NCBI GenBank assembly: GCA_021155965.1
Contig: JAJNBJ010000002.1
Span: forward strand, 260,289 to 324,288
Source: Flavipsychrobacter sp.
Lineage (GTDB): Bacteria > Bacteroidota > Bacteroidia > Chitinophagales > Chitinophagaceae
Direction of reading: 5' to 3'
Length of the DNA: 64,000 bases
Shown: one piece after another, positions 1-64,000 of the stretch
How the letters are laid out: each line of letters starts with the position of its first letter
How positions within the stretch are numbered: position 1 is the first letter of the stretch
Notes under the pieces: generated by a model
Told to the model about the DNA's origin: nothing
Databases searched by the model: none
The model's input: only the letters and a program-made list of their open reading frames with translations
Made by a program: the position numbers and the translations under genes

Positions 1-30
1 AAGAGAATGTAGTTCATATACGGGCCTAAA

Positions 31-60
31 AGTAAAACATCCCGACCAAAGCCGGGATGT
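31..60 (-). terminator. Putative intrinsic terminator downstream of L31 gene
   Basis: 8-bp stem acatcccg/cgggatgt (37-44 / 53-60) followed on the minus strand by a short T run; lies about 28 nt after the L31 stop codon. Confidence 0.5.
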
Positions 61-87
61 TTAATTACATATGATTTCTGAAAAAAG

Positions 88-339
88 TTATGCTTTTTTC
101 TCGTAACGCTTTTTGAACTTCTCGATACGGCCAGCTGTATCTATAAACATAGACTTACCGGTATAGAACGGGTGAGAAGTGTTAGAGATTTCCACTTTTA
201 TGAGCGGGTATTCGTTGCCGTCTTCCCAAACGATCTTTTCCTTAGTGGCTGCTGTGGAGCGGGTAAGGAATGTGGTCTCGTTAGAAGTATCTTTGAATAC
301 TACGAGGCGGTATGTTTCCGGATGAATGCCTTTTTTCAT
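88..339 (-). CDS. rpmE2: 50S ribosomal protein L31, type B (no CxxC zinc motif)
   Basis: From the internal ATG at 339: [17 protein letters not shown]...SHPFYTGK, a canonical L31 N-terminus and HPFYTG motif; the longer ORF to 390 only adds 17 unconserved residues. Confidence 0.9.
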
Positions 340-422
340 TATTTTTATTTTTAATGCATGGATTTTGCCATGCGTGATTGAAGGGCGCAAAGGTAGGGAT
401 TATTACCCAAATACCCAAACTA

Positions 423-956
423 TTACTGAACATACTTTTTCAGGTCGTTCTCGCCCTCTTCAGCGGTCATGTACTTGCCCAGTATCTTGCCATCGGGGCC
501 AACGAGGAAGGCCTGGGGGATGTATTGTATACCGTAGGTATTGGCGGGTACGCACTGGCCGGTGTTCCAGTCCACGAGGTCGCTCATGTGGTAAGGCCAG
601 GAAAGGCCATCAGTCTTTATGGCATCTACCCATTTACTCTTGTCCTTATCCATAGATACGCTTACTACGGTGAAGCCGCTTTTAGCGCCCTTGAACTTCT
701 TTTTTGAATACTCGTTATACATACGCACCAGGCCGGGGTTTGAGCGGCGGCACGGACCACACCATGATGCCCAGAAATCGACCAGCACATACCGACCCTG
801 GTTAATTTGTGAAAGGCGGATCTGTTTGCCTTCAGGGTTGTTGAAAGCGAGATCCGGGGCCTTTTGACCAAGTTTTATTTTAGTGTTCTCGTATTGCGCG
901 CTTGCGGAGCAGATAACGGCCAGAGACAGGGCCAGAGTTGCAAATATCTTGTTCAT
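423..956 (-). CDS. TlpA-family thiol:disulfide oxidoreductase (thioredoxin fold), secreted
   Basis: Signal peptide MNKIFATLALSLAVICSASAQ from ATG at 956; WASWCGPC active-site motif; AhpC/TSA-TlpA-like length. Confidence 0.85.
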   Translation of the reverse strand: MNKIFATLALSLAVICSASAQYENTKIKLGQKAPDLAFNNPEGKQIRLSQINQGRYVLVDFWASWCGPCRRSNPGLVRMYNEYSKKKFKGAKSGFTVVSVSMDKDKSKWVDAIKTDGLSWPYHMSDLVDWNTGQCVPANTYGIQYIPQAFLVGPDGKILGKYMTAEEGENDLKKYVQ

Positions 957-1231
957 ATATAATTCAGATGGACTGTAAATGTAAAGCAAAAATCGGACTA
1001 GGTTTTATAGGATACAGATATTTAAGGATTTTTTATAGATTATACCGATCCAATAATAAAAAATCACTATTGTCTGCGCCCGATCGCATATGGAATAACG
1101 GTCTCACATATTGTTCCGGCATACACTATAAAAATAAAATACTTATTTATACATTTACGCATAGTATTATTTGCATTTTAGCATTTACTACCATATAATA
1201 CAGCATTTTATAACACTCAAATCTTTTTATC

Positions 1232-2164
1232 ATGAAACACATTTTTTACGCACTCGTATTTTTTTCCTGTCCTGCATTGCTGCATGCTCAATCCACTATT
1301 ACACTTCGCCGGAGTTTTGTAGACAGCTTTAAAAACCGGCTGACAATTGATGCTGATTATGATGTATGGTTCTCTCATAAAAAACCAAACAAGCCTGAAA
1401 ATGACGGTGATATACATGTATCTGGATATGACCGTAAAATAGGTATGCCTTCTGTTGCTGAAATGATGAATGCTGTAGAGGAACAGGATGCCATGAAAAT
1501 GTTGATACGCCATGAAGGGAAAGGCAAGATCAACAATCCTAAAATAAGTGTTACGGGCGTATGGCGTTTATGGCCTGAGCATATGGGTGGCAACGGCAAC
1601 ACTTTTGCACAGGGGATGAAACTTACGAAAGAGGAGATCACAAAGGGCACTACAAACCCCGACCATGTGTTCGAGATCCACCCCCTGACACGCGTAGGTG
1701 ATTTTGACGTAAAGAGAACATTCCACGAGATATCCGGTTACAGCCCATACTATGCATGGTATGTGCTGGAGAAAGTAGGCAATCATACATGCGAGATCTC
1801 CTCTACCTCGAAAAAAATTTCGATAGCCACCAAGCAGATCGGGTACAACTATATAGATGCCTGGATACGTATAGATGACATAACAGACGTAAAGGATGGC
1901 GCTTTTGCAACATGCACTATACTGGACCACGACTTTGCCCGCGGCCGCAGTGTATCTGTACACAAAATTGCAGACAATGTACGCGTTGGTTTCGTGAAAG
2001 GTACGCAGCCATGGGAAGAAGCAGTGCAGGAAGGCAGGGGCTGGTTCCTGCATATTCTGGGCACATCCCGGATAAACCTTGCCGCAGTAGCAGACGCAGC
2101 AGCTAACGGCACTGCTGACTTACCACTACCTATGGAGATAATTGCAGTGGGACTTATAGACTGA
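1232..2164 (+). CDS. Hypothetical secreted protein
   Basis: 310-aa ORF with N-terminal signal peptide (MKHIFYALVFFSCPALLHAQ); no family recognised. Confidence 0.6.
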   Translation: MKHIFYALVFFSCPALLHAQSTITLRRSFVDSFKNRLTIDADYDVWFSHKKPNKPENDGDIHVSGYDRKIGMPSVAEMMNAVEEQDAMKMLIRHEGKGKINNPKISVTGVWRLWPEHMGGNGNTFAQGMKLTKEEITKGTTNPDHVFEIHPLTRVGDFDVKRTFHEISGYSPYYAWYVLEKVGNHTCEISSTSKKISIATKQIGYNYIDAWIRIDDITDVKDGAFATCTILDHDFARGRSVSVHKIADNVRVGFVKGTQPWEEAVQEGRGWFLHILGTSRINLAAVADAAANGTADLPLPMEIIAVGLID

Positions 2165-2215
2165 TCGTGGCATGGAAAATTCCTTTATTTTCGTGAAGGA
2201 ACCAACTACAACAAT

Positions 2216-2644
2216 ATGGCGGAGAAAAAATCGAAACTGGCAGAAATAAAAACCAAGCCCACTGCGGCAAGCGTGGAAGATTACATCAATAGCGTTGATG
2301 GTGAGCAAAAGCGCAAAGACAGCTTCGTGCTGCTGGAAATGATGAAAAAGGCAACAGGGGAAGAACCGGTATTATGGAGTAGCTCTATAATAGGTTTTGG
2401 CAATAAAAGATACAAAAGCCCTGCAACAGGCAGGGAGGTGGACTGGTTCCGAATAGGGTTTGCACCACGCAAAGCTAACTTGTCGCTGTACCTGACTGTA
2501 GCAATAGGGCAATATGATAAAGCCCTTGAAAAACTAGGTAAACACAAAACAGGCGGGGGCTGCCTTTACATCAATAAGCTTGCAGATGTGGACATGAAAG
2601 TACTGAAAGGTATGATTGATGCGGCTGCAAAGAAGAACTCATAA
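2216..2644 (+). CDS. DUF1801 (YdhG-like) domain protein
   Basis: 142 aa; SVEDYINSV...KRKDSFVLLEMMKK...GFGNKRYKS...LSLYL pattern typical of the YdhG/DUF1801 family. Confidence 0.7.
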   Translation: MAEKKSKLAEIKTKPTAASVEDYINSVDGEQKRKDSFVLLEMMKKATGEEPVLWSSSIIGFGNKRYKSPATGREVDWFRIGFAPRKANLSLYLTVAIGQYDKALEKLGKHKTGGGCLYINKLADVDMKVLKGMIDAAAKKNS

Positions 2645-2647
2645 GGC

Positions 2648-3205
2648 TCAGACCCTTAAAGCCCCGCGGAAACCCCGGGCTGCATAATACGATTCTGCGC
2701 CGTTGTGATACAGGAACACTGTTTCGTAACGGCGATCGCAGAATACAGCGCCTCCTAGCTTACGGATAGCTGCCGGGGTTTGCACCCAGCTCGAAGTTTT
2801 AGTATCGAATTTTCCCAACTGCTGCAGCTCACGGTATTGTTCTTCCGTAAGTATATCGATACCCATTTCTTCTGCCATATTAATGGCGCTGTCTTTGGGT
2901 TTGTGCTCTTTCCTTGCCTCCAGCGCTTCGTGGTCGTAACAAATACTTCTGCGGCCTTTGGGACTCTCTTCAGAGCAATCATAAAAAATATACTCCCCTG
3001 TCTTTTTATCATACCCAACCACATCGGGTTCGCCCCCGGTTTGCTCCATTTCATTCAGCGACCATAGTTTTTCCGTATTGGCTTCAAGACGTGTCTGCAC
3101 CTTAGCCCAATCAATGCCTTTGTGGCGGTTCGCGTTTTTTTCGAAACGCTTTTTTAGCATACCCAATAATTCGTCGCGCTGTTTGGGCGGTAGTTGCTTT
3201 TTCAT
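2648..3205 (-). CDS. DUF4256 domain protein
   Basis: 185 aa; LKKRFEKNANRHKGIDWAKVQTRLEAN..KLWSLNEMEQTGGEPDVVGYD resembles the DUF4256 family. Confidence 0.6.
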   Translation of the reverse strand: MKKQLPPKQRDELLGMLKKRFEKNANRHKGIDWAKVQTRLEANTEKLWSLNEMEQTGGEPDVVGYDKKTGEYIFYDCSEESPKGRRSICYDHEALEARKEHKPKDSAINMAEEMGIDILTEEQYRELQQLGKFDTKTSSWVQTPAAIRKLGGAVFCDRRYETVFLYHNGAESYYAARGFRGALRV

Positions 3206-3281
3206 ACAGTGTTTTTCTACTTCATTTTGAAATAGCCCCCGCCATGTTTGATGGCAGGGGCTATTTGTATCTTAGCTAAGA

Positions 3282-3824
3282 TCAATTAGCATTTGCCTGG
3301 GCCATCATTGCCACCTCCTGCTCGTAGGTGGGGCCGGCAACACTTGGCTGCTCTGCACCTATAACACGGTAGTAGGATGTAAGCTGGCCGGTATGGTAGA
3401 TCATATCATTGTGCATCATCCAGCCAATCTCGCAGAGGGGCATTTCCATTATTTGCATCGGGCCCCAGAATATTGGTGTCATCTGTGTGGCCCAGGTATT
3501 GTCATCCAATTTTTCCAATACGCTGATGAGTTTTGCGGTATTGTCTTCTACTGCTTTAGCTGCCTCAGCAGTGCTTTTATAGGTATTCGGCCCATTGATG
3601 TCAAATTTGCCTTCGTTCACCAGGTCCACCTTGCCGGCAGTAGCGCCCTGTGCCACTTCTATGGCATGAGGTGCGATATGGTTCACCAGTTCCCACGGTG
3701 AGCGGAAACTTGGGTGGTGCGTGAATGCCAGCTTCTGGGGATCGTTGGGCAGGGCCAGGATAGCTTTTGAAAGCGACGTGGCCCAGTTCTTCCACGATTT
3801 GATAAAAAATTCTTTGTTAGTCAT
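3282..3824 (-). CDS. DinB-like four-helix-bundle family protein
   Basis: 180 aa, His-containing helical pattern (HH..F.SPWELVNHIAPH.IE ... MIYHTGQL); family assignment tentative. Confidence 0.5.
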   Translation of the reverse strand: MTNKEFFIKSWKNWATSLSKAILALPNDPQKLAFTHHPSFRSPWELVNHIAPHAIEVAQGATAGKVDLVNEGKFDINGPNTYKSTAEAAKAVEDNTAKLISVLEKLDDNTWATQMTPIFWGPMQIMEMPLCEIGWMMHNDMIYHTGQLTSYYRVIGAEQPSVAGPTYEQEVAMMAQANAN

Positions 3825-3950
3825 AATTTTTATTTTTTGAAGTTAGAGATGCGTTTAACAATATAAAATTAACTGTTTTGCCAGTCTTTTCACTATTCCT
3901 TAAATTCCTGGCTCTTTGATCGCCCGTTAACCTATTGATCAATGGTTTAT

Positions 3951-4550
3951 CTAATCATCTAGTCCTTTACCCGCAAGTATCTGCGGTATGTATTGCTCTA
4001 CCCTTGCCTCACGCGTCTTTGATTGTTTGGCTTGTGAAAAATGAAACAAATATGCCCTTTGCCTGCCGGGTGTTAGCGCTTTAAAAGCTGTCCTCAGTTT
4101 AGCGCTCTTATCCAGCTTTAGCTGAAACTCCTCGGGTATATTGTATTCTTCAGTTTTCTTAAGGGGTACTTTCAGCCCTGCTTTTTCCACTTCTATAGCT
4201 TCGTACACATAGGCCTTTATAGTTTGTTTTAACTTCACAATCTCTTTTACATTTGTGAAACGCAACTGGCGGGGCACCTGCACATTTTCTGTCTGCTGAA
4301 TGAGGATACCATCGGGATCACTGAGCAATGCACCTTTGAAGAACAACAACGCACAGTATTCCTTGAACCCATGTATGAGCACTACATTCTTCTTCCCGGA
4401 TGTATAGCAGGGGCAACCCCACTTCAGTTCTTCCATCAGGCCGCCTGCCTGTCCGGCAGGCAGGCAATCAAGAATGAGTTTTCTTAGTTGCTCATACTCC
4501 TTCTGCCACTTGGTGTCTTTATTAAAAAAGAAATCAACTTTAGGGTTCAT
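3951..4550 (-). CDS. YdeI/OmpD-associated family protein (DUF1801 + YdeI C-terminal)
   Basis: 199 aa; MNPKVDFFFNK..KWQKEYEQLRKLILDC N-terminus and C-terminal LTPGRQRAYLFHFSQAKQSKTREARVE motif typical of YdeI. Confidence 0.7.
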   Translation of the reverse strand: MNPKVDFFFNKDTKWQKEYEQLRKLILDCLPAGQAGGLMEELKWGCPCYTSGKKNVVLIHGFKEYCALLFFKGALLSDPDGILIQQTENVQVPRQLRFTNVKEIVKLKQTIKAYVYEAIEVEKAGLKVPLKKTEEYNIPEEFQLKLDKSAKLRTAFKALTPGRQRAYLFHFSQAKQSKTREARVEQYIPQILAGKGLDD

Positions 4551-4559
4551 AACGCTAAT

Positions 4560-4961
4560 TTACTGGTTAACGGATGTTTTTCTGCCCGGCGGTCTTAAAT
4601 ACCACGATATTACGGTGAGCGCCAGCAAGAGCACAGCGGGAAAATTCTCACCTGCAGGATCGCCGACAGCTATATGTGAAAAGATAGCACCCGTAAGCAG
4701 AAAGAAAAAACCTGCATACGCCCATTCCTTTAACAAAGGAAATTTTGGAATAAGCAATGCTATAACCCCAAGTATTTTCCAAACACCAATTATTGTAAGA
4801 AAGTAGACGGGATAGCCCAGGTGCGTAATACCATATTCACCCGGTGGTGATAAGACACCTTCCAGTTTTACTTTTAATAACTGCTGTATACCGGTTGCCA
4901 GCATGCCTGCTGAAAGCCAGATGGTGGCTATCCAATAAATGATCTTGTTTCTCTTCGACAT
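4560..4961 (-). CDS. DoxX-like integral membrane protein
   Basis: 133 aa, four predicted TM helices, position between SRPBCC and YdeI genes as in many ArsR-headed clusters. Confidence 0.6.
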   Translation of the reverse strand: MSKRNKIIYWIATIWLSAGMLATGIQQLLKVKLEGVLSPPGEYGITHLGYPVYFLTIIGVWKILGVIALLIPKFPLLKEWAYAGFFFLLTGAIFSHIAVGDPAGENFPAVLLLALTVISWYLRPPGRKTSVNQ

Positions 4962-4967
4962 AGTGTG

Positions 4968-5432
4968 CTATTTTAATTTGCCAAGAATTTCCTGTATGCG
5001 GTTGTGCGCCATGTTTATGCCTTGCGCAAATGGCAATTGCAATACCTGGTCTCGGGTGGCAACAGACCTGTATATTACGTGCATGTTGAGCCGGCAGGTA
5101 TCTTCAGTTAGTTTTTCAAATTCCCAGAACTCGAGCTGGATACCAAAAGGTGTGCCCTCCATCTCGAATGTGCGGGTGATCTTTTGGTTGGGAACACATT
5201 CGTGTATTGTGCCGCTGAAATTATGCTTGTTGCCCTTCGGGTCGGTCGTTTCAAAATGGTAGCTGCCATGCCTTTTGCTTTCCAGCTTCAGCACTTTTGT
5301 GCCCATCCACTGCTCAACAATTTCGGGCTCCACGAACGCCCTGAACAACAATTCAAGCGGCAGGTCGAATTCCCGCGTTATCAATATTTCCTGCCTGCCA
5401 TCTTCGGCATGGATCTTTGTTTTTTGCTCCAT
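4968..5432 (-). CDS. SRPBCC (AHSA1/START-like) domain protein
   Basis: 154 aa; ITREFDLPLELLFRAFVEPEIVEQWMG pattern typical of the Aha1-like SRPBCC family; 3-nt gap from the upstream ArsR gene. Confidence 0.75.
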   Translation of the reverse strand: MEQKTKIHAEDGRQEILITREFDLPLELLFRAFVEPEIVEQWMGTKVLKLESKRHGSYHFETTDPKGNKHNFSGTIHECVPNQKITRTFEMEGTPFGIQLEFWEFEKLTEDTCRLNMHVIYRSVATRDQVLQLPFAQGINMAHNRIQEILGKLK

Positions 5433-5434
5433 AA

Positions 5435-5761
5435 CTATTGTTTTTTCGTTTTGTACTGCTGCATCACTGCTTCCAGCTTGTTGAACCTGTCATCCCACAT
5501 CTGCCGGAAGGGTTCTATAAAGTCTGCTATCTCTTTCATTTTTTTCGGATTGAGGTGGTAATAGATCTCCCTGCCGCTCTGCTCCTGTTTCAGCAACTCG
5601 CACTCGGTGAGTATCTGCAGGTGTTTGGATACCGTGGGGCGTGCAGTGTCGAAGTTTGCGGCTATGGCCCCGGCTGTCATAGATTGCGAGGCTACCAGCA
5701 TAAGGATAGCCCTTCTTGTAGGGTCTGCTATGGCCTGAAAAACATCTCGTCTCAGATTCAT
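5435..5761 (-). CDS. ArsR/SmtB-family winged-helix transcriptional regulator
   Basis: 108 aa; [17 protein letters not shown]...[28 protein letters not shown] signature. Confidence 0.85.
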
Positions 5762-5762
5762 T

Positions 5763-5805
5763 ATGTAGCTATTTGACTACAAATATAATGTAGTTATTTG
5801 GCTAC
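5763..5805. promoter_or_regulatory. Tandem operator-like repeats plus -7 box upstream of the ArsR-headed cluster
   Basis: Two 18-bp direct copies ATGTAGYTATTTGRCTAC (5763-5780, 5788-5805), each with a GTAG..CTAC inverted core. Between them the minus strand reads TATATTTG (rc of 5780-5787), matching the Bacteroidota -7 consensus TAnnTTTG. Confidence 0.5.
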
Positions 5806-5966
5806 GCAAATTTTTTTGGATTTTTTTGGGAGGAAGAGAACTAGTGCCGGGTTTGAAACTGGGGTAATAGGTAGACGCTTACTTGAGTATCCGAACGCGA
5901 AAACCAAGGAAATAAATTAACTTTGAAGCAAATACACATTTTCTTTTACAAGCACCTGACTTTCAC

Positions 5967-6794
5967 ATGGGAACCTCTGGTCCAAGAAATTATAAATATT
6001 TAACGATTAAAAGATTGTATTCATTGTCTGGTAATCGTTGTGCATTTCCTAATTGTACTCAGACATTTTTGAATTCAGATGATGAAGATAATTTCTCAAA
6101 TATTTGTCATATAGAAGATGCCAACCTAAATACTCATAAAGCTGATGGGTACAATGCACAAATGACAAATGCCGAAAGATCCGACTATAAAAACCTCATT
6201 TTACTATGCCCTAATCATCATATTGAGACAAATGACCCAGAAAAATACCCAGCAGACGTTTTACGAAAAATGAAGCGGGATCATGAAAATAAAATGGATG
6301 CATCTAATAACGGATTAACTCTTTCAAAGAACCCCTCAATTATTAGCCAAGTTGTAAATCAAATTGGGACTACACTACTAGCCGGAAATTCTGAGGCTGA
6401 TAATAGTAATGCACCCAAAACAGAAGAGAAAATTCAATTTAACAATATCGTTAGGTATAAACCATTGATCGAGGAGTATAGCGCTTTTCAAGGTAAACTT
6501 AATAGTGTTTATGAAGAAATTGAAAAACAAGGTTCTAGTAAAAAAGATTTTCTACTGCAAAATATTAGGACATTATATTTAAAGGAGAAAGGCAAGTATT
6601 TTGACATTCATGAGATTAGAGCAAACGCAGACACAATTTTTGAAAGCATCGAAAATGAAATTTGGAAGGTACTTGAAAATAGCAATAATTTCAATAAGGA
6701 CTTACCAATTGAAGCATTAAATACATCGGTTATGGTAATTATGGTTGATGCTTTTATGAGATGTAAAATACTTGAAGAACCAACTAATAAATGA
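5967..6794 (+). CDS. HNH-nuclease-domain effector protein of an ABC-3C-like three-gene system
   Basis: 275 aa; N-terminal CAFPNC...ICHIEDANLN...NLILLCPNHHIETND (HNH/ββα-Me motif), helical C-terminal half; AT-rich; stop overlaps the next start (ATGA). Confidence 0.75.
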   Translation: MGTSGPRNYKYLTIKRLYSLSGNRCAFPNCTQTFLNSDDEDNFSNICHIEDANLNTHKADGYNAQMTNAERSDYKNLILLCPNHHIETNDPEKYPADVLRKMKRDHENKMDASNNGLTLSKNPSIISQVVNQIGTTLLAGNSEADNSNAPKTEEKIQFNNIVRYKPLIEEYSAFQGKLNSVYEEIEKQGSSKKDFLLQNIRTLYLKEKGKYFDIHEIRANADTIFESIENEIWKVLENSNNFNKDLPIEALNTSVMVIMVDAFMRCKILEEPTNK

Positions 6795-7024
6795 TAGTCG
6801 ATAAAAATGTAACGCCTGATAGAGACCTGTACTTCTTAGGAAGTATTGTAATAGAAATCCTCATTGCCCGGAAAGAAACAAAAATTGACTATTTTGAGCT
6901 ATACAATAAAATGAATCATGAACACGAAATTAGTATAAACTTATTTACCTTGGTTCTAGATTGGCTTTTCATAGTTGGGGTCATCAAAAATGCGGAAAAT
7001 GGAATGATCGAAAAATGTTTTTAA
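6791..7024 (+). CDS. Small helical middle component of ABC-3C-like system
   Basis: 77 aa; ATG overlaps the upstream stop; 10-nt overlap with the downstream ATPase start; pattern DLYFLGSIVIEIL...FTLVLDWLFIVGVI resembles ABC-three-component middle components. Confidence 0.6.
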   Translation: MIVDKNVTPDRDLYFLGSIVIEILIARKETKIDYFELYNKMNHEHEISINLFTLVLDWLFIVGVIKNAENGMIEKCF

Positions 7025-8718
7025 AAACGCTGAAAATATCGAACGGAGAAATTACCATCAATGAAATCACCTTCCACAAAGGGATTAATTTGATTGTAGA
7101 TGAAACTCCAGAAAAACCCACGCCAAAATCAACCGGAAATAATGTTGGCAAGACCACTGTATTGCGGCTTGTCGATTATTGTTTTGGTGGAGATGGGAAA
7201 AATATTTTTCAAGATACTGAATTCAAAAAACAGCCCAACACGACTGTAGAAAATTTCCTAAAGAATAATAATATAATAGTAACTATCGAATTGGTATCTA
7301 ACATTGATACTTCCGATTCCGAAAGTGTGACAATTAAAAAAAATTTCTTACAAAGAAGCAAAAAGATCCAAGAAATTAATGGTGAGAATATACTCAACGA
7401 TAAGGAATTTGATAAAAAACTTAAAGAACTAATTTTTAAAACTAACGTAGACAAGCCGACGTTCCGTCAGATAATATCCAAAAACATACGAGATGAGAAG
7501 AATAAAATGAATAACATCGTTAAGGTTTTAAATTCATATGCATCAAGTGAGGTCTATGAGGCGTTGTATTTATTTTGGCTAGGTATTGAAACTGATAACC
7601 TTGAAGAGAAACAAAAATTATCCGAAAGCAAAAAAAAAGAAGAACAGTTTCAAAAAAGGCTTAAGAAAGAAGGTGAATTGTCGCTGATACTTCAACAATT
7701 CACCTTTGTCAATGGCAAATTGGAGGAACTTAATAAAAAGAAAAAATTATTTGTAGTAAATGAAAATTATGGCGAAGAGATAGAAGAATTAAATAAAGTT
7801 AAGCTACAGCAAAATGCAAGCGCAACCTTATTAGGCAGGCTTGAAGTTAGAAGAGAATTAATTTTGGAAAGCAAATCTGATTTAGAAAAAGAATACTCTA
7901 AAATAGATGCTTCGCAAATCAAATTTTTATACAGCAAAGCGGAATCATTAATACCCAATTTGCAAGTCACTTTTGAAGACACATTGAAATTTCACAACGA
8001 CTTAATAAGCGAAAAAATAACGTATATAACAAAAGAACTCCCAGAACTGGAAAAATCAATAAATAAAACCAAGAATGAATTAAAAGCCTTACAACGTCAA
8101 GAAAAACTACTAACGATATCAATAGAAAAGTCTGGTTTTACCGACGATTTAGAATTAATAATCGTAGACCTGAATAAGTTATATGAAAAAAAGGGAAGCC
8201 TTGAGGAAAAGAAGCGACTTTGGGAGACATCATTGAACAAGTTGGCTGCAATTGAAACCGACTTACAATCTATTAACGATAACATTATTTCAAAAGACAG
8301 CATCATTCAAAGTAGAATCACTCATTTTAATAATTTTTTCTCTGAATTATCCAATGAGCTTTACGGTGAATATTATTTGTTAAGTACTCAACAAACTGAA
8401 AAAGGGTATGATTTGATAGTAACAAATATTGAAGGTAACCCAAGCACCGGCAAAAAAAAGGGGCAAATTGCAGCCTTTGATTTTGCATACATTAAATTTG
8501 CCGACTCGCTTGACATAAATTGCTTACATTTTGTAATGCACGATCAATTAGAAAATATTCATGATAATCAACTTAATACGATAATAGCAGTTGCCAATAA
8601 TATTAATGGGCAATATATCGTTCCCATATTAAGAGATAAAATTCCATCTAATATCGATATTAGTGAATTCGAAGTAATATCTCTTTCTCAAGAAAAGAAG
8701 TTATTTAAAATTCCGTAG
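7015..8718 (+). CDS. ABC/SMC-like ATPase with coiled-coil insertion (DUF2326-type)
   Basis: 567 aa from ATG 7015 (MFLKTLKISNGE..); Walker A TGNNVGKTT; about 250 aa of E/K/L-rich coiled coil; C-terminal GKKKGQIAAFDFAY and LHFVMHDQ (signature and Walker-B-like). Confidence 0.8.
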   Translation: MFLKTLKISNGEITINEITFHKGINLIVDETPEKPTPKSTGNNVGKTTVLRLVDYCFGGDGKNIFQDTEFKKQPNTTVENFLKNNNIIVTIELVSNIDTSDSESVTIKKNFLQRSKKIQEINGENILNDKEFDKKLKELIFKTNVDKPTFRQIISKNIRDEKNKMNNIVKVLNSYASSEVYEALYLFWLGIETDNLEEKQKLSESKKKEEQFQKRLKKEGELSLILQQFTFVNGKLEELNKKKKLFVVNENYGEEIEELNKVKLQQNASATLLGRLEVRRELILESKSDLEKEYSKIDASQIKFLYSKAESLIPNLQVTFEDTLKFHNDLISEKITYITKELPELEKSINKTKNELKALQRQEKLLTISIEKSGFTDDLELIIVDLNKLYEKKGSLEEKKRLWETSLNKLAAIETDLQSINDNIISKDSIIQSRITHFNNFFSELSNELYGEYYLLSTQQTEKGYDLIVTNIEGNPSTGKKKGQIAAFDFAYIKFADSLDINCLHFVMHDQLENIHDNQLNTIIAVANNINGQYIVPILRDKIPSNIDISEFEVISLSQEKKLFKIP

Positions 8719-8815
8719 ATCGTCGTTTCCGCACGTGTGGGTCTTATTTTCTGACCAACAAGGTCGTGTAAGACAATCCCCCACTAGCCCAAAGCGTCAC
8801 GCTTTGTCTAGCCAA

Positions 8816-8879
8816 ATTGCAAACCCCGCCTGAGATGCCCGCCAACCTGGCGCAAAGTTTTTCCACTTCTCGCTCCCCG
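8816..8879. repeat. GC-rich non-coding module A (copy 1)
   Basis: attgcaaaccccgcc...ctggcgcaaagtttttccacttctcgctccccg aligns by hand with 58534-58593 (same orientation), roughly two-thirds identity with small gaps. Confidence 0.5.
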
Positions 8880-9003
8880 CACTCTTTCTCCGCACGCTTA
8901 CCACCGTCTCGCTTTTCTGGCATACTTTTTGCTGCATTATATAGCACGCCGCAAACGGCTGTAACCTGCTACCGGCGCGCATTTTGGCAGTTCTTTGTTT
9001 ACT

Positions 9004-9026
9004 GGAAATTATACCTTTTTTACACG
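9004..9026. repeat. Partial homologue of the islet-3 inverted repeat
   Basis: ggaattataccttttttacac-type stretch (ggaaattataccttttttacac) resembles the reverse complement of 55351-55372 (ggaaattatatttttccaccac). Confidence 0.35.
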
Positions 9027-9033
9027 CTAAACA

Positions 9034-9110
9034 GGGTATAATAATACCTTTTTAGGGTATAATAATACCTTTTGGGGGTATAAATATACCCTTTTATACC
9101 CCTTTATACC
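9034..9110. repeat. Iteron-like array of GGTATA..TATACC palindromes, 21-bp period (module B, copy 1)
   Basis: gggtataataatacc at 9034 and 9055, gggtataaatataccc at 9076 (exact 21-bp spacing), then ttatacccc/ttatacc half sites. Homology to rc of 55090-55220 continues to about 9160. Confidence 0.8.
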
Positions 9111-9320
9111 TGAAAGGAAAACACATAAGATAAGCCCACAGCGCGTTTCGCCACATACAAAAAAACATATCTACCCAAAACAGGCATTTCCCCGAAATTA
9201 TACCCTGTTTCGACTGGTATTCAAAAAAAATGTGTTGCAACAACGACAGTTCTTCGGGCCAAAAAAAGATGGATGCTGTTATCCCTGGCCGCTTCGACGA
9301 GGAACTTTTTGCAGATCTCT

Positions 9321-10850
9321 TTATTTCTTGATGAACTTCGCGGTATAAATGGCATGTTCACATGTTACCGTAATAAAGTAAACGCCGCCGGCCAATTGCG
9401 CAATATCAATTTTATCCTTACTGTGCGTGGTAAGAATGGGCCTGCCCCGTATATCAGTGATCCTGGCCTCATATGGTGTGCCTTTTTTTAGTGAAATGTT
9501 TATTTCGTTTTTTGCAGGGTTTGGATATACCAGGAGCCTTGCTGCTTCATCAACTTCCTGCACGCTGATGGAATTGGGCACGCATTGCTCTACACCGGCG
9601 ACCTCTATAGCTGAAACCACCGCGGAAAGGTTGAACAGATCCATAGTAAACGGGCCGGTCTGATAGACGTACGTTGTATCTGCAAAGCCAATTGGTGCAG
9701 GAACTGGTGAAAAATCTGTGTCTTCGCAAAACATCATCTCATTGGCATTTGTACGGATAATATGTATTGAGTCGGACCCACTGGTCTTGAAAAAATGGAA
9801 CGACCCATTATCTGCATTGATAAAGCAGGCAGCAGAGCTGGCGGGGGAAAACGTACGTATCCGGTTAAAATACCTGGCCCCTGTAACATTTAAATCAGTG
9901 TCCATACGCACTGACCTGAACCCTTCATAGCCATCCATGATGGGCGCCTGTGCGGATATAAGCAACGTATGTTCATTGCAAAAAATAGCTCTTACATCCA
10001 TTCCGCCTATTGCTGTAGTGCGAACCAAACCCAGTGCAGCATCCAAAACCCGGATCAATGTACGGCCAACACCATCGTGACCAATAATGGTGGGATTGAC
10101 CACGATAAACTGATCGTTATTTATTATTGCCATTGAACTGCCATTTATTCTCCGGCCGGAGGTTGCAGCAACAGCATTGGTTTGCAGTATACTTCCTGCA
10201 TCATTGAACTTCAGGATGACTGACCTGCCAAGCATCCCGGTATACGACACTCCGCTTAGGTATACTTCACCCGGATGCCTGTAGAGTATGGCAGAAGGAT
10301 AATCATCTGATGAGCTGTCACCAATTCTTTCTGCCCAGTCAAGTGTGCCATTAGTATCTATTTTTACGATCACAAAATCGCTGCCTGAAGCAGTATCATA
10401 AGCCTGGCCACACAGGTATAAGTTTCTGTTCCCATCCCCTGTAATGCTATACAGTTGTACCGGGACCGAATTCTTTATGTTTTTTTGCCAGACAATGTTA
10501 TTTGAGAACAGATCGTATTTTAAAATACAGCCAGTATTAGAATGAGGGCCCTGGGTGTTTGCAGTTATATATAACACACTTCCCCATTTATACACGCTAT
10601 TAAAAACGAGGTTAGTGTCTCCCAGGGAAATATTCCTGCAACTATTTACCACGCCGGTATGCTCATTAAATCTTAGAATTGAGTTGCCGGTCACCAACAG
10701 TACACCGGTATCATACCGGCCGGCATAAACAGGCGCTGAAATATTCTTAAAGCCGGGCAATGAGCAAATCTGCTTGTGATACGTTGCCTGGGCAATTGAT
10801 GCGGCAGCACCAGCTACCAGGCACAGCATTGAAACAATGAGTGTTTTCAT
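9321..10850 (-). CDS. T9SS type A sorting-domain secreted protein (beta-propeller-like N-terminal region)
   Basis: 509 aa; signal peptide; C-terminal LLVYPNPAKNEINISL...LAGGVYFITV... matches the T9SS C-terminal sorting domain pattern. Confidence 0.8.
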   Translation of the reverse strand: MKTLIVSMLCLVAGAAASIAQATYHKQICSLPGFKNISAPVYAGRYDTGVLLVTGNSILRFNEHTGVVNSCRNISLGDTNLVFNSVYKWGSVLYITANTQGPHSNTGCILKYDLFSNNIVWQKNIKNSVPVQLYSITGDGNRNLYLCGQAYDTASGSDFVIVKIDTNGTLDWAERIGDSSSDDYPSAILYRHPGEVYLSGVSYTGMLGRSVILKFNDAGSILQTNAVAATSGRRINGSSMAIINNDQFIVVNPTIIGHDGVGRTLIRVLDAALGLVRTTAIGGMDVRAIFCNEHTLLISAQAPIMDGYEGFRSVRMDTDLNVTGARYFNRIRTFSPASSAACFINADNGSFHFFKTSGSDSIHIIRTNANEMMFCEDTDFSPVPAPIGFADTTYVYQTGPFTMDLFNLSAVVSAIEVAGVEQCVPNSISVQEVDEAARLLVYPNPAKNEINISLKKGTPYEARITDIRGRPILTTHSKDKIDIAQLAGGVYFITVTCEHAIYTAKFIKK

Positions 10851-11082
10851 GTACGGGTTTTATTGGCTGAGTCCTTCGTTTTTTCAAAGCTACTTGTATT
10901 ACCTGTATTTTTTTGCGGGCTTTAATAAGTGCCACGATAAAATTCATAAGTGCCTGTAAGCTATGGACAGGTGTTATGGCAATACTGGAGGAGTGCTACT
11001 GTCAGCGGACTGCCAACTCTTGGGAGATTCCTCTCTTCACTCGTTGCACTTCGTTCCGTTCGGAATGACGCTCTTTATTGGG

Positions 11083-12111
11083 CTATTTTTTTAAGAGGCC
11101 TTTGCAGATGTTCTTAGTTATTGCGGGGCCTTCGTAGATGAAACCTGTGTAAACCTGTACCAGCTTTGCGCCGGCGTCCAGTTTTTCTTTTGCATCGGCA
11201 GCGGTGAAGATGCCGCCGGAGGCGATGATGGGTATCTTGCCCTGGCTATTGGTGTGAATGTATTTTACTACTTCGGTAGAACGTTTTGTAACCGGTTTGC
11301 CACTGAGGCCGCCTGCGCCTATTGCCTCCACCTGTGCCTGCGGGGTTGCAAGCCCATCGCGGCTGATGGTGGTGTTGGTGGCTACAATGCCCTCTATGCC
11401 GGTGGTGCGCACAATGTCTATGATGTCATCCAACTGCTCATTGGTGAGGTCAGGGGCAATCTTCAACAATATGGGTTTATTGGCGCGCTGGTGGCGGTTC
11501 AGCTCCTTCAGGCGGCGCAGCAGCTCTGTAAGCGGGGCTTTATCCTGCAGGGCACGGAGGCCGGGAGTATTGGGACTGCTCACGTTCACTACAAAGTAAT
11601 CTACCACCGGGTACAACTCCATGAACGACTTTTCGTAGTCTTCAGTTGCCTGTTCGTTTGGGGTGTCTTTATTCTTGCCTATGTTGCCACCTATAATGAT
11701 GCGCTCTTTGCGGTTGTGCAGGTTGTTTGCCGCGTTTGCCGCACCATGATTATTGAAGCCCATGCGGTTGATAAGGGCCTTATCTGCAGGCAGGCGGAAC
11801 AGGCGCGGCTGCGGGTTGCCCGGTTGGGCACGCGGGGTTACGGTACCTATCTCAATAAACCCAAAGCCGAGGCATGCAAGGGAGTCGGTATATTTTGCGT
11901 CTTTATCGAAACCGGCGGCGAGGCCAACTGGGTTTGGGAATGTGATACCGAAAACTGTTGTTTCCAGGCTGGGGTGCTTTATGACGAACAGGCTTTTGAT
12001 AATGCTGCGTATGAAACCTACAGAACACAACATAGTTAGCCTGCGCATGACCATGTAATGAACTTTTTCGGCTTCAATCTTAAAAAGGAGGGAACGTATG
12101 AGTGCGTACAT
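11083..12111 (-). CDS. pyrD: Dihydroorotate dehydrogenase (quinone), class 2
   Basis: 342 aa; N-terminal membrane-associated helix, [29 protein letters not shown] and GGLSG motifs. Confidence 0.92.
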
Positions 12112-12177
12112 TGGGACAAAGATAGTTTCGATTTATGATTTTTGATTTGCGATTTATGATATGTGAGTTGCAGGGTT

Positions 12178-12327
12178 AACCGCTAAGAACGCAAAGGGCC
12201 GCTAAGAAACGCAAAAAGGAGTTTGCTGCTAACTTTACTAATTCGCAAAGAACCGCAGAGGATACGCAAAGGTGTTATACTATGGCTTTGCTATTTCTTT
12301 GCGTTTTTCTTCGCGCTCTTTGCGGTT
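12178..12327. repeat. REP-like intergenic element rich in GCAAAG/CTTTGCG words
   Basis: aaccgctaagaacgcaaaggg (12178-12198) is identical to 58974-58994; the element ends in the inverted partner ctctttgcggtt (12316-12327). Confidence 0.6.
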
Positions 12328-12394
12328 CAGGAATTTGGCTTTTTAACAAATTAACTACAGGGTGAATACGGTTTACCTGTAATTTAGCGGGTGA

Positions 12395-13093
12395 ATGTCT
12401 GCCAGATTTTTATTTGTATTATTTGTGCTGCTACTATGCAGAATGGATCTGCGTGCGCAGGCTATAAAGGGAGAGGTGGTGGACGAGGACAAGAGGCCTT
12501 TGAGTGGTGTGAACATTGAGAATATATACACATCGCTGGTGGTGCAGAGCGGGGAACAGGGGGCTTTTATTATTGCTGCAACAAGCGAACAGTTGCTGGA
12601 ATTCAAAAAAACAGGGTATAAAACTACCAGGGTAAGGATACCTAAGGGCTATGTACCATCGTATTTCCGCATCATTTTGAAAAAGGGGATCAATGATATC
12701 AACCAAGGTGCAATAGCAGGAAAATATGATTACAGGAAAGACAGCCTGCGGTATTATGAGCTATATAAGCATGTGCTGGATTTTCCAAAGATGTCGGCGG
12801 TGCAGGTGATGGCGCATCCATTTACAGCTATGAGCAGGGTGAACCAGCAGAAGTGGCGTTTCCAGGACAGGTATATTGAGTTTGAAGAGCAAAAATATGT
12901 AGACAGGACGTTTAATGCAACACTGATCGCTAAAACTACCGGTCTAAGAGGCGACAGCCTGACAGCATATATCCGGCGCTTCCGCCCATCGTATGAGCAG
13001 CTGCGGATGATGAATGATTATACCTTCTATCTTTATATAAAGAATACCGTGAAGACTTACCGCTCGCGCATTACTCCAAGGAACTCCCAGTAA
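12395..13093 (+). CDS. Hypothetical secreted protein with carboxypeptidase-regulatory-like N-terminal domain
   Basis: 232 aa; signal peptide; IKGEVVDEDKRPLSGVNIENIYT resembles the CarboxypepD_reg fold signature. Confidence 0.55.
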   Translation: MSARFLFVLFVLLLCRMDLRAQAIKGEVVDEDKRPLSGVNIENIYTSLVVQSGEQGAFIIAATSEQLLEFKKTGYKTTRVRIPKGYVPSYFRIILKKGINDINQGAIAGKYDYRKDSLRYYELYKHVLDFPKMSAVQVMAHPFTAMSRVNQQKWRFQDRYIEFEEQKYVDRTFNATLIAKTTGLRGDSLTAYIRRFRPSYEQLRMMNDYTFYLYIKNTVKTYRSRITPRNSQ

Positions 13094-13372
13094 TTATGCC
13101 GACTGCCTCAGGTTATTGAAACTGCCCTTTGCAAATACCAGGTATTGCGTTGTCATTGAATCATAGAAATCTTCTGCGCTGTTCGCATTTTGAAGGTCGT
13201 TTGATACGCCATAGAGGTTACCATCTATATTGAAGTAACCAATAGCTTTTGTAGGGGTATTGAACAGGTGTTTACCGTCTTTGATGCTAAACCCATCAGT
13301 GTAGATCTTGATAGCTCCCAACTCAAATCTGTACCCTCCATCGTCCAACTTTACTATCTTAAACTGATACAT
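13094..13372 (-). CDS. Hypothetical small protein
   Basis: 92 aa from ATG 13372 (MYQFKIVKLDDGGYRF..); no family recognised. Confidence 0.4.
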   Translation of the reverse strand: MYQFKIVKLDDGGYRFELGAIKIYTDGFSIKDGKHLFNTPTKAIGYFNIDGNLYGVSNDLQNANSAEDFYDSMTTQYLVFAKGSFNNLRQSA

Positions 13373-13642
13373 TTCCTTTCTTTTTACTTTAGATATAGCA
13401 AAAACCGCGCAAATTTTTCGTGGCACGCCAGGAGCAGACCGGCTTTTTATAAAGAAAATGTGGAAACGAAGTATAAAATACTGTATTTCAATTTTTTAGT
13501 GCAAATGTTAATGTTGATTTTGCGCGAAAAAATGACAATTTTATGCATATTTAAAATAAATATTCGTTAAGAATACTACAGAATTTGTAGAAAAAAATAC
13601 TCAAGGTGTTGAGTAATAGCGGACTATGGGATTAACTGATCG

Positions 13643-14185
13643 TTAGTTTTGAGGCGCTTTAGAGCGTACCATTTTATAGATCTTTATAGCGCTCATTAAT
13701 AATATCATCAGCAGGGCTAGGCCCAATAAACCCCATGCAAAACTGAGGGTTTGCTTTACTACTGCAAGCATTACAATTGCTATGAGGAATATAGTGGCGA
13801 CCTCGTTCCAGATGCGGAGTTGGGTGGAGGTGTACTTGAAAATGCCTTTAGCTTCCTGCTTGTAGATGGCGTGCAATGTAAAGTGATAGGCATATAGCCC
13901 GCCAACAAAGCAGAGCTTTACTGTGAGCCAGCTATCCAAACCAAAATGCAGCAATTGATACCAGAGTGTGGGGCCGAGTATAAGTGTGATAACAGCAGAT
14001 GGCCATGTGATGCCCAGCCAGAGCCTTTTTATCATGATAGCGAACTGGCGCTGAAGGATGCTTTTCTCTGGTTCGGGTTTGTTATTGGCCTCTGTGTTGT
14101 AAATAAAGAGCCGCACGATATAGAACATACCGCTGAACCAGGTGACGATGAAGATGATATGCAGCGCTTTGAGGTAGAGATACAT
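13643..14185 (-). CDS. hemJ: Protoporphyrinogen IX oxidase HemJ-family membrane protein
   Basis: 180 aa; MYLYLKALHIIFIVTWFSGMFYIVRLFIY N-terminus characteristic of HemJ; sits directly downstream of ferrochelatase. Confidence 0.8.
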   Translation of the reverse strand: MYLYLKALHIIFIVTWFSGMFYIVRLFIYNTEANNKPEPEKSILQRQFAIMIKRLWLGITWPSAVITLILGPTLWYQLLHFGLDSWLTVKLCFVGGLYAYHFTLHAIYKQEAKGIFKYTSTQLRIWNEVATIFLIAIVMLAVVKQTLSFAWGLLGLALLMILLMSAIKIYKMVRSKAPQN

Positions 14186-14190
14186 GGTAA

Positions 14191-14227
<37 letters not shown>

Positions 14228-14240
14228 CTACATTGTTTTA

Positions 14241-15263
14241 TCATGCTTCCAACAATAAAGTCTTCATTGCGTTTATCCACTTGGGCTGTTCGTTCATGCA
14301 AGGGATAAAGGTATAATTTTGTCCGCCGGCTTTTAGGAAATTCTCTTTTTCGCGCACGTTAATTTCTTCGAGTGTTTCCAAGCAGTCGCTGACGAAGGCA
14401 GGGCATACTACGGCGAGGTCTTTGATGCCTTCGGCAGGCATTTGCTCCATGCGTGCTGTGGTTGCGGGTTTGAGCCACTCTGCACGGCCGAGCTTTGACT
14501 GAAAGGCTACGCTGTATTTATATGCCGTAACGCCCAGGCGTTCTACTACCAGGCGTGTGGTAACATAGCACTGGTGGCGGTAGCAGAATTTATGTGCAGG
14601 CGAAGTTGTGGTGCAGCAATCTTTAGAGGTGAGGCAATGCGTACCCGTGGGATCGCGCTTGGTGACGTGACCCTCGGGTATACTGTGATAGCTGAACAGC
14701 AGGTGGGTATTATTATTGGTGAGGTATGGTTTGATGCTTTCTGCCAGTGCTTCGATAAATGCCGGATGATTATAAAATGGGTCTACAAAACGGATAGAGA
14801 AGGGATATTTTCCTTTTGCGTGTACAGTTTTAGCGTGCTCTACGGCAGTTTCGTAGCTGGACATGGCATAGTGGGGGTATAGCGGCAGCAGTACTACTTC
14901 TTCAACGCCCGGGTTTTCGCGCAGCATTTTGTCGTAAGCAAATTTCATGTTGGGATTGCCGTAACGCATGGCAACTTCAACAGGTTCGGTGATGAGTTGC
15001 TGTAATGCTTTTTGTTGCTGATAGGTGATATTTACCAGCGGTGAGCCTTCCTTGGTCCATATGGTTTCGTAGGCTTCTGCAGATTTTGGCGCACGGAAGG
15101 GCGTAATGATACCTTTTACCAGCATGGTGCGCAGCAGGTAGGATTTATCTATTACCCGCTCGTCCATGAGGAATTCGTTCAGATAGTTCCTTACATCTTT
15201 TACACTGGTTGAATCGGGTGAACCGAGGTTCATGATTATGTAGCCGCGTTTTTTACCTGCCAT
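14241..15263 (-). CDS. hemH: Ferrochelatase
   Basis: From ATG 15263 (MAGKKRGYIIMNLGSPDS..); LLPLYPHYA, FSYHSIPE and CPAFVSDCLETLEEI motifs. Confidence 0.92.
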   Translation of the reverse strand: MAGKKRGYIIMNLGSPDSTSVKDVRNYLNEFLMDERVIDKSYLLRTMLVKGIITPFRAPKSAEAYETIWTKEGSPLVNITYQQQKALQQLITEPVEVAMRYGNPNMKFAYDKMLRENPGVEEVVLLPLYPHYAMSSYETAVEHAKTVHAKGKYPFSIRFVDPFYNHPAFIEALAESIKPYLTNNNTHLLFSYHSIPEGHVTKRDPTGTHCLTSKDCCTTTSPAHKFCYRHQCYVTTRLVVERLGVTAYKYSVAFQSKLGRAEWLKPATTARMEQMPAEGIKDLAVVCPAFVSDCLETLEEINVREKENFLKAGGQNYTFIPCMNEQPKWINAMKTLLLEA

Positions 15264-15428
15264 TATATTTTGTTTAACCGAGACGCAAAGGCGCAAAGCA
15301 ATTTTTAAAATAAGAGTGCAAAGAAACTAAGGAAAAGGGCTAATTGTGCAAGAACTGATGAATATCAGGTGTGAAAATGACATTTTTGTGATGGTGCAGA
15401 GCGTTATATTTTATCATAATTTGCAAAC

Positions 15429-15950
15429 ATGCCCAAAAGCTTTATATACTATACTGTTTATGCCTTACTGCTGTGCCTGCCTGCATTTGCTCAAAAAGTG
15501 AAAGAAGACTATGGCTTGCTAAAAAAAGCGAATGAAGAGGTGATATTGGGGTTCAAGCTGCTAAACAGTAATAAAACAGTGCTTTTATGCAGGCAGAAAG
15601 AGAATAAGTATATAGTCTATCGTTTTGGCACGAATGATAATGTTGAGTTGGAGTACCCGGCTGCACCAGACACCCGATCATGGAAACTCTTTACTTATCA
15701 CGGTTATAGCAGGGGTGGAGGTATCGCCAATGAGGCCATGGAAGACTATTGGATCTCTTTTAAGAATAACGGAGTGGAGTATACCATTTATGAAGACTGG
15801 TATATTGGCGATGGCAGCTCGCACCTGGGTATCTCGATAAAGGATGGTAAGAAGGAAATAAACTTGAAAGCAAAGCTGTCATCTAAAACGGGAACTCTTG
15901 GCCTGCTACAGGCACAGGAAAGCACTATTCACAATAGTGCTTATGATTAG
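15429..15950 (+). CDS. Hypothetical secreted protein
   Basis: 173 aa with signal peptide (..LLCLPAFAQ); no family recognised. Confidence 0.55.
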   Translation: MPKSFIYYTVYALLLCLPAFAQKVKEDYGLLKKANEEVILGFKLLNSNKTVLLCRQKENKYIVYRFGTNDNVELEYPAAPDTRSWKLFTYHGYSRGGGIANEAMEDYWISFKNNGVEYTIYEDWYIGDGSSHLGISIKDGKKEINLKAKLSSKTGTLGLLQAQESTIHNSAYD

Positions 15951-16725
15951 CTTCCATACTACCCTTTTATTTATTCCAGGCTCTTACCTTTGGCAAGTGA
16001 ATATCATTACCAGCAAGGCAGAAGCAAGCCCATTAGTTGTAAGGGCACTTACGACTTATCACTATTCGGGAAGGGATGCATTTATACGTGCAGTGCATGA
16101 TACTATCCTGAAAAGAAAAATAAGGTACCCTATACTGGAATATATGGCACAGGAATTTTACGATAGTATCACTGAAATCGATCTGATAAATATCGCAGAC
16201 GGAATAATTGCCCTGCAGCAAAATGGCAGCGAGGTAATAGCAGGCAAAATGCTACAACTGCGCCTTGATGAACATTATGAAGAATGCATTAATAAAGCTG
16301 CTGAATACATTATGCTTGGCAGCAACTGGCTGCCGTGCGACACTATGGGCGAACGGGTATTCGGGCATGCGTTGTTTACTGATCCTAAGAAGACAATACC
16401 TGTATTGAAACGGCTGGCAAAGCATGAGAATAAATGGATAGTGCGATCGGTTGGCGTGGCGGTGCATTATGCAGTGAAAAAAGGGTTGATGAAAGCGGGT
16501 GCGGAGGAAATGTTCCGGTTGTTGCTATCATTGGCTGATACTACGGACTTCCATACAAAGAAAGGAATCGGTTGGGCAGCAAAGACAACAGCAAAATTTC
16601 ACCCGGATATTATAATGAAGTATACGGTGCAACTGGAGCAGCCGGAAATAAAACAATGGTTCAAAACGAAAATAAAAATAGGTTCAGGCAGAGCGTATAA
16701 ATATGCCCACAGGTATACAAGTTAA
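15943..16725 (+). CDS. HEAT-repeat protein resembling DNA alkylation repair (AlkD-like) family
   Basis: C-terminal ..LKRLAKHENKWIVRSVGVAVHYAVKKG...FHTKKGIGWAAK.. resembles the AlkD-like family; start codon uncertain (ORF opens at 15898). Confidence 0.5.
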   Translation: MISFHTTLLFIPGSYLWQVNIITSKAEASPLVVRALTTYHYSGRDAFIRAVHDTILKRKIRYPILEYMAQEFYDSITEIDLINIADGIIALQQNGSEVIAGKMLQLRLDEHYEECINKAAEYIMLGSNWLPCDTMGERVFGHALFTDPKKTIPVLKRLAKHENKWIVRSVGVAVHYAVKKGLMKAGAEEMFRLLLSLADTTDFHTKKGIGWAAKTTAKFHPDIIMKYTVQLEQPEIKQWFKTKIKIGSGRAYKYAHRYTS

Positions 16726-17590
16726 GTCCATACTGAACAAAACGAAACAGCGCGACCCGTGGTTTCTGGATGATTACACCATCAATCCATACAGCGGGTG
16801 CTCTTTCAACTGCCTGTTTTGCTACATACGCGGCAGCAAGTATGGCATGCATATGGAGGAGAAGCTTTCTTTTAAGACCAATGCTGTAGAGTTACTAGAC
16901 AAACAGTTGTATAACCGTGCTAAAAACAGGCAATATGGCATTATCGTATTATCGTCAGCTACAGATCCCTACCTGCATTTTGAAAAAGAGCTCGGCCTGA
17001 CAAGACAGATACTCGAGGTGGTACTGAAACACCGTTTCCCGGTGCATGTTATCACAAGGTCGGATATGGTGATACGCGACCTTGACCTGCTGCGAAGAAT
17101 AAATGACCATGCCATCCTACCAACAGACCTTGAAGGCAAGCTGGCGCATAAAGCATTTATCACGTTTTCTTTCTCTACTCTCGATGACGCTACGACAAAA
17201 ATATTTGAGCCGGGCGCTACTCCCCCATCGTTGCGATTAGCGACAATGAGACGTTGTTTAAATAAAGGTTTCTTTAGTGGGGTTAGTATGATGCCAATGT
17301 TGCCTTATATAACTGATACAGGAGGAAACCTGGAGCATATGTTCCGGACATTTAAAGAGGCAGGCGTGCATTATCTTTTGCCGGCTACCATTACCTTATT
17401 TGGAGATGGGCCATCGGATAGCAAGACACTGGTGTTTCGCGCGATTGAGAAACATTATCCAGAACTACTCGAAAAGTACCATAAGCTCTTCTCAAATAGC
17501 AGCGATCTGCCGCCGTATTATAAGACGGCATTTGAGAAAAAGGTGAAAGAGTTGCTGGAAAAATATGACCTGAAAAACCGCATTATATAG
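16703..17590 (+). CDS. Radical SAM protein (SPL/DNA-photolyase-like subgroup)
   Basis: 295 aa; YSGCSFNCLFCYIRG = CxxxCxxC radical-SAM cluster motif; 23-nt overlap with the upstream gene. Confidence 0.8.
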   Translation: MPTGIQVKSILNKTKQRDPWFLDDYTINPYSGCSFNCLFCYIRGSKYGMHMEEKLSFKTNAVELLDKQLYNRAKNRQYGIIVLSSATDPYLHFEKELGLTRQILEVVLKHRFPVHVITRSDMVIRDLDLLRRINDHAILPTDLEGKLAHKAFITFSFSTLDDATTKIFEPGATPPSLRLATMRRCLNKGFFSGVSMMPMLPYITDTGGNLEHMFRTFKEAGVHYLLPATITLFGDGPSDSKTLVFRAIEKHYPELLEKYHKLFSNSSDLPPYYKTAFEKKVKELLEKYDLKNRII

Positions 17591-17708
17591 CATATAAATG
17601 CCAATAGTAGTGGTATTTTAATTAATGTTCAATTTACTCACTTTCAATATATAAAAACATTAATCACCAGAAATATAAAAAAAAATCTTAAAATATTTAA
17701 AAAAATCG

Positions 17709-17716
17709 TACCTTTG
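17709..17716 (+). promoter_or_regulatory. -7 promoter box TACCTTTG for csp-NYN cluster
   Basis: Matches the Bacteroidota TAnnTTTG consensus 28 nt upstream of ATG 17745; upstream tcttaaaata is shared with the second csp promoter (49664-49673). Confidence 0.5.
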
Positions 17717-17744
17717 CTCTTCATTAATTTTTTTAAAATCAAGT

Positions 17745-17936
17745 ATGGAGCAAGGTGTAGTTAAGTTTTTTAATGGAGCCAAGGGATTTGGTTTCATAAC
17801 GCCATCAAACGGTGGCAAAGATATTTTCGTACACGTATCAGGCCTTATTGACCAGATCCGCGAAAATGACAAAGTAACTTATGAAATAGAGAACAGCCCG
17901 AAAGGGTTAAATGCTATCAAGGTAAAACTTGTCTAA
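17745..17936 (+). CDS. Cold-shock protein (CspA family)
   Basis: 63 aa; KFFNGAKGFGFI (RNP1) and DIFVHVS (RNP2) motifs. Confidence 0.93.
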   Translation: MEQGVVKFFNGAKGFGFITPSNGGKDIFVHVSGLIDQIRENDKVTYEIENSPKGLNAIKVKLV

Positions 17937-17944
17937 ATTTATTA

Positions 17945-18292
17945 ATGTTCATGCGGTACGAGGCCAGGATAAGAACGGTAGAGGGTTATATGGGAAGGCT
18001 ACGGTCTGATGAATATGCATATAAAAGTGAGGAGACCACGGAATTGCTGGTTGGCCTCATATATTATGCCATGCATTCGTTAAGCCGAATCAATGCTGCC
18101 GAATGGAGCAGTTTCCTTGTAATGTTCCGGGATGCTAAACAAAAGGCATTGGCGCGTACAAAAAATGATACCGAAAAAACAGCAAACTATAACGGGGCAG
18201 TGTCTTTATTACTGGCCACTTTTGAAAAATATATCCACTACCTGCGATCAATTGATGGGCCGGTAGTCCGGCAAATGAATACGGCGGGCTGA
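17945..18292 (+). CDS. Hypothetical helical protein, paralogue of 19140-19469
   Basis: 115 aa; aligns by eye with the 109-aa protein (..L..EY......ELL..I....H.LS.IN..W..FL..F...K....T.ND..K.ANY...V..LL.T.EKY..YL.S). Confidence 0.6.
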   Translation: MFMRYEARIRTVEGYMGRLRSDEYAYKSEETTELLVGLIYYAMHSLSRINAAEWSSFLVMFRDAKQKALARTKNDTEKTANYNGAVSLLLATFEKYIHYLRSIDGPVVRQMNTAG

Positions 18293-18315
18293 TACCCGGG
18301 ATCGTTTCAAATATT

Positions 18316-19134
18316 ATGGAAAATAACAGGGAATTACGTCTGGCGGTACTTATAGATGCCGAGAACGTTCCATCCAACAATTTAAAAGAAATGATGGAGG
18401 AGATAGCTAAATATGGCACTCCTACATTTAAACGCATATACGGCGACTGGACAAAGCCACACATCAACCGCTGGAAAAATGTTTTGCTTGAAAATGCGAT
18501 CACGCCAATACAGCAGTACAGTTATACACAGGGAAAGAATGCCAGCGACTCTGCGATGATCATAGATGCGATGGATATTCTGTACACCGGCAGAGTGGAT
18601 GGTTTTTGCATCATATCAAGCGACAGCGATTTCACACGCCTTGCATTAAGGCTGCGCGAAGCCGGAATGAGGGTGATAGGCATGGGCGAAAAGAAAACGC
18701 CTGCCCCGTTTATAGTAGCATGCGACAAGTTCATTTATATTGAAATTTTGCAGGCAGAGCCAACGCCCGCAATAAAAACAGAAGAAACCACGACCGATGC
18801 AGGCACAGAATTACTGCTGAAAAAAACGGATAAAGAACTAATCAACCTTATATCCGCTTCTATAACCGACCTGGCAGATGAATCGGGATGGGCATTTTTG
18901 GGAGAGGTAGGCAACCTTATCTTAAAGAAACAACCTGATTTCGATCCAAGGAACTATGGGTTCAAAAAACTGGCGGTGCTTATAAAGAGTACAGGCTTCT
19001 TTGAATTGGATGAACGCCTGACGGACAAGGGCAATGGCAACATAAAACATGTGTATGTAAAAATAAAACCGGTAATAAGAACGGATAATAAAAGAAAGAA
19101 CAGGACAAATAAAAATACTAACGCAAAAACTTAA
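18316..19134 (+). CDS. NYN (LabA-like) ribonuclease domain protein with C-terminal OST-HTH/LOTUS domain
   Basis: 272 aa; LAVLIDAENV...GKNASDSAMIIDAMD...GFCIISSDSDFTRLA (NYN acidic residues), then LINLI...ESGWAFLGEVGNLILKKQPDFDPRNYGFKKLAVLIKSTG (OST-HTH). Confidence 0.85.
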   Translation: MENNRELRLAVLIDAENVPSNNLKEMMEEIAKYGTPTFKRIYGDWTKPHINRWKNVLLENAITPIQQYSYTQGKNASDSAMIIDAMDILYTGRVDGFCIISSDSDFTRLALRLREAGMRVIGMGEKKTPAPFIVACDKFIYIEILQAEPTPAIKTEETTTDAGTELLLKKTDKELINLISASITDLADESGWAFLGEVGNLILKKQPDFDPRNYGFKKLAVLIKSTGFFELDERLTDKGNGNIKHVYVKIKPVIRTDNKRKNRTNKNTNAKT

Positions 19135-19139
19135 TAACT

Positions 19140-19469
19140 ATGTATAACGAACGGCATTTATTACTGATAGACAAGGCGAACAATTACATTACCCGCCTGA
19201 ACGAGAAGGAATATACACCTGATGGGAAGGCTGCAACTGCGTTACTCTACCAGATAGATACCATGATCTATGGGTTATCGGGTATCAATACTACTGACTG
19301 GCAGGGGTTCCTGAAAACGTTTAAAGAGATCAAATACCTTTTGCGCATCCATTCCCGGGATGAGAGCGTAAAGAAAGCGAATTACGACAAGTCTATCGCC
19401 GATACACTGGAGACACTTGAAAAATACGTTGGCTACCTGCAATCTACGCTGCAGGCAGAACCTATCTAA
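19140..19469 (+). CDS. Hypothetical helical protein, paralogue of 17945-18292
   Basis: 109 aa; shared motifs with the 115-aa protein (see that entry). Confidence 0.6.
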   Translation: MYNERHLLLIDKANNYITRLNEKEYTPDGKAATALLYQIDTMIYGLSGINTTDWQGFLKTFKEIKYLLRIHSRDESVKKANYDKSIADTLETLEKYVGYLQSTLQAEPI

Positions 19470-19489
19470 GCATACTAATCTATGTAAAA

Positions 19490-19520
19490 AGCAGGCAGCA
19501 GTAATGTTGCCTGCTTTTTA
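19490..19520 (+). terminator. Intrinsic terminator after the csp-NYN cluster
   Basis: Stem agcaggca/tgcctgct (19490-19497 / 19508-19515) followed by TTTTT. Confidence 0.7.
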
Positions 19521-19606
19521 TTTGAATAAATTACAAAAAATGATAAAATTCGTCTTCCTTATAATTTATTTTTAGGTTTACCTAATTTTATTTTATCTTT
19601 GCGCCT

Positions 19607-20797
19607 ATGAAACGAATCATTATACTATTCTTCATAGGGCTTATGGCTGTTTTATCCTGTCGGAAAATGCAGCCTAAAGCTTCGGCTGACGACCAGATAC
19701 TGGACGGGCCTGTGGAAGGATTGACTGCGGAGGAAAAGCTGCAATTCATAAGGGGTGACGTGGCGTTTAATGATGAGGTGTTTACTGCAGAAACAGGATT
19801 GGGGCCGTTGTTTGTGTCCACTTCGTGCGGTAATTGCCATGCAGGTGATGGCAAGGGGCATCCATTCACTACACTTACCCGCTTCGGGCAAACAGACAGT
19901 ACCGGGAATAAGTTCCTGCACATGGGCGCGCCACAGTTACAGAACAGGGCGGTCATCAATTTTATGCCCGAGCAAATACCTGCAGGTGCAGCATCTACGA
20001 GGTTAACCCCACCCGCAAATACGGGCATGGGTTTTCTTGATGCCGTAAGCGATGCAGATATACTTGCAATGGCTGACCCTAACGATGCCGATGGCGATGG
20101 CATAAGCGGCGTACCTAACTGGATTCATTTTAAAGATTACCTCCATGAACGCACTGGTATCATCACCAGCGGCGGAAGATGCATAGGCCGGTTCGGGAAA
20201 AAAAGCGGGGCATATGACCTGCTGCAACAAACTGCTGGCGCTTATAACCAGGATATGGGCATCACATCCACTTATGAGCCTTATGATACTTACAGCGGAC
20301 ATGAGATAGACCCGGAAGTATCGAACCAAACACTATTGGATGTGGTATTGTATCTAAAGACCTTAAAAGCACCTGTGCAGCGTAATATAGACGACCCTAC
20401 TGTAATAAAAGGCAAACAAGTGTTCATGCAGATAGATTGCGGCAAATGCCATGTACCTGAATTAAGGACAAGCGCATCGCCGATAGCAGCACTGGCATTC
20501 AAAGCGTTCTCTCCGTATACCGACCTGCTACTGCACGATATGGGCCCGGGACTTGATGATGGCTATACAGAAGGTAATGCCAAAACTAATGAATGGCGCA
20601 CACCTGCACTATGGGGGCTGGGGTTATCTAAAAACTCCCAGGGAGGGCAATACTTCCTGCTGCATGATGGCAGGGCAAGAACTATTGAACAGGCTATTGA
20701 GCTGCATGGCGGAGAAGCAAAGAACAGCGTTGGTAAATACTTCAGCCTTTCGGGACAGGACAAACAAGCATTAATTAAATTCCTGGAAAGCCTGTAG
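19607..20797 (+). CDS. Di-haem cytochrome c oxidoreductase-family lipoprotein (DUF1111-like)
   Basis: 396 aa; lipobox ..AVLSC; two CxxCH motifs (CGNCH, CGKCH); TATCTTTG box at 19594-19601 just upstream. Confidence 0.8.
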   Translation: MKRIIILFFIGLMAVLSCRKMQPKASADDQILDGPVEGLTAEEKLQFIRGDVAFNDEVFTAETGLGPLFVSTSCGNCHAGDGKGHPFTTLTRFGQTDSTGNKFLHMGAPQLQNRAVINFMPEQIPAGAASTRLTPPANTGMGFLDAVSDADILAMADPNDADGDGISGVPNWIHFKDYLHERTGIITSGGRCIGRFGKKSGAYDLLQQTAGAYNQDMGITSTYEPYDTYSGHEIDPEVSNQTLLDVVLYLKTLKAPVQRNIDDPTVIKGKQVFMQIDCGKCHVPELRTSASPIAALAFKAFSPYTDLLLHDMGPGLDDGYTEGNAKTNEWRTPALWGLGLSKNSQGGQYFLLHDGRARTIEQAIELHGGEAKNSVGKYFSLSGQDKQALIKFLESL

Positions 20798-20798
20798 C

Positions 20799-21236
20799 AT
20801 GGACCGTAGAAAGTTTATTAAAGCAGGTTGCATTTCTTGTGTCAGCGTGAGCTTGTTAAGCACGCTGGTGCAAAGCTGTAAGTCTGTAAAGTATGTATCA
20901 GGAAATATGGAAGCAAACGGCATTTCCGTGAGCCTGAAAGATTTTGAAACAAAAAACGGGCAGCGGCCATATGTGATAGTGCAGCACCCGGATATGCAAT
21001 ATCCGATCTGTGTTTACAACACCGGAAATAATAATTATAGTGCACTGCTGATGCGCTGCACACACCAGGGAGCTGAACTTCAGGTATCGGGCGACCAGCT
21101 TACCTGCCCTGCCCATGGCAGTGCTTTTGACAAATACGGGAAAGTACTGCAATCGCCGGCGGCCGAGAACCTGCGCACATTCCCTGTTTCTGTTGCAGAA
21201 CAATCTCTATTAATTGACCTAAGAAAGAAATCATGA
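20799..21236 (+). CDS. Rieske [2Fe-2S] protein with Tat-type signal
   Basis: 145 aa; MDRRKFIKAG twin-arginine signal; CTHQG...CPAHGS Rieske motifs; 1-nt gap from the upstream gene. Confidence 0.85.
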   Translation: MDRRKFIKAGCISCVSVSLLSTLVQSCKSVKYVSGNMEANGISVSLKDFETKNGQRPYVIVQHPDMQYPICVYNTGNNNYSALLMRCTHQGAELQVSGDQLTCPAHGSAFDKYGKVLQSPAAENLRTFPVSVAEQSLLIDLRKKS

Positions 21237-22459
21237 TGCGAATATTATTTTTTGTGGCCTTCATTTTTACAACATACGCTGCAACTGCGCAGATAGACAG
21301 TACTCTGCTGAGGAGGAAGCCCATGGATAGCAGCAGCAAAAACATGAACATGGACGCGATATACAATCGTCCGTTTCTTTCAATTGGTAAGCTGCCTGTG
21401 GCGCTTGGCGGCTATGTAGAAGCTAACTGGCAGCACTTAGGTACCGATGGCGTGACCGAAGGTCACCAGTTCCAGATGCGCAGGATGACATTGTTTATAG
21501 CATCAAGCATTTACAGGAGGATAAAATTCCTGTCGGAGATAGAGTTTGAGGATGGTACAAAAGAGATCAATATTGAATTTGCTGCAGTGGATATAGAATT
21601 TCACCCGCTGTTCAATGTAAGAGGTGGTATCGTTATGAACCCGATAGGCGCTTTCAACCAGAACCATGACGGCCCGAAATGGGAATTCATTGACAGGCCG
21701 GTATCTGCCACACAAATGCTGCCTGCAACATGGAGTAATGTAGGTTTTGGCATCTATGGCAAGAAGTATGACAAAAACTGGGTAATAGGCTATGAAGCCT
21801 ATCTCACCAATGGTTTTAATAACAGGATCATTGACAATGGAGATGGCCGCACATCGCTGCCCGCTGCAAAAGAAGACCTTGACCGATTTGAGGAAAGCTT
21901 TAATGGCGTTCCATTAGTAACTGCCAAAGCAGCAGTACGCCACCAAAAGATAGCTGAGGTTGGCATTTCTTATATGGGTGGTGTGTATAATAAATTTGAA
22001 GACGATGGTATTACCCTAGACAAAAGGCGCAGGGTGGATGTATATGCAATTGATGCCAACGCCACATTGCCCAAAATAAAAACCTACATCACCGGAGAAT
22101 GGGCATGGATAAATGTAGACGTGCCAGCAACTTATACACAGCAGTATGGCAATAAGCAAATGGGCGGGTTCCTGGATATTGTGCAGCCTGTATGCCAGCG
22201 GCCTGTTTTGGGTTTCGATAAGTCTGTCATCAATCTCGCATGCAGGTTTGAATATGTGGACTGGAATGTAGGTAAGTTCCAATCTACAGGCGGGGATATT
22301 GCCGATAACTTTATGGCAGTGGTGCCTGCAATTAGCTGGCGCATTACACCCCAAACAGTTATACGTATCAATTACCGGTATAACTGGCAGGCAGATCTAC
22401 TGGGCAATCCGTACGCAAAAACAGCTGGTTTCCAGGCAGGTTTCTCCAGTTATTTCTAA
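21233..22459 (+). CDS. Outer-membrane beta-barrel (porin-like) protein
   Basis: 408 aa; signal peptide, alternating beta-strand pattern, C-terminal ..GFSSYF; ATGA overlap with the Rieske gene. Confidence 0.6.
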   Translation: MMRILFFVAFIFTTYAATAQIDSTLLRRKPMDSSSKNMNMDAIYNRPFLSIGKLPVALGGYVEANWQHLGTDGVTEGHQFQMRRMTLFIASSIYRRIKFLSEIEFEDGTKEINIEFAAVDIEFHPLFNVRGGIVMNPIGAFNQNHDGPKWEFIDRPVSATQMLPATWSNVGFGIYGKKYDKNWVIGYEAYLTNGFNNRIIDNGDGRTSLPAAKEDLDRFEESFNGVPLVTAKAAVRHQKIAEVGISYMGGVYNKFEDDGITLDKRRRVDVYAIDANATLPKIKTYITGEWAWINVDVPATYTQQYGNKQMGGFLDIVQPVCQRPVLGFDKSVINLACRFEYVDWNVGKFQSTGGDIADNFMAVVPAISWRITPQTVIRINYRYNWQADLLGNPYAKTAGFQAGFSSYF

Positions 22460-22631
22460 CTTTTTTATTAACTATATAATATAATTGTTTAATTTTTAAA
22501 CTGTAAATGAGGTAGTTATAGTTGTACTAATGCTTTTAATACAACTAATAAAAAAATATTTTTTAAATAACATCTGTACTATTTCCTTTTTAAAGGCTGG
22601 ATATTATTTTTATAGTCCTTCAACAATTTTT

Positions 22632-23627
22632 ATGAGGACCAGAATATTTTTATTGAAAGCCTCATGCATTCTTCTATCTGCATTCCTCATTTGTGGCAAT
22701 ACTGCCCCGCTGGCTTTTTGCCAGCAAATGGTGGCAAGCATAAGCATATCTCAGCCTGAATTTATTACAGGCCTGGAGATGGCATTGCACTACAAAAAGG
22801 AAGTGATCATCAATATTATCCAGCCTGTTAAACCCCAAACACAAAAAAGCCTTGAAACACCCAGTGAAGTATCAGTAAACCAGGCAATATCGCAAATTGC
22901 TTCTACTGCTAAAAATCCATCTCTTCTTGTGGATGTGCCAGTTCCTGCAATTAATAAGGATCCTGCCGACAGCATACGTGCTGAGGTAACAAAAAATGCA
23001 GATATACCGGCAGATCAACCTACAGCAATTGATAATAAAGAACCTGCGCCGGATGTAGTTGATACCAAACCAATATCAGTGCCTTCGAAGGGAACGACAA
23101 TAATTACAATTAATGAAACGCATCCAAGCTTTAACGATCCTGCTTCGCTGATAGAAGAAATGACCGACCCGGTTATTGGAAAGTATGCGGATATGATAAG
23201 TGTAGAGCCATCTGATATTTCCAATTATCCCTTGTATAGGTTCATTGATAAGTGGTATGGCACAAGGTACAAATGGGGCGGCAAAAGCCTGAAGGGGATC
23301 GATTGTTCAGCATTCTCGCAAAAGTTATACGGCCAGGTTTACAATACAGACCTGATGCGTACATCTAAAGAGCAACACAAGCATTGCGACCGTTTCAAAA
23401 ATATTGACGAAGCGAGTGAGGGCGACCTGATCTTTTTCCGTATCAACAGGATACGCATATCTCATGTGGGTGTTTACCTTGCCAACGGATATTTCGTGCA
23501 TGCTTCAAGAAAACAGGGTGTAATGATCAGCAACCTTGACAATAAATACTGGCACCGGCGCTATGCAGGCTGCGGCAGAGTGGAAAGAACTGAAGATACC
23601 CCTGCCGAATCAGATTTTACTCCGTAA
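22632..23627 (+). CDS. C40 (NlpC/P60) family peptidase with long low-complexity linker
   Basis: From ATG 22632 (MRTRIFLLKASC..); YKWGGKSLKGIDCSAF catalytic Cys motif and ISHVGVYL..GYFVHAS His motif. Confidence 0.85.
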   Translation: MRTRIFLLKASCILLSAFLICGNTAPLAFCQQMVASISISQPEFITGLEMALHYKKEVIINIIQPVKPQTQKSLETPSEVSVNQAISQIASTAKNPSLLVDVPVPAINKDPADSIRAEVTKNADIPADQPTAIDNKEPAPDVVDTKPISVPSKGTTIITINETHPSFNDPASLIEEMTDPVIGKYADMISVEPSDISNYPLYRFIDKWYGTRYKWGGKSLKGIDCSAFSQKLYGQVYNTDLMRTSKEQHKHCDRFKNIDEASEGDLIFFRINRIRISHVGVYLANGYFVHASRKQGVMISNLDNKYWHRRYAGCGRVERTEDTPAESDFTP

Positions 23628-23750
23628 TCTGTTTTCGATGTATTTATCGAAGCCCACTGAATACGGGACGAAATATCAATACAGTATACCTAGCTTCTTT
23701 ACTAGCGATGATAGTTTCATTGATTCAAAAGAAGTGAGTGCTAACCCGGC

Positions 23751-26700
23751 TTACCTTTCTACCACGATCCGTAATACCATATACTCTTTTGCAGACCTGA
23801 CAGCAACAAAGTACAAGCCACTTGCAATCTTGTCAAGCTGCACGATCTCCTCAATCCTGCTGTTGTAAACTGTTGTGTATGCATTATACACTACCCTGCT
23901 GTGCATATCCGTTACCTGCAAGCACACTTCCTCGCCTTCTGCTAATGAGCCGAATGCTCCACTGACAGTGAATGTTCCTTTGTTAGGACTAGGATACGCC
24001 CAGATATTCCCTGTGTTGTATTGTGCTATACTCAATGCATTGCATTCGCTTAACGGGATTACCTTGACTGGCAGCATGGCTGCTGCGCTGCAGCCGTCCC
24101 TGGTGACGGTATAGTACACAGTATCGATCCCTACCGACAAACCAGAAACAATACCCGAGGTTGATATGCTTGCATTGGCATTGCTTACGTTCCATACACC
24201 GCCTGCTGCTGTGTCTGCCAGTGCGACTATTGCGCCTACACATACACTGTCTGTACCGGTTATCACACCAGGCGATGGCGTTTGGTTCACTGTGAGTACA
24301 TGCAGAGCTTTCGCTGTGCCGCACACATTGGCAACCAAATACTTTATTGTATCAATACCGGCTCCTACTGCGTATACTACCCCAGTTACAGAGCCAACAG
24401 TTGCCACAGAAGGCATACTGCTGCTCCAAACACCACTAGCTGAACTGCCCACATTGGTAAGTGTAGTTGAATTACCCGAACAAACCATACCAGCGCCGGC
24501 TATCGTTCCTGCGTTTGGGAACGTGCTTACGGTTATTAGCGTATCTACCTTGCAGCCAGTTGGTAATGTATAGACTATAGTGCTGACGCCACCTGTCATG
24601 CCTGACATAAGGCCCGATCCAGAACCTATTGTTGCAACTGATGTATTACTGCTGCTCCATGTGCCGCCTGCGGCGATATTGGTGAGCGTTGTGGTTGAGG
24701 CTGAGCAGATGCTTATTGTGCCATTAATAACGTTTGGCAGCGGGTTGACAGTAACTACACTGGTTGCTGTGCAGCCAAGACCTGTCAGTGTGTAGGTTAT
24801 TGTACCAGTTCCCGGAGAAAAGGCTGTTACAATACCATCGCCACTGCTTATGGTGGTAACAGTTACCAGTGTACTGCTATAACTGCCCAATGGGTTGGCA
24901 TTGTGTATCATTATCGTATCGCCCCACGCACAAAGGCTATGCACGTTCTCTATGACCGGTACCGCGACTACACTCAGCGTATAGGTAGCTGCGCAGCCAG
25001 TCGGAATCGTATAGCTAATGATCGCTGCTCCACCGGCAGTACCGGTTACCATACCTGTTACGGAATTAATAGTTGCAAAGGCTGTTGCACTGCTCCAGGC
25101 CCCACCTGTCGAACTTGTGCTGAGCGCAACAGAGCTGCCTAGGCAAACGTTGGCTGCCCCCGTTATGCTGGATGGCAGTGGGTTTACAGTAATGAATTTC
25201 GTTACCGCACATCCAACACCCAGGGAATAGGTTATAGTAGCACCTCCAACTACCAACCCACTTACAGTGCCTGTAGCAGAACCTACTGCCGCTACCACCG
25301 GGTTACTGCTGCTCCATATACCACCTGCGGTCGCATCTGTAAGTGTTGCAGTACTACCAACGCAAACACTATTTGTCCCGCTGATGGCTGCAGGCACAGA
25401 TGTAACAGTCACTATCGTTGTAGTTGCACAACCTGTTGTAGGGTTTGTATAAGTTATTATTGCAGTACCAATACCACTCCCGATTACTATACCCGACGAT
25501 GAACCCACGCCAGCTATAGCTGTATTACCACTTCTCCAAACGCCGCCTGTTGTGCCGCTGCTGAGGATCACCGAAGTGCCCACACATGTACCGGTGGTTC
25601 CTGTGATCGGGAATGGCAGGGCATAAACAGTCAAAATTCTGGTGGTCGTGCAGCCTGTGCCCAGTGAATAGGTAATGATGGTTGTGCCGGGGCTTATGCC
25701 CGTCACTATACCGGTACTGCTGCCAATAGTAGCTATACCGGCACTGCTGCTGCTCCACGTGCCGCTGCCGGTTGCCGATGTTAGTGTGGAGGTCAGCGAC
25801 TGGCATATCGACGCAGCGCCTGTTATTGACCCGGGACCACTATTCACAGTGATCATCCTTGTAGCATAACATCCTGTGGGAAGAGTATAAGTGATAGTTG
25901 CAGTGCCGCCCGTTATTCCGTTCACCAATCCTGTTGTTAAACCCACTGAGGCAATAGTAAGTGCGCTGCTACTCCATGTGCCGCCAGGCGTGGTATTACT
26001 GAGCGTGGTGGCACCGCCTCCACACAGTGCTGATGCCCCGCTGATAGTACCTGGGTGGGTGTTAACAGTTATCAACCTCGTTGTAATGCAGCCTGCACCC
26101 ATTGAGTAAGTGATCGTTGCAGTGCCGGTTGTCATGCCGGTCACTGTTCCACTGCTGCTACCAATGGGTGCTATACTTGGATGACTGCTGCTCCAAAACC
26201 CACCGCCGGTTGTTGTGGTGAGCGTAGCGTTTTGCGTTTGGCATACTGCTGTTGTGCCGGTGATCGCTCCGGGCCCACTGCTCACTGTGATGGTCCTTAT
26301 TGCCATACAGCCCAGGGGTAAAGTATATGTTATAGTGGCAGTGCCTGTTGCAATTCCGCTCACAACACCGCTGCTGCTGCCAATGGTTGCAACAGTTGGT
26401 GTGCTGCTTATCCATGTACCTCCCAGGGTACTTGCCTCGGTTATCATTGACCCTGCGCATACTGCCGATGGCCCGGTAATAACAGGTAGGGGAATAATTA
26501 TGATCGAAACACTGCCGCTCATACCGGAGGTACAGCCTGCAGCACCGGTTGCTGTAACTGAATAGGTTCCTGCAGCGGTCAGCAAGCCAAAATCAAGGCT
26601 TCCACCCAAACTGGTCAATGGCATGCCAACTGCAGTTGCACCCATGTATAACTGATAACTAACTCCGCTGCTTGAACCACTCAATCCCACGTGCATCCCC

Positions 26701-29700
26701 GATCCGCCTGTGCAATAAGGCCCACCGCCGGTAACAGTAAAAGAGGTTGGCGCAGGGCTCACTGTTACAGCCGCAGTTGCACTACAGCCTGTTCCTATAG
26801 AATAAGTGATCGTGGCCATTCCTGCAGTTATACCGCTAATGGAGCCTGTGACACTGCCTATAGCGGCTACATAAGGATTACTGCTGCTCCACGTACCGCC
26901 GGGCGTAAGGCTGGTCAATGTTGACATAGCGCCAATGCACAATTGTAAACTACCGGTAATTGTACCAGGTATTGTGTTTACCGAGATCGTTTTAGTTGAA
27001 AAGCAACCGGTAGGCAGCCGGTAAGTGAGAATGGTAGTTCCGGTGGCAACACCTGTAATTACCCCACTGGCCGATCCCACATTTACATTGCTGCTGCTTC
27101 TGCTCCAGGTTCCACCCGAAGTACCATTGGTAAGTGTAGCACTGACGCCAATACATATTGTTGAAGTCCCCACTATTGCTGTGGGATTAGGATGAACAGT
27201 AACAGTCTTTGCGATACTGCAACCATTCGGTATTGTATAGGTGATGACGGTAGTTCCTGTTGTAATTCCGTTTACAACACCCGTACTGCTGCCAACTGTT
27301 GCAATGGCAGGCGAACCACTCGTCCATGTGCCGCCCCCTGTGGCCGAACCAAGCGCGGTAAACGTACCGGGACACGCTGTTAAAGTACCTGTTATTGCGG
27401 CAGGGGCAGGATCAACTGTCAGCGCCGCCATTACCCTGCATGAACCCGTGGCTATTGGAACAGTGTACGTTATCGTAGCAATACCTGACGAGCCGCCGGC
27501 AACAACACCCGTGGCTGCACCAATTGAGGCGATGGATGGATTGCTGCAACTCCATGTGCCGCCAGGCGTTGTATTAGCTAATGCAGTTAATGCACCGGGG
27601 CATACATTTAACGTGCCTGTGATCGGTGCTGGGCCTGTGCTGACCGTAACAGTTGCGGTTACTGTGCATCCAGACCCCATAGAATAAGTAATAACTGCGG
27701 TACCCGGGGCAATACCGGTATAGATACCCGTTGTCGGGTCAATAGTGGCAATAGCGGTTGCACCGCTGCTCCATACTCCGCCTGTTACGCCATTATACAA
27801 GACAGCGGTCGTTCCAACGCATGCTGTAGTAATACCGCTTATAGGAAACGGCGGAGGATTAACTGTCACCATTCGTGTGGCAGCGCAGCCTGTAAGCAAC
27901 GCATAAGAAATAACAGCAGTACCCAGCGACATTCCGGTAACGGCCCCTGTCAGCGGGTCTACATCTGCAATTCCCCTTGAACTGCTACTCCAACGGCCAC
28001 CTGTGGCGGAATTTGTCAGTACCGAAGTAAACCCAAAACAAACAAGCGACGAACCGGAGATAGGAGGTGGAATAGCATTTACTGTTACGGGTATCGTTCT
28101 GAAGCACCCCGTGGCAAGCGTATAGGTGATCGTGGCAGAACCAACCGTAACTCCCGAATACAAACCTGACGATGAACCTGCCCAAACTATGGCAGGGGCG
28201 CTGCTGGCCCAGGCGCCCCCGGGCGGCAACCCATAGAATCCCGTGGTGTCGTCGAAGCAATTATTATCAGGGCCGCTGATCGTTGGTAATGCGTTTATCG
28301 TCACATATCTTTCAGCAAAACAACCTGTGGGCAGTTGGTAGCTTATTGCAGCCGTGCCGCCCATCATCCCGGTAACAATACCCGATGACGAACCAATATC
28401 AGCGATGAGTGCATTGCCGCTTATCCACATACCCCCTGTTGCAGCAGTAGCTAATGTTGTAGAAGACCCTGCACAAACAACCCCGGTGCCCGTAATAGCA
28501 GCAGGCAGCGGATCTATGGTAATAGCATGTGTGCGCTTGCAACCTGTAGGTAAATTATACGTAATTGTGGCTGCGCCGGCAGCAATTCCTGATAAGGTAC
28601 CCGTTACAGAATCCATTGTAGCAACCCCCAGGCTACTGCTGCTCCATACTCCCCCGGCTGTGCTGCAGCTTAAAGCATCTGTTGCCCCGGCACACACATT
28701 TGCTGCTCCCGTGATTGCTACAGGCAATGGGCTTACTGTGATAACAACAGCCACGTAGCAGTTGGTGGAAGGTATCGTATACCTTATTGTGTCTGTACCG
28801 GTAGATAGTGGTGTTACAATGCCTGAAGAGGACCCTATTGTTGCAACAGCAGGGTTCCTGCTGCTCCATATTCCACCTGCAGAGGTATCTGTAAGTGTTG
28901 TGGCAGAGCCGATACATATATTGGGGCTACCCAGTATTGGCCCTATAGTTGTATAGGCATGCGCATGTATTGTATCGATCTTAAGCCCACAGCCGTTGTA
29001 TATCTTCACCCAGTAAGTGCCGGGGCCGGAGATAACACGGGTGCTGGTAGTAGCAATGCCGTCATCCCATATATATCCTGATCCGGTGAGCGAATCATGT
29101 GCTTTGATGGTTATGCTGGCGCCGGTGGGAAGACAGGCAATTGTATCGTGGCGCGAATAAGAGGTATCAGTCGGGAATATACCCACAATTGCATTGGTGA
29201 GACAATATATATTCTTCGCTCCTGTCGGCAAAGTAGTTACCGCAGGTGTAAAAGCGCAGGCGAATCCCGCTGAATTTGGCGAGCTGAAACAGTTGACCGT
29301 TACCGTATTGTAGGTACCGAAATAGATCTTATTATCAGGGGCAAGTTTGGGTTCTGTGAATGCACCGGATGCAACCGTGGTCCTGGAACCCGCTATAGCG
29401 GCAGTGGTCGAAAGGGAAAGGTTGTACTGGTACATGTTTGAAGCAATGCCACACACATACAGTTTACTGTTATCCGGCGAAAATTCAGCACCGTAGTGGT
29501 CCGTAGCAGTGCTAAGTACCTGGTTGTTGTAAACCTGCCCTGTGGCAGGGTCAAAATCATTCAGCTCAATACCTTTGTAAAAAGACAAATTGGCTATCTT
29601 TCTCCTGTTCGGGCTTATCCTCATACCACTGTAGGCATAACAACCACTGCCCGTGAAACTGCCCACATGGGAGATTACAGGAGTTGGATTGATACCAGCC

Positions 29701-30269
29701 GTACTGATGTTATATGCCCAGTAAACTGCAGAGTCTTTGCGGTGCGTAAGCAGCCACACGTCACAACTGGTGCCGGTAACTGCTGTTACTTTTTCCGACA
29801 TGCCACTTGGGCATAATATAGTACCCATCGATGCTGTTACCACATCGCCCGTGCCGCCATTAAGGGTCATATCCACTATGGTGTATGCCAGTTGCCCCCC
29901 GCAGCAAACCTCCTGCGAGAATATATAGTACTGGTTCGGGTTACCTATAACAGGCACAATAACTGCCGCTTGCGAGCTGCTGGTGGTAGAGAAGGGCACT
30001 ATGCTGCTCCCGTTCGGCATCACTGAGTGGCTGCTGTTCCATACCGTTTTGCCATCGGTATAGAACAATAGTGCGCCTGCAGCATTGCAAATGGATGCCG
30101 CCCCTTCCGACTGGTTGATACCCGAATAAAACGATACCGGTGAACCTGAATTGAAGTTTAAACCGCCATGGAAACCAAAAGCCCATACTTTGTTCTGATT
30201 GGTATTGTGCTGTGCCCGGGTATAAAAACCCAGGCTGATAAAGAACAATAAGAGATAAAGCTTCTTCAT
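23751..30269 (-). CDS. Giant T9SS-sorted surface protein with about 21 Ig-like (Big_2-type) repeats
   Basis: 2172 aa; signal peptide; non-repeat N-terminal region of about 440 aa; repeated approx. 80-aa unit ITG...VC.G....L......GG.WSSS...IA.IG...G.V.G...GTA.ITY....GC.....VTVNP.P; C-terminal sorting domain ..YPSPNKGTFTV...ASGLYFVAV.. Confidence 0.9.
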   Translation of the reverse strand: MKKLYLLLFFISLGFYTRAQHNTNQNKVWAFGFHGGLNFNSGSPVSFYSGINQSEGAASICNAAGALLFYTDGKTVWNSSHSVMPNGSSIVPFSTTSSSQAAVIVPVIGNPNQYYIFSQEVCCGGQLAYTIVDMTLNGGTGDVVTASMGTILCPSGMSEKVTAVTGTSCDVWLLTHRKDSAVYWAYNISTAGINPTPVISHVGSFTGSGCYAYSGMRISPNRRKIANLSFYKGIELNDFDPATGQVYNNQVLSTATDHYGAEFSPDNSKLYVCGIASNMYQYNLSLSTTAAIAGSRTTVASGAFTEPKLAPDNKIYFGTYNTVTVNCFSSPNSAGFACAFTPAVTTLPTGAKNIYCLTNAIVGIFPTDTSYSRHDTIACLPTGASITIKAHDSLTGSGYIWDDGIATTSTRVISGPGTYWVKIYNGCGLKIDTIHAHAYTTIGPILGSPNICIGSATTLTDTSAGGIWSSRNPAVATIGSSSGIVTPLSTGTDTIRYTIPSTNCYVAVVITVSPLPVAITGAANVCAGATDALSCSTAGGVWSSSSLGVATMDSVTGTLSGIAAGAATITYNLPTGCKRTHAITIDPLPAAITGTGVVCAGSSTTLATAATGGMWISGNALIADIGSSSGIVTGMMGGTAAISYQLPTGCFAERYVTINALPTISGPDNNCFDDTTGFYGLPPGGAWASSAPAIVWAGSSSGLYSGVTVGSATITYTLATGCFRTIPVTVNAIPPPISGSSLVCFGFTSVLTNSATGGRWSSSSRGIADVDPLTGAVTGMSLGTAVISYALLTGCAATRMVTVNPPPFPISGITTACVGTTAVLYNGVTGGVWSSGATAIATIDPTTGIYTGIAPGTAVITYSMGSGCTVTATVTVSTGPAPITGTLNVCPGALTALANTTPGGTWSCSNPSIASIGAATGVVAGGSSGIATITYTVPIATGSCRVMAALTVDPAPAAITGTLTACPGTFTALGSATGGGTWTSGSPAIATVGSSTGVVNGITTGTTVITYTIPNGCSIAKTVTVHPNPTAIVGTSTICIGVSATLTNGTSGGTWSRSSSNVNVGSASGVITGVATGTTILTYRLPTGCFSTKTISVNTIPGTITGSLQLCIGAMSTLTSLTPGGTWSSSNPYVAAIGSVTGSISGITAGMATITYSIGTGCSATAAVTVSPAPTSFTVTGGGPYCTGGSGMHVGLSGSSSGVSYQLYMGATAVGMPLTSLGGSLDFGLLTAAGTYSVTATGAAGCTSGMSGSVSIIIIPLPVITGPSAVCAGSMITEASTLGGTWISSTPTVATIGSSSGVVSGIATGTATITYTLPLGCMAIRTITVSSGPGAITGTTAVCQTQNATLTTTTGGGFWSSSHPSIAPIGSSSGTVTGMTTGTATITYSMGAGCITTRLITVNTHPGTISGASALCGGGATTLSNTTPGGTWSSSALTIASVGLTTGLVNGITGGTATITYTLPTGCYATRMITVNSGPGSITGAASICQSLTSTLTSATGSGTWSSSSAGIATIGSSTGIVTGISPGTTIITYSLGTGCTTTRILTVYALPFPITGTTGTCVGTSVILSSGTTGGVWRSGNTAIAGVGSSSGIVIGSGIGTAIITYTNPTTGCATTTIVTVTSVPAAISGTNSVCVGSTATLTDATAGGIWSSSNPVVAAVGSATGTVSGLVVGGATITYSLGVGCAVTKFITVNPLPSSITGAANVCLGSSVALSTSSTGGAWSSATAFATINSVTGMVTGTAGGAAIISYTIPTGCAATYTLSVVAVPVIENVHSLCAWGDTIMIHNANPLGSYSSTLVTVTTISSGDGIVTAFSPGTGTITYTLTGLGCTATSVVTVNPLPNVINGTISICSASTTTLTNIAAGGTWSSSNTSVATIGSGSGLMSGMTGGVSTIVYTLPTGCKVDTLITVSTFPNAGTIAGAGMVCSGNSTTLTNVGSSASGVWSSSMPSVATVGSVTGVVYAVGAGIDTIKYLVANVCGTAKALHVLTVNQTPSPGVITGTDSVCVGAIVALADTAAGGVWNVSNANASISTSGIVSGLSVGIDTVYYTVTRDGCSAAAMLPVKVIPLSECNALSIAQYNTGNIWAYPSPNKGTFTVSGAFGSLAEGEEVCLQVTDMHSRVVYNAYTTVYNSRIEEIVQLDKIASGLYFVAVRSAKEYMVLRIVVER
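24092..28937 (-). repeat. Tandem coding repeats (about 21 copies of approx. 240 nt) inside the giant adhesin gene
   Basis: I counted 21 GG.W.S..-containing modules plus one divergent module in the translation; copies are diverged, with no long identical nucleotide runs noticed. Confidence 0.8.
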
Positions 30270-30673
30270 ACAGCAGCTTGCTTATAGGCTAAATGCAATT
30301 TGCAACTTACAAGATAATGTATTTTTTTAATAATTTGAATATTTTAATGCTAAAAATGTGGGGTACTTTAGTCCTGGCCGATATTTCTTCAACAAAAAAG
30401 CCTCGCATAAGCAAGGCTATATTCTATGATCGGGGTTGGATTCTTAATCCAGTCACAATGACGTAAAAATGGAATTAGGCTCGCTTAGTCGCCTTCTAAA
30501 TAACAAAAACCACAAAGACTTTTTAGGAACATCCGGGTTACCTACATCGAGACCGCACTCCAAATTCAAAAAATAGTATGTAAGGGCATATACCTTGTAC
30601 TGAACACCATTTAAAACTATCATTAAATAATAGACCAATTTTTTGTACTATAGCAGTCCAAAAACTAACTAAT

Positions 30674-30964
30674 ATGAACAAAGCAGAACTGATCGAACAG
30701 ATCGCGAAAGACGCAGGAATGACCAAAACACAGGCAAACGATGCCCTTGACTCATTTATGGGAGCTGTGGTATCTACGTTAAAGAAAGGAGAAAACGTTA
30801 CGCTTGTAGGGTTTGGTACTTTCTCTGTTTCAAACCGTGCAGCACGCAACGGGCGAAATCCACAAACCGGTGCAACCATAAAAATCAAAGCGCGTAAAGT
30901 ACCTAAGTTTAAAGCTGGCAAGGACTTTTCAGGTAAAATAGCCGGGGGAAAAGCTAAGAAATGA
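30674..30964 (+). CDS. HU-family DNA-binding protein
   Basis: 96 aa; [12 protein letters not shown]...[29 protein letters not shown]. Confidence 0.93.
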
Positions 30965-30984
30965 AAAACATGTTTGACTAAAGA

Positions 30985-31010
30985 AGCAGGAGTTCGTGCT
31001 CCTGCTTTTT
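30985..31010 (+). terminator. Intrinsic terminator after HU gene
   Basis: Stem agcaggag/ctcctgct (30985-30992 / 30999-31006) followed by TTTTT. Confidence 0.75.
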
Positions 31011-31338
31011 CATATAGTTAAGCTTCTTTGGGATCAAATTCCATCGTACGGATAAAACAATAACCAATTTTCATGAAAAAAATATGTTTGTAGTTAGCTT
31101 TCAAATATAGTACTATATAAACTTGAGCCTGATGAATATTTAGTAGGGCCTCAGCATTTACACTACTGTCCTTTCTACTCGATAATTATTCTGAATGATA
31201 GCTGTTCGTTGGGTGTGTGCAGCGTCAAAAGGTAGATACGCTCTTTCTTGGGCGCTTGTTATAAGCCTATAAAATCACGCACTTATTGTTGGCTATGTAA
31301 ACATAAGTAAGGGGCCGCATCGCTGCAACCCCTTTCAA

Positions 31339-31353
31339 GTGATCCGGATTGGA
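31339..31353. repeat. 15-bp direct duplicate of the tRNA-Arg 3' end (distal att-like site)
   Basis: gtgatccggattgga is identical to 33435-33449 (last 14 nt of the tRNA plus 1 flanking nt), same orientation. Confidence 0.75.
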
Positions 31354-31504
31354 GCTTTTTATTTTACATATAACCTATAGTAATCCCGGCAAATACGCTC
31401 TGGTAAATAGTTTGAGCAAACCCCGATACGAACTATTGTAAAAGGAAGTGAGATAAAATGTAACTCAATTGCCACAAAAATGCGATGCTATTAATGTTGT
31501 CTTG

Positions 31505-31825
31505 CTAATAAGCCAATTTCTTGTTATTGAGTTCTACATTAAAATGAACTTTTGCACCCAGCGCTTCAAATACTTTAAGTATCGTTTCAAATCTGGCATT
31601 TTTGGCACTATTTTCAATTTTCGATATCTGGGCTTTCTGTACACCCACAAGCTCACCCAATTGCTCTTGAGTTAAATTACGAGCGTGCCTGGCTTCCTTA
31701 ATTGCCTGTCCAAGCAAATCAATGCGTAATTCATTTTCAAATTTCTCTCTTTTTTCGGTACCTCTTTTGCCCATGTGCTTATCAAGCATTTGGTCGAGCG
31801 ATACTGTTTTTAATTTATTAGACAT
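31505..31825 (-). CDS. XRE-family HTH antitoxin (HigA-like)
   Basis: 106 aa; ..IKEARHARNLTQEQLGELVGVQKAQISKIENSAKN.. HTH_XRE motif; 8-nt gap after the toxin gene. Confidence 0.8.
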   Translation of the reverse strand: MSNKLKTVSLDQMLDKHMGKRGTEKREKFENELRIDLLGQAIKEARHARNLTQEQLGELVGVQKAQISKIENSAKNARFETILKVFEALGAKVHFNVELNNKKLAY

Positions 31826-31833
31826 AATTGATA

Positions 31834-32175
31834 TTATTTGCTCTTCGTTTCAAAATACTGTTTCCTTATCCTTTCTGCTTTCTCAATTTCCTTAACAGGT
31901 GTTTTTTGTGTTTTCTTTACTATTCCATGTGTTGCAATGACTATTGTTGCATTTCCACGACTTTTATCCCAAAATGAAAACAGGCGATATGCAGTGTGAT
32001 TGTATAGCGTCCTGAATTCCCAGATATTATCATTCAACTTTTTGAAAAGTTCATCATCATTCACAAACTGGGCCTTCTTCAAATTATAATAGATTTTCTC
32101 TCTTGCTTTGGAGTTAAGCAACTCCATAAATTCAATTGCTTCGGAAAGAAATTCTATTTCAAAATTTTTATGCAC
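31834..32175 (-). CDS. Type II toxin, RelE/ParE superfamily (Gp49/HigB-like)
   Basis: 113 aa; ..EFLSEAIEFMELLNSKAREKIYYNLKKA...IWEFRTLYN.TAYRLFSFWDK....IVIATHGIVKKTQKTP pattern of phage Gp49-like toxins; apparent GTG start. Confidence 0.78.
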   Translation of the reverse strand: MHKNFEIEFLSEAIEFMELLNSKAREKIYYNLKKAQFVNDDELFKKLNDNIWEFRTLYNHTAYRLFSFWDKSRGNATIVIATHGIVKKTQKTPVKEIEKAERIRKQYFETKSK

Positions 32176-32201
32176 AGCAATGTTTTGACAAAGATACGAA
32201 A

Positions 32202-32217
32202 TTTCCCATTTGGGAAA
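32202..32217. promoter_or_regulatory. Perfect 16-bp palindrome in the divergent control region (candidate HigA operator)
   Basis: tttcccatttgggaaa, 27 nt upstream of the toxin start and 144 nt upstream of the DUF4365 gene. Confidence 0.4.
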
Positions 32218-32360
32218 CTATTTATTAAAAATTACCAACCGAATTTCAATGGAGTGCTGGAACACCATCTCAGGTCGATTGTACTATGAAAATCAACCTA
32301 ATTGAGCTTAAATATTAGATTTTTAACTACCATTCTATTTAACTCAAAATTCTTTTAAAA

Positions 32361-33344
32361 ATGGCCTACAACATTAGTGAGAGAGCAGGCGTACATGCCG
32401 TTGCTAAAATATTTTTTGAAAATTTCAAATGGATTTTTAGAGAACAACCAATCAATGATTTTGGTATTGACGGATATGTAGAAATGGCGAACTTAATGAA
32501 CAAGAACAATTTACGCCCTACTGGGAAAATAATTGGTGTCCAGATTAAGACAGGAAATAGTTATTTTAGAGAAAGCACTATACGCCACTTTGTATTTCGA
32601 GGTTCAAGAAGGCATCTTGAGTATTGGCTGAATCACTCGTTATCTGTAATCGTAATTTTATACAACAACGAAACAAATTGTGCGTATTGGCAAGAAATAA
32701 CCATCTCGACGGTTACCTTGACAAAAAATAATTTTAAGATCAACATACCAAGGACGAACACCCTAAGCACGAGAAGCAAAGAAGAGTTGACAAGAATCGG
32801 CCATTTTAAAAATCAATATGACTTCAAACTATGGCATTTAAGATCATCAACAGAAATAATAAATAGAATAGTACAGCAACAGTTGTTTCTGTATACGGAA
32901 ATCGAGAGTATTCCGGGTTCTAATGATTATCATATCTCCTTGGTGATAACACAGGAAGAGGATGAAAATTGCGCCAAAGTCATCTACGGTTATAATGACG
33001 ATGCTCACTATTATTCTCTTCTTTTATCGGACGATAATAACATTGCAGAAGGTATTAGCGATGTTATACCCTGGGCGGATCTCTATTACAACGACCGAAA
33101 ATTTGTTGATGAAATGCTTATTGAAACAATAGCAAATGACATCATGAGTTTTAGTGAACCGGAACTGACTGAGGAAATTTTGCAACTTAAAGAACACAAA
33201 TATTGCTTGGCAATGGCTTGTTGCTTATGTGGCAACTATTGTTTTCGATTAGAATTGAAGGCAAATAATTTCGCTCTCAATTTTTTGATGATAAATGAGT
33301 ATTTAGAAAAAGACACGGTCACTAAGCAGAGGATATTTATCTAA
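32361..33344 (+). CDS. DUF4365 (restriction-endonuclease-fold) protein with uncharacterised Cys-rich C-terminal half
   Basis: 327 aa; N-terminal ERAGVHAVAKIF....W.FREQPINDFGIDGYVE...x19...IIGVQIKTG...HLEYWL.HSLSVIVILY....CAYWQEI (DUF4365 pattern); residues about 170-327 unrecognised, ending in CLAMACCLCGNYC. Confidence 0.8.
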   Translation: MAYNISERAGVHAVAKIFFENFKWIFREQPINDFGIDGYVEMANLMNKNNLRPTGKIIGVQIKTGNSYFRESTIRHFVFRGSRRHLEYWLNHSLSVIVILYNNETNCAYWQEITISTVTLTKNNFKINIPRTNTLSTRSKEELTRIGHFKNQYDFKLWHLRSSTEIINRIVQQQLFLYTEIESIPGSNDYHISLVITQEEDENCAKVIYGYNDDAHYYSLLLSDDNNIAEGISDVIPWADLYYNDRKFVDEMLIETIANDIMSFSEPELTEEILQLKEHKYCLAMACCLCGNYCFRLELKANNFALNFLMINEYLEKDTVTKQRIFI

Positions 33345-33390
33345 TTGATAAAGCTATCTAGCGTGGAACTGCCACAAGTTCATAAAAATA

Positions 33391-33431
33391 CATTCACGCA
33401 ATTAATTGTAAATCAATTAATTGCGTGAATG
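33391..33431. terminator. Perfect 18-bp-stem hairpin between DUF4365 gene and tRNA
   Basis: cattcacgcaattaattg taaat caattaattgcgtgaatg; no clear T tract, so it could be a terminator or a recombination/att-associated structure. Confidence 0.45.
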
Positions 33432-33435
33432 TTTG

Positions 33436-33509
<74 letters not shown>

Positions 33510-33572
33510 GGTTACTCAGTGAAAAAAAAATAAAATGCGTGCAAAGTTAACTAAAAAACCAACTAAAACGGG

Positions 33573-34487
33573 CTATTTCTGCTGGGGTGGCTGCTCGCCT
33601 TCCTTCATTATTTGTACAGGTATCAGGTCTTGTAGATAATTCCAGGTTTCGTTCGCCCACCTGAAGCCATCATAACCACCGCTGGGTGCATAGGTATATT
33701 TTCGGCCCGGATCGTTGGAGAGCGATACCAACTTGTCGAATACGATAACATTATGCTCATTGTCCCAGTTCAAAGATGCGTTCACACCTTTCTTATATTC
33801 CAGTATGAAACGGTTTATCCGCTGGCGGGGATAGTTAGTCGATGCCACCCCAAAAATTGGTGCGCCAAAGCGGACACCTTTCTGCTCATCTATCATCATC
33901 GGGTCTAGCACCTTACGTGTGGTTAGTTGTCCACCATCGTTATACCCGAACATTGTATATATCTTATGCCCCTGCACCTCCACAGGGAAAATCCGATAAT
34001 ACAATGCACCAAACCACTTGCCGCCTGTAAGTATACTGTCTTCGGCCCCCTTGCCCAACTGCTCAGTATAGTCAGACAGCCCAAATAGTTTCAGTTTTTC
34101 CTGTGGCATTTGTATAGCAGCATAGTAGCGGCGGGTGATATTATTCGGCGTTATCTCCCAGTTGAACATTTTAAAAGAATTATCATCCGGAATAATAATA
34201 TTGACCAGTTTCTTCAGCGAATCGAACGGATAATAATAAGAATTTGGGATCTTCAGCGCCCGTACCAACTGCCTTGCAAAACGCTCAGACAACCCAATCC
34301 TTGTATCGGGGATATATGCATTATACATAGAATCTGCTGCTCTTACCAACGAGTCCTCCATGATCTGCAGTTTCTCCAGGTTTGGTGCTGTTATCTCCTG
34401 TGCATATCCTTTACCGCAAAATGACACCACAAATGCGAACAGCATAAATAACCTGCATCCCATTGATGTTATCATATTTTTCATCAT
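33573..34487 (-). CDS. Conserved hypothetical secreted protein
   Basis: 304 aa with signal peptide (..FCGKGYAQ); no family recognised. Confidence 0.6.
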   Translation of the reverse strand: MMKNMITSMGCRLFMLFAFVVSFCGKGYAQEITAPNLEKLQIMEDSLVRAADSMYNAYIPDTRIGLSERFARQLVRALKIPNSYYYPFDSLKKLVNIIIPDDNSFKMFNWEITPNNITRRYYAAIQMPQEKLKLFGLSDYTEQLGKGAEDSILTGGKWFGALYYRIFPVEVQGHKIYTMFGYNDGGQLTTRKVLDPMMIDEQKGVRFGAPIFGVASTNYPRQRINRFILEYKKGVNASLNWDNEHNVIVFDKLVSLSNDPGRKYTYAPSGGYDGFRWANETWNYLQDLIPVQIMKEGEQPPQQK

Positions 34488-34645
34488 TCTTGATTTTCAG
34501 TACATCAAACCTAAACATTTTTTTGTTAAAAACCCATCAAAAAAACCCTGTTTTAGTTGCGCTTATACATGCAATCGCACAAAACCTAACAACTTTTGAC
34601 TTTTGGCGCAAAAGCTATTACTTTCGGGGTCTAATTCTTGCCTTG

Positions 34646-35959
34646 ATGCACCTGGTACAGCAAATACTATTCATTGTTCTAGCCTTAGCCTCCATATACA
34701 TTTTTGCAAAAAAAATAGGTGAGATGAGGCGCAACATCCTGCTGGGGCGTGATGAAGACCTGACAGATAGTCCCGGCCAAAGGTGGAAAAATATGATCTT
34801 GCTGGCGCTTGGACAGAAAAAGATGTTCAAAAATCCTACGCCAGCAATTCTTCACCTTTTTGTTTACGCGGGTTTTATAATTATTAACGTAGAGATATTG
34901 GAAATATTCCTGGATGGTATTATAGGGAAACATAGATTGTTTGCCCCAATGATGGGTAGCCTATATGCCTACCTGATCGGTTTCTTCGAGATATTGGCTG
35001 CATTGGTGCTGGTATCGTGTGTCATCTTTTTAGTAAGAAGAAATATTACAAAAGTGCGCCGCCTGAACATGAAAGAATTGCTGGGCTGGCCGCGCGAGGA
35101 TGCCAACATTATCCTAATCACAGAGATCGTACTGATGTCGCTGTTCCTTATTATGAACAGTGCAGACCTGGCGCTGCAAGCCAAAGGCGCACAGCATTAT
35201 CCTACTACTGCTACTTTTTGGATAACCGGAAACTTTGCAGGGGCATTTTCCGGACTTTCCGAATCTACGCTTATAGCCATTGAGCGCGTATGCTGGTGGC
35301 TGCACATTATTGGCGTATTCTTCTTCCTTAATTACCTGCCCTACTCCAAACACTTCCATATACTACTGGCTTTCCCTAATGCTTATTACTCCAAACTGAT
35401 ACCGCAGGGCGAAGTAAAGAACATGAAGGAGATACAGAACGAGGTGCTGTATATGATGGAGCCGGATAAAGCTCCTGCCGCGACCAGCGAGCAGGAACAC
35501 AAACGATTTGGTGCAAAAGATGTTACCGACCTAAGCTGGAAAAACCTGCTGGATGCTTATTCCTGCACAGAGTGTGGGCGCTGTACTGCTGCCTGTCCTG
35601 CTAATATTACAGGCAAAAAACTCTCTCCACGCAAGATAATGATGGATACCCGTGACAGGCTGGAGGAAGTGGGCAAGAATATAAATGCGAATAAAGAATT
35701 TAAGGACGATGGTAAAGCGCTGCTGCATGACTATATAACTGTAGAGGAATTGCGCGCCTGTACCACCTGCCAGGCATGTGTAGAGGCCTGCCCTGTGATG
35801 ATAGACCCATTGTCTATCATCATGCAACTGCGCCGCAACCTGGTAATGGAAGAAAGCAACGCACCGGGTGAATGGAACCTGATGTTTGGCAACATAGAGA
35901 ACAATATGGCCCCATGGAAGTTTAGCCCTGATGACAGGGATGCGTGGGTAAACACTTAA
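34646..35959 (+). CDS. Membrane-anchored (Fe-S)-binding oxidoreductase subunit (HdrC/GlpC-like, 2x4Fe-4S)
   Basis: From ATG 34646 (MHLVQQILF..); several TM helices, then CTECGRCTAACP and CTTCQACVEACP ferredoxin motifs; the ORF extension to 34463 overlaps the neighbouring gene. Confidence 0.75.
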   Translation: MHLVQQILFIVLALASIYIFAKKIGEMRRNILLGRDEDLTDSPGQRWKNMILLALGQKKMFKNPTPAILHLFVYAGFIIINVEILEIFLDGIIGKHRLFAPMMGSLYAYLIGFFEILAALVLVSCVIFLVRRNITKVRRLNMKELLGWPREDANIILITEIVLMSLFLIMNSADLALQAKGAQHYPTTATFWITGNFAGAFSGLSESTLIAIERVCWWLHIIGVFFFLNYLPYSKHFHILLAFPNAYYSKLIPQGEVKNMKEIQNEVLYMMEPDKAPAATSEQEHKRFGAKDVTDLSWKNLLDAYSCTECGRCTAACPANITGKKLSPRKIMMDTRDRLEEVGKNINANKEFKDDGKALLHDYITVEELRACTTCQACVEACPVMIDPLSIIMQLRRNLVMEESNAPGEWNLMFGNIENNMAPWKFSPDDRDAWVNT

Positions 35960-35970
35960 TAAAGGAAAAG

Positions 35971-36750
35971 ATGCCGATAAAGTCAATAGCTGAATATGCC
36001 GCGAATGGAGAAAGTCCCGAAATATTGTTTTGGGTGGGCTGTGCAGGCAGTTTCGACCAGCGTGCGCAGAAAATAACCCGTGCGTTTACGCAGATATTGG
36101 ATAAAGTAGGTATAAAATTCGCAATACTGGGTAAGGAAGAAATGTGCAATGGAGACCCCGCACGCCGTGCAGGCAATGAGTTCCTGTTCCAGATGATGGC
36201 TTATAACAATATCGCAATACTCAATAACTATAACATCAAGAAGGTAGTTACCATTTGCCCACACTGCTTTAATATTTTCAGGAATGAATATCCTAAGCTG
36301 GGCGGTAATTATGAAGTGGTACATCATACCACTTTCCTGCAACAGCTCATCAACGAAGGCAAAATTAAATTGAAGGATGGTGGCGCTTTCAAAGGCAAGC
36401 GCATCACTTATCACGATAGCTGCTACCTGGGCCGGGGCAATAACATTTATGAAGCCCCCCGTGCAGTACTTGAAGCCTTCGATAATGAACTGATAGAAAT
36501 GAAACGCTGTCGCACCAATGGCCTGTGCTGCGGCGCAGGCGGTGCACAGATGTTCAAAGAAGAAGAACCGGGCACTACCCGGGTTAATTTTGAGCGCGCA
36601 GAAGAAGCCCTCGAAACAGGCGCTACCATCATCGCCTCCAATTGCCCTTTCTGTATGACCATGCTTACAGATGGCATAAAGAACAAAGAAAAAGAAGAAT
36701 CAGTAAAAGTCCTGGATATTGCGGAGATGGTAGCGATGTCTTTAGAATAA
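35971..36750 (+). CDS. (Fe-S)-binding protein with two CCG cysteine-rich domains (HdrB/GlpC-like)
   Basis: From ATG 35971 (MPIKSIAEY..); WVGCAGSFD, CPHCFN, YHDSCYLGR, CCGAGG, CPFCMT motifs. Confidence 0.75.
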   Translation: MPIKSIAEYAANGESPEILFWVGCAGSFDQRAQKITRAFTQILDKVGIKFAILGKEEMCNGDPARRAGNEFLFQMMAYNNIAILNNYNIKKVVTICPHCFNIFRNEYPKLGGNYEVVHHTTFLQQLINEGKIKLKDGGAFKGKRITYHDSCYLGRGNNIYEAPRAVLEAFDNELIEMKRCRTNGLCCGAGGAQMFKEEEPGTTRVNFERAEEALETGATIIASNCPFCMTMLTDGIKNKEKEESVKVLDIAEMVAMSLE

Positions 36751-36756
36751 TTACAA

Positions 36757-37995
36757 TTACCTGCTCACTATTGAGCTGATATGCTCAATGTATTTCTTAG
36801 CTAGCACTTCCCTGTCAAAATTCTCTTTGGCATATTTATAACCACTATCCCCTTCCCGCTTTAATCGTGCCGGCTCTTTCAGATAACTTCTGATCACCCT
36901 GTTATAATCGTCTGTATTTTCCGGCTCTATATAACTTCCTGCATCAGCCGTCTCCACTAATTCTCTTGATACCCCATCTATTGCCATAAGTATCGGCTTC
37001 TTGCAACTCATGTAGTCGAATGTCTTATTGGAATAAACAGTTTTGAATGTGTCCACCCTCTTCAGCACCGATGCTCCCATTTCTGAGGCCAGTATATATT
37101 TAAAAACTTCTGCCTTAGGAACAGAATCTATAAACCTGACATTAGTAATCCTTCGCTCTTCCGCCAGTTTCTTTAGCCTGTCCTTCTCCATCCCCTGACC
37201 TATCAGCAGGAATAACACATTGGTATCCTTCAGTGCTTCTCCGGCATCCAGTATTTGCTCCAGGTGATTAGCAACACCATGCGCACCTACATAAGTAATA
37301 ACAAACTTGCCATCAAGCCCATGTTCTTTCCTGAATGCTTCCTTATTAAAATCGTGCAGCAGCTTTTCCGATAGGCTAAAATCAGAAGCATTGGATATCT
37401 GTATCAACTTACTTTCAGGAATATGTTTTTTATCCTTTAGTACTTTATAAAATGCAGGTGTCAATACATTTACCAGTTTAGCCCTGTTATAGATAAACCC
37501 CTCCACCCAGTACGCCAGCTTTATCACCATTTTATTGGTAAGCACACCAGTATCTATTGCCGATTCCGGCCACAGGTCACGCACCTCGAATACAAATGGC
37601 ATCCTCCTCAACCTGGATATTAGGTAACCACTCGCCCCCACAAACAATGGCGGAGAGGTAACAATAACTACATCAAACTTTCCCTTTGCTTTGAATAACC
37701 CCGCATATAGTGATGAGAACATAAATGAAAAATATCCCCACAGCCTCCCAAGAAAATGCTTATTATATGCCTCTGATACATGACAACGCCACACAGTCAC
37801 CGCTCCCTGTTGCTTCCTTACAAAATACTTGCCCTTATATTCAGCTATCTTTTCTTTGCCATTGTAGTGCATCATACCGCCAAGCACGGTAACGTTATGG
37901 CCCATGCTTGTCCACACACGGGTAAACTCATTCCACCGCGAGCCACCCGGATCATCTTCTTCCAAAAAATACTGGTGTATCAGTAATATGTTCAT
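36757..37995 (-). CDS. Glycosyltransferase family 4 (WbuB-like)
   Basis: 412 aa; MNILLIHQYF...DPGGSRWNEF N-terminus typical of WbuB-type GT4; C-terminal E..E GT-B region. Confidence 0.85.
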   Translation of the reverse strand: MNILLIHQYFLEEDDPGGSRWNEFTRVWTSMGHNVTVLGGMMHYNGKEKIAEYKGKYFVRKQQGAVTVWRCHVSEAYNKHFLGRLWGYFSFMFSSLYAGLFKAKGKFDVVIVTSPPLFVGASGYLISRLRRMPFVFEVRDLWPESAIDTGVLTNKMVIKLAYWVEGFIYNRAKLVNVLTPAFYKVLKDKKHIPESKLIQISNASDFSLSEKLLHDFNKEAFRKEHGLDGKFVITYVGAHGVANHLEQILDAGEALKDTNVLFLLIGQGMEKDRLKKLAEERRITNVRFIDSVPKAEVFKYILASEMGASVLKRVDTFKTVYSNKTFDYMSCKKPILMAIDGVSRELVETADAGSYIEPENTDDYNRVIRSYLKEPARLKREGDSGYKYAKENFDREVLAKKYIEHISSIVSR

Positions 37996-37997
37996 CC

Positions 37998-39884
37998 TTA
38001 TGCGTCTACCTTAATAACCGTTTCTACCTTTTTCTGCTTATCGCTGAAAACAATTTCTTTCGTCTTTTCCTTTTGCCCGTATAGCGGGGAGTTCCATCCA
38101 TCATGCACCTCTGGCTGCAGTTCATTGCCCTGCGCATCTTTAGCTGTGATAGTGACTTTATTTTTCAGCACCAATGGCAAATGCCATATCTGTTTTAAAA
38201 GCATGCTCTTCGGTGCGCCTATAACCTCATCCCGTATCTCCCAAACAGGCCGCCCTTTTTGCTTTACAATAACACGCCGGTGATGAATTTTCCGCCCTAT
38301 ATATCTAAACGCATTTATTGTCCCCGTAAACATAAAGTCACTATCCCTCTCCTCCAGCCGGGCTTCAATACATTTGGGCCAGTAATACCAAATAAACCGC
38401 CCGCCCTTCAGCATCTGGTCCTTACTATTCAGCATTACCGTATTATGTGCATGTGTACCATTGAAGTAGCGCATCGTTTGTTCGTCTGTATTATACTTAT
38501 AGCTACCCGCATCAAGCAAAATATTTTCTCCTTTATGCCATACATCCAGGTGCAGGTTATCCGCATGGGATGGCCTGTCCTTATATCCACCGCATTTAAT
38601 AAATGTAATGGTGTCCCGCTCGCGGATTATATAATAGCCGCCCTTGGGAAAACTATACGTATCATGCTTTATCTGTATAATATCCGGCTCTTTTTGTATG
38701 CCATACCATGCCATATCTTCGCATGGGCCAACATGTATATCAATTTTCAAAACTGCTGCAAACGCCTGCAACTGTGGCCTGTAATCCCTGAAATGTGCAT
38801 TATTTAGCTTGAAGAACAATGCCCCGTCGTTAGCGCCATAATTGGGCAACCAGCCATTCTCATCTGCCATACACGTCCTCAAGAACATGAGCGATGAAGC
38901 CGCATGCTTATAAACAGTGGCGGTGAACTTCTCTCCATTCTTTTCAGACAACGTAATACCCCAGGTCAGCAATTGCACAACTATCCTATGGTAATTCATG
39001 GAGAACTGCAGGAAAGTGCCGTCATCATATACCTGGTAAGCTATTTCTTCCTCAAACCACTTTTTACCTTCCGTTTTCCATGTTTCAGCACCGGGTAATG
39101 TTGGATAAAAAATCCCTGCCAGGTACAATGCCAATGTTTCCGTTATCGCATGATTGTTGCGAACCGCTATCCTTGAAAAATCTATGTTCTTATATACATG
39201 GTGCATATGCCAGTATATGGCATACTGAACCTGGTTGAAAACCTCTTCAGTTAAAAATGTAGAATTCCGGTAGTAGTGTAAGGCAAATGTCCAGTTCAGT
39301 ACCCGCAGCGACATCTCCTGGCTGCAACGGTAATTAGGTCCACAGTTCACGGGGTTACTCTTTATCCAAGACATTATCTCGCTAAACACAAATTCCGCAC
39401 AATCTTCACCAAAATGATGATCGTACCGTATAATATCATACAAATAAGAGAACCGTGATTTCTCCCACACAAACTTTATGTCGCCTGCCTCCTTTGAGTA
39501 GTCTGGTATCTCTGTCCAGTGCTTCTTTATATCATATTTGAAGTCCGAATCAGGATTTGTCACCCAATCATAGTCCTTGCCCAGTTCAGTAAGCACACTA
39601 TTGAACAAAAGTAATTTTCCTTGCCTGATATTATTATAAGTCGTCTTTAATTCAGGCTGCGGATCTTTCTCAATAGCCAGGGATTCCCTGTCCTTAAAGA
39701 AAAAAACAGCATTTTGCTTTTTCCAGTCAGCTAGCGTGATGTATTGTTTGAAAGGTGGAGCCTTCGGAAATTTACTTTTCAAAAGTCCGCTCCGGCGCAG
39801 AAGTTCATATCGCAGCCTGAAACTTATGTATCGCCAGCCCATGTTGCCGGCAAGGTTAATGATCTTATTTATTGTTCCTGCCAT
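37998..39884 (-). CDS. Heparinase II/III-like (alginate-lyase-fold) family protein
   Basis: 628 aa; ..NNHAITE...DGTFLQFSMNYHR...HADNLHLDVW.. resembles heparinase II/III family proteins found in O-antigen/capsule loci. Confidence 0.7.
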   Translation of the reverse strand: MAGTINKIINLAGNMGWRYISFRLRYELLRRSGLLKSKFPKAPPFKQYITLADWKKQNAVFFFKDRESLAIEKDPQPELKTTYNNIRQGKLLLFNSVLTELGKDYDWVTNPDSDFKYDIKKHWTEIPDYSKEAGDIKFVWEKSRFSYLYDIIRYDHHFGEDCAEFVFSEIMSWIKSNPVNCGPNYRCSQEMSLRVLNWTFALHYYRNSTFLTEEVFNQVQYAIYWHMHHVYKNIDFSRIAVRNNHAITETLALYLAGIFYPTLPGAETWKTEGKKWFEEEIAYQVYDDGTFLQFSMNYHRIVVQLLTWGITLSEKNGEKFTATVYKHAASSLMFLRTCMADENGWLPNYGANDGALFFKLNNAHFRDYRPQLQAFAAVLKIDIHVGPCEDMAWYGIQKEPDIIQIKHDTYSFPKGGYYIIRERDTITFIKCGGYKDRPSHADNLHLDVWHKGENILLDAGSYKYNTDEQTMRYFNGTHAHNTVMLNSKDQMLKGGRFIWYYWPKCIEARLEERDSDFMFTGTINAFRYIGRKIHHRRVIVKQKGRPVWEIRDEVIGAPKSMLLKQIWHLPLVLKNKVTITAKDAQGNELQPEVHDGWNSPLYGQKEKTKEIVFSDKQKKVETVIKVDA

Positions 39885-39890
39885 CCGGTA

Positions 39891-41444
39891 CTACAACGTT
39901 ACAACAAATTCAGTTCCCTCATCCGGTTTGCTTTCCACAGAAATATTACCACCCAGCGATTCAACCTGTGTTTTGGTGAGATAAAGTCCAAAGCCCTTGC
40001 TGTCGTGCCCGGCATGGAATACCTGGTTCAGCTTGAATATCTTGTCGCCATGCCGCTCCATATCTATGCCAAGTCCGTTATCGCGCACTGATAATTGTAC
40101 CTTGTCATTCTCCATTTTGGTGCAGATGGTAATATCAGGCGGCACTCCCGACCGGTGATACTTAAGCGCGTTGCTGATGAAATTGTATAGGATGCTTTCA
40201 AGATATGCCTTAGGATAATGTATAATCTTCACATCAAGCGACAAACTGATCTTTGCCTGTTTCTCAAACATTGCGCTTTGCAGTTGTGTCATCACTTCGT
40301 TCACCACTCCCTCCACATCACATGCTACAACAGGCACATTTTTATTCAGCTTCACTTCTGCTATCTTCATCAGCGATGCCAGGCTGTTCATTAACGATGT
40401 ACTGGCATCCTGTATAAATGTCAGTCCTTCCTCCACGGTAAATGCACCACGCAATTTCCCTTCGGGGCTATCGCTGTTGGTTTGGGCAAGCAGCGCATCT
40501 GTCAACAATTTGATATTAGCCGCCGGGCCTCTTAGGTTATGGGCAATTATATAGCTCAGTTCCTCCAGTTGGCTCACTTTATTCTGCAAGTGAACTTTGG
40601 TAGCTTCAAGTTCAGAGTTCTTCCTCACGTTCTCCAGCTCCAGTTCCTTCATTTTCGTAATATCTACCGCCTGGGCTATAAAGAACTTCGGTTCATCATT
40701 TTTACCCCATACCAATGAGAGGGTAAATAATGTGTACACAATTTTTCCATGCTTCGAGATATACCTTCGCTCCCTCGTAAAATTCGGCATCTCACGCTGC
40801 AGCATCTTTTTCACCAGTTCTTTATTCTCCCTTCTCTCCTCGTGGTGAGTAATATCGCGCACATGGATCTGCATCAACTGCTCCTTGCCGTATCCCGTGA
40901 TCTCGCACATAGCTTTATTCGCGTCAAGCCACTTGCCATCAGGACTAAGCATTGCCATACCAATACCCGAATCATGAAATGCACTTTCAAAAGTATCTCT
41001 GCTGGTTTTTAATTCTTCCTGAACAGCTATCATCTCCGATATATTCATCGAATAGCCGATAATAATATCCAGGTTGCCGTTGTCATCAAAAACAGGATGG
41101 ATCTTTCTAAGCGTATGCCTGATATTGCCTGTTACGTCAACAGATCTTTCAACCCACTTTATGACCCGTCTTTCGTCTCTGGCAGTATCATACATTTTCA
41201 TACGCCGTTCAGCGATGGTTGTTGAGGTATTTTTATGTTTAAAATACTCTTCATCAGTTTTGCCTATCAGCCAGTCCCGCGTTCGCGCATCGGGCATGGC
41301 TCCGGGGCTCACAAATAAAAACTTATACTTGTTATCAAGCACTACTATATCAGCGGAGATATTGTTCAATATCCGCTCATAAAAGAGGCGCTGCTGTTCC
41401 AGCAGTTTATCTTTATCCGGTCCTGTTTCTGAATTACTATTCAA
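39891..41444 (-). CDS. Cytoplasmic PAS-domain sensor histidine kinase
   Basis: 517 aa; two PAS-like segments, H-box SYIIAHNLRGP, HATPase_c motifs (NALKY, DNGLGID, GFGLYL); apparent TTG start; no TM helices. Confidence 0.85.
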   Translation of the reverse strand: MNSNSETGPDKDKLLEQQRLFYERILNNISADIVVLDNKYKFLFVSPGAMPDARTRDWLIGKTDEEYFKHKNTSTTIAERRMKMYDTARDERRVIKWVERSVDVTGNIRHTLRKIHPVFDDNGNLDIIIGYSMNISEMIAVQEELKTSRDTFESAFHDSGIGMAMLSPDGKWLDANKAMCEITGYGKEQLMQIHVRDITHHEERRENKELVKKMLQREMPNFTRERRYISKHGKIVYTLFTLSLVWGKNDEPKFFIAQAVDITKMKELELENVRKNSELEATKVHLQNKVSQLEELSYIIAHNLRGPAANIKLLTDALLAQTNSDSPEGKLRGAFTVEEGLTFIQDASTSLMNSLASLMKIAEVKLNKNVPVVACDVEGVVNEVMTQLQSAMFEKQAKISLSLDVKIIHYPKAYLESILYNFISNALKYHRSGVPPDITICTKMENDKVQLSVRDNGLGIDMERHGDKIFKLNQVFHAGHDSKGFGLYLTKTQVESLGGNISVESKPDEGTEFVVTL

Positions 41445-41456
41445 TGATAAAGCAAA

Positions 41457-42557
41457 CTAATTCAATGTAAATATACTTATAATATTTTTAATTATGCGCT
41501 CGGCCGTTTTACCGTCCCATAATTCGGGTATTTCACCTTTTTTCCATTCCCCGGCAAATAACCGCTCAAAAGCCGGTGCAACGCTTTTGGGATTGGTGCC
41601 TAAAAGCTCATTTGTGCCCACTGTGCAGGTTTCCGGCCTTTCAGTACTGTTCCTCAGGGTCATACAGGGAATGCCCATTACCGTGGTTTCTTCCGTTATT
41701 CCCCCGGAATCTGTTATCACAGCTTTGGCATTCTTTACCAGGTAATTGAATTCAAGGTAGCCCAGCGGTTCAATAACATACAAATTGCTTGCTTCAATAC
41801 CGGTGGTCTCCAGCATCTTTGCCGTACGCGGATGCACCGGGAAAACCAACGGCAAGCCATTCGATGCATCTATTATTTCCATCACCAGTTCCTTCAGTGT
41901 TTCTTTCGAGTCCACATTATTTGGCCGGTGCAGGGTCATTACAATATATCCTTTCTCCTGCAAACCATACTTATCCCATATAACCGGTTTCGCGAAACGC
42001 GGCATTTGTTTATACAGCGTATCTATCATGGTATTACCCACAAAAAATATCTGCTCATGCTTTACGCCGGCCTTTTGCAGGTTCATATTGGCAACCTTAG
42101 ACGTAGTGAAAAAGTAATCGGTGATTGAATCAGTCACTATCCTGTTTATCTCCTCCGGCATTGTCCAGTCACCTGAACGGATACCACCTTCCACATGTGC
42201 TACCTTTATATTATTCACCTTCTTTGCAGCTATAGAGCATGCCATTGTAGAAGTAACATCACCAACCACTATGCACAGATCGCATGGCTTTTCGAGGAGA
42301 AGTTTTTCATAACCAACCATTATTTTCCCTGTCTGCTCAGCTTGCGTCCCAGAACCTACTTCCAAATTATAATGCGGCGCAGGAATGTTGAGTTGCTCAA
42401 AAAAATCACCGCTCATCTTCTTGTCATAATGCTGCCCGGTATGCACCAGCCGGTACTGAATATTTACACCTGCATTTTGCTGTGTTTCTATAGCTTCTAT
42501 AATAGGAGCTATCTTTATAAAATTCGGTCTTGCGCCTGCTATTATATCTATTAACAT
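41457..42557 (-). CDS. wecB: UDP-N-acetylglucosamine 2-epimerase (non-hydrolysing)
   Basis: 366 aa; GARPNFIK, VHTGQHYD, GDVTST, HVEGG.RS, TDSGG.QEE-like motifs. Confidence 0.92.
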   Translation of the reverse strand: MLIDIIAGARPNFIKIAPIIEAIETQQNAGVNIQYRLVHTGQHYDKKMSGDFFEQLNIPAPHYNLEVGSGTQAEQTGKIMVGYEKLLLEKPCDLCIVVGDVTSTMACSIAAKKVNNIKVAHVEGGIRSGDWTMPEEINRIVTDSITDYFFTTSKVANMNLQKAGVKHEQIFFVGNTMIDTLYKQMPRFAKPVIWDKYGLQEKGYIVMTLHRPNNVDSKETLKELVMEIIDASNGLPLVFPVHPRTAKMLETTGIEASNLYVIEPLGYLEFNYLVKNAKAVITDSGGITEETTVMGIPCMTLRNSTERPETCTVGTNELLGTNPKSVAPAFERLFAGEWKKGEIPELWDGKTAERIIKNIISIFTLN

Positions 42558-42573
42558 GGATCTTTTTACCTTT

Positions 42574-44688
42574 TTAACCTTTAATCTCTACCCACTCTCT
42601 TCTCATCAAACTCTCCACCGCCGCAAACCCTGCCAACGTGGTATTCACTATCTCATCAAATGGTATCAATGCTCCGCCACCACTCTTCACCCGCTCTACA
42701 AGTAATTTGAACTGCGCAGCATGTCCCTTATCTGTATTCGTTTTCAGTTTTGAAAAATTGCCCGTACCAAATCCCTCTGTTACACAAAAATTATCAGTAA
42801 CCAGTGTGCGCTCCTGCGCATACACTTCTATTCGCTCTTTTGGATATGCTTTAGAGCCATTTGCAAAATAATTGATCACACCCGTGCTGCCATTCTCATA
42901 CTGCAGCAATATGGAGGCATTATCCGTATTCGCCTGCGGATTTACACCCATAGCATTCATACACACAGCCTTCACTTTACTACCTGTAAGAAATGTGATG
43001 AGGTCTATATAATGGCACGCCTCACCTATTATCCGGCCACCACCAACTTTCATATCATGCACCCAACTATTGGAGGGTATATTGCCTGCGTTCATAGTGG
43101 CTATCACATTCATCTGGGCACTACCCACTACTTGTTTCACCTTTTGTATATGCGGAGAAAACCGCCGGTTGAAGCCCACAGTTAAAGTCTTGCTACTATT
43201 GTATGCTTCCAGTATATTATCCAACTCTTCCCTGTTCAGCGCTAGCGGCTTTTCAACAAACACATGCTTGCCTGCCTTCAGGCTTTCCACAGTCATTCGC
43301 GCGTGTTCATTGTGCCGTGTGGTAATAATTACCAGGTCCACATTCGGATCTGCTAATATGCTCTTATAATCGCTGGTGCTTTTGCCTATTTTATATTTTT
43401 TCGCAAGTGCAGTGCCTGTTACACCACTTGCACTAGCTATTGAATACAGCGGTGCATTCATTGCTGCCAACGCGGGTAACATTGTCATGCTCGTGAAGTT
43501 GCCGGCACCGATAATACCTATGCCACCCTTACCCGGTGCAAACGTGCCGCTCGTTACAATTACCGTATCTGCTGTATTACTCTCTTCCGGGTACTCCAAT
43601 AAGCTGGCTATACTGCTGCCGCTGCTGATGTTGTTATATATCTTGCCATACTCTGCCAACGGCACCCTTTCTGTTATTAACGATTTCACTTCCAGCTTGC
43701 CCGTAGCTATCGTCTGCAATAGGGTATCAAAATTTCGCTGCTCTGTCCATCGTACATAAGGCAGCGGGTAATCTATCCCACCCTTTTCATAACTATCGTC
43801 ATACCTCCCTGGCCCATATGAGCACGACACCTGGAAGGTCAATTCTTTTTCATAAAAATCAGCACGGCTGATGTTCAACCCTATCACACCCACCAGAATG
43901 ATACGTCCACGCTTGCGGCTCATCTTTGCCGTCTGCGATATAATATCATCACTCTTTGCCGAAGCAGTTATGATCACCCCATCAGCACCAACATTATTGG
44001 TTAGCTCGGTTACATGTTTCACCACGTCAGCGCCCTCTTTCGGGTTTATAGCAATAATGCCCTTCTTTTTCGCTATGGCTATTTTCTGCGGGTCAAGGTC
44101 TATACCTATTACCTTGCAACCGTTAGCTACTAATAACTCGGCAGTTATTAACCCTATCAATCCCAGTCCAACTACAACAATGGTTTCTCCCAGTTGTGGA
44201 TCACAAAGACGTATGCCTTGCAATCCAATAGAGCCAATTACCGTAAACGCCGCCTCCTCATCGCTCACACTATCCGGAACGTGGGCACATAAGTTCTTTG
44301 GCACACATACATATTCCGCGTGCGCCCCGTTAGATGCCACCCTGTCGCCTATTTTAAAATCAGGAACTCCCTCGCCCACAGCTATCACTTTGCCCACGTT
44401 GCAATATCCTAACGGCAATGGTTGCCCCAGCTTATTGCGTACAGCATCCATCGTTGGCTTAAGCCCATCGGTCTTTATTTTCCCCAATACCTGCTTCACT
44501 CGCTCTGGCTGCTGCATAGCTTTTTGCAGCAAGCTTGCCCTCCCAAACTCTACCAGCATTCGTTCTGTACCAATGCTCACCAGGGTGCGTGTTGTCTTAA
44601 TGAGTACATGCCCCCGTTTTACTTTGGGTGCGGGCACTTCCACAAGCACAGTTTCACCGGTCTTAAAAGATTGAATGATTTGTTTCAA
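42574..44688 (-). CDS. Bi-domain oxidoreductase (Zn-ADH-like + Gfo/Idh/MocA)
   Basis: Probable TTG start at 44688 (LKQIIQSFKTGE..); GLGLIGL Rossmann motif in the N-terminal half; GIIGAGNF and EKPLAL in the C-terminal half. Confidence 0.8.
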   Translation of the reverse strand: MKQIIQSFKTGETVLVEVPAPKVKRGHVLIKTTRTLVSIGTERMLVEFGRASLLQKAMQQPERVKQVLGKIKTDGLKPTMDAVRNKLGQPLPLGYCNVGKVIAVGEGVPDFKIGDRVASNGAHAEYVCVPKNLCAHVPDSVSDEEAAFTVIGSIGLQGIRLCDPQLGETIVVVGLGLIGLITAELLVANGCKVIGIDLDPQKIAIAKKKGIIAINPKEGADVVKHVTELTNNVGADGVIITASAKSDDIISQTAKMSRKRGRIILVGVIGLNISRADFYEKELTFQVSCSYGPGRYDDSYEKGGIDYPLPYVRWTEQRNFDTLLQTIATGKLEVKSLITERVPLAEYGKIYNNISSGSSIASLLEYPEESNTADTVIVTSGTFAPGKGGIGIIGAGNFTSMTMLPALAAMNAPLYSIASASGVTGTALAKKYKIGKSTSDYKSILADPNVDLVIITTRHNEHARMTVESLKAGKHVFVEKPLALNREELDNILEAYNSSKTLTVGFNRRFSPHIQKVKQVVGSAQMNVIATMNAGNIPSNSWVHDMKVGGGRIIGEACHYIDLITFLTGSKVKAVCMNAMGVNPQANTDNASILLQYENGSTGVINYFANGSKAYPKERIEVYAQERTLVTDNFCVTEGFGTGNFSKLKTNTDKGHAAQFKLLVERVKSGGGALIPFDEIVNTTLAGFAAVESLMRREWVEIKG

Positions 44689-44829
44689 TGTATAATGGGT
44701 TAAAATAATAAGGGTAAATAGCCATACCCCTATCTGAACATCCAAAGATAATTATTCTCCGGTTTAGTAATCTAATAACTAACACTAATGTGTAATACGT
44801 TCCATCGCACAAATCGCTACTTTTAAGGT

Positions 44830-45423
44830 ATGAGAACACTGACAACCAGCATATTACTCCTTACTATCATTCTTTCTGCCACATATGCACAGCAAAAACA
44901 AAGGACAGATACCAAAGTTGCCATCGGCCAGGCACTGCAGAAATTTCCCGGATTTGACACTACATCAATGCAAAAACTGGTTGCCATAAAGAAAAAATAT
45001 GGCATACCGCTGCCAACCTGGATACCTGATGGTTTTAAAGTAGAGAAAGTATCTGTAAAAGTGAACGGGAAATTTGACCCTATGGACCAGGGCATAGCCA
45101 TCACTTATAGCAAAAAACTACCCGATGGCAAGAAACAATCGTTCATATTTGAAGGTGCGATAGACGGTATTGGCGACCTGTTATACCAACATACGCATAT
45201 CATCAAATCTGCACTAGGCGAAATAGAATTGTGCTACGAACCCAAAGATGAGGACAATAGCAAAACACTGAAAAACTATGTGCGCACCCAATGGTTCGAC
45301 TGCAATGGTACAGCATGGGCATACAGCAGTTGCAAAGGTATAGGAAGCAAAAGTGGTAATACTACCATGATACCTATAGACGAGACAAAGAAAATATTGG
45401 CTTCATTACAGCAACTAAAATAA
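44830..45423 (+). CDS. Hypothetical secreted protein
   Basis: 197 aa with signal peptide (..ILSATYAQ). Confidence 0.55.
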   Translation: MRTLTTSILLLTIILSATYAQQKQRTDTKVAIGQALQKFPGFDTTSMQKLVAIKKKYGIPLPTWIPDGFKVEKVSVKVNGKFDPMDQGIAITYSKKLPDGKKQSFIFEGAIDGIGDLLYQHTHIIKSALGEIELCYEPKDEDNSKTLKNYVRTQWFDCNGTAWAYSSCKGIGSKSGNTTMIPIDETKKILASLQQLK

Positions 45424-45489
45424 TCACACAAATGTGGTATAGCAATGGGGGTTGGGGGATATTATCTTTGATGTACTAAATCGAAAAGT

Positions 45490-45900
45490 ATGAAGAAGCT
45501 CATTTTAATAGTATTGCTCTCTGCTGCAGGCGTCAACACATACGCCCAGCTGCACATTACCACCTCCGTACGCGAAGACTATTTATGGAACGAAGAAAAA
45601 AACGACTGGACATTCGACACCCAGAACAAGAACGAGGCCACCTTCTTTGATTTCAATAAAGACATGACCATGTTCAAGCACACCACACCGTCTATGACCT
45701 CCAGCTACCTCATTAAATCGGAGGTGACTACTGATAAGGACAGGAAAAAGTATGAGTTCGATGTGATGAGCGATGTAGGCAACAAATACCACGCTATTAT
45801 AGATGTGACCAATAATAACATCCGTTTCATTGGCACCTCCTCCGATGGCGGCAGCTTCATGGTACGCCACCAGATAAAACGCATCTGGTACGACGACTAA
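45490..45900 (+). CDS. Hypothetical secreted protein
   Basis: 136 aa with signal peptide (..GVNTYAQ). Confidence 0.55.
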   Translation: MKKLILIVLLSAAGVNTYAQLHITTSVREDYLWNEEKNDWTFDTQNKNEATFFDFNKDMTMFKHTTPSMTSSYLIKSEVTTDKDRKKYEFDVMSDVGNKYHAIIDVTNNNIRFIGTSSDGGSFMVRHQIKRIWYDD

Positions 45901-45973
45901 ACCCTCCGCTCCCGCTCTCCGCCCTCTTCCTCCTATCGTGGCAGGGTTTTTTTATACCTCTATTAAAAAACCT

Positions 45974-46177
45974 ATGGGTGAGTGGATAGTAATCGAAAAG
46001 AACCCCGAGATCATTGACCTGGCACTTGACATCATGTCCCTCGGCCTCACTGGCATACCCGATAGAGAGCCCAACGTTTACCGGCTGGAGAGCATGGATA
46101 CCGGTGAACAAAAAGTAGTGAAAACACTTGATGAATACGAACTGGGAGCTGTAATTCCCAACGGTATCATATCATAA
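45974..46177 (+). CDS. Hypothetical small protein
   Basis: 67 aa from ATG 45974 (MGEWIVIEKNPE..); weak support. Confidence 0.35.
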   Translation: MGEWIVIEKNPEIIDLALDIMSLGLTGIPDREPNVYRLESMDTGEQKVVKTLDEYELGAVIPNGIIS

Positions 46178-46319
46178 ACAGCACGGGAGAGAAATTCAGC
46201 ACAGTATTTGATTTATGCTACCTGTAACTCAAAAACTCTGTCTATGTACTATCTCTATCTTTACGCGCTCCACATGACATTGATCTTCTGGCCCGCCTGC
46301 CGCACCGTAGCCACACGCA

Positions 46320-47135
46320 TCATTTATAATACTCTATCCTTCGGGAAATAAAGAAATGTTCCGTTATGGTTCCCTTCACACTTTGGATGAGCCAGTTGCC
46401 CTGCTTATCGAACTTTAGGTTTGTCTCGTTGGTTTGTTTGGCGTAATCGTCTGTATATGTTGTTTTCTCTATCATGCATCCAGTTGAGTCCAGTATCCTG
46501 AAGACGTGAGTGCGACTATTCTCAGCCTGCTTCTCGCAATGTATCCAATCCCCGCCGCCGGGATAATACTGGTAGTCGGTCAGCCCCACTTGCTTACCGG
46601 CAGTATCATGCGATTTTGATCCGGTTAACTTTCCTGCATTGTCATATGTATATGCAACACTCAGGTGCAGCAGCCCATTAACGTAATTTTGCTCGTGCAG
46701 CAATTTTTTGTGCGAATCATAGGTATATTCATTCCTGTACACAGTTTCCCTGCCATCGTAGTAGCGGTGGTCTTCTTCTTCAGTTATTTGTTTTAGCGTA
46801 TCGTATCTGTATATCACCATGCGCACAAGCATCCCCGTATCGTTGAACTCGTTGTGCTTTGTGACCATACCGTTCGCATCTGTATCATATTTTATGTAGT
46901 TGCGGGAGTGTTGCTTCAGCACATAATCGTCGTGAATAGTTTCTGTGAGGTTACCTTTGATGTTGTATTTATCCACCGTTTTCATAAAAGGTTTGGTCAT
47001 ACGCTCGTCCACGTACTCTATCTCTGTCACCATCTTCACCCTGCCCTTCAAGCCTTCATTAGCAAGATCATTTTTCACTTGGGCAAGCCCGTTCAGGCCA
47101 CACAACAACACAAATGCTATAAACAGTTGTTTCAT
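46320..47135 (-). CDS. Hypothetical secreted protein with YD-like repeats
   Basis: From ATG 47135 (MKQLFIAFVLLCGLNGLAQ); recurrent ..Y.YD..G.L.. units. Confidence 0.6.
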   Translation of the reverse strand: MKQLFIAFVLLCGLNGLAQVKNDLANEGLKGRVKMVTEIEYVDERMTKPFMKTVDKYNIKGNLTETIHDDYVLKQHSRNYIKYDTDANGMVTKHNEFNDTGMLVRMVIYRYDTLKQITEEEDHRYYDGRETVYRNEYTYDSHKKLLHEQNYVNGLLHLSVAYTYDNAGKLTGSKSHDTAGKQVGLTDYQYYPGGGDWIHCEKQAENSRTHVFRILDSTGCMIEKTTYTDDYAKQTNETNLKFDKQGNWLIQSVKGTITEHFFISRRIEYYK

Positions 47136-47278
47136 AGAGAATTGCAGCAAAATAAAGGAATAAATTTAATAGTAGACCAAGACACCCGAACCCTAATTAT
47201 CATAAAACCTGACCATAGTCATGTTTGCGGGGTGGGAATAGCCCGAGATTTGCATTGCTTATTAATAAAACATAAAGT

Positions 47279-49076
47279 AATGGTCAATTCTTCTTTACAT
47301 ACGTTCCATATTCCTGTGCTTGGTTTAAGCTATTCCATCGACACTCCGCTGAAGGTGGCACATTATGGCATATCATCAGTGGTTTCTATTATTGAAGACG
47401 GCCTGATAGAAAAAATGCGCGAGTACCATTGCGCACAATCAGGTGAGGAGTTTGTTCCCATTACTGTAAAAGATGAAGATTACCGTGCGCGGCGCGTTAC
47501 AGCCTACCTCAACCTTTTGGGTAGGCTTGTGAAACGCCAAACAGAGCAATTGAAAAACGAGGCTTTTGAACCAGGTGCAGATATAGTTAAGTATTTTGAG
47601 TTATTGCCGGATTCGCCCGGTGTAAAAGAACTATATCACGAAATGACGGACATGCAGGATGGCGCGCAGAAGACCGAATTGCAGGATGTGTTGCGCACAT
47701 ACATAAAACCCGGAAGTATAGATGTGAACATCATGGCAAAAGTAGACAACCTGAATTATGCAGGCGATGGCACTCCCCTTGCGCCTGAATATTCAGATGC
47801 CTTATCTGCATTCCGTGGATTTGCACGCAGCAGCATCAACTCATCTGTAGTGTTTTCTGCCGGCTATAACCCGCGGCTGTATAATTACGTCGAAACATTC
47901 AGCGATTTTTTCCCTGATCAAAATGGCAACCTGAACAAAAAAATCATCCTTAAAGTAAGCGACTTCCGGTCGGCGCTTATACAGGGCAAGATGCTTGCCA
48001 AAAAAGGCCTCTGGACATCGGAGTTCAGGATAGAGTCGGGGCTTAACTGTGGCGGGCATGCATTTGCTACCGAGGGAATGTTGCTCGGCCCCATTCTGGA
48101 GGAGTTTAAAAACAAGCGCCATGAGCTGGCGCGGGAGCTTTATGAAATGTGCAATACCGCCAATGCCGCAAAGGGCAATAATATTTTTCCGGTACAGCCA
48201 TACCTCCGCGTTACGGTGCAAGGCGGCATTGGCACATATAATGAAGACAATTTTTTAAGAGAATATTATCGGGTAGACGGCACTGGCTGGGGCAGTCCGT
48301 TCCTCCTGGTCCCCGAAGCCACTACTGTCGAGCCGGCTACACTTCGCCAGTTAGCCACTGCCCAAAAGAGTGACTATTTTTTAAGCGATGCATCTCCATT
48401 GGGTGTACCTTTTAATAACTTCAGGAGCAGTTCTGCAGAACAACAGCGAAAAAACAGGATGGCAAAAGGGCGGCCCGGCAGCCCGTGCTACAAAAAATTC
48501 CTCGCAACCGATACCGAGTTCACTTCCACACCTATATGCACGGCATCGCGCCAATACCAGGACCTGAAGATAAAGCAGTTGATGGATACCAATCTGCCAC
48601 TGGCAGAACAACAGGAAAAACTGCAGGCCATAACTGCAAAGGATTGCCTTTGCGAAGGCCTTACTGCATCTGCGTACCTCGCTAATGGCATGCCGCCGGA
48701 GCATAACCTCATGGCGGTTACTATATGCCCTGGCCCCAACCTTGCTTATTTCTCGGGCGTATTTTCCCTGTGCCAAATGGCTGGCCATATTTATGGCCGC
48801 ATCAACATCCTCAATGCACTTCCTCGCCCCAATATGTTCGTGAATGAAGCGCAGTTGTATATTGACTACCTGAAGAAGCAGGTAGAAAAAAATGTGCATT
48901 CCATGAACCTGAAGCAGAACAAATATCTCAATAGTTTTAAGGACAATTTGCTGAAAGGCATTGACTACTACAAAGCACTGCTGCCCCATCTTAAAAAAGA
49001 AACCGGTGCACACATCAGCGCAATGCTGTATCAGTTGGAAGGGCAAAAAATGATATTGGCTAAAGTAAGTATCTGA
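47279..49076 (+). CDS. Conserved hypothetical 599-aa protein (possible TIM-barrel flavoenzyme-like core)
   Basis: Start set at ATG 47279 (MVNSSLHTFHIPVLGLSYSIDTPLK..) because the ORF part upstream (46854-47278) overlaps the opposite-strand gene; contains ESGLNCGGHAF. Confidence 0.65.
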
Positions 49077-49197
49077 TCAGGAGCCCCCAACTTTGCTTTA
49101 TTTTTAAAATTTGCAGAGCTAGGGAATAGTATGATGTGCGGAGATCGTCTTTTTTAGTACACCGGGCAACAGCATTACTTCATCACCACCAGCTTTT

Positions 49198-49599
49198 TCA
49201 CTGGCGGGTCTGCAGTAGTTCGCCTGCAAGCTCACCGGTGTTTATAGATGGGCGCGGACGCATGCCGCGGGCACTTATTTCCTTTATCTTCCTGAATATT
49301 ATATTCTCTGCCGGCTATCTCTATTTTTTGTTTATGCACTATATCACTCCACGGCTCAGTTTGTTGAGCAGGACAACATATGCTGCGCGCGCGCCCACCG
49401 GCAGCGCACTGATGATGGTCGGCTGTATGGTAGGGTATAATTTACTGTCATGCCATTCTATTTTGCCGTCCCATTTATCCTGCAGCTCTGGCGCCATGCG
49501 TGCCATTATTTTATGGAATGACGAATCGAACCGGTTTCTTAATTCTGTGGTGAGCATAGCTTTTGTGTTTGGGAATGGCGTGAAAAATACCTGTATCAA
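49198..49599 (-). pseudogene. Possible disrupted small gene
   Basis: The 86-aa ORF (49339-49599) stops at TAG. Protein-like reading resumes in the same and a shifted frame (..IEIAGREYNIQ.. / ..FRKIKEISARGMRPRPSINTGELAGELLQTRQ*), with three in-frame stops within 12 codons. Confidence 0.3.
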
Positions 49600-49678
49600 A
49601 TGAAGTTAGGCTTATTATACCCTTCAACCTAATATTTTATCACAAAAAAATATAAAAATTTTTCTTAAAATAAATCCG

Positions 49679-49686
49679 TATCTTTG
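49679..49686 (+). promoter_or_regulatory. -7 promoter box TATCTTTG for second csp gene
   Basis: TAnnTTTG consensus 27 nt upstream of ATG 49714; the upstream tcttaaaata word is shared with the first csp promoter. Confidence 0.5.
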
Positions 49687-49713
49687 CTTTTTATAATTAA
49701 ACAATTAAATACA

Positions 49714-49905
49714 ATGCAAGAAGGAACAGTAAAGTTTTTCAATAACACCAAAGGATTTGGTTTTATTACCCCGCAGTCGGGCAGCGAAGATATCTTTGTA
49801 CACGTTAGCGGCCTCCGCGATGAGATCCGTGACAACGACAAAGTATCTTTCGAAGTAGAAAATGGTAAAAAAGGTTTAAACGCAGTTAACGTAAAGGTTA
49901 TCTAA
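49714..49905 (+). CDS. Cold-shock protein (CspA family), paralogue of 17745-17936
   Basis: 63 aa from ATG 49714 (MQEGTVKFFNNTKGFGFI...DIFVHVS). Confidence 0.93.
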   Translation: MQEGTVKFFNNTKGFGFITPQSGSEDIFVHVSGLRDEIRDNDKVSFEVENGKKGLNAVNVKVI

Positions 49906-49929
49906 ACTTATTCATATTTCATCATTGAG

Positions 49930-49954
49930 GCCCCTCGTACGAGGGGCTTTTTTT
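49930..49954 (+). terminator. Intrinsic terminator after csp
   Basis: gcccctc gtac gaggggc followed by TTTTTTT. Confidence 0.8.
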
Positions 49955-49996
49955 ATTCTCGTTTTTTTTAACAAAGAAACTTGTAGATTTAAATAA

Positions 49997-50458
49997 ATGA
50001 ACCGCCGCAGGTACCTGATATTGTTCTTGGGTTTTGCCCTGATATGGGGCATATATTTTGGTGTGAGGGTGTATCAATACCGCACAGGCGAAATTGCTGA
50101 GGGTACAATAGAGAGAATATCACAACAGGAGTTTGTTGTTAACATCTCTTCAAGAAGACTTGGCGGAACTGGGCCCTACAAAAGCATATATCCATGCCCT
50201 GAGATACGGTTCTTTTATAAACTACCCGGAACGGCTGATGGTGACTTGTACATTGTTCGCCCCCGGGCATTGGCATTTAAAGAATATATACCGGGCGAGA
50301 AAGCCAGTGTCATATTTCCCAAAGGCTGGCCCGAGGCTGCAACCATCTATTCTTTCAGCGAGTTCTGGTGCACCACACCTTACATGATCATGCTGGGTGT
50401 TATAACACTCTTCTGGTCTATAGGTTTTTTTGTAGTTGTGTTTAAGCCGTGGGGGTAA
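49997..50458 (+). CDS. Hypothetical membrane protein (N- and C-terminal TM helices)
   Basis: 153 aa; TM helix near residues 5-25 and 125-150; DUF3592-like topology (tentative). Confidence 0.5.
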   Translation: MNRRRYLILFLGFALIWGIYFGVRVYQYRTGEIAEGTIERISQQEFVVNISSRRLGGTGPYKSIYPCPEIRFFYKLPGTADGDLYIVRPRALAFKEYIPGEKASVIFPKGWPEAATIYSFSEFWCTTPYMIMLGVITLFWSIGFFVVVFKPWG

Positions 50459-50468
50459 TGCCCCACCA

Positions 50469-52487
50469 TTACCGCATCACTGATAGCTTCCGGTTCATAA
50501 CCAGCTCCCCGGTTACTATTCTTAACTGGTACAATCCCTGTGTCATCATTGCAACAGGAATGGTCGTACTGCTTCCTGATAATGGATATGTGGCCATCAG
50601 CCTCCCTGCCATGTCATACAGTTCCGCATTAGCGCCGGGCGAGAATCCCGTACCGCAATATATCATACATTCAGCAGCACATGGATTTGGATATACATCC
50701 ACCATATGGTTAGCCGGCACTACACTTGTTGCCGCTATCGAATCACACTGGTACACTTCATACACCCTTACTACATGCCTTCCTATCCTGTAACCGCACA
50801 TATTCGTTGTGGTGTATAATACAGTGTCTGTTCCGGCAGTTAACGCAGTGATCAAACTATCAGCAACGCCAACATTACCCAGGGCGCCGCTCCATACGCC
50901 GCCTGTAGTGGTTACAGTTAGTGTATATACCGATCCGATACACAATACATACTCACCGCTGATAATACCCATTACAGGTAATGGGTTAACAGTAATCGGG
51001 TAGGTGGCAGCTGTGGTGCCGCATGAGTTTGTAACAGTATAAGATATCGTAGTTGTGCCCTGCCAAAGTCCCACAACATTCCCTCCCGAAACACTTGCCG
51101 TACCGGTGGTGCTTACACCCCAGGTGCCCCCCGTTGCGGGAGTAGTAAGCGTTATGCTGGAGCCTACACAAACACTTGTTGGCCCGCTTATGGTTCCTGC
51201 ATAGGGCAGCGGGTTCACATTTATGGTGGCTGTTGCCTTTACACCACCTGCCGAATAGGTGACAGTGGTAACCCCTGCAGAGACCGCCGTGATCAGCCCG
51301 GTTGCAGAACCTATTGTTGCAATTGCCGAGGATCCCGTGCTCCACACACCACCCCATCCGTTGGTTTTGAATGTTGCCGTATCGCCTACGCAAAAAATAT
51401 CCTGTCCGTAAACACCGCTTACTTTTCGCACACGGTTCACCCAAACTGTTAGATACACATTGCCTGCGGCATCTATCTCCACAGCGCGGGGACTCTCCAA
51501 TTCTGCAGCGGTTGCCGGCCCGCCATCGCCGCCGGGTCCCGACCAGCCATTACCTGCAAAAGTGGTAATAATGCCTGCGGGGCTTACTCTCCGTACACGG
51601 TTGTTGTAAGTATCTGCTATGTAAACATTGCCTGACGGGTCTGATGCTACACAATTCGGGTAGCCAAGGTTTGCCACCGACGCCGGGCCGCCATCGCCAC
51701 TAAAGCCTATTGTGCCGGTGCCTGCCAGGGTTGTAATAATGCCTGCTGCATTTATTTTTCGTATGCGGTGATTATTTACATCTGCTACGTACACATTCCC
51801 GCTGCCATCTACTGCCACACTGTTGATACCATCAAACGATGCCGCTGTTGCCGGCCCGCCATCACCACTGAAACCGGTAGCACCGTTTCCCGCAATCGTG
51901 GACACTATCCCCATGGTATTTATTTTCCTGATCCGAACATTATAATAGTCGCCCATATAAATGTTACCGGCTGTATCCACTGCCACACAGTTGATACCAC
52001 CGAAAGCAGCAGCCGTAGCAGGCCCGCCATCTCCCGCAAACCCGCCTGCCGGCCCGGCAATAGTATTGATCATACCGGCAAGGTTTATCTTCCTCAACCT
52101 GCTGTTCATAAAGTCCGTTATATATACATTACCTGCAGCATCAGCCGCCACACTGCGGCCATCGTTTATCAATGCCGCCGATGCAGGCCCGCCATCACCG
52201 CTATAGCCTCCAAAGCCTCCGCCTGTTACCGTCGTCATGATATTCGCTGCATTTACCTTCCTTACACGGTAATTGTACTTGTCAGCTATATATACGTTCC
52301 CATTGCCATCGGCAGCTATATCCGTCGGATCGTTCAACCCAGCGGCGGTTGCAGGACCGCCATCTCCACCCGAGGTTGTCGTTACACTTCCTGCAAACCA
52401 GGTGATGATTTGCGCACGCAACTGCAGGGAACCGATAAACATAAATAAACAACAAAAGAATAAGCGGCTAAGGTTGGGCATGTTCAT
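50469..52487 (-). CDS. NHL-repeat T9SS-sorted protein with three Ig-like modules
   Basis: 672 aa; signal peptide; six-plus units GDGGPAT.A.L..P..VA.D..GNVYIAD..N.R.RK; three GG.W-type Ig-like modules as in the giant adhesin; C-terminal VYPNP...GLYQLRIV sorting domain. Confidence 0.88.
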   Translation of the reverse strand: MNMPNLSRLFFCCLFMFIGSLQLRAQIITWFAGSVTTTSGGDGGPATAAGLNDPTDIAADGNGNVYIADKYNYRVRKVNAANIMTTVTGGGFGGYSGDGGPASAALINDGRSVAADAAGNVYITDFMNSRLRKINLAGMINTIAGPAGGFAGDGGPATAAAFGGINCVAVDTAGNIYMGDYYNVRIRKINTMGIVSTIAGNGATGFSGDGGPATAASFDGINSVAVDGSGNVYVADVNNHRIRKINAAGIITTLAGTGTIGFSGDGGPASVANLGYPNCVASDPSGNVYIADTYNNRVRRVSPAGIITTFAGNGWSGPGGDGGPATAAELESPRAVEIDAAGNVYLTVWVNRVRKVSGVYGQDIFCVGDTATFKTNGWGGVWSTGSSAIATIGSATGLITAVSAGVTTVTYSAGGVKATATINVNPLPYAGTISGPTSVCVGSSITLTTPATGGTWGVSTTGTASVSGGNVVGLWQGTTTISYTVTNSCGTTAATYPITVNPLPVMGIISGEYVLCIGSVYTLTVTTTGGVWSGALGNVGVADSLITALTAGTDTVLYTTTNMCGYRIGRHVVRVYEVYQCDSIAATSVVPANHMVDVYPNPCAAECMIYCGTGFSPGANAELYDMAGRLMATYPLSGSSTTIPVAMMTQGLYQLRIVTGELVMNRKLSVMR

Positions 52488-52599
52488 AATACAGATAATT
52501 TATAATTGCAAAGATACGTAATAGTGGCATTCCCTTTTTATAGAACTAAGGGCAACACGGGGACTGCCCATCAAACCAATTAAAGAATAAGCGGTATTT

Positions 52600-54315
52600 T
52601 TGCAAATCGAACAAAACCAAGAACTTTTGCCGGAAAATAGTCAAAATAGGATATCCTATTTTTCTGATAGATCGATAAATGAGATTGCATTACCCGAACG
52701 GTTTACTTTTCCTTTTTATTACGAGCCACATCAGTTAACAAAAATAGCTGCTGCCGAACTGCAGCATTACCTGGAAACCCACACCGACCTCGATCACAAT
52801 TTTGGACTAACTGCCGATAAGGATGGACTGGTCATCGGGAAAATGTTTGGCGTTTTAGTAGTAAAAGATACCGAAGGGAAGCTGGGCTACCTCTCCGCAT
52901 TCTCCGGTAAGCTTGCAGGCACAAATGATCACCCCAAATTTGTGCCACCCGTTTTTGATATGCTGGTTGAGAACAGCTTCTTCCTCAAAGAGCAGGAGAT
53001 CATCAACACCATTAATGCCCGCATCGACGAAATATTGGGCGACGGGAATTACCAGCAACTGAAACTGGATGTGGAGCGATTATCCGCTCAGTCCTCGCAG
53101 GAAATAGCAACGCTGAAAGATCAGCAAAAGAACAATAAAGAAACGCGGCATAAGCTTCGCGAAGAACAAAAGAACATACTGAATGAGCAGTACTATGCTG
53201 AACTTGAAGCAGGCCTTGTTGAACAAAGCCTGTACGATCACTTTCAGCTTAAGGACCTTAAAAGAAACTGGAAAATGCTGCTGGAAGAAAAACGATCGGC
53301 ATTAGCACAATTTGAGGATAGTGTAGAAGCATTAAAGAACGAACGGAAAGAAAGATCAGCCGCATTGCAGCGGCAGCTTTTTGAACAGTATGTATTTTTG
53401 AACAAAGACGGTAAAACCAAAAGCTTACACGAAATTTTCAGCCAGACCGCTTTTGGCAAGCCGCCATCAGCAGCAGGCGAATGTGCAACACCCAAACTAT
53501 TGCAATTTGCATTTGCAAACGGCTACCAGCCTATTGCCATGGCAGAGTTTTGGTGGGGCGCTGCACCAAGATCCGAGATAAGGAAGCACAAACAATTTTA
53601 CCCGGCATGCACCGGTAAGTGCAAGCCTATCCTGGCGCATATGCTTGATGGCATGCTTGTTGATGAAAACCCATTTTTGCAGGCGGAGGAACAATGTAAC
53701 CAACTCGACATAATTTATGAAGATGAAAGTTTTGTTGTGGTCAATAAGCCGGCCGGGCTGCGCTCTGTGCCGGGAGTGGACATACAGGATTCGGTTTATA
53801 CGCGGTTGAAGCAGGTGCTGGTAAATACAGAACCTCTTATTGTTCACCGGCTGGACATGGGCACTTCGGGACTTTTGGTAGTGGCCAAAACAAGGGGAGC
53901 ACATAAGCACATTCAAAAACAATTTTTGGCGCGCACTGTGCGCAAGCGCTATACTGCCCTCCTCTCTAAGCTGATCGGCCCGGAGGAAGGCGTGATCGAT
54001 CTTCCCCTGTGTGGTGATGTCCTGAACCGGCCAAGGCAGATGGTGAGTTTTGATGAAGGGAAAAAAAGCACCACCAGGTGGAAAGTGACCGAGAGATACG
54101 AAACAACGACCAAGGTAGCTTTTTGGCCGCTTACCGGCCGAAGCCACCAGTTGCGCGTACATTCGGCGCATGAGCTGGGGCTTAATGCGCCCATTGTTGG
54201 CGATGATATTTATGGCACGCCATCTGGCAGGATGTACCTGCATGCCGCCTATCTTGAATTTATGCACCCTATAACGAAAGAGACGGTCAGCTTTGAGATT
54301 GCTGAAGATTTTTAG
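52600..54315 (+). CDS. RluA-family pseudouridine synthase with N-terminal extension of about 350 aa
   Basis: C-terminal FVVVNKPAGLRSVPG...HRLDMGTSGLLVVAK (catalytic Asp motif). The ORF opens with TTG at 52600, which overlaps a TATTTTTG -7-like box (52595-52602), so the true start is uncertain. Confidence 0.8.
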   Translation: MQIEQNQELLPENSQNRISYFSDRSINEIALPERFTFPFYYEPHQLTKIAAAELQHYLETHTDLDHNFGLTADKDGLVIGKMFGVLVVKDTEGKLGYLSAFSGKLAGTNDHPKFVPPVFDMLVENSFFLKEQEIINTINARIDEILGDGNYQQLKLDVERLSAQSSQEIATLKDQQKNNKETRHKLREEQKNILNEQYYAELEAGLVEQSLYDHFQLKDLKRNWKMLLEEKRSALAQFEDSVEALKNERKERSAALQRQLFEQYVFLNKDGKTKSLHEIFSQTAFGKPPSAAGECATPKLLQFAFANGYQPIAMAEFWWGAAPRSEIRKHKQFYPACTGKCKPILAHMLDGMLVDENPFLQAEEQCNQLDIIYEDESFVVVNKPAGLRSVPGVDIQDSVYTRLKQVLVNTEPLIVHRLDMGTSGLLVVAKTRGAHKHIQKQFLARTVRKRYTALLSKLIGPEEGVIDLPLCGDVLNRPRQMVSFDEGKKSTTRWKVTERYETTTKVAFWPLTGRSHQLRVHSAHELGLNAPIVGDDIYGTPSGRMYLHAAYLEFMHPITKETVSFEIAEDF

Positions 54316-54366
54316 TCTCAGTTTATCTCTCTAATTTTAGCGCTACCAATCAGAGAAACATAGAAA

Positions 54367-55035
54367 ATGTACAACTTCTCCTACTTTAAAGAAAAAGACA
54401 AGCAGGCCATTTTAGGACTCATAGCAGAATACCCGTTTGCATTTATGACAGGCAGCTATTTATCCGGGGTACAGGTTGCAACACAAATACCTGTACTGAT
54501 GGAAGAAAGAAATGGCGAACTGTTTTTGCAGGGGCACATTATGCGCAATACCGACCACCATAAAGCTTTCATGCAAAACCCCAATGCCTTGCTGGTGTTT
54601 ACAGGGCCGGGTTGTTATGTGAGTGCTTCGTGGTACAGCAACCCGCAGATTGGCTCTACGTGGAATTATATGAGTGTGCATATAGGCGGACAAATACGGT
54701 TTATGACTGATGATGAATTGATACAGTTCATGCGGAAGCTGACATTGAAGTTTGAAAAAGGTAATACACGATCACAAACGATATACGATAATTTGCCGGA
54801 TGGTTTTTTAAGTAAGATGATGCCTGCCATTGTTGGTTTTGAAATTAAAGCTGATAACATAGAGAACGTTTTTAAGCTGAGCCAGAACAGGGATGAAAAA
54901 AGTTACCTGAATATAATTGCAAAACTGGAGGAGCAGGGAGGCAGCGCTGCCCTGGTAGCTGCAGAAATGAAAAAGAGACAAGCTGCATTATTCCCTCCCG
55001 GGGTTGAATGGGATGGTTCGAAATTTGATTCATAA
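54367..55035 (+). CDS. FMN-binding negative transcriptional regulator (PaiB family)
   Basis: 222 aa; FAFMTGSY...HIMRNTDHHKAF...YVSASWY...WNYMSVHI..KLSQNR pattern of the PaiB family. Confidence 0.8.
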   Translation: MYNFSYFKEKDKQAILGLIAEYPFAFMTGSYLSGVQVATQIPVLMEERNGELFLQGHIMRNTDHHKAFMQNPNALLVFTGPGCYVSASWYSNPQIGSTWNYMSVHIGGQIRFMTDDELIQFMRKLTLKFEKGNTRSQTIYDNLPDGFLSKMMPAIVGFEIKADNIENVFKLSQNRDEKSYLNIIAKLEEQGGSAALVAAEMKKRQAALFPPGVEWDGSKFDS

Positions 55036-55089
55036 AGAAGGGTGCGGGTATAATATACCCGGATGTGCCCATTTGCGGTTAATAATTTT

Positions 55090-55220
55090 TAGCGGTGCGG
55101 GTGAAATGCGCTATGGGCGCTATTATGTGTTTTTATTTCCAGGTATAAACGGGTATAAAAGGGTATAATTATACCCCCAAAAGGTATATTTATACCCTGT
55201 TTAGGTATATTATACCCTGT
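55090..55220. repeat. Module B, copy 2 (inverted relative to 9030-9160), with GGTATA..TATACC palindrome array
   Basis: The reverse complement of 55142-55220 aligns with 9031-9112; the central 45 bp (ccttttgggggtata..tatacccttttataccc.tttatacctg) differ at 2 positions by hand count. Homology continues through acacataa..gc.cccatagcgc.tttc.cc. Confidence 0.8.
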
Positions 55221-55332
55221 CTTTTGATAATTTTTTTCACCTCGCTTTGCTGAGTATCCGCAAGCGAGAAAGTAAAGTTCTTTCGCCTGTTGTTTCTTAT
55301 CGTTATTCATAATAATGGGGCTTTTATCCTGC

Positions 55333-55438
55333 AAAGTTCTTAAGGGTTTTTGTGGTGGAAAAATATAATTTCCATGACGGTACAGTTTCTGTACCGTGAC
55401 GGTACAGTTTCAGTACCGTCATGGTAAAAAGTTTTTGG
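55333..55438. repeat. Left inverted repeat (IR-L) of islet 3
   Basis: aaagttcttaagggtttttgtggtggaaaaatataatttccatgacggtacagtttctgtaccgtgacgg + extra ggtacagtttcagtaccgtcatgg copy + gtttttgg; 57 of 70 aligned positions match the rc of 58760-58829. Confidence 0.8.
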
Positions 55439-55731
55439 CTATCAGAGCGGGTTTGGGCTGATTTGAGGGTGTTTTTACAGGGGGTGCTTTTTTGATCAGG
55501 AGTTGCAGAATTAAAGAATAGTTCGGCAAGCTCACTACAGGATATTCGAGTGTACTGTCTGAACTAAGATCAATAGGATTTGCAGATGGGTAAGATGCGC
55601 GAGTGTGATTCGCCAGTCGGGAGACTGGCATCCTTGTTTAGGCGTAGATAAATCTACACCCATCACTCCTTTTTATTTTTTGTTTTTATTGGAACACTAG
55701 GGACAACTGGGGAAAACACTTGCGGGGAGAG

Positions 55732-56058
55732 CTACTTTAACTTATAAAAACGATAACGAAGGTACCTTTGTTTATTTCGTTTTAGCCAATGATAGTATGA
55801 AGTGACGAATGAAATATTCAGAATCACAAACATTATATAGTTGGATATGATTGCTTGCTCCCCAACTACCATTAATACTGTACCTATAATTAGAAGGCTT
55901 GTACCACCAACCAATAACTCTAACATGGTTTGATTCTTTATCGCTTTAGAAAACCATTTACCGATTAATGGGATACCCTTGTTGCAGCACCAAACTATTA
56001 ATGCTGCTAGCAATGTACTTATGAGTCCTTCTAAAATGTTATTAATGTTTAAACTCAT
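55732..56058 (-). CDS. Small integral membrane protein (3 predicted TM helices)
   Basis: 108 aa; hydrophobic stretches LISTLLAALIVWCC, LLVGGTSLLIIGTVLMVVG, IMFVILNISFVTSYY; basic C-terminal tail. Confidence 0.5.
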   Translation of the reverse strand: MSLNINNILEGLISTLLAALIVWCCNKGIPLIGKWFSKAIKNQTMLELLVGGTSLLIIGTVLMVVGEQAIISNYIMFVILNISFVTSYYHWLKRNKQRYLRYRFYKLK

Positions 56059-56085
56059 GGCATATAAAGTTATGCATTTTTAGAA

Positions 56086-56361
56086 CTACGGACAACTAAG
56101 ATCTATAGGATTTGCAGATGGGGAATTCAACGCAATAGTTTGTTCGTCGATTTGTGTAAACAGATATTTATACGCGCCTTTAGCTTTGGTAGAACGCAGC
56201 ATTACCTGCGTAGCCAAATCAACACCACCTTTGCGAATAGGATAAAGTCCACGTTTCTCAATAAAATTTGCTATTTCGTCAAATGTTGCAGCAAAAGTAT
56301 TTTTATTGATATTGATCAATGCTATTACAATTGCTTCGTGCAACGATAAAACGTTCTTCAT
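56086..56361 (-). CDS. Small winged-helix-like protein (Mrr_N/HARE-HTH-like)
   Basis: 91 aa; LSLHEAIVIALININKNTFAATFDEIANFIEKRGLY pattern resembles N-terminal wHTH domains of restriction-system proteins; its last 10 codons lie in a duplicated 29-bp segment. Confidence 0.5.
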   Translation of the reverse strand: MKNVLSLHEAIVIALININKNTFAATFDEIANFIEKRGLYPIRKGGVDLATQVMLRSTKAKGAYKYLFTQIDEQTIALNSPSANPIDLSCP

Positions 56362-56583
56362 AATCTAGAATTTATGCTTTCCTGCACACTTGCAAACGCT
56401 GTACCAATTGGTTTTTTAGAACACTACGGACAACTGGGTGGTACCAGTCTTATTTCGAAATTGGTAAAGAGCGTGGGTGGATCATCAATGAACTGAATAA
56501 GCTCCCAAAATATATAGCTGCCTAAATATGCTGCACTCGCGTTGCAAACGCTGCGCTAAGGCATCCTCGTTGCAAACGAAGCG

Positions 56584-58461
56584 TTAATTTAAACTGTTTA
56601 CAAGCCGAATATACTCAAATAGTTTATGTAGGTTTCCCATCAGATCTTGCAACATTTTTTGATTTGGCTTTTCCATATTCTTTGGATTGTCCTCAAAATG
56701 CGATTTATTGAACTTTTGAAAAACAAATTTCGCCAAAGCATCTTTATGCAAGATAGTACCACTAGAATCGCACACTCCAGTAACATCTTGTTTAGACAAC
56801 ATACTTCCTACGCCATATTGTTCGGAAAAAACATCCCATTTAATACTCTCTGTTACACCTTTAATTTTAGAATTGCCATGCTCCGATCTTTTCGTATAAA
56901 ATTGTTTTAGTAATTCTGGATGACAATAATTCTCGAGTTCGCGTCCTTTAAGTAACCAGAAATTTGCTACATGATGAATATTGGATTCAGTGATTTCTTC
57001 CTTAATATGACTAAACCAAGTAGCAGTTTTGTTTTGGTCATTTAATTCTCCCGCTATCCGAATGCATCTTTTGATTTTTGAATTATTATCTGAATCTACC
57101 ATTACAAAAGGGTTTGGATTAACTCTTAAGACTTTTAACGCGAAATCATCTTCTATGTCTTCTATACAGTTTGTCTGTTCATCGAATGAGATATTAGCTA
57201 TTAATCCTCCTCCAGTCATCAAAATAGAGTAATGTAACCCCTCAAGTAAATTGAATTGATAGTTGGCCTTTTCAATGTAGATTGGTAAATAGGCTTTCAT
57301 CCAAGCCCTAAGCCACATGATTTCTGAAGGTCCTTCAACCCAAATAACACAGTTGCTTAATAATGCATCACCCGGAATAACTCCTAAATCATTCGCAACT
57401 GTGCGGAGAATCTTAGCATCCGTATTGTTTCTATAAAATTTATTGATATAACATGCGTCTCCTTTCTTTTGAAAATGGTATAAGCAATCATTTTCTGTAG
57501 CTGATTCCATTACTGTCGGCGAATGTGTTGATATTACATATTGTTCGCCACCGATTTCGCGTATAATTTTTATTAATTCTCGAATAAGCCCTGGTTGTAA
57601 ATGGCTCTCAATTTCGTCAATTATTACAACCTTTTTCTTATTTCTCATTATTTCCATTAATAGAATATAAATCATTGTATATCCTGTGCCAATATCATCC
57701 GACGTTAACTTCAAATGATTTTTAAAAGTAAAACTCAATAAATTCGGTTCTGCTTTTACGGCCAATGGATCTTCTAGATTTAATCGCTGTAGATACTCAC
57801 CAATTTTTCTTTTAGCAACAGTTACTATACTAGCGTGTTTAGAATCTTCTAACCAATTAAGTATGTCTTTGCCCGTCATAGCTTTATCATTACTTAAGCC
57901 AAAGCTTCGGATTGGTGCAAATATTAAAAAGCTATTTACAATTGATTTTCGGAAAAAATCAGCCACATTATTTAAGCCACTTTCAATTGCATTGATTTTA
58001 GTTAAAAAATCTTTAGTGTACGAGAATTTACCACCCTTATATTTATACGGCTCAATATTATCCAATGTGACAAAGCAATTGCACTGGACAGAGCCACCTG
58101 GATTTTTGTAAAACAAATACACTAATTGGCATTTCCTGATACTGTCTTTAATAGAATTATAAATTTGATCTAATTGTGTATAAATTGAATCGGTATGTTT
58201 CTTGGTAAACGTTAGTGTAATTTTGAATGGGATATCAATTGAAAGATTATGGAAATCGTAGTCATTCAAATCATCACCGAAACCAAATTTAATATTGTCA
58301 ATTCTGTTTACTAACGATAACGCCTTTGCAATTAAAGATTTGCCCGAATTATTTTGCCCGACTAAAAATGTGATACTGTTATTGTCAGCTAAATCAAAAA
58401 ATTGCTCTTCTTTAAACCCTCTATAATTTGCAATTGAAATTGACTCAACAACCTTTTCCAT
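56584..58461 (-). CDS. OLD-family-like ATPase-Toprim nuclease (fused ABC-type ATPase + Toprim/DUF4435-like)
   Basis: 625 aa; ISIANYRGF, Walker A GQNNSGKS, Walker B VVIIDEIESHLQP, ISTHSP; C-terminal VIWVEGPSE (Toprim Glu) and FVMVDSDNN (DxD). Confidence 0.8.
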   Translation of the reverse strand: MEKVVESISIANYRGFKEEQFFDLADNNSITFLVGQNNSGKSLIAKALSLVNRIDNIKFGFGDDLNDYDFHNLSIDIPFKITLTFTKKHTDSIYTQLDQIYNSIKDSIRKCQLVYLFYKNPGGSVQCNCFVTLDNIEPYKYKGGKFSYTKDFLTKINAIESGLNNVADFFRKSIVNSFLIFAPIRSFGLSNDKAMTGKDILNWLEDSKHASIVTVAKRKIGEYLQRLNLEDPLAVKAEPNLLSFTFKNHLKLTSDDIGTGYTMIYILLMEIMRNKKKVVIIDEIESHLQPGLIRELIKIIREIGGEQYVISTHSPTVMESATENDCLYHFQKKGDACYINKFYRNNTDAKILRTVANDLGVIPGDALLSNCVIWVEGPSEIMWLRAWMKAYLPIYIEKANYQFNLLEGLHYSILMTGGGLIANISFDEQTNCIEDIEDDFALKVLRVNPNPFVMVDSDNNSKIKRCIRIAGELNDQNKTATWFSHIKEEITESNIHHVANFWLLKGRELENYCHPELLKQFYTKRSEHGNSKIKGVTESIKWDVFSEQYGVGSMLSKQDVTGVCDSSGTILHKDALAKFVFQKFNKSHFEDNPKNMEKPNQKMLQDLMGNLHKLFEYIRLVNSLN

Positions 58462-58533
58462 GATTATATTCTTTAATGATTTTACACAATGTACTTATAT
58501 ATTTGAAAAGTTAACAACGCGTCAGACCTCACT

Positions 58534-58593
58534 ATTGCAAGGTCCCGCTTGCGAAACCCCCATTTGGCGAAAATGTTTTCCACTTGTGCCCCG
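58534..58593. repeat. GC-rich non-coding module A (copy 2)
   Basis: attgcaaggtcccgcttgcgaaacccccatttggcgaaaatgttttccacttgtgccccg aligns with 8816-8879; lies inside the IR-bracketed segment, 73 nt upstream of the OLD-like gene start. Confidence 0.5.
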
Positions 58594-58752
58594 TTTGGCC
58601 CCAGGGCGCGAGTGTTCCGCAGGATCACTCGTATCTAAATAGTCCCGCCGGTCTGCAACCACAATTCAAAGCCATGAAGCCGAAAATTTCCACCTCCCCG
58701 CCACGCACATAAATAATCGCAATATCCGCTGAAACCCGCGCTGGCGCTACCT

Positions 58753-58829
58753 CCAAAAACCGTCACGGTACAGTTTCAGTACCGCCAAGGAAATTCGATT
58801 TTTTCACCCCAAAAACCTTGCAGAACTTT
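58753..58829. repeat. Right inverted repeat (IR-R) of islet 3
   Basis: ccaaaaaccgtcacggtacagtttcagtaccgccaaggaaattcgattttttcaccccaaaaaccttgcagaacttt; its reverse complement aligns with 55333-55402 plus gtttttgg. Confidence 0.8.
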
Positions 58830-58900
58830 ACATACTTGCCAGCCGGAGCTAATATTGCAAAGGCGGGGTTATAGCCCTGTTTTGCCGGGTACAAAACGAA

Positions 58901-59014
58901 GGTCTTTGCGGTTTTCTTTGCGCCTTCGCGCCCTTTGCGGTTAAACTAATACATATTGAGTGCTTTGTTTTTTAACCGCTAAGAACGCAAAGGGTTCGCA
59001 AAGATTCGCAGAGG
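58901..59014. repeat. REP-like intergenic element (same family as 12178-12327)
   Basis: ggtctttgcggttttctttgcgccttcgcgccctttgcggtt ... aaccgctaagaacgcaaagggttcgcaaagattcgcagagg; shares an exact 21-mer with 12178-12198. Confidence 0.6.
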
Positions 59015-59215
59015 TACTTATAGCGTACCCCTTAGAAACGCGGCTATTGATAATCAATCACTAAGTGTGCAAAAAATGCGCAAATAGTGCGCAAAAAATA
59101 TTATAAAAACAATTAAATATCAACCAATTATGCATATACCTGTTGTTACAAAAAAAATTGCGCAACCTTATGAATTGAGCCATTCAGCCATTGCGCTATT
59201 GAGCCATTAAAAACG

Positions 59216-59223
59216 TACCTTTG
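59216..59223 (+). promoter_or_regulatory. -7 promoter box TACCTTTG for lepA
   Basis: TAnnTTTG consensus 16 nt upstream of ATG 59240. Confidence 0.45.
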
Positions 59224-59239
59224 CACGCTTAATTTTAAT

Positions 59240-61033
59240 ATGCAAAACATTCGGAATTTCTGTATCATAGCCCATATAGACCATGGCAAAAGTACCCTGG
59301 CAGACAGGCTTTTGGAGTTTACCAAAACCATAAGCCACCGCGATATGCAGGCTCAGGTGCTTGATGATATGGACCTGGAACGTGAAAAAGGCATCACCAT
59401 AAAAAGCCACGCCATACAGATGGACTATGAATACATGGGCCAGAAGTATGTGCTGAACCTGATAGATACCCCCGGCCACGTGGACTTTAGCTACGAGGTG
59501 AGCCGCGCTCTGGCGGCATGCGAGGGCGCACTGCTGCTGGTGGACGCCAGCCAGGGCATACAGGCACAAACCATAAGCAACCTGTACCTGGCGCTTGATA
59601 ACGACCTGGAGATAATACCCGTCATCAACAAAATAGACATGGACGGCGCCATGATACCCGAGGTGACCGACCAGATAGTGGACCTGATAGGCTGCAAGCC
59701 CGAGGAGATAGTGCTGGCAAGCGGCAAGAGCGGCATAGGCATTGAGGAGATACTGGCAGCAATAATAGCGCGCATACCGGCGCCCAAGGGTGACCCCGCC
59801 GCACCGCTGCAGGCAGTGATATTTGACAGCGTGTTCAATTCGTTCCGCGGTATCATTGCTTACTTCCGCGTGTTCAATGGCACTATCCGTAAGAACGACA
59901 AGATCAAATTCATACATACCGATGCAGATTATACCGCCGATGAGGTGGGCATTATGAAGCTGGCCCTTACGCCCAAAAATGAAGTAAGCGTGGGTGATGT
60001 GGGCTACATAATAACAGGTATAAAGAATGCCCGCGACGTGAAGGTGGGCGATACCATCACCACCATAGCCAACCCCACCACCGATGTGGTGCGGGGTTTC
60101 CAGGAAGTGAAGCCGATGGTGTTTGCGGGGATCTTCCCGGTGGATACGGACGACTTTGAAGACCTGAGGGACTGCATGGAGAAGCTGCAACTGAACGACG
60201 CATCGCTGACGTTTGAGCCGGAGACGAGCCAGGCGCTGGGCTTTGGTTTCAGATGCGGTTTCCTGGGCATGCTGCACATGGAAATAATACAGGAAAGGCT
60301 GGAGCGGGAGTTCAACCAGACGGTGATCACCACTGTGCCGAACGTGAGCTTCCGCGCGTACCTGAACAGGGCAAAGGACAAAGCGATAACGGTGAACAAC
60401 CCAAGCGAAATGCCCGAGCCCACACAGTTGGACAGAATAGAGGAGCCGTTCATACGGGCGCAGATCATTACCCTGCCGGATTATATAGGCAACATCATGA
60501 GTTTGTGCTTAGGTAAGAGGGGCATACTGATAAACCAGCACTACCTGACCCCTACCCGCGTGGAGCTGATATTTGAGATACCACTTACGGAAATAGTGTT
60601 TGACTTCTACGATAAGCTGAAGAGCTGCACAAGAGGTTATGCGAGCTTCGATTACAATCCGCTGGACTACCGCGAGAGCGATATTGCCCGCATGGACATA
60701 CTGCTGAACGGCGACCCGGTGGATGCACTGAGTGCGCTGATACACCGCAGCCGCGCGCAGGACTTTGGCCGCAAGCTGTGCGTGAAGCTGAAGGACCTGT
60801 TGCCGAAGCAGCAGTTCGTGATAGCGATACAGGCAGCCATAGGGGCCAAGATAGTAGCCCGCGAAACCATAAGCGCGATGCGCAAAGACGTGACCGCGAA
60901 GTGCTACGGTGGCGACATTAGCCGTAAGCGCAAGCTGCTGGAAAAACAGAAAGAGGGCAAGAAGCGCATGCGCCAGATAGGCAGCGTGGATGTGCCGCAG
61001 GAGGCTTTCCTGGCGGTGCTGAAGCTGGATTAA
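59240..61033 (+). CDS. lepA: Translation elongation factor 4 (LepA)
   Basis: 597 aa; [23 protein letters not shown]1 motif, [13 protein letters not shown]-terminal LepA-specific domain. Confidence 0.97.
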
Positions 61034-61153
61034 CCTCACCCCGGCCCTCTCCACAGGTGGAGAGGGAGATAACACAGGTGGAGGGGAAGTAACACAAAAG
61101 TGGTATTGTGATGAGGGGATATGGTGATAGTTTTATGAATAAATACCAGGAGT

Positions 61154-61795
61154 ATGAAAAGATTATTGAGTATAATACTGGTTGTGCTAACAACCTTGGA
61201 TGTGACAGGGAAAGAGGTGGAGGCGAAAAAAGGGTCGCCGCTGGCTAAGTTCTCTTCTGAGTGGAACGACCCGAGGTATAAGGTTTGCAATACGGCGGCT
61301 GATGTAACTTATCTGTCGGCCAAAGAAAAAGAAATAATCTATGTGCTGAACCTGGCGCGGATGAACCCGCAATTGTTTTGTAAAACAATATTGCCGCGGG
61401 TGCCGGAGATAACAGGTTTCATAGACACCAGCGATGAATACTACTACAAAAGCCTGGTGAAACAAATGAGCACCATGCAGCCGCTGCCTATACTGAAACC
61501 GGATATGAAGTGTTTCAACAGCGCGCAGTGCCATGTAACATCAACCGGCAAAACAGGCTATGTGGGCCACGACCGCAGGACACCTGAGTGCAGGAAGGTG
61601 CAATACTACCGTGGCGAGTGCTGCCAGTATGGTGTAGACGATCCGCTCGGCATTATCCTGAACCTGCTGGTGGATGAGAACGTGGAATCGCTGGGACACC
61701 GGGATATTTGCCTTGGCAGCTACACAAAGATGAGCCCGTCGTACGGCCCGCACAAGCAGTATGGTTCTATTACGGTGCTTGATTTTGACAGGTAA
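61154..61795 (+). CDS. Secreted CAP/SCP-like domain protein
   Basis: 213 aa; signal peptide; EKEIIYVLNLARMNPQLF and GHRDICL motifs resemble the bacterial CAP (YkwD-like) family. Confidence 0.55.
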   Translation: MKRLLSIILVVLTTLDVTGKEVEAKKGSPLAKFSSEWNDPRYKVCNTAADVTYLSAKEKEIIYVLNLARMNPQLFCKTILPRVPEITGFIDTSDEYYYKSLVKQMSTMQPLPILKPDMKCFNSAQCHVTSTGKTGYVGHDRRTPECRKVQYYRGECCQYGVDDPLGIILNLLVDENVESLGHRDICLGSYTKMSPSYGPHKQYGSITVLDFDR

Positions 61796-63238
61796 TTATC
61801 CTGCAGCCAGCGTTGTAATACAGTCGTCAATCGACATTAGCTTTTGCTCACCGGTTGCAAAGTTCTTCACGCTTATCTTTTTATTGTTGCGTTCATCATC
61901 GCCGGGCAGGAGGACGTAGGCAAAGCCACGTTTGTTAGCGTACTTCATCTGCTTATCGAATTTGGCTGCGTCAGGATAAATTTCTGCCGCTATGTTGGAT
62001 GCCCTGAGTTGTTGCAATATGCTTAGCGCATAGGTTTCGTTCTCGCCGCCAAAGTTTACGAGCATGGCTTGTGCGCCTGCTGCCAGTTGATCGGGGAAGA
62101 CCTGGAGCTCGTCCATAACATCGTAGATGCGATCTACACCAAATGAAACCCCAACACCTGATAGATTTTTCAATCCAAACAATCCGGTTAAGTCATCATA
62201 ACGACCTCCTCCTCCGATACTACCCATTTGCACTCCCAATGCCACCACCTCAACTATCATTCCAGTATAGTAATTCAATCCTCTTGCAAGACTAAAAGAT
62301 ACATTAATCCCAGATTGCATGGCGCCATCACCCAACGGCATATCAATATTTCGACCGCCATACTTACTGATTGACTTATGATACTCAAGTATCTGCTCAA
62401 GTTCTTTGACACCTTGAGTACCTATTTCACTTCCATTCATCTTAAACTTAAGCTCATCCAGCTGTTCTTGCTTGCTGAAATATATAGGTTTCCCACCTTC
62501 TCCTAACAATACAAATAACCTATCAATAGCATTCTTATCAAAGCCTTTCCCTAATAACTCTCCCTCAACTCCGGCACGCCCAATTTTATCTAACTTATCT
62601 ATTGCAACCGTCATGTCAACCAACTTGTCTGGATGGCCACATAATTCAGCCATTCCAGCCAATATTTTACGACTATTTACTTGAATAATAAATGGAACGC
62701 CAAGTTTTACAAATGCCTCTTCATAAATACACAACAACTCTGCTTCATTTATTAATGATGTGCTGCCTACCACATCACAATCGCACTGCCAAAATTCGCG
62801 GTAGCGGCCTTTTTGTGGCCTATCTGCACGCCATACGGGTTGCATCTGGTAGCGGCGGAAGGGGAATGCAAGGTCGTTCTGGTTCATCACCACGTAGCGG
62901 GCAAATGGAATAGTGAGGTCGTAGCGTAAAGCGCGTTCTGTAACTACAGGCGAGGAATATGGTTTACTTAGCACTTTTTCCCATTCAGCATTCAGCTTGT
63001 TCTTATCTTCTTCTTTCTTTTCGTGCAGGCCATTATTAAGTATCTTGAAGATGAGGCGATCCCCTTCCTCGCCGTATTTACCGGTGAGGGTGGTGAGGTT
63101 TTCCATAGCGGGTGTCTCCAATGGCTGGAAGCCGTACAATTCGAAGATCGCACGGAGGGTATTGAATATATACTGACGTTTACGCACTTCGGCTGGCGAA
63201 AAATCGCGGGTGCCTTGTGGTATGGATGGTTTAGACAT
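61796..63238 (-). CDS. hisS: Histidine--tRNA ligase
   Basis: From ATG 63238 (MSKPSIPQGTRDF..); motif 2 FRYE-like RYQMQPVWRADRPQKGRYREFWQCD, GGGGRYD motif 3, C-terminal anticodon-binding domain; the ORF-track start 63250 is a TTG. Confidence 0.95.
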   Translation of the reverse strand: MSKPSIPQGTRDFSPAEVRKRQYIFNTLRAIFELYGFQPLETPAMENLTTLTGKYGEEGDRLIFKILNNGLHEKKEEDKNKLNAEWEKVLSKPYSSPVVTERALRYDLTIPFARYVVMNQNDLAFPFRRYQMQPVWRADRPQKGRYREFWQCDCDVVGSTSLINEAELLCIYEEAFVKLGVPFIIQVNSRKILAGMAELCGHPDKLVDMTVAIDKLDKIGRAGVEGELLGKGFDKNAIDRLFVLLGEGGKPIYFSKQEQLDELKFKMNGSEIGTQGVKELEQILEYHKSISKYGGRNIDMPLGDGAMQSGINVSFSLARGLNYYTGMIVEVVALGVQMGSIGGGGRYDDLTGLFGLKNLSGVGVSFGVDRIYDVMDELQVFPDQLAAGAQAMLVNFGGENETYALSILQQLRASNIAAEIYPDAAKFDKQMKYANKRGFAYVLLPGDDERNNKKISVKNFATGEQKLMSIDDCITTLAAG

Positions 63239-63244
63239 AATTGA

Positions 63245-63280
<36 letters not shown>

Positions 63281-63283
63281 ATG

Positions 63284-63772
63284 TTAGCCGAATAAGGTTT
63301 TGCCCTTATGGTTGCCGTTTTTGTAGTTTTCTATAATGGCATCGCAGGTTTTATCTATGAGGTCGAAAACATGCTTGTATCCTTCTTCGGTTCCGTAGTA
63401 GGGGTCGGGCACATCCATGTTCTGGCCTTTGTGCAGTTCATTCAGGAAAAAATCCACCTTATTCATATCTGCCTTGCTGCCGCCTATGCGCCTGATGGCG
63501 GCATGTACATCATCGGCAAAGGCATAGATGATATCAAACTGGGCGAAATGTGATGCCGTGAACTTCATAGAGCGCTGGCCGGTGATATCTATTCCGTTCA
63601 CCTTACATATTTGTTGTGAGTGGCGGTGCGGCGGTTCACCTATATGATAGGATTCAGTACCTGCCGATTCTACTATCCAGTCAAGGCCATGTTGCTTTAA
63701 TTTATGTTTCATCACCCCTTCAGCAATTGGCGACCGGCAAATATTCCCCAAACAAACCATCAGAATTTTCAT
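63284..63772 (-). CDS. Low-molecular-weight protein-tyrosine phosphatase
   Basis: From ATG 63772 (MKILMVCLGNICRSP = CX5R(S/T) P-loop); DPYYG motif near the C-terminus. Confidence 0.88.
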   Translation of the reverse strand: MKILMVCLGNICRSPIAEGVMKHKLKQHGLDWIVESAGTESYHIGEPPHRHSQQICKVNGIDITGQRSMKFTASHFAQFDIIYAFADDVHAAIRRIGGSKADMNKVDFFLNELHKGQNMDVPDPYYGTEEGYKHVFDLIDKTCDAIIENYKNGNHKGKTLFG

Positions 63773-63861
63773 AGCTTGCAAAACTAAGAACTATATTTCT
63801 CTTACGGATATAGAATCCATACATACCAAACCATTGGCATAATATTTTATACAGGAAGGGC

Positions 63862-64000
63862 ATGAACGATATAAGAGAACAATTGTACATACTTTGTGTA
63901 GAGCACCTGAAAAAAAGGGAAACAGAAATAAGGGCAATAATAGCTGAGGCACAGGAAGCCGGGGAAAATGAGACCAAGAACAGCGCCGGGGACAAATTTG
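63862..64000 (+). CDS. Hypothetical protein, 5' partial (runs off window)
   Basis: ATG 63862, MNDIREQLYILCVEHLKKRETEIRAIIAEAQEAGENETKNSAGDKF.. open to the window end. Confidence 0.4.
   Translation, partial: MNDIREQLYILCVEHLKKRETEIRAIIAEAQEAGENETKNSAGDKF

Follow-up and report, generated by a model that had tools for sequence, protein, structure and literature searches.

A probable short type II Lamassu (ABC-3C) operon with an HNH effector in a Chitinophagales chromosome

ABC-three-component (ABC-3C) systems were reportedly set out by Krishnan et al. in 2020. In the literature, ABC-3C is treated as the same thing as type II Lamassu, or DdmABC. Published work on the Lamassu family covers its effects on phages and plasmids, including plaque assays, mutants of Walker A and of the effector, biochemical data and structures solved by cryo-EM, together with a LmuA1:LmuB2:LmuC1 stoichiometry, the sensing of dsDNA ends and the activation of LmuA by tetramerisation. 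The Vibrio cholerae Lamassu, DdmABC, clears plasmids as well as phages. In short Lamassu systems the ATPase LmuB has ~600 aa, a Walker A motif Gx4GK[S/T], a Walker B motif hhhhD[Q/S/T/E] and 0–2 zinc hooks, and the effectors are of the HNH, SMEK, lipase, Cap4, Mrr, Sir2 or protease type.

Here, we analysed a three-gene cassette in the chromosome of an uncultured Chitinophagales bacterium, within a stretch of 64,000 nucleotides that we refer to as the window. With a probability of about 0.85, the block is a short type II Lamassu (ABC-3C) operon that is complete, seems to be functional, was acquired horizontally and would work as characterised Lamassu systems do; the sub-family name is Lamassu^HNH-CTD10-MC6. 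The original prediction had described the class as essentially untested. This does not stand at the level of the family, where phenotypes, mutants, stoichiometry and trigger have been published; it holds only for the HNH-CTD10/MC6/DUF2326 sub-family, on which our literature search found no experiment.

Gene layout, base composition and flanking signals

The cassette spans positions 5967–8718 and comprises three overlapping, co-directional genes on the (+) strand, as given by the open reading frames (ORFs) of the 64-kb window. The genes and the signals flanking them are as follows:

5918..5925, + strand: candidate Bacteroidota-type −7 promoter element TAACTTTG (TAnnTTTG), read from the sequence, 42 nt ahead of the start codon of gene 1
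5967–6794, + strand: gene 1, 275 aa, lmuA-like effector (HNH + CTD10)
6791–7024, + strand: gene 2, 77 aa, lmuC-like middle component (MC6)
ATG 7015 to 8718, + strand: gene 3, 567 aa, lmuB-like ABC ATPase (DUF2326/YydD family)
8728..8751, + strand: weak terminator-like hairpin (8728–8741) with a T-rich tail, 10 nt past the gene-3 stop; a pattern match from a consensus scan

The original prediction of three co-directional genes with an ATGA overlap at 6791–6794 (genes 1 and 2) and a 10-nt overlap at 7015–7024 (genes 2 and 3) proved exact in both the ORFs and the sequence. Gene 2 is translationally coupled to both of its neighbours. The Met encoded by ATG 7015 opens all homologues of gene 3, and independent gene calls agree on this start.

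The GC content of the cassette is 31.5%, versus 43.9% in the window, 46.2% in the genes on the left and 47.5% in those on the right, and its GC3 is 0.24–0.35 versus 0.45–0.62 in the neighbours; both measures are strongly atypical for the host. The block is thus AT-richer than the flanking genes, as had been noted, but the accompanying description of the right-hand non-coding DNA as GC-rich does not apply overall: positions 8719–9320 have 45% GC, and only 8719–9000 is richer (52.5%). This DNA is close to the genome average, so its GC-rich look arises only beside the cassette. RNA folding of the richer part, 8719–9000, did not differ from that of shuffled sequences.

TAnnTTTG is the −7 consensus of Bacteroidota. 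At 9 of the 13 loci it occurs in the 150 nt that precede gene 1, whereas shuffled sequences gave an expectation of ~1 locus and a maximum of 6. The copy at 5918..5925 may act as a promoter. A sigma-70 promoter scan, uninformative for a Bacteroidota host, returned 18 sites versus 13.6 expected.

In the source genome, the cassette stands alone, with housekeeping and stress genes on its sides and no defence island around it. Its setting is chromosomal, and no integrase, relaxase or phage genes lie within 10 kb; no transposase or integrase was found. Rfam and tRNA scans of 5400–9700 and of the window showed neither an RNA gene nor a tRNA that could serve as an attachment site where the cassette begins or ends, and terminal direct or inverted repeats around it were limited to short, weak pairs (e.g. 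15 nt at 87%) that we judged to be chance.

Domain and fold assignment of the three proteins

The product of gene 1 is divided into two predicted domains:

Gene 1, about residues 13–115: N-terminal domain, predicted Cap5/SPARHA-type HNH nuclease
Gene 1, about residues 125–272: C-terminal domain, predicted helical CTD10 for docking/oligomerisation

Gene 1 matched Pfam CTD10 (of ABC-3C systems; 52 bits, cut-off 28, 1.1e-13) and HNH_2 (2e-4), as well as the PADLOC model PDC-M68A over its full length (8e-26). The expected HNH motifs were located in the translation, ICHIED at residues 46–51 and LLCPNHH at residues 79–85. The catalytic and zinc residues C25, C30, H48, N76, C81, H84 and H85 are kept in 12/12 HNH-bearing homologues. 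Among sequences of solved structures, the matches included the 9om4 HNH endonuclease (4e-7) and Cap5 (7rwm, 8e-7). Foldseek searches with the predicted structure (AF2, pLDDT 75) matched the N-terminal domain to Cap5 (7rwk, 8fmf and 9dih; probability 1.0), whereas YydB in 9a6c (9a6c_B; probability 0.99) was the match for the C-terminal domain. Solved HNH nucleases of the Cap5/SPARHA clade are active as tetramers or filaments, with oligomerisation as the activating step. Foldseek gave no match between CTD10 and the CTD7 of solved LmuA, so tetramerisation is not simply transferable from the latter.

Gene 2 matched the Pfam family MC6 (ABC-3C middle component) over its full length with 53 bits (cut-off 27, 2.6e-14); PADLOC has no model for it. 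An MC6 gene lies immediately upstream of the ATPase gene in 16/16 genomic and 20/20 viral-contig loci, that is, in all 36 examined. In V. cholerae, LmuC belongs to the MC3 family, and its residues up to N133 contact DNA. Because the 77-aa MC6 protein represents another middle-component family, these DNA-end contacts may not be conserved.

Gene 3 matched Pfam DUF2326 (70 bits, cut-off 28.7, 2.2e-19) and, over its full length, the PADLOC model PDC-M68B (2.5e-42); the match to the PADLOC LmuB model was weaker (1.6e-7) and spanned residues 1–450. PADLOC v2 called genes 1 and 3 as the candidate system PDC-M68, not as Lamassu. The translation contains both predicted nucleotide-binding motifs, the Walker A GNNVGKTT at residues 41–48 (G41–T48) and the deviant Walker B FVMHDQ at residues 506–511 (D510–Q511). 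Sequence and alignments further revealed a signature-like motif, STGKKKGQ (S477–Q484), and no CxxC zinc hook. The AF2 model (pLDDT 77) consists of a split ABC head and ~250 aa of anti-parallel helices, in which a near-continuous helix at about residues 196–450 bears out the anticipated coiled coil of ~250 aa. The alignments show a conserved coiled-coil apex (Y306, F326-H327-N328). In its 567 aa, GNNVGKTT, FVMHDQ and the lack of a zinc hook, gene 3 fits the description of a short LmuB; the effector type likewise fits the short-Lamassu list, being HNH here and SMEK_N in sister loci of the same chassis.

The top Foldseek match of the gene-3 model was YydD of Bacillus subtilis (9a6c_A, 8e-19), followed by Salmonella Lamassu LmuB (9hqx_B, 3.6e-11; 9hqu_A, 1.9e-10). 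YydD and LmuB ranked at or above the matches to Smc, cohesin, Rad50 and JetC. Identity to LmuB in the structural alignments was only 12–15%, with TM-scores of 0.35–0.52. Sequence searches of PDB chains with the single sequence, a narrow profile and a broad 60-sequence profile did not reach LmuB significantly, and their hits were confined to noise from coiled coils (Wzc and designed proteins); a DUF2326-clade profile aligned with the DUF3732-type LmuB chain 9hqu_A at Walker A only (E = 0.46). The link of gene 3 to LmuB therefore rests on the PADLOC model and the fold.

The ABC-3C, DUF2326-type layout put forward in the original prediction was upheld, with CTD10, MC6 and DUF2326 all above their Pfam cut-offs. 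The features that mark ABC-3C systems are present: a 3C-clade ATPase with a coiled-coil insert (DUF2326, AF2 model), a small MC protein encoded between effector and ATPase, and a CTD specific to the family, to which one or another effector domain is joined at the N-terminus. The three-gene block is far beyond chance, since 3/3 proteins pass curated Pfam thresholds and all 16 genomic loci that could be tested have the three genes in this order.

Co-conservation, effector exchange and mobility

The order gene 1–gene 2–gene 3 is kept in all 16 related genomic loci, which come from several phyla, and protein divergence is correlated across the trio (rho = 0.91, gene 1 versus gene 3). The trio was also present in 20 distant viral-contig loci, so the proposed check of co-conservation across genomes turned out positive. 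In these distant loci the HNH domain is often absent or replaced by SMEK_N: the N-terminal domain is SMEK_N in 7 and HNH in 2, and the remaining loci have a short one or none. MC6 was found in 20/20 of these distant loci and CTD10 in 18 of the 19 with a gene-1 position. CTD10 without HNH also occurs in locus L016. The CTD10/MC6/DUF2326 chassis takes interchangeable N-terminal effectors (HNH, SMEK_N, or CTD10 alone).

Between loci, DNA similarity is limited to the three coding sequences; the flanks are not shared, and the genomic context differs from locus to locus. Close relatives of the host, with pyrD 94–95% identical, lack the cassette. An exact empty site was not found in these relatives, as the pyrD-adjacent region is rearranged in every one of them; this supports absence from relatives within a variable region of ~10 kb and not a precise insertion junction. 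Relatives of the cassette reside on plasmids of Clostridium botulinum, Priestia, Acinetobacter and Lacticaseibacillus, on IMG/VR viral contigs and in a PHROG family, and locus L026 has a prophage/ICE-like context; GenBank phage records contained no homologue. With one representative taken from each cluster at 50% identity, more than 1,000 match the HNH-CTD10/MC6/DUF2326 branch at E ≤ 0.001, and the branch ranges over many phyla, plasmids and prophage-like elements. The cassette was horizontally acquired, in a part of the Chitinophagales chromosome that varies between strains.

On another reading, the ATPase is a housekeeping SMC/RecN/RecF/SbcC protein of DNA repair or chromosome maintenance and the HNH protein is its repair nuclease. 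The SMC/Rad50-like fold of the ATPase is what such a protein would show, and SbcCD has been proposed in the literature as the ancestor of Lamassu. We rejected this candidate on the absence of the cassette from the close relatives and on the NCBIfam search, in which nothing scored above cut-off and the housekeeping SMC/RecN/RecF models went unmatched, a placement that the original prediction had asked profile searches to decide. The varying position between genomes, the foreign composition and the ABC-3C-specific partners argue in the same direction, and the chance that this reading is right is close to nil. Hardly more credible is a Septu-like or other two-component system of an ATPase and an HNH protein (PtuA/PtuB type), in which the middle ORF would be incidental. 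According to the literature, Septu too combines an HNH nuclease and an ATPase of the ABC type, but genes 1–3 left the PtuA/PtuB models unmatched in PADLOC, on which we rejected it. Against it also stand the ~250-aa coiled coil, the DUF2326 C-terminal head, the CTD10 on the nuclease, the order effector–MC–ATPase and the middle gene itself, a curated family kept in 36/36 loci.

The solitary position and the AT-richness relative to the host would suit a relic that was acquired and is no longer functional or expressed. Yet none of the three ORFs is truncated, their overlaps are preserved, every catalytic or nucleotide-binding residue is intact and agrees with an invariant column of the alignments, and a promoter-type motif lies upstream, which makes an inactive copy very improbable. 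Somewhat less improbable, but still unlikely, is that the same machine serves mainly as a plasmid/MGE-exclusion or addiction module for its carrier element, in inter-element competition or stabilisation, and not primarily in host anti-phage defence. The relatives on plasmids, on predicted viral contigs and in the prophage/ICE-like L026 favour such a role, as does the elimination of plasmids besides phages by V. cholerae DdmABC; the present cassette is chromosomal and free of integrase, relaxase and phage genes for 10 kb. Moreover, this role is compatible with defence against phages and would involve the same molecular mechanism.

Proposed mechanism and comparison with known systems

For the Lamassu operon that we favour, we infer by analogy the LmuA-LmuB-LmuC stoichiometry, the trigger, the oligomerisation-dependent activation of HNH and the abortive outcome. 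Two DUF2326 ATPases (LmuB), folded on their coiled coils, would together with MC6 (LmuC) clamp the CTD10 of one HNH effector (LmuA) and thereby hold the nuclease as an inactive monomer. The complex would then meet aberrant DNA from replicating phages or plasmids, such as free dsDNA ends or hairpin/palindrome structures, and ATP-dependent engagement of the heads would open it and free LmuA. Free LmuA could oligomerise through CTD10, pairing the HNH domains into active sites that would cut DNA indiscriminately. The infected cell would be killed or arrested, and the spread of the invader would be aborted (abortive infection). The DUF2326/YydD-type clade might nevertheless work differently, with another signal, another stoichiometry or another HNH oligomer (Cap5-like tetramers, SPARHA-like filaments). 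This possibility, which we hold only tentatively and consider the minor one, follows from the remoteness in sequence from DUF3732 LmuB, the 77-aa MC6, the missing zinc hook, the conserved non-cysteine apex motif and the lack of a detectable fold match of CTD10 to the CTD7 of solved LmuA.

The cassette is an ordinary intact copy of a known kind of anti-phage/anti-plasmid system and changes no concept; the locus adds one more environmental (Chitinophagales) example to a catalogued defence sub-family. The HNH-CTD10/MC6/DUF2326 branch is abundant, apparently no member has ever been tested, and, at 77 aa for LmuC and 275 aa for the effector, it is the most compact form of Lamassu. One well-chosen member could show whether 'sequester, release, oligomerise' reaches to HNH effectors and a YydD-type ATPase; the yydBCD genes of B. 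subtilis, which have long lacked an explanation, belong to that group.

YydB-YydC-YydD of B. subtilis is the best structural match of both the cassette ATPase and the effector CTD, at an identity of about 15%. YydB has no match to the HNH half of gene 1, indicating a different N-terminal effector, which we take to be a phosphoesterase-type domain. By its PDB title, 9a6c is a model of the YydB–YydD complex built on cross-links obtained in cells; a defence phenotype of YydB/YydD was not found in the searchable literature. Homologues of gene 3 are named 'YydD (DUF2326 family)' in public sources. PDC-M68 of PADLOC is an unpublished two-gene candidate (A/B); the cassette matches both genes over their full length and adds MC6.

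By sequence and by fold, the gene-1 HNH domain belongs to one clade with those of CBASS Cap5 and SPARHA. The regulators differ: Cap5 uses a cyclic-nucleotide-binding SAVED domain and SPARHA an Argonaute, whereas the cassette has a CTD10 that would dock on an SMC-like ATPase. Among short type II Lamassu systems, V. cholerae DdmABC, Salmonella LmuACB and E. coli Lamassu-Lipase share with the cassette the co-directional order of effector, middle component and ATPase, an effector built of a variable N-terminal enzyme domain and a helical CTD, and an ATPase of about 600 aa with a short coiled coil, a canonical Walker A and a deviant D-Q Walker B; the predicted fold of the cassette ATPase matches that of solved LmuB. 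The solved Lamassu ATPase is of the DUF3732 type, while that of the cassette is of the DUF2326/YydD type, with no significant sequence-profile link between them; solved Lamassu complexes carry a Cap4 or lipase effector, CTD7/8/9 and MC3, and the cassette combines HNH, CTD10 and a 77-aa MC6 with an ATPase that lacks a zinc hook.

Layout and protein families of the cassette

Re-reading of the sequence gave the same positions for the three plus-strand open reading frames (ORFs) as the original prediction, and the claimed overlaps (ATGA at 6791-6794 and 10 nt at 7015-7024) and motifs (ICHIED, LLCPNHH, GNNVGKTT and FVMHDQ) were all found.

Features of the cassette and its upstream side
5435-5761, minus strand: ArsR-family gene, divergent from the cassette
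5918-5925: TAnnTTTG motif upstream of gene 1
5967-6794, plus strand: gene 1, ORF
6791-7024, plus strand: gene 2, ORF
7015 (ATG)-8718, plus strand: gene 3, ORF

The cassette is AT-rich, as claimed (GC 31.5% versus 43.9% for the whole window), and GC3 is 0.24-0.35 in its genes versus 0.45-0.62 in neighbouring genes; its composition is foreign to its surroundings. Just 5' of gene 1, the Bacteroidota-type TAnnTTTG motif was present in 9 of 13 loci, where about one would be expected.

Judged against curated Pfam cut-offs, all three proteins fell into ABC-three-component (ABC-3C)-specific families, showing that the predicted architecture is correct: gene 1 combines HNH_2 with CTD10 (ABC-3C C-terminal domain 10), gene 2 is middle component 6 (MC6) and gene 3 is DUF2326. 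PADLOC assigned gene 1 to PDC-M68A (8e-26) and gene 3 to PDC-M68B (2.5e-42), PDC names denoting candidates without publication; a weaker match of gene 3 to LmuB (1.6e-7) covers most of the protein. The NCBIfam search gave no match above cut-off for the cassette proteins and assigned the ATPase no housekeeping SMC, RecN or RecF identity. Public annotations of homologues read 'HNH endonuclease' or 'ABC-three component system protein' for gene 1, 'ABC-three component system middle component 6' for gene 2 and 'YydD (DUF2326 family)' for gene 3. In sequence searches against the PDB, the HNH half of gene 1 matched Cap5 (SAVED-HNH) and an HNH endonuclease entry (4e-7 to 8e-7), and its C-x4-C, H48, N76 and C-x2-HH were kept in 12 of 12 aligned HNH-bearing homologues.

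Predicted structures and the link to LmuB

In the AF2 model of gene 3 (pLDDT 77), residues ~1-190 and 450-567 make up the ABC head, and the coiled coil of about 250 aa anticipated from the sequence appears as anti-parallel helices between the head halves. The protein has two cysteines only and thus no CxxC zinc hook. Within the arm, the best-conserved residues are Y306 and F326-H327-N328 of the apex, together with G394. In the V. cholerae complex the LmuA C-terminal domain (CTD) binds the LmuB dimer close to the end farthest from its heads; by analogy, the arm apex is a plausible site of dimerisation and docking.

A Foldseek search of the PDB with the ATPase model ranked Bacillus subtilis YydD first (9a6c_A, 8e-19, from an integrative YydD-YydB model), followed by Salmonella Lamassu LmuB (9hqx_B, 3.6e-11; 9hqu_A, 1.9e-10), with the Smc, cohesin, Rad50 and JetC heads ranking below both. 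The effector model of gene 1 (pLDDT 75) has two parts, an N-terminal Cap5-like HNH domain and a helical C-terminal domain whose sole match was YydB, the effector partner in 9a6c. Sequence profiles alone gave no bridge from DUF2326 to the solved DUF3732-type LmuB, and the DUF2326 clade is therefore a remote branch, tied to Lamassu by fold, PADLOC model and partner proteins.

Co-conservation and genomic setting

Scanning one genome per species yielded 23 loci, of which 16 had sufficient sequence 5' of the ATPase to show its neighbours. In every one of these 16, the ATPase gene was immediately preceded by homologues of genes 1 and 2 in unchanged order. The 16 come from Bacteroidia, Cytophagales, Cloacimonadales, Spirochaetaceae, Balneolaceae, Patescibacteria and others; the three genes are thus co-conserved. 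Divergence across loci was correlated (rho 0.91 for genes 1 and 3; 0.64-0.66 for pairs with gene 2). DNA similarity between loci was limited to the coding sequences (~5980-8717 in the window), so the inherited unit is the three genes alone.

Among 20 distant relatives on IMG/VR viral contigs (ATPase identity 25-50%), MC6 was found in 20/20 and CTD10 in 18 of the 19 loci containing the gene-1 position. Only two of these effectors carry HNH; seven are SMEK_N-CTD10 and the remainder CTD10-only. A fixed docking domain with a swappable effector is the hallmark of ABC-3C/Lamassu. The Balneolaceae locus L016 (CP051242) likewise has CTD10 without HNH. At 4862-5736, its LmuA-like protein is just 194 aa and adjoins a 96-aa ORF that encodes a hydrophobic stretch resembling a transmembrane segment; this system may be an effector-less variant, a membrane-effector variant or a frameshifted fusion.

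The pyrD of the window has its nearest relatives in Nemorincola, Flavipsychrobacter and Taibaiella, which makes the host a Chitinophagales bacterium. On one side of the cassette is a stress-gene cluster under ArsR control, on the other a T9SS-secreted protein, with no integrase or other mobility gene within 10 kb. It is absent from relatives whose pyrD is 94-95% and 81% identical. The DNA they share with the window ends at the pyrD stop (~11,080), and in L056, one of the loci compared, similarity does not return until the Redoxin/L31 block (below 905). The cassette therefore lies in a strain-variable region of ~10 kb. A search of these relatives gave no exact empty site. The interval ~905-11080 (Redoxin/L31/TIM block to pyrD) is variable throughout: the window holds an ArsR/AHSA1/DoxX/DinB/DUF1801 stress cluster, the cassette and the T9SS protein, and the relatives (pyrD 81-95% identical) hold entirely different genes.

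Across homologous loci the cassette is kept and its neighbours are quite different. In a Flavobacterium it interrupts the suf operon; elsewhere it adjoins a TerB/BrxD-like ATPase/helicase cluster and HipA, or lies within a prophage/ICE-like region. L028 and L029, near-identical Flavobacterium contigs with the cassette inside suf, differ in small insertions between suf genes (ParE/YoeB toxin plus DUF2683; a 23S_rRNA_IVP protein); in them the suf operon looks like a hot-spot for insertions. Plasmids of C. botulinum, Priestia, Acinetobacter and Lacticaseibacillus carry more distant relatives of the ATPase. The entire length of the ATPase is also matched by a PHROG family with no assigned function; GenBank phages gave no homologue.

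Describing the non-coding DNA to the right as GC-rich was an overstatement: 8719-9320 has 45% GC, about the genome average, and only 8719-9000 is richer (52.5%). The latter, a C-skewed segment of 280 bp that separates the stop codons of the converging gene 3 and T9SS gene, gave no Rfam match, no tRNA and no RNA-structure excess (z = -0.85 and -1.5); a 65-aa ORF in it, from one gene caller (L025), is doubtful. A repeat element follows at 9029-9210, with three tandem 21-nt units at 9033-9095, AGGGTATAATAATACCTTTTT, each containing the imperfect palindrome GGTATAAT(A/T)ATACC, and an inverted partner at 9197-9210. The window contains 17 occurrences of its motif (2.5 expected), and a second, inverted copy lies 46 kb away (55100-55220, 123 nt, 84.6% identity, E 5e-31). 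Other Lamassu loci do not share the repeat, so it does not belong to the cassette; it could represent an array of operator sites or a small repeat element of intergenic DNA. Just past the second copy (55380-55430) are two near-identical tandem palindromic units, GACGGTACAGTTTC(T/A)GTACCGT. On the other side of the cassette, two inverted-repeat boxes with 25-nt spacing (ATGTAGCTATTTGACTACA / ATGTAGTTATTTGGCTACG, 5761-5815) lie directly 5' of the ArsR-family gene, are probably its operator and form the left-hand boundary of host DNA next to the cassette. At a distance of about 48 kb, a 625-aa OLD/GajA-like ABC ATPase (56584-58461, minus strand; Pfam AAA_21 5e-17, AAA_15 8e-14; PADLOC GajA 4e-20, AriA 1e-19, AbiLi 1e-18) is, by sequence, a separate candidate defence gene; two adjoining small ORFs matched no family.

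Comparison with characterised Lamassu systems

According to reviews and structural papers, ABC-3C corresponds to type II Lamassu, or DdmABC. The cassette is an ordinary instance of this known kind, and the family is the well-studied Lamassu; the exact architecture is already catalogued as Pfam CTD10/MC6/DUF2326, PADLOC PDC-M68 and the 'HNH, short Lamassu' class. In other sub-families, an LmuA1:LmuB2:LmuC1 complex holds the CTD of a monomeric effector and senses dsDNA ends; ATP-dependent opening frees LmuA, whose CTD-mediated tetramer is the active nuclease, and the outcome is abortive infection. The HNH clade of gene 1 is activated by oligomerisation, as in Cap5 tetramers and SPARHA HNH filaments, and the SPARHA paper explicitly places ABC-3C effectors in this clade. 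By analogy, the complex would sequester a monomeric HNH protein through its CTD; dsDNA-end sensing and ATP-dependent opening would free it to oligomerise into an active nuclease, leading to abortive infection.

The original view that the class is essentially untested in experiments thus fails for the family, whose mechanism is established in other sub-families, and stands for HNH-CTD10/MC6/DUF2326: our literature search found no paper testing a Lamassu of the HNH type or any DUF2326 system. The remaining interest is that this sub-family is abundant, yet without a published test that we could find. Because it is remote from the solved systems, its trigger, stoichiometry and HNH oligomeric state could differ from theirs.

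Haudiquet et al. (PNAS 2025, PMC12663957) define short Lamassu by an LmuB of ~600 aa, an hhhhD[Q/S/T/E] Walker B, between zero and two zinc hooks and effectors specific to the short type (HNH, SMEK and lipase), with loss of the effector domain in one clade. All of these features were found in the cassette or its sister loci, and under the sub-family naming of Li et al. (compare Lamassu^Cap4-CTD7-MC3) the cassette is Lamassu^HNH-CTD10-MC6.

What the first reader, a model, noticed from the sequence alone, without database searches (positions are those of the whole stretch)
31505..33344. Candidate undescribed defence module: DUF4365 nuclease-fold protein with unknown Cys-rich C-terminal half, divergent from a HigB/HigA-like pair
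Seen: ORF 32361-33344 has a DUF4365-type N-terminal core of about 150 aa (NDFGIDGYVE, then IIGVQIKTG, then SLSVIVILY..CAYWQEI). This is a PD-(D/E)xK-like arrangement with candidate residues D33/D37 and Q61-x-K63. Residues about 170-327 match nothing I recognise and end in the cluster CLAMACCLCGNYC. The gene is transcribed divergently from a Gp49/HigB-type toxin and an XRE antitoxin. The 185-bp control region between them contains a perfect 16-bp palindrome (32202-32217). All three genes sit on a tRNA-anchored AT-rich islet. Inference: a nuclease plus a TA pair on a tRNA islet is classic defence-island context, and I know of no characterised system with this composition. The TA pair may instead be only an addiction module for the islet.
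Basis: partly seen in the sequence, partly recalled or inferred. Interest (0 to 1): 0.8.

Follow-up and report, generated by a model that had tools for sequence, protein, structure and literature searches.

The report
Argonaute-free DREN nuclease on tRNA islet
A 2.1-kb AT-rich islet inserted at a tRNA-Arg gene carries an ordinary HigBA-type toxin-antitoxin pair and, as a separate gene, a nuclease of the kind used by Argonaute (SPARDA) immune systems, here fused to an acidic domain of unknown fold instead of the Argonaute-binding part; this protein belongs to a widespread, uncharacterised single-gene family that is probably a defence nuclease.

Summary
The ORFs, the tRNA and the islet are real. 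Two details are wrong. The "perfect 16-bp palindrome" is a 7+2+7 inverted repeat. The Cys cluster is not conserved in homologues.

The N-terminal half of the 327-aa protein is a DREN/DUF4365 PD-(D/E)xK nuclease. This is the effector domain of SPARDA short-Argonaute systems. All catalytic residues are invariant (D33, D37, E41, Q61, K63).

The C-terminal half (aa 148-327) folds confidently (pLDDT 90). It matches nothing in PDB, BFVD, Pfam or PADLOC. It is uniformly acidic across the family. It occurs only behind a DUF4365-sized N-domain (354 clusters at 50% identity).

There is no Argonaute and no APAZ domain. No neighbouring gene is conserved across 62 distinct loci. A HigB-like toxin lies nearby in only 2 of about 66 loci, and those two members are not sisters. 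The "nuclease + TA system" reading is therefore not supported. The TA pair is an independent module.

Immediate neighbours of family members match more PADLOC defence models than genes more than 5 kb away. Several members sit in small islets at tRNA genes with no integrase.

Best reading: a stand-alone, autoinhibited DREN nuclease acting as a single-gene defence or abortive-infection module. I could not test whether it is related to the DUF4365 system Divona.

Verdict: partly supported; new variant of a known kind; moderate interest.

The parts
31309..31334 (-). GC-rich hairpin (AAGGGGTTGCAGCGATGCGGCCCCTT) just outside the left repeat. Probably the ancestral terminator of tRNA-Arg, displaced by the insertion.
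   Evidence: Terminator-like site with 11 pairs. Its position directly next to the left direct repeat is read from the sequence. The ancestral role is an inference.
31339..31353 (+). Left direct repeat (attL-like). An exact 15-nt copy of the 3' end of tRNA-Arg.
   Evidence: There are 2 copies in 64 kb against 0.01 expected.
31505..31825 (-). XRE-family HTH antitoxin (HigA-like), 106 aa.
   Evidence: HTH_3 E 6e-12. Y4mF/HipB-type antitoxin models give 56 bits, below the cut-off. The gene starts 8 bp downstream of the toxin gene.
31834..32175 (-). Gp49/HigB-like (RelE-superfamily) toxin, 113 aa, GTG start.
   Evidence: PF05973 E 3e-16 over 89 of 90 profile positions. It is 50% identical to the HigB-like gene of L003.
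32189..32196 (-). Bacteroidota-type -7 promoter box TATCTTTG, 14-21 nt upstream of the higB start codon.
   Evidence: It is the only exact TAnnTTTG in the intergenic region. Promoter function is inferred.
32202..32217 (.). Inverted repeat TTTCCCA-TT-TGGGAAA (7+2+7). It abuts the -7 box of the TA promoter and is a candidate HigA operator.
   Evidence: It is not significant by itself. The operator role is inferred from its position.
32361..33344 (+). DREN-CTD protein, 327 aa. The DREN/DUF4365 PD-(D/E)xK nuclease domain is aa 7-145 (nt 32379-32795). The acidic orphan-fold C-terminal domain is aa 148-327 (nt 32802-33341).
   Evidence: Pfam. PDB sequence match to DREN-APAZ 9jsb, E 9e-18. Foldseek match to SPARDA chains, E 1e-10. 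CTD model with pLDDT 89.6 and no structural match. Family alignment.
33390..33432 (.). Perfect 19-bp stem with a 5-nt loop, between the nuclease gene's stop codon and the tRNA 3' end. Likely a bidirectional terminator brought in by the islet.
   Evidence: (repeat I2, 100% complementary).
33435..33509 (-). tRNA-Arg(TCT). Its 3'-terminal 15 nt (33435-33449) form the right direct repeat.
   Evidence: ARAGORN. Rfam tRNA, 72 bits. Repeat.

Best explanation
The 2.1-kb segment 31354-33434 is a horizontally acquired, integrase-less islet. It was inserted at the 3' end of tRNA-Arg(TCT). It carries two independent modules.

Module 1 is a type II HigBA-like toxin-antitoxin pair. The toxin gene comes first. 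The pair is probably autorepressed through the 7+2+7 inverted repeat at its own promoter. It most likely stabilises the islet.

Module 2 is a stand-alone DREN-CTD protein. Its N-terminal domain is the same Mg2+-dependent PD-(D/E)xK DNase that serves as the effector of SPARDA. In SPARDA this domain is inactive as a monomer and cuts DNA non-specifically only after it assembles into a tetramer.

Here the APAZ/Argonaute sensor is replaced by a family-specific acidic alpha/beta domain. I propose that this CTD keeps the nuclease autoinhibited. It could do so by masking the DNA-binding face or by blocking tetramerisation. On a phage- or plasmid-derived cue it would release or assemble the nuclease. 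The outcome would be degradation of invader and/or host DNA, that is, a single-gene defence or abortive-infection module.

Shown: the domain identities, the intact active site, the absence of Ago/APAZ, the absence of a conserved partner gene, the islet anatomy, and the acidic orphan CTD.
Inferred: the defence role, autoinhibition by the CTD, oligomerisation-dependent activation, and the operator function of the repeat.
For: Nuclease domain:
- PF14280 E 4e-33.
- A family profile matches DREN-APAZ structures 9jsb, 9qbq and 9qbp at E 9e-18 to 4e-13.
- The AF2 model (pLDDT 86.7) matches SPARDA DREN chains at E 1e-10 and I-Ssp6803I at 2e-3.
- D33, D37, E41, Q61 and K63 are invariant in 38 homologues. 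From the alignment, allowing for a numbering offset in the deposited Xau chain, I infer that they correspond to the mutationally validated residues Nba D41/Q60/K62 (bioRxiv 10.1101/2023.06.08.544223) and Xau E37/D41.
- An isolated DREN domain is monomeric and inactive. Tetramerisation activates it (PMC12205087; bioRxiv 10.1101/2025.04.08.647717).

CTD:
- Confident model, pLDDT 89.6 and pTM 0.83.
- The same CTD is present in 79 of 92 sequence hits and in 64 of 85 loci.
- 354 clusters at 50% identity reach E<=1e-3. In full-length hits the CTD starts at about residue 143-180, that is, directly after a DUF4365-sized N-domain.
- Mean net charge is -13.4 and mean pI is 4.6 in 78 members.

Stand-alone status:
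- All-against-all clustering of neighbours in 62 loci finds no partner present in more than 4 loci.

Defence and mobile context:
- 116 immediate neighbours hit 121 PADLOC models at E<=1e-10. These include SduA, PDC-S05/S20/S23, a type IIG R-M enzyme and PDC-M30A. 93 genes more than 5 kb away hit only 19 models.
- Neighbour Pfam families include HipA, KAP NTPase, HEPN, Eco57I and N6_Mtase.
- The V. fluvialis member lies in a serine-recombinase islet next to an HNH protein.
- P0006 lies next to SymE and TIR-like genes.
- The gene sits directly beside a tRNA in the window, L002, L008, L009 and L080. Islets flanked by direct repeats and lacking an obvious integrase occur in the window, L002 and L049.

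Functional precedent:
- Divona, a single-gene DUF4365 protein, is anti-phage.
- The DUF4365 protein EAT16 is toxic, and its toxicity depends on the DxGxD...QxK motif.

TA module:
- for the domains, for the repeat and the -7 box.
Against: - No experiment or structure exists for any member of this CTD family. The defence role rests on context and analogy.
- The near-versus-far PADLOC comparison is crude. It counts redundant models, not proteins, and gene calls came from my own ORF picker.
- Many neighbours are housekeeping genes. P0007 lies between an acetyl-CoA synthetase and a YkuD gene, and P0002 lies next to DsbA and AhpC genes.
- Nothing shows that the CTD contacts the nuclease domain. The full-length pTM is only 0.57, so the relative placement of the two domains is uncertain.
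- The family is rare in phage and viral collections. This is neutral for a defence role, but it does not support a mobile origin.
- No integrase, excision product or empty site was found for the islet.
Confidence: 0.55

Rival explanations
1. One reading: the nuclease and the HigBA pair form one integrated three-gene defence system. For example, the XRE protein could co-regulate the nuclease through the shared control region, or the toxin could act as a second effector.
For: - A second genome (L003-L005, the P0009 locus) carries homologues of all three genes within 2.7 kb.
- The three proteins diverge to a similar degree: HigB 50%, HigA 56%, nuclease 50% identity.
- In the window the genes are divergent and share a 185-bp intergenic region that contains an inverted repeat.
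Against: - A HigB-like gene is found near only 2 of about 66 family loci, even with jackhmmer.
- The two TA-linked members are not sisters in the family tree.
- The window protein's closest relative has no TA.
- In L003 the arrangement differs. The genes are on the same strand, and an unrelated 153-aa ORF lies between them.
- The inverted repeat abuts the TA -7 box. It lies about 100 bp from the best -7-like box of the nuclease gene.
- Gp49/XRE pairs are very common on Bacteroidota mobile DNA (general knowledge).
Confidence: 0.1
2. The DREN-CTD protein is the mobility enzyme of the islet. It would be a homing-type or site-specific nuclease that targets tRNA genes and so spreads its own gene. 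It would not be an immune effector.
For: - DREN is structurally and quaternarily similar to I-Ssp6803I, a homing endonuclease of a tRNA intron.
- The family gene lies within about 200 bp of a tRNA gene in 4 loci (L002, L008, L009, L080) plus the window.
- In the window, L002, L008 and L080 it is the gene next to the tRNA 3' end. That is the position usually held by an integrase (coordinates).
- Three islets flanked by direct repeats (window, L002, L049) contain no obvious integrase.
Against: - About 90% of family loci have no tRNA nearby.
- Direct repeats of a tRNA 3' end are the signature of tyrosine-recombinase integration, not of homing.
- Characterised DREN domains cut without sequence specificity.
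- The acidic CTD is an unlikely DNA-recognition domain.
- L008, L009 and L080 have no flanking repeats.
Confidence: 0.07
3. The protein is a constitutively active nuclease directed at non-self DNA. It would resemble a type IV, modification-dependent restriction enzyme, with the CTD acting as the reader. Alternatively it is a toxin effector delivered to other cells, like EAT16.
For: - The architecture (N-terminal PD-(D/E)xK nuclease of about 145 aa plus a C-terminal domain of about 170 aa, about 300 aa in all) resembles PvuRts1I/AbaSI-type enzymes (from memory; a lead only).
- EAT16 is a DUF4365 protein with a second domain. It is toxic when expressed.
- No immunity gene is conserved next to the family. 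That fits an enzyme that ignores unmodified self DNA.
Against: - The CTD model has no match to SRA, YTH, EVE or any other reader fold in the PDB. The best hit has E 0.2 and TM below 0.25.
- The CTD is strongly acidic in every member.
- No signal peptide, eCIS or secretion genes lie nearby.
- Very few polar residues are conserved in the CTD. Only P237, W238, A239, N302 and F308 are conserved across the family.
Confidence: 0.12
4. The islet is a decaying remnant of a larger integrative element, and the genes have no current function.
For: There is no integrase. The repeats are short (15 nt). The element holds only three genes.
Against: - All three ORFs are intact and full-length relative to their homologues.
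- The catalytic residues are intact.
- The same arrangement recurs in a second sample (L089).
- The family is conserved across phyla at full length.
Confidence: 0.05

Closest known systems
DREN-APAZ effector of SPARDA (short prokaryotic Argonaute, DNase/RNase-associated; PDB 9jsb, 9jt2, 9qbq, 9qcc, 9vx6)
   Same: The N-terminal nuclease domain is the same: DUF4365/DREN with an Hjc/I-Ssp6803I-like PD-(D/E)xK fold. The catalytic constellation is the same (D/E-x-G-x-D...E...Q-x-K). It is joined to the second domain in a comparable way. The PADLOC model for this protein (Aga_REase-PNTD1-PNTD2, which I take to be the DREN-APAZ effector) matches aa 8-146 at 3e-23.
   Different: There is no APAZ domain. 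The CTD-only model does not match any SPARDA chain, and the PADLOC alignment stops at model position 142 of 429. No Argonaute gene lies next to it or next to any of 62 family loci. The protein is shorter (327 aa against about 440-470). The motif W-I-F-R-E-Q-P in strand beta1 is invariant here and absent from SPARDA DRENs.
Divona (Vibrio cholerae chromosomal-integron cassette, probably VC_A0374; bioRxiv 10.1101/2024.07.02.601686)
   Same: It is a single-gene module with an N-terminal DUF4365 nuclease domain fused to a second domain. It has experimentally shown anti-phage activity. It is found on mobile DNA in other species.
   Different: Divona's second domain is described as crr6-like (PF08847). 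No member of the present family hits PF08847, even at E<=1. No V. cholerae protein appeared among the best 120 hits of two family searches. The Divona sequence could not be obtained here, so I could not test whether the two CTDs are the same.
EAT16, an eCIS-associated toxin of Photorhabdus (PMC11297309)
   Same: It is a two-domain protein with an N-terminal DUF4365. Its toxicity depends on the DxGxD...QxK residues, which correspond to D33, D37, Q61 and K63 here.
   Different: EAT16 is cargo of a contractile injection system. No such genes lie here.
Shedu (SduA, DUF4263) and similar single-protein PD-(D/E)xK defence nucleases
   Same: The logic is the same. A non-specific PD-(D/E)xK nuclease is held in check by an appended regulatory or sensor domain. 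It is encoded as a single gene in variable islands and works as an oligomer (general knowledge of the family).
   Different: It is a different nuclease family (DUF4263, not DUF4365). The domain order is reversed, with the sensor at the N-terminus in Shedu. The window protein has no PADLOC SduA match.
HigBA / Gp49-XRE type II toxin-antitoxin modules
   Same: The toxin is a PF05973 protein and its gene comes first. An XRE-HTH antitoxin follows 8 bp downstream. An inverted repeat lies at the promoter. The pair sits on a small mobile insert.
   Different: Nothing unusual was seen. It is an ordinary member by sequence. Activity was not tested.

Membership tests
DUF4365 / DREN nuclease domain (PF14280) | Match to the PF14280 profile above Pfam's gathering score | tested here: met
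   114.8 bits against a cut-off of 24.3. The match covers aa 7-145 and profile positions 1-137 of 139.
DUF4365 / DREN nuclease domain (PF14280) | Catalytic motif D/E-x-G-x-D ... Q-x-K, the residues validated by mutation in NbaDREN, XauDREN and EAT16 | tested here: met
   D33, G35, D37, E41, Q61, I62 and K63 are invariant in 38 homologues. The alignment to 9jsb and 9qbq puts them on GID..E and VQIK. Literature.
DUF4365 / DREN nuclease domain (PF14280) | Hjc/I-Ssp6803I-like PD-(D/E)xK fold | tested here: met
   Foldseek with the AF2 model (pLDDT 86.7) matches SPARDA DREN chains at E 9e-11 to 4e-6 and I-Ssp6803I (2ost) at E 2e-3.
DUF4365 / DREN nuclease domain (PF14280) | Metal-dependent DNase activity that requires oligomerisation | not testable with these tools
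   This needs purified protein.
SPARDA (short pAgo + DREN-APAZ) | APAZ (N-L1-L2-like) domain C-terminal to DREN | tested here: not met
   The CTD-only model (pLDDT 89.6) gives no SPARDA or Argonaute hit. The best PDB hit has E 0.2. The PADLOC DREN-APAZ model aligns only over positions 13-142 of 429. The CTD profile has no PDB sequence match.
SPARDA (short pAgo + DREN-APAZ) | Adjacent short Argonaute (MID-PIWI) gene | tested here: not met
   The neighbours in the window are higBA and a tRNA. No neighbour is conserved across 62 family loci. No Piwi family is among the 25 most frequent of the 96 Pfam families hit by the immediate neighbours, and only those 25 were listed.
Type II toxin-antitoxin, HigBA/Gp49-XRE type | RelE-superfamily Gp49/HigB toxin domain | tested here: met
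   PF05973 E 2.9e-16, 59.7 bits against a cut-off of 23.9.
Type II toxin-antitoxin, HigBA/Gp49-XRE type | Small HTH antitoxin gene immediately downstream in the same operon (toxin first) | tested here: met
   HTH_3 E 6e-12. The gap between the two genes is 8 bp and they are on the same strand.
Type II toxin-antitoxin, HigBA/Gp49-XRE type | Autoregulatory operator (inverted repeat) in the promoter | tested here: inconclusive
   A 7+2+7 inverted repeat lies directly upstream of a Bacteroidota -7 box. A repeat of this size is not beyond chance, and binding was not tested.
Type II toxin-antitoxin, HigBA/Gp49-XRE type | Toxicity neutralised by the antitoxin | not testable with these tools
   This needs expression assays.
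Divona (single-gene DUF4365 anti-phage system) | N-terminal DUF4365 in a single-gene module | tested here: met
   for the domain. for the absence of a conserved partner gene.
Divona (single-gene DUF4365 anti-phage system) | crr6-like (PF08847) C-terminal domain, or homology to VC_A0374 over the CTD | tested here: inconclusive
   No PF08847 hit at E<=1 in 27 CTDs or in 10 further DUF4365 proteins.
tRNA-integrated genomic islet | Insertion at the 3' end of a tRNA gene with a direct repeat of that end at the far boundary | tested here: met
   The 15-nt exact repeat lies at 31339-31353 and 33435-33449, with 0.01 expected by chance.
tRNA-integrated genomic islet | Composition different from the flanks | tested here: met
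   GC is 0.31-0.38 inside, against 0.44-0.50 outside.
tRNA-integrated genomic islet | Integrase or recombinase gene inside the element | tested here: not met
   The three genes fill the 2.1 kb and none is a recombinase.
tRNA-integrated genomic islet | Empty site in a related genome | tested here: inconclusive
   Two metagenome scans found nothing. The second pattern, an exact 23-nt stretch of the window itself, also returned nothing, so the window's own contig does not seem to be in that collection. Exact-protein look-up of the HU gene found only occupied sites.

The most novel reading that the evidence does not exclude
DREN-CTD proteins are a distinct class of single-polypeptide immune nucleases. 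An acidic domain of a so-far unseen fold replaces the whole Argonaute/APAZ guide-sensing apparatus. It gates assembly of the DREN tetramer in response to a phage cue. If so, the SPARDA effector would have an Argonaute-independent life of its own, or SPARDA would have recruited its effector from such stand-alone nucleases.
Probability: 0.35. Interest if true: 0.65.

Novelty: new variant of a known kind. Interest (0 to 1): 0.45.

Why it matters
DREN is so far understood only as the Argonaute-controlled effector of SPARDA. It is also used in diagnostics because of its collateral cleavage.

This locus belongs to a family of at least 350 clusters at 50% identity (at least 800 at 90%), spread over many phyla. 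In this family the same nuclease is coupled to a dedicated, uncharacterised acidic domain and works without a conserved partner.

If the CTD is a trigger-sensing switch, it would show a second and much simpler way to control a tetramerisation-dependent collateral nuclease. It would also add a compact single-gene system of about 1 kb to the defence repertoire. The CTD is a confidently predicted domain with no structural relative in the PDB or BFVD.

The rest of the finding is ordinary. The TA pair is a standard HigBA-type module, and the proposed three-gene system does not hold up.

Tried and rejected
1. Cys cluster as a metal site. Rejected. The cysteines are not conserved.

2. CTD as APAZ or an Argonaute N-domain. 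Rejected. Some full-length Foldseek alignments ran on for about 290 columns, but at rmsd 23-32 A. The CTD alone hits no SPARDA chain.

3. CTD as a known domain. No match in Pfam (27 CTDs, E<=1), PDB sequences, PDB folds, BFVD viral folds (best E 0.02, TM 0.31), NCBIfam or PADLOC.

4. Conserved partner gene. All-against-all BLAST of 455 ORFs within 3.5 kb of the gene in 62 loci found none present in more than 4 loci. One divergent subgroup (L029, L030, L034) does have a conserved upstream PDC-M30A-like gene.

5. HigB co-occurrence. phmmer and jackhmmer over all ORFs of 91 loci found HigB-like genes only in the window's own contigs and in L003-L005.

6. Empty-site search. Two exact-pattern scans of metagenome contigs found nothing. 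Exact look-up of the HU protein found only the same occupied arrangement.

7. Retrieving Divona (VC_A0374). It is absent from the paper's supplement. Other papers give no sequence. The best-120 lists contain no V. cholerae protein. The cluster look-up gave no names. blastn of a Vibrio family gene against E. coli genomes gave no match.

8. Phage origin. Only 2 phage records and 9 IMG/VR loci hold a relative.

9. The sigma-70 promoter scan is uninformative. It found 9 sites against 9.4 expected, and Bacteroidota use other promoter boxes.

10. Flanking repeats around the tRNA-adjacent members L008, L009 and L080. None was found.


Full report
**What is there.**
The three ORFs are as described:
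- higA-like, 31505-31825(-), 106 aa. HTH_3 E 6e-12.
- higB-like, 31834-32175(-), 113 aa. PF05973 Gp49 E 3e-16.
- A 327-aa ORF, 32361-33344(+). PF14280/DUF4365 covers aa 7-145 at E 4e-33.

tRNA-Arg(TCT) lies at 33435-33509(-). Its last 15 nt, GTGATCCGGATTGGA, recur exactly at 31339-31353. That makes 2 copies in 64 kb against 0.01 expected. GC is 0.31-0.38 between the repeats. The window average is about 0.44, and the region just to the left is about 0.50.

Directly outside the left repeat is a GC-rich hairpin (31309-31334). Directly inside the right repeat is a perfect 19-bp hairpin (33390-33432). The simplest reading is this. A 2.08-kb insert (31354-33434) entered the 3' end of the tRNA gene, separated the tRNA from its old terminator, and brought a new one. 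This reading is an inference.

No recombinase lies inside the insert. The flanks are housekeeping genes: HU, a T9SS adhesin and an Fe-S oxidoreductase. The window is part of a 455-kb JGI metagenome contig from a Bacteroidota organism. The same arrangement is seen in a second sample.

**Two corrections to the observation.**
First, the "perfect 16-bp palindrome" is TTTCCCA-TT-TGGGAAA, a 7+2+7 repeat. It is not remarkable by chance alone. It does abut the only exact Bacteroidota -7 box (TATCTTTG, minus strand, 32196-32189), which lies 14-21 nt upstream of the higB start. That is where a TA autorepressor would bind.

Second, the Cys cluster CLAMACCLCGNYC is real in this sequence but is not conserved. 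Close homologues keep only an A-C pair, and distant ones have no Cys there.

**The nuclease domain.**
A profile of 38 homologues matches the DREN-APAZ proteins of three solved SPARDA complexes (9jsb E 9e-18, 9qbq 9e-17, 9qbp 4e-13). The match covers residues 10-112 only. The AF2 model (pLDDT 86.7) matches SPARDA DREN chains at E about 1e-10. The next match is the homing endonuclease I-Ssp6803I at 2e-3. PADLOC's model for this effector (Aga_REase-PNTD1-PNTD2, which I take to be DREN-APAZ) matches aa 8-146 at 3e-23.

D33, G35, D37, E41, Q61, I62 and K63 are invariant in the family. From the alignment, allowing for a numbering offset in the deposited Xau chain, I infer that they correspond to the residues whose mutation kills NbaSPARDA (D41/Q60/K62) and XauSPARDA (E37, D41). 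They also correspond to the residues needed for toxicity of the DUF4365 toxin EAT16 (DxGxD...QxK).

The SPARDA papers establish three points. DREN is a non-specific Mg/Mn-dependent nuclease. It is monomeric and inactive on its own. It is switched on when filament formation forces four DREN domains into an I-Ssp6803I-like tetramer.

**The C-terminal domain.**
Modelled alone with 27 homologues, residues 148-327 give a confident alpha/beta domain (pLDDT 89.6, pTM 0.83). It has no significant match anywhere:
- PDB folds: best E 0.2, TM below 0.25, and no SPARDA or Argonaute chain.
- BFVD viral folds: best E 0.02.
- Pfam, PDB sequences, NCBIfam and PADLOC: none.

So it is not APAZ. A profile of the domain finds it in 79 of the 92 first-round homologues and in 64 of 85 fetched loci. 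This includes many hits that pairwise BLAST had aligned over the N-terminal domain only.

Against 1.84 billion cluster representatives it finds 354 proteins at E<=1e-3 and 210 at E<=1e-10. In every full-length hit it starts at about residue 143-180, directly after a DUF4365-sized N-domain. A few proteins carry a further C-terminal extension. A profile of the proteobacterial branch retrieves at least 802 clusters at 90% identity.

Members occur in Bacteroidota, Proteobacteria, Acidobacteriota, Firmicutes, Desulfobacterota, Omnitrophota, Verrucomicrobiota and one Asgard MAG. The CTD is acidic in all 78 members examined: mean net charge -13.4, mean pI 4.6, maximum pI 6.0. Few residues are conserved across the whole family (L160, P237-W238-A239, N302, F308). 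These look structural rather than catalytic.

**Is the TA pair part of the system?**
No conserved neighbour exists. Clustering 455 ORFs within 3.5 kb of the gene in 62 distinct loci gives no family present in more than four loci.

HigB-like genes were sought with phmmer and then jackhmmer over all ORFs of 91 loci. They appear only in the window's own contigs and in one other organism, L003-L005. There the pair lies on the same strand as the nuclease gene. An unrelated 153-aa membrane ORF lies between them, and the whole lies downstream of an rRNA operon.

The window protein and the L003 protein are not sisters in an NJ tree. The window's nearest relative, P0002 (53% identity), has no TA. Neither does Flavisolibacter P0007, Pedobacter P0020 or P0006.

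The recurrence of a 50-56% identical HigBA pair next to two non-sister members is a mild oddity that I cannot fully explain. Modular shuffling among small islets is the likeliest cause. It does not make the pair an obligate partner.

**Context of the family.**
Immediate neighbours (116 proteins) hit 121 PADLOC models at E<=1e-10. These include Shedu SduA, PDC-S05/S06/S20/S23, a type IIG R-M enzyme, PDC-M30A and others. By contrast, 93 genes more than 5 kb away in the same loci hit 19 models, most of them type III methyltransferase models that each matched one protein.

Neighbour Pfam families include N6_Mtase, Eco57I, HipA_C, KAP NTPase, HEPN_LA2681, AAA_13, RadC and an integrase. Plain housekeeping enzymes are also present. 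This comparison is crude because it counts redundant models and relies on home-made gene calls.

The V. fluvialis member lies in a serine-recombinase islet with an HNH protein. P0006 lies beside SymE and TIR-like genes.

The gene is directly next to a tRNA in the window and in L002, L008, L009 and L080. Small islets bounded by repeats of a tRNA 3' end, and without an obvious integrase, hold it in the window (15 nt, tRNA-Arg), in Pedobacter steynii (17 nt, tRNA-Ser, together with a Fic/RhuM gene) and in Burkholderia lata (45 nt, tRNA-Val).

The family is rare in phage genomes (2 records) and in IMG/VR contigs (9 loci).

**How it most likely works.**
Shown: an intact DREN nuclease; no APAZ and no Argonaute; a dedicated acidic CTD; no partner gene; a variable context rich in defence and mobile genes.

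Established for the domain: the DREN monomer is inactive, tetramerisation activates it, and cleavage is non-specific.

Inferred: the CTD replaces the Argonaute/APAZ sensor. It either holds the nuclease off (an acidic domain covering the basic DNA-binding face, much as the acidic C-tail does in apo XauSPARDA) or mediates trigger-dependent assembly. Activation degrades DNA and aborts infection.

A non-specific nuclease kept in genomes with no linked immunity gene argues for autoinhibition. I put this explanation at 0.55.

Rivals:
- An integrated nuclease + TA system: 0.10.
- A modification-dependent restriction enzyme or a delivered toxin: 0.12. No reader fold is found and the CTD is acidic.
- A tRNA-targeting mobility nuclease of the islet: 0.07. 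This is attractive because of the kinship with I-Ssp6803I and because the gene occupies the integrase-like position next to the tRNA. However, about 90% of loci have no tRNA nearby.
- A dead remnant: 0.05.

**Comparison with what is known, and novelty.**
The protein works like a DREN effector but is not a SPARDA member. Both defining features beyond the nuclease domain were tested and not met.

The closest functional precedent is Divona. This single-gene DUF4365 protein from the V. cholerae chromosomal integron gives phage resistance. Its second domain is described as crr6-like (PF08847). No protein of the present family hits PF08847. I could not obtain the Divona sequence, so membership stays open.

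PADLOC (2023) has no full-length model for the family. No paper in the library describes a stand-alone DREN protein with this CTD.

I therefore rate the finding as a new variant of a known kind. The nuclease is known, the regulatory domain is uncharacterised and of unseen fold, and there is no Argonaute. The HigBA pair and the tRNA islet are ordinary.

Interest is moderate (0.45). It would be higher if the CTD proves to be a new sensor. It would be lower if the family turns out to be Divona.

Noticed in passing
window 5967-8718: A second AT-rich patch (GC 0.32) holds a two-gene candidate defence system. The first gene is a 275-aa HNH-type protein matching PADLOC PDC-M68A (8e-26). The second is a 585-aa SMC/LmuB-like ATPase matching PDC-M68B (3e-42).
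   Followed up: partly
window 56584-58461 (with small ORFs 55732-56361): A third AT-rich patch (GC 0.35) encodes a 625-aa OLD/GajA-like AAA ATPase (GajA 3e-20, AbiLi 9e-19, Old 6e-15). Two small unannotated ORFs lie downstream. No Toprim or GajB partner was looked for.
   Followed up: partly
L003 5876-8993 (also L004, L005): In another Bacteroidota metagenome genome, the same three gene types lie on one strand immediately after the 5S rRNA of an rRNA operon. The HigB, HigA and DREN-CTD genes are each about 50-56% identical to the window's. A 153-aa membrane-anchored ORF of unknown function lies between the TA pair and the nuclease gene. It is unexplained why two non-sister family members have related HigBA pairs nearby.
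   Followed up: partly
L002 6444-9258 (Pedobacter steynii) and L049 7145-10798 (Burkholderia lata): Two more mini-islets carry a family member and are bounded by repeats of a tRNA 3' end. One has a 17-nt repeat at tRNA-Ser. The other has a 45-nt repeat at tRNA-Val. No integrase is evident inside either. The Pedobacter islet also carries a Fic/RhuM gene. How such integrase-less islets move is open.
   Followed up: partly
L029 6705-8852, L030 6917-8852, L034 6700-8849: A divergent proteobacterial/acidobacterial subgroup matches the CTD profile only weakly (E 1e-5 to 1e-7). It has a conserved gene of about 400 aa immediately upstream that matches the PADLOC candidate PDC-M30A (6e-56). This may be a two-gene variant of the family.
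   Followed up: partly
proteins P0236, P0256, P0278 (559-566 aa) and P0304, P0333 (441-455 aa): Some family members carry an extra helical C-terminal extension of 120-230 aa after the CTD. Other DUF4365 proteins (P0038, P0063, P0072, P0086-P0092) have entirely different second domains. DREN is therefore a module combined with several uncharacterised partners.
   Followed up: no
window 32436-32450 (aa 26-30 of the nuclease): The motif W-I-F-R-E-Q-P in strand beta1, just before the catalytic D33, is invariant in this family (F26, R27, E28, Q29). SPARDA DRENs lack it and have GWQFDGR or GFLYEQR there. It lies where NbaDREN has its beta1-beta2 tetramer-interface residues. It may be a family-specific interface.
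   Followed up: no

What the first reader, a model, noticed from the sequence alone, without database searches (positions are those of the whole stretch)
55333..58829. 3.5-kb AT-rich cargo segment bracketed by long imperfect inverted repeats, without any recombinase
Seen: 55333-55402 and the reverse complement of 58760-58829 align at 57 of 70 positions by hand, and both continue into gtttttgg. Each arm contains the palindromic core ggtac-N7-gtacc (ggtacagtttcagtacc). The left arm has an extra tandem copy, making the larger palindrome ccatgacggtac...gtaccgtcatgg. Between the arms lie three minus-strand AT-rich genes (OLD-like ATPase-Toprim, small wHTH-like, small membrane protein) and no transposase or invertase. 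I found no target-site duplication. Inference: this is either a non-autonomous TIR-bounded cargo element or a segment that a trans-acting recombinase can invert. Either would be an unusual vehicle for a defence gene.
Basis: partly seen in the sequence, partly recalled or inferred. Interest (0 to 1): 0.75.

Follow-up and report, generated by a model that had tools for sequence, protein, structure and literature searches.

The report
Iteron-like inverted repeats around defence islet
A small, horizontally acquired anti-phage gene cluster in a Chitinophagaceae chromosome sits between two inverted copies of a conserved non-coding host element whose palindromic core matches phage replication-origin iterons, but nothing shows that the repeats move the cluster.

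Summary
The arms 55330-55403 and 58759-58832 are 81% complementary over 74 nt, and with gaps the homology runs about 110-155 nt. The three GGTAC-N7-GTACC cores are far beyond chance.

The transposon reading is not supported.
- The left arm is resident chromosomal sequence. A related MAG (L018) has one solo copy at the same place, after the same PaiB-like gene and repeat array.
- A third genome (L094) has a solo copy in another context.
- There is no target-site duplication.
- No recombinase was found among about 43 ORFs scanned in the 64 kb.
- The AT-rich cargo starts about 280 nt inside each arm.
- Relatives of the OLD-like and p91 genes elsewhere lack the arms.

New findings:
- The core is a 12-7-12 palindrome identical to the iterons of lambda-O-type origins in three unrelated phages, with the same 22-bp phasing.
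- Read inward, each arm is a hairpin plus T-run.
- The two arms resemble each other more than copies in other genomes, which implies recent duplication or gene conversion.
- A neighbouring module (X) has the orientation expected if the segment flipped once.
- A second defence islet in the window (ABC-3C) borders copies of two companion modules.

Verdict: a conserved host cis-element pair bracketing a defence islet. Inversion is possible but undemonstrated, and the function is inferred.

The parts
55036..55231 (+). 'G' module: about 195-nt conserved non-coding element directly after the PaiB-like gene. It carries 4-5 GGGTATAwTTATACCC palindromes at 21-bp spacing.
   Evidence: An nhmmer model finds three copies: here, window 9019-9213 (inverted), and L018 10707-10903. 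blastn gives 77% over 177 nt. The palindrome count is 5, against 0.22 expected.
55289..55471 (+). Left arm ('unit' L). The part that is highly similar to the right arm is 55330-55403.
   Evidence: nhmmer 110.8 bits. It lies in the same position relative to PaiB and G as the solo unit of L018.
55372..55402 (+). Core L1, CCATGAC-GGTAC-AGTTTCT-GTACC-GTGACGG (12-7-12). Its 17-mer is identical to the phage O-type iteron.
55394..55424 (+). Core L2, 22 bp downstream of L1 and overlapping it. It shares the 20-nt exact direct repeat with core R. On the + strand it is a hairpin plus T-run (inward-facing, terminator-like).
   Evidence: (D1)
55425..55731 (.). Inner left spacer of intermediate GC. It holds remnants of a partial duplication of the p91 cassette (D2a 55562-55593, D5a 55685-55711).
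   Evidence: (D2 94%, D5 89%)
55732..56058 (-). p108, a small hydrophobic (about 3 TM) protein with no family match.
56086..56361 (-). p91, a winged-helix protein of a conserved family of about 80 aa found in Bacteroidota defence islands. Its last ~10 codons are encoded by the D2 repeat and lie outside the conserved family.
   Evidence: (next to a GmrSD_N gene in L098-L106)
56584..58461 (-). OLD-family-like ATPase-Toprim protein (625 aa) with no helicase partner. Nearest relatives are 50% identical, and most named relatives are from Bacillales.
   Evidence: Walker A GQNNSGKS, Walker B VVIIDE, and Toprim-like VEG and DSD motifs are read.
58533..58592 (+). 'X' module, a 60-nt non-coding block with a paralogue at 8816-8876 beside the ABC-3C islet.
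   Evidence: z = 7.4-8.4
58700..58872 (-). Right arm ('unit' R). The highly similar part is 58759-58832.
   Evidence: nhmmer 138 bits. Its inner part matches L018 better than the left arm's inner part does.
58760..58790 (+). Core R, CCGTCAC-GGTAC-AGTTTCA-GTACC-GCCAAGG. On the minus strand it is a hairpin plus T-run (inward-facing).
58871..59047 (.). Imperfect CGCAAAG-type palindrome that includes a fourth GGTAC-N7-GTACC at 59013-59029.
59071..59102 (-). 'T' motif, TTTTTTGCGCACTATTTGCGCA, upstream of lepA. It is 30/32 identical to a motif that lies beside the solo unit in L094.
   Evidence: (z = 8.4)

Best explanation
The two arms are inverted copies of a conserved, non-coding chromosomal cis-element of this Chitinophagaceae lineage, here called the 'unit' (about 110-155 nt). 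They are not the ends of a transposon. The centre of the unit is a 12-7-12 palindrome that most likely binds a dimeric winged-helix-type protein, because the same 17-mer at the same 22-bp phasing is the iteron of lambda-O-type phage origins. Read from outside inward, the unit is also a hairpin followed by a T-run, so it should stop transcription entering the segment. Between the arms lies a horizontally acquired AT-rich defence islet (a stand-alone OLD-like ATPase-Toprim protein, a winged-helix protein and a membrane protein), presumably expressed from its own promoters. The left arm was already at this site. The second copy arose by duplication, or has been homogenised with the first by gene conversion. 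Exchange between the arms has probably flipped the enclosed 3.4 kb at least once. Shown: the repeat, its family, its resident status, the iteron identity, and the absence of a recombinase nearby. Inferred: protein binding, terminator or insulator action, and the past inversion.
For: Repeat and cores. Family of only four copies in about 1.5 Mb of held sequence, two of them solo in other genomes and in different gene contexts. The left arm is collinear with L018 (PaiB, G, unit): (z = 38). The outer side of the right arm shares the T motif with L094. Iteron identity: Pseudomonas phage vB_Pae_U1 has four copies, two at 22-bp phasing (E = 1e-7); two IMG/VR viruses carry 3 and 5 copies inside O-like genes; the origin-within-O-gene architecture is described in PMC7466680. 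GGTAC/GTACC is invariant, while DNA hairpin stability is not conserved (z = -7.1, -0.6, -5.8, -1.1), which favours a duplex binding site. Both arms score as inward-facing terminator-like sites. Three stem positions vary only through G-U on that strand. Arm-to-arm identity is 79-81%, against 52-68% to other genomes. The orientation of X relative to G, compared with locus 1, fits one inversion. No recombinase or transposase was found among about 43 ORFs. The GC shift lies inside the arms.
Against: No binding protein is identified. There is no O-like gene in the window, and p91 shows no similarity to the phage O protein it was compared with, that of vB_Pae_U1. There are only four unit copies, so there is no compensatory covariation and conservation statistics are weak. 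The terminator reading fits the left arm and L018 (downstream of PaiB) but has no obvious incoming transcript at the right arm or in L094. The inversion inference rests on one 60-nt paralogue (X). No empty site or alternative orientation could be retrieved, because the lineage is poorly sampled. The 20-nt direct core repeat is also what an integration event would leave.
Confidence: 0.4

Rival explanations
1. The cores are crossover sites for a tyrosine-type site-specific recombinase encoded elsewhere. The 3,366-bp segment would then be a recombinase-less cassette that can be integrated and excised through the directly repeated 20-bp core, or inverted, in the manner of Xer-dependent IMEX elements and dif modules.
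For: The 12-7-12 architecture with an asymmetric 7-bp spacer resembles a core-type site. L2 and R share a 20-nt exact direct repeat that includes an identical spacer. The flanks on both the outer and the inner side are each quasi-palindromic, as expected for attB x attP products. The cargo has no recombinase. The Logan contig L002 starts exactly at the first base of the left 20-mer. A second defence islet in the window also lacks a recombinase and borders the companion modules G and X. dif modules are a precedent (PMC6449649, PMC13141974).
Against: The solo units in L018 and L094 are outer-core-inner, not the outer-core-outer' predicted for an empty attB. The right end of the Logan contig is 2 nt short of the circle-junction prediction. 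Both contig ends are instead explained by another sequence sharing about 31 nt with each arm (analysis). No recombinase lies in the 64 kb. Neither a second cargo between such sites nor an empty site was found. The cores equal phage iterons, which are initiator-binding sites, not recombination sites.
Confidence: 0.2
2. The unit is a dispersed, MITE- or REP-like mobile repeat. Two copies happened to insert, or were recruited, in inverted orientation around the islet. This gives a pseudo-composite element that a transposase could move in trans.
For: The unit lies in three different gene contexts in three genomes. The high-similarity block has a sharp outer boundary at 55330/58832. The Logan graph break implies another sequence in the sample that shares at least 31 nt with each arm, i.e. 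further near-identical copies.
Against: There is no target-site duplication, and the unit has no terminal inverted repeats of its own. Only 2 copies occur in 64 kb and none in the other ~60 kb of the window or in the other Bacteroidota loci. The left copy is orthologous with L018 rather than newly inserted. No transposase or RAYT was seen.
Confidence: 0.12
3. The cores act as iterons. Either they are the remains of a phage, satellite or plasmid origin, or they are working sites that capture the O-type initiator of an infecting phage. Capture could titrate the initiator, or fire local replication or expression of the neighbouring nuclease gene.
For: The 17-mer is identical and the phasing is 22 bp, as in O-type origins of three unrelated phages. 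All three cores share the same orientation, as iterons in an array do. They are adjacent to anti-phage genes.
Against: There are only 2+1 sites, no initiator gene and no evident AT-rich unwinding element. L018 and L094 have a single site with a variant spacer (AGTAACT). The unit is conserved well beyond the iteron. None of the three phages is known to infect Bacteroidota.
Confidence: 0.08
4. The arrangement is incidental. The arms are just two related intrinsic terminators or intergenic leftovers, with no interaction between them.
For: Both arms score as terminators. Bacterial intergenic regions in this lineage are full of shared modules (G, T, X and CGCAAAG palindromes).
Against: The arms are 74 nt at 81%, and lineage-specific similarity extends well beyond the stem. 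All GTAC-N7-GTAC sites of the window cluster here. The phage iteron match is unlikely to be chance (E = 1e-7).
Confidence: 0.12

Closest known systems
dif (pdif) modules of Acinetobacter plasmids and Xer-dependent IMEX elements
   Same: Cargo genes without their own recombinase are bracketed by short palindromic sites, and a host enzyme would have to act on those sites in trans (PMC6449649, PMC13141974).
   Different: The sites here are 12-7-12, not 11-6-11. They are embedded in 110-155-nt conserved units and are chromosomal. No array of alternating modules is present. No Xer binding or exchange was shown. The spacers are direct while the flanks are inverted.
Invertons and shufflons of Bacteroidota (IR-flanked segments flipped by trans-acting invertases)
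   Same: Inverted repeats flank a segment and no recombinase lies inside it. There is an indirect hint of a past flip.
   Different: From my own knowledge, typical invertons are a few hundred bp, carry a promoter, and have short near-perfect repeats. Here the segment is 3.4 kb with whole genes, the repeats are 81% identical with at most 15 nt exact, only one orientation is observed, and there is no obvious switch logic.
Iterons of lambda-O-type phage replication origins
   Same: The 17-mer GGTACAGTTTCTGTACC is identical, the inverted-repeat structure is imperfect in the same way, and two copies sit in tandem at 22-bp phasing (PMC7466680).
   Different: The sites are not inside or next to an initiator gene. 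There are only two tandem copies plus one distant copy, and no AT-rich region was identified. They sit in a bacterial chromosome of a phylum unrelated to the one phage with a known host (Pseudomonas).
MITE-flanked composite units (integron mobilisation units, TIME-COMP)
   Same: Two copies of a short non-coding repeat bracket accessory genes.
   Different: There is no target-site duplication, the unit has no TIRs, one copy is ancestral at the site, and there is no evidence of transposition.
REP/BIME-type intergenic elements and bidirectional intrinsic terminators
   Same: A palindromic, protein-bindable intergenic element with a hairpin plus T-run lies at gene boundaries.
   Different: Copy number is low in the sequence available. 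The unit is longer and conserved between genera. Its core matches a phage iteron.

Membership tests
TIR-bounded transposable element / MITE-flanked composite | Terminal inverted repeats at both ends | tested here: met
   74 nt, 81%
TIR-bounded transposable element / MITE-flanked composite | Target-site duplication directly outside the repeats | tested here: not met
   The flanks are ...GGGGCTTTTATC| and |TACTTGCCAGCC..., with no shared 2-12-mer at the boundaries.
TIR-bounded transposable element / MITE-flanked composite | The same paired ends around this or other cargo at other sites, or an empty site in relatives | tested here: not met
   Only solo units occur elsewhere (L018, L094). The left arm is orthologous to the L018 copy. 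No empty site was retrievable.
TIR-bounded transposable element / MITE-flanked composite | Cognate transposase in the genome | not testable with these tools
   None was found among about 43 ORFs of the window.
Invertible segment (inverton/shufflon) | Inverted repeats flanking the segment | tested here: met
Invertible segment (inverton/shufflon) | Both orientations present in reads or assemblies | tested here: inconclusive
   The JGI contig shows one orientation. The Logan contig L002 equals 55399-58782 and breaks inside both cores, which fits a variant or extra copies but not a simple inversion junction.
Invertible segment (inverton/shufflon) | Site-specific invertase nearby or known global invertase site | tested here: not met
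   No serine or tyrosine recombinase domain was found in the window ORFs scanned.
Xer/dif module or IMEX | 28-bp site with 11-bp arms and a 6-bp spacer | tested here: not met
   The cores are 12-7-12 (31 bp) with no resemblance to the dif consensus (the dif consensus is from my own knowledge).
Xer/dif module or IMEX | Recombination by host XerC/D at the flanking sites | not testable with these tools
   Needs reads or biochemistry.
Lambda-O-type replication origin | Iteron sequence bound by an O-type initiator | tested here: met
   The 17-mer is identical to iterons inside or at O-like genes of three phages. Sequence identity was tested; binding was not.
Lambda-O-type replication origin | Array of 3 or more direct iterons at about two-turn phasing, with an adjoining AT-rich region | tested here: inconclusive
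   Two sites lie in tandem at 22 bp, a third lies 3.4 kb away, and all share the same orientation. No AT-rich unwinding region was identified.
Lambda-O-type replication origin | Location within or beside the initiator gene | tested here: not met
   tblastn of the three O-like proteins against the window finds only the iteron-encoded peptide.
Intrinsic terminator | G+C-containing stem-loop followed by a T-run | tested here: met
   The scan flags 55392-55426 (+) and 58785-58765 (-), both facing inward. L018 and L094 have stem + TTTTTGG.
Intrinsic terminator | Pairing conserved by compensatory change | tested here: inconclusive
   There are 10 consensus pairs and 0 compensatory changes. Three positions vary through G-U only, and there are just four sequences.
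REP/BIME-type repeat family | High copy number dispersed through intergenic regions | tested here: not met
   There are 2 copies in 64 kb, both at this locus, and none in about 1.4 Mb of other Bacteroidota loci. The whole genome was not available.
OLD-family nuclease (cargo gene) | N-terminal ABC-type ATPase | tested here: met
   AAA_21 5e-17, AAA_15 8e-14. Walker A and B motifs are read.
OLD-family nuclease (cargo gene) | C-terminal Toprim domain with catalytic E and DxD | tested here: inconclusive
   Pfam finds no Toprim. PADLOC GajA models align through residues ~470-480. VEG (res ~380) and DSD (res ~470) motifs are visible in the sequence. PDB hits cover the ATPase only.

The most novel reading that the evidence does not exclude
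The arms are working iteron sites placed around a nuclease gene. The O-type replication initiator of an infecting phage would bind the chromosomal cores. Binding would either titrate or 'handcuff' the initiator, or trigger local unwinding, replication or transcription that switches on the OLD-like nuclease. That would be a defence islet wired to sense a phage replication protein through decoy origin DNA.
Probability: 0.06. Interest if true: 0.85.

Novelty: new variant of a known kind. Interest (0 to 1): 0.45.

Why it matters
If the arms really are exchange sites or initiator-binding sites, small defence islets in Bacteroidota could be shuffled or regulated by host cis-elements, without carrying any recombinase. 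The same companion modules (G, X) border a second islet (ABC-3C) in this window. The identity of the core to phage origin iterons would link defence-islet architecture to phage replication proteins. As it stands, the practical value is more modest. It shows that long inverted repeats around a defence gene need not mark a mobile element, because here one repeat is ancestral host sequence. It also defines a conserved, unannotated cis-element family (unit, G, T, X) in Chitinophagaceae that can be tested directly.

Tried and rejected
- Rfam at E<=1 over 54800-59400 found no family. tRNA scan: the only tRNA in the window is tRNA-Arg at 33.4 kb.
- An exact 20-mer scan of JGI metagenomes gave 0 hits; the source contig itself is not in that collection. 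A degenerate pattern gave one locus, L094. The viral scan with the same pattern gave 0.
- The genome-contig scan with the PaiB-like protein returned 80 loci at 76-89% identity, but with no synteny. Only L018 shares the downstream non-coding DNA, so no empty site was obtained.
- The closest relatives by the RluA-like gene (74-80%) show no conserved downstream synteny, or the contig ends.
- Contexts of the OLD-like gene's nearest homologues (50%) are unrelated defence islands without the arms.
- Look-ups of the small ORF overlapping the right arm, intended to fetch alternative Logan junction contigs, found nothing on record. The LepA look-up returned only the JGI contig.
- Plasmid searches gave no meaningful match. 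No viral contig carries tandem G-type palindromes.
- p91 as the iteron binder is not supported. It has no similarity to the O protein of phage vB_Pae_U1, the one compared directly, no match in Pfam, PADLOC, PHROGs or NCBIfam, and the units in L018 and L094 have no p91 nearby.
- I first thought L018 also had an X module, and that the inner left flank was closer to L094. Shuffle-controlled alignments did not support either idea, so both were dropped.
- I thought the G-X spacer of locus 1 might hold a degenerate unit. This was not significant.
- A simple circle or deletion through the 20-nt direct repeat does not reproduce both ends of the Logan contig (reasoning).
- L108 (a giant-virus MAG) matched the relaxed iteron pattern only because it is a simple tandem repeat.

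Full report
**Observation**

The repeat is real. The repeat finder reports arms 55330-55403 and 58759-58832, 74 nt and 81% complementary. The core GGTACAGTTTC[T/A]GTACC occurs three times, at 55379, 55401 and 58767, against 0 in shuffles. All five GTAC-N7-GTAC sites in the 64-kb window fall between 55380 and 59028, against 0.54 expected.

The left arm carries two overlapping cores 22 bp apart. Together they form the palindrome 55372-55424, which folds at -21 kcal/mol as DNA (z = -7.1). Each core is a 31-bp 12-7-12 site, CCRTSAYGGTAC-N7-GTACCRYSAWGG.

Two refinements matter.
- An nhmmer profile shows homology of about 110-155 nt, at 55289-55471 and 58700-58872.
- The asymmetric spacer AGTTTCA points the same way in the inner left core and the right core. 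These two cores therefore share a 20-nt exact direct repeat, while the longest exact inverted match is only 15 nt.

**Cargo and surroundings**

The flanks are housekeeping genes. To the left lie an RluA-type pseudouridine synthase and a PaiB-like FMN-binding protein. To the right lies lepA.

Between the arms are three minus-strand genes in 31-36% GC DNA, against 45-55% outside.
- The first is a 625-aa ABC-type ATPase (AAA_15/AAA_21). It has weak GajA, AriA, Old and PtuA similarity and visible Toprim-like VEG and DSD motifs.
- The second is p91. It belongs to a conserved family of about 80 aa that sits in other Bacteroidota defence islands, for example just upstream of a GmrSD_N gene. Its AlphaFold2 model (pLDDT 83.5) is a forkhead-like winged helix.
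- The third is a 108-aa hydrophobic protein.

The nearest relatives of the ATPase are only 50% identical. Most named relatives are from Bacillales, and they sit in unrelated islands. None of about 43 ORFs scanned across the window has a recombinase or transposase domain. The AT-rich DNA begins about 280 nt inside each arm. The inner left spacer holds a partial duplication of the p91 cassette (D2/D5).

**What the arms are**

The window comes from a poorly sampled Chitinophagaceae genome. The best RluA hit is 80% identical, and Taibaiella is the only named genus among the top hits, at 76%.

One related MAG contig, labelled Flavipsychrobacter (L018), carries the same PaiB-like gene. It is followed by the same array of GGGTATAwTTATACCC palindromes (module G) and then one unit. 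It has no cargo and no second unit in the next 9 kb. The left arm is therefore resident sequence.

A JGI metagenome contig (L094) has a solo unit in another context. Beside it lies a 32-nt motif (T) that is 30/32 identical to one upstream of lepA, next to the right arm.

No further copy exists in the rest of the window or in about 1.4 Mb of other Bacteroidota loci. There is no target-site duplication. Together these points reject the reading that the arms are transposon ends bringing the cargo in.

**The core equals a phage iteron**

A blastn search of 55036-55480 against 50,697 phage records hit only the tandem cores. The single hit was Pseudomonas phage vB_Pae_U1 (E = 1e-7). In that phage four GTACAGTTTCTGTAC copies, two of them 22 bp apart, straddle the junction of an O-like initiator gene and a primase-like gene.

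Pattern scans of IMG/VR found the same iteron in two more viruses. One has three copies and the other five, in each case inside an O-like gene downstream of its winged-helix domain. These two viral loci have 42% and 63% GC. The three initiator proteins are barely alignable with one another.

This is the classical lambda arrangement, with iterons inside the O gene, each an imperfect inverted repeat bound by an O dimer (PMC7466680). Allowing for the internal repetition of both sequences, I still judge a chance match unlikely.

In the four unit copies the GGTAC/GTACC arms are invariant, but hairpin stability is not conserved (z = -7.1, -0.6, -5.8, -1.1). That pattern fits a duplex protein-binding site. 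No initiator gene lies in the window. p91 shows no similarity to the O protein of vB_Pae_U1, the one compared directly.

**Terminator aspect**

Read from outside inward, both arms are called terminator-like, with a stem, a 7-nt loop and a T-run. L018 and L094 have the same stem followed by TTTTTGG.

RNAalifold finds 10 consensus pairs and no compensatory change. Three positions vary only through G-U on that strand. This is suggestive at best. It makes sense for the left arm and for L018, which lie downstream of PaiB. It makes less sense for the right arm.

**Do the arms interact?**

In the 48 nt between GTAAAGTTC and the core, the two window copies are 79% identical to each other and only 52-60% identical to L018 and L094. 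Over outer part plus core the figures are 81% against 62-68%. That indicates recent duplication or gene conversion.

A second copy of G lies inverted at 9019-9213. About 155 nt from it is a 60-nt block, X (8816-8876), whose only paralogue is 58533-58592, just inside the right arm. Relative to G, X has opposite orientations at the two loci. One inversion of exactly the arm-bounded segment would make them collinear. This is indirect evidence for a past flip and rests on one short paralogue.

A Logan assembly of a near-identical strain yields a contig that is exactly 55399-58782, so it breaks inside both cores. By k=31 graph logic, this means another sequence in that sample shares 55398-55428 and 58753-58783. 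That sequence could be a further copy or a variant. A simple circle or deletion through the 20-nt repeat does not fit both ends. I could not retrieve the other contigs.

**Interpretation**

My best reading has confidence about 0.4. The arms are two copies of a conserved host cis-element. It is a protein-binding, iteron-type palindrome that doubles as an inward-facing terminator. The two copies bracket a horizontally acquired defence islet. One copy is ancestral, the pair has been homogenised, and the segment has probably flipped once.

The main rival, at about 0.2, is a recombinase-less cassette that uses the cores as crossover sites in the manner of dif modules and IMEX elements (PMC6449649, PMC13141974). 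The 20-bp direct core repeat favours this rival. The outer-core-inner form of the solo units weakens it, as does the absence of any recombinase, empty site or second cargo.

The other readings are less likely:
- a MITE- or REP-like family (0.12);
- genuine iteron function (0.08);
- a purely incidental arrangement (0.12).

**Novelty and verdict**

Inverted repeats around accessory genes, trans-acting recombination sites and intergenic repeat families are all known. What is unusual here is the combination of three things:
- a conserved, low-copy host element;
- a core identical to phage O-type iterons;
- the recurrence of companion modules beside two recombinase-less defence islets in one window (the ABC-3C islet at 5.8-8.7 kb).

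The 'vehicle' interpretation is not supported. The 'invertible' interpretation remains open. Interest is moderate (0.45), and read mapping would settle most of it.

Noticed in passing
window 5800-8720 (genes 5967-6794, 6791-7024, 6961-8718): A second AT-rich (30-35% GC) defence islet, an ABC-3C (ABC-three-component) system. It has a CTD10+HNH effector, a 77-aa middle ORF (not scanned) and a DUF2326 ATPase. It has no recombinase. It lies between an ArsR-type regulator gene and a Por-secreted protein gene.
   Followed up: partly
window 9019-9213 (-) and 8816-8876 (+): A second copy of the ~195-nt G module (GGGTATAwTTATACCC palindromes at 21-bp spacing), and the only paralogue of the X block. Both lie directly beside the ABC-3C islet. 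The function of G is unknown, and it has no match in phage, plasmid or viral collections.
   Followed up: partly
window 54367-55035 and loci L009-L088: The PaiB-like FMN-binding protein is 76-89% identical in 80 MAGs and genomes with very different taxonomic labels, mostly Bacteroidota (Flavobacteriales, Chitinophagaceae, Saprospiraceae, Cytophagales) but also Ignavibacteria and a few other labels. Its neighbours are not conserved. This looks like wide horizontal spread or unusual conservation.
   Followed up: no
window 59071-59102 and L094 ~440-470: A 32-nt motif, AATATTTTTTGCGCACTATTTGCGCATTTTTT (hairpin plus T-run), is 30/32 identical between two genomes upstream of unrelated genes (lepA here, an unknown ORF in L094). 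In each case it lies on the outer side of a unit.
   Followed up: partly
window 55562-55711 vs 56081-56438: Repeats D2 (94%) and D5 (89%) mark a partial tandem duplication of the p91 cassette. The last ~10 codons of p91 are encoded by D2 and lie outside the conserved ~80-aa family. A third, shorter D5-like copy sits between p91 and p108 (56081-56100).
   Followed up: partly
L002 (Logan SRR35179664) = window 55399-58782; L004 ends at window 55159: A k=31 assembly of a near-identical strain breaks inside both cores and inside the G module. This implies that other sequences in that sample share about 31 nt with these elements.
   Followed up: partly
L096 2420-2550 (phage vB_Pae_U1), L097 13689-13750, L107 3472-3592: Three phages with 42-63% GC in the fetched loci and barely alignable O-like initiators use the same iteron, GTACAGTTTCTGTAC. 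This is unexpectedly strong conservation of initiator-iteron specificity.
   Followed up: partly
window ~31600-33350, next to tRNA-Arg (33435-33509): A third AT-rich stretch (31-36% GC) carries a DUF4365 protein (32361-33344). It could be another small accessory islet, but this was not checked. No integrase domain was found in the adjacent 304-aa ORF.
   Followed up: no
window 58871-59047 and 12176-12213: An imperfect 177-nt palindrome is built from CGCAAAG-type repeats. A related 39-nt copy (87%) lies at 12.2 kb, so this appears to be another small intergenic repeat family.
   Followed up: no
L018 11700-14100: Downstream of the solo unit in L018 there is an XRE-type regulator, a small membrane protein and a 438-aa multi-TM protein. 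From about 12.5 kb the DNA is 35-37% GC. None of them matches a known defence family.
   Followed up: partly
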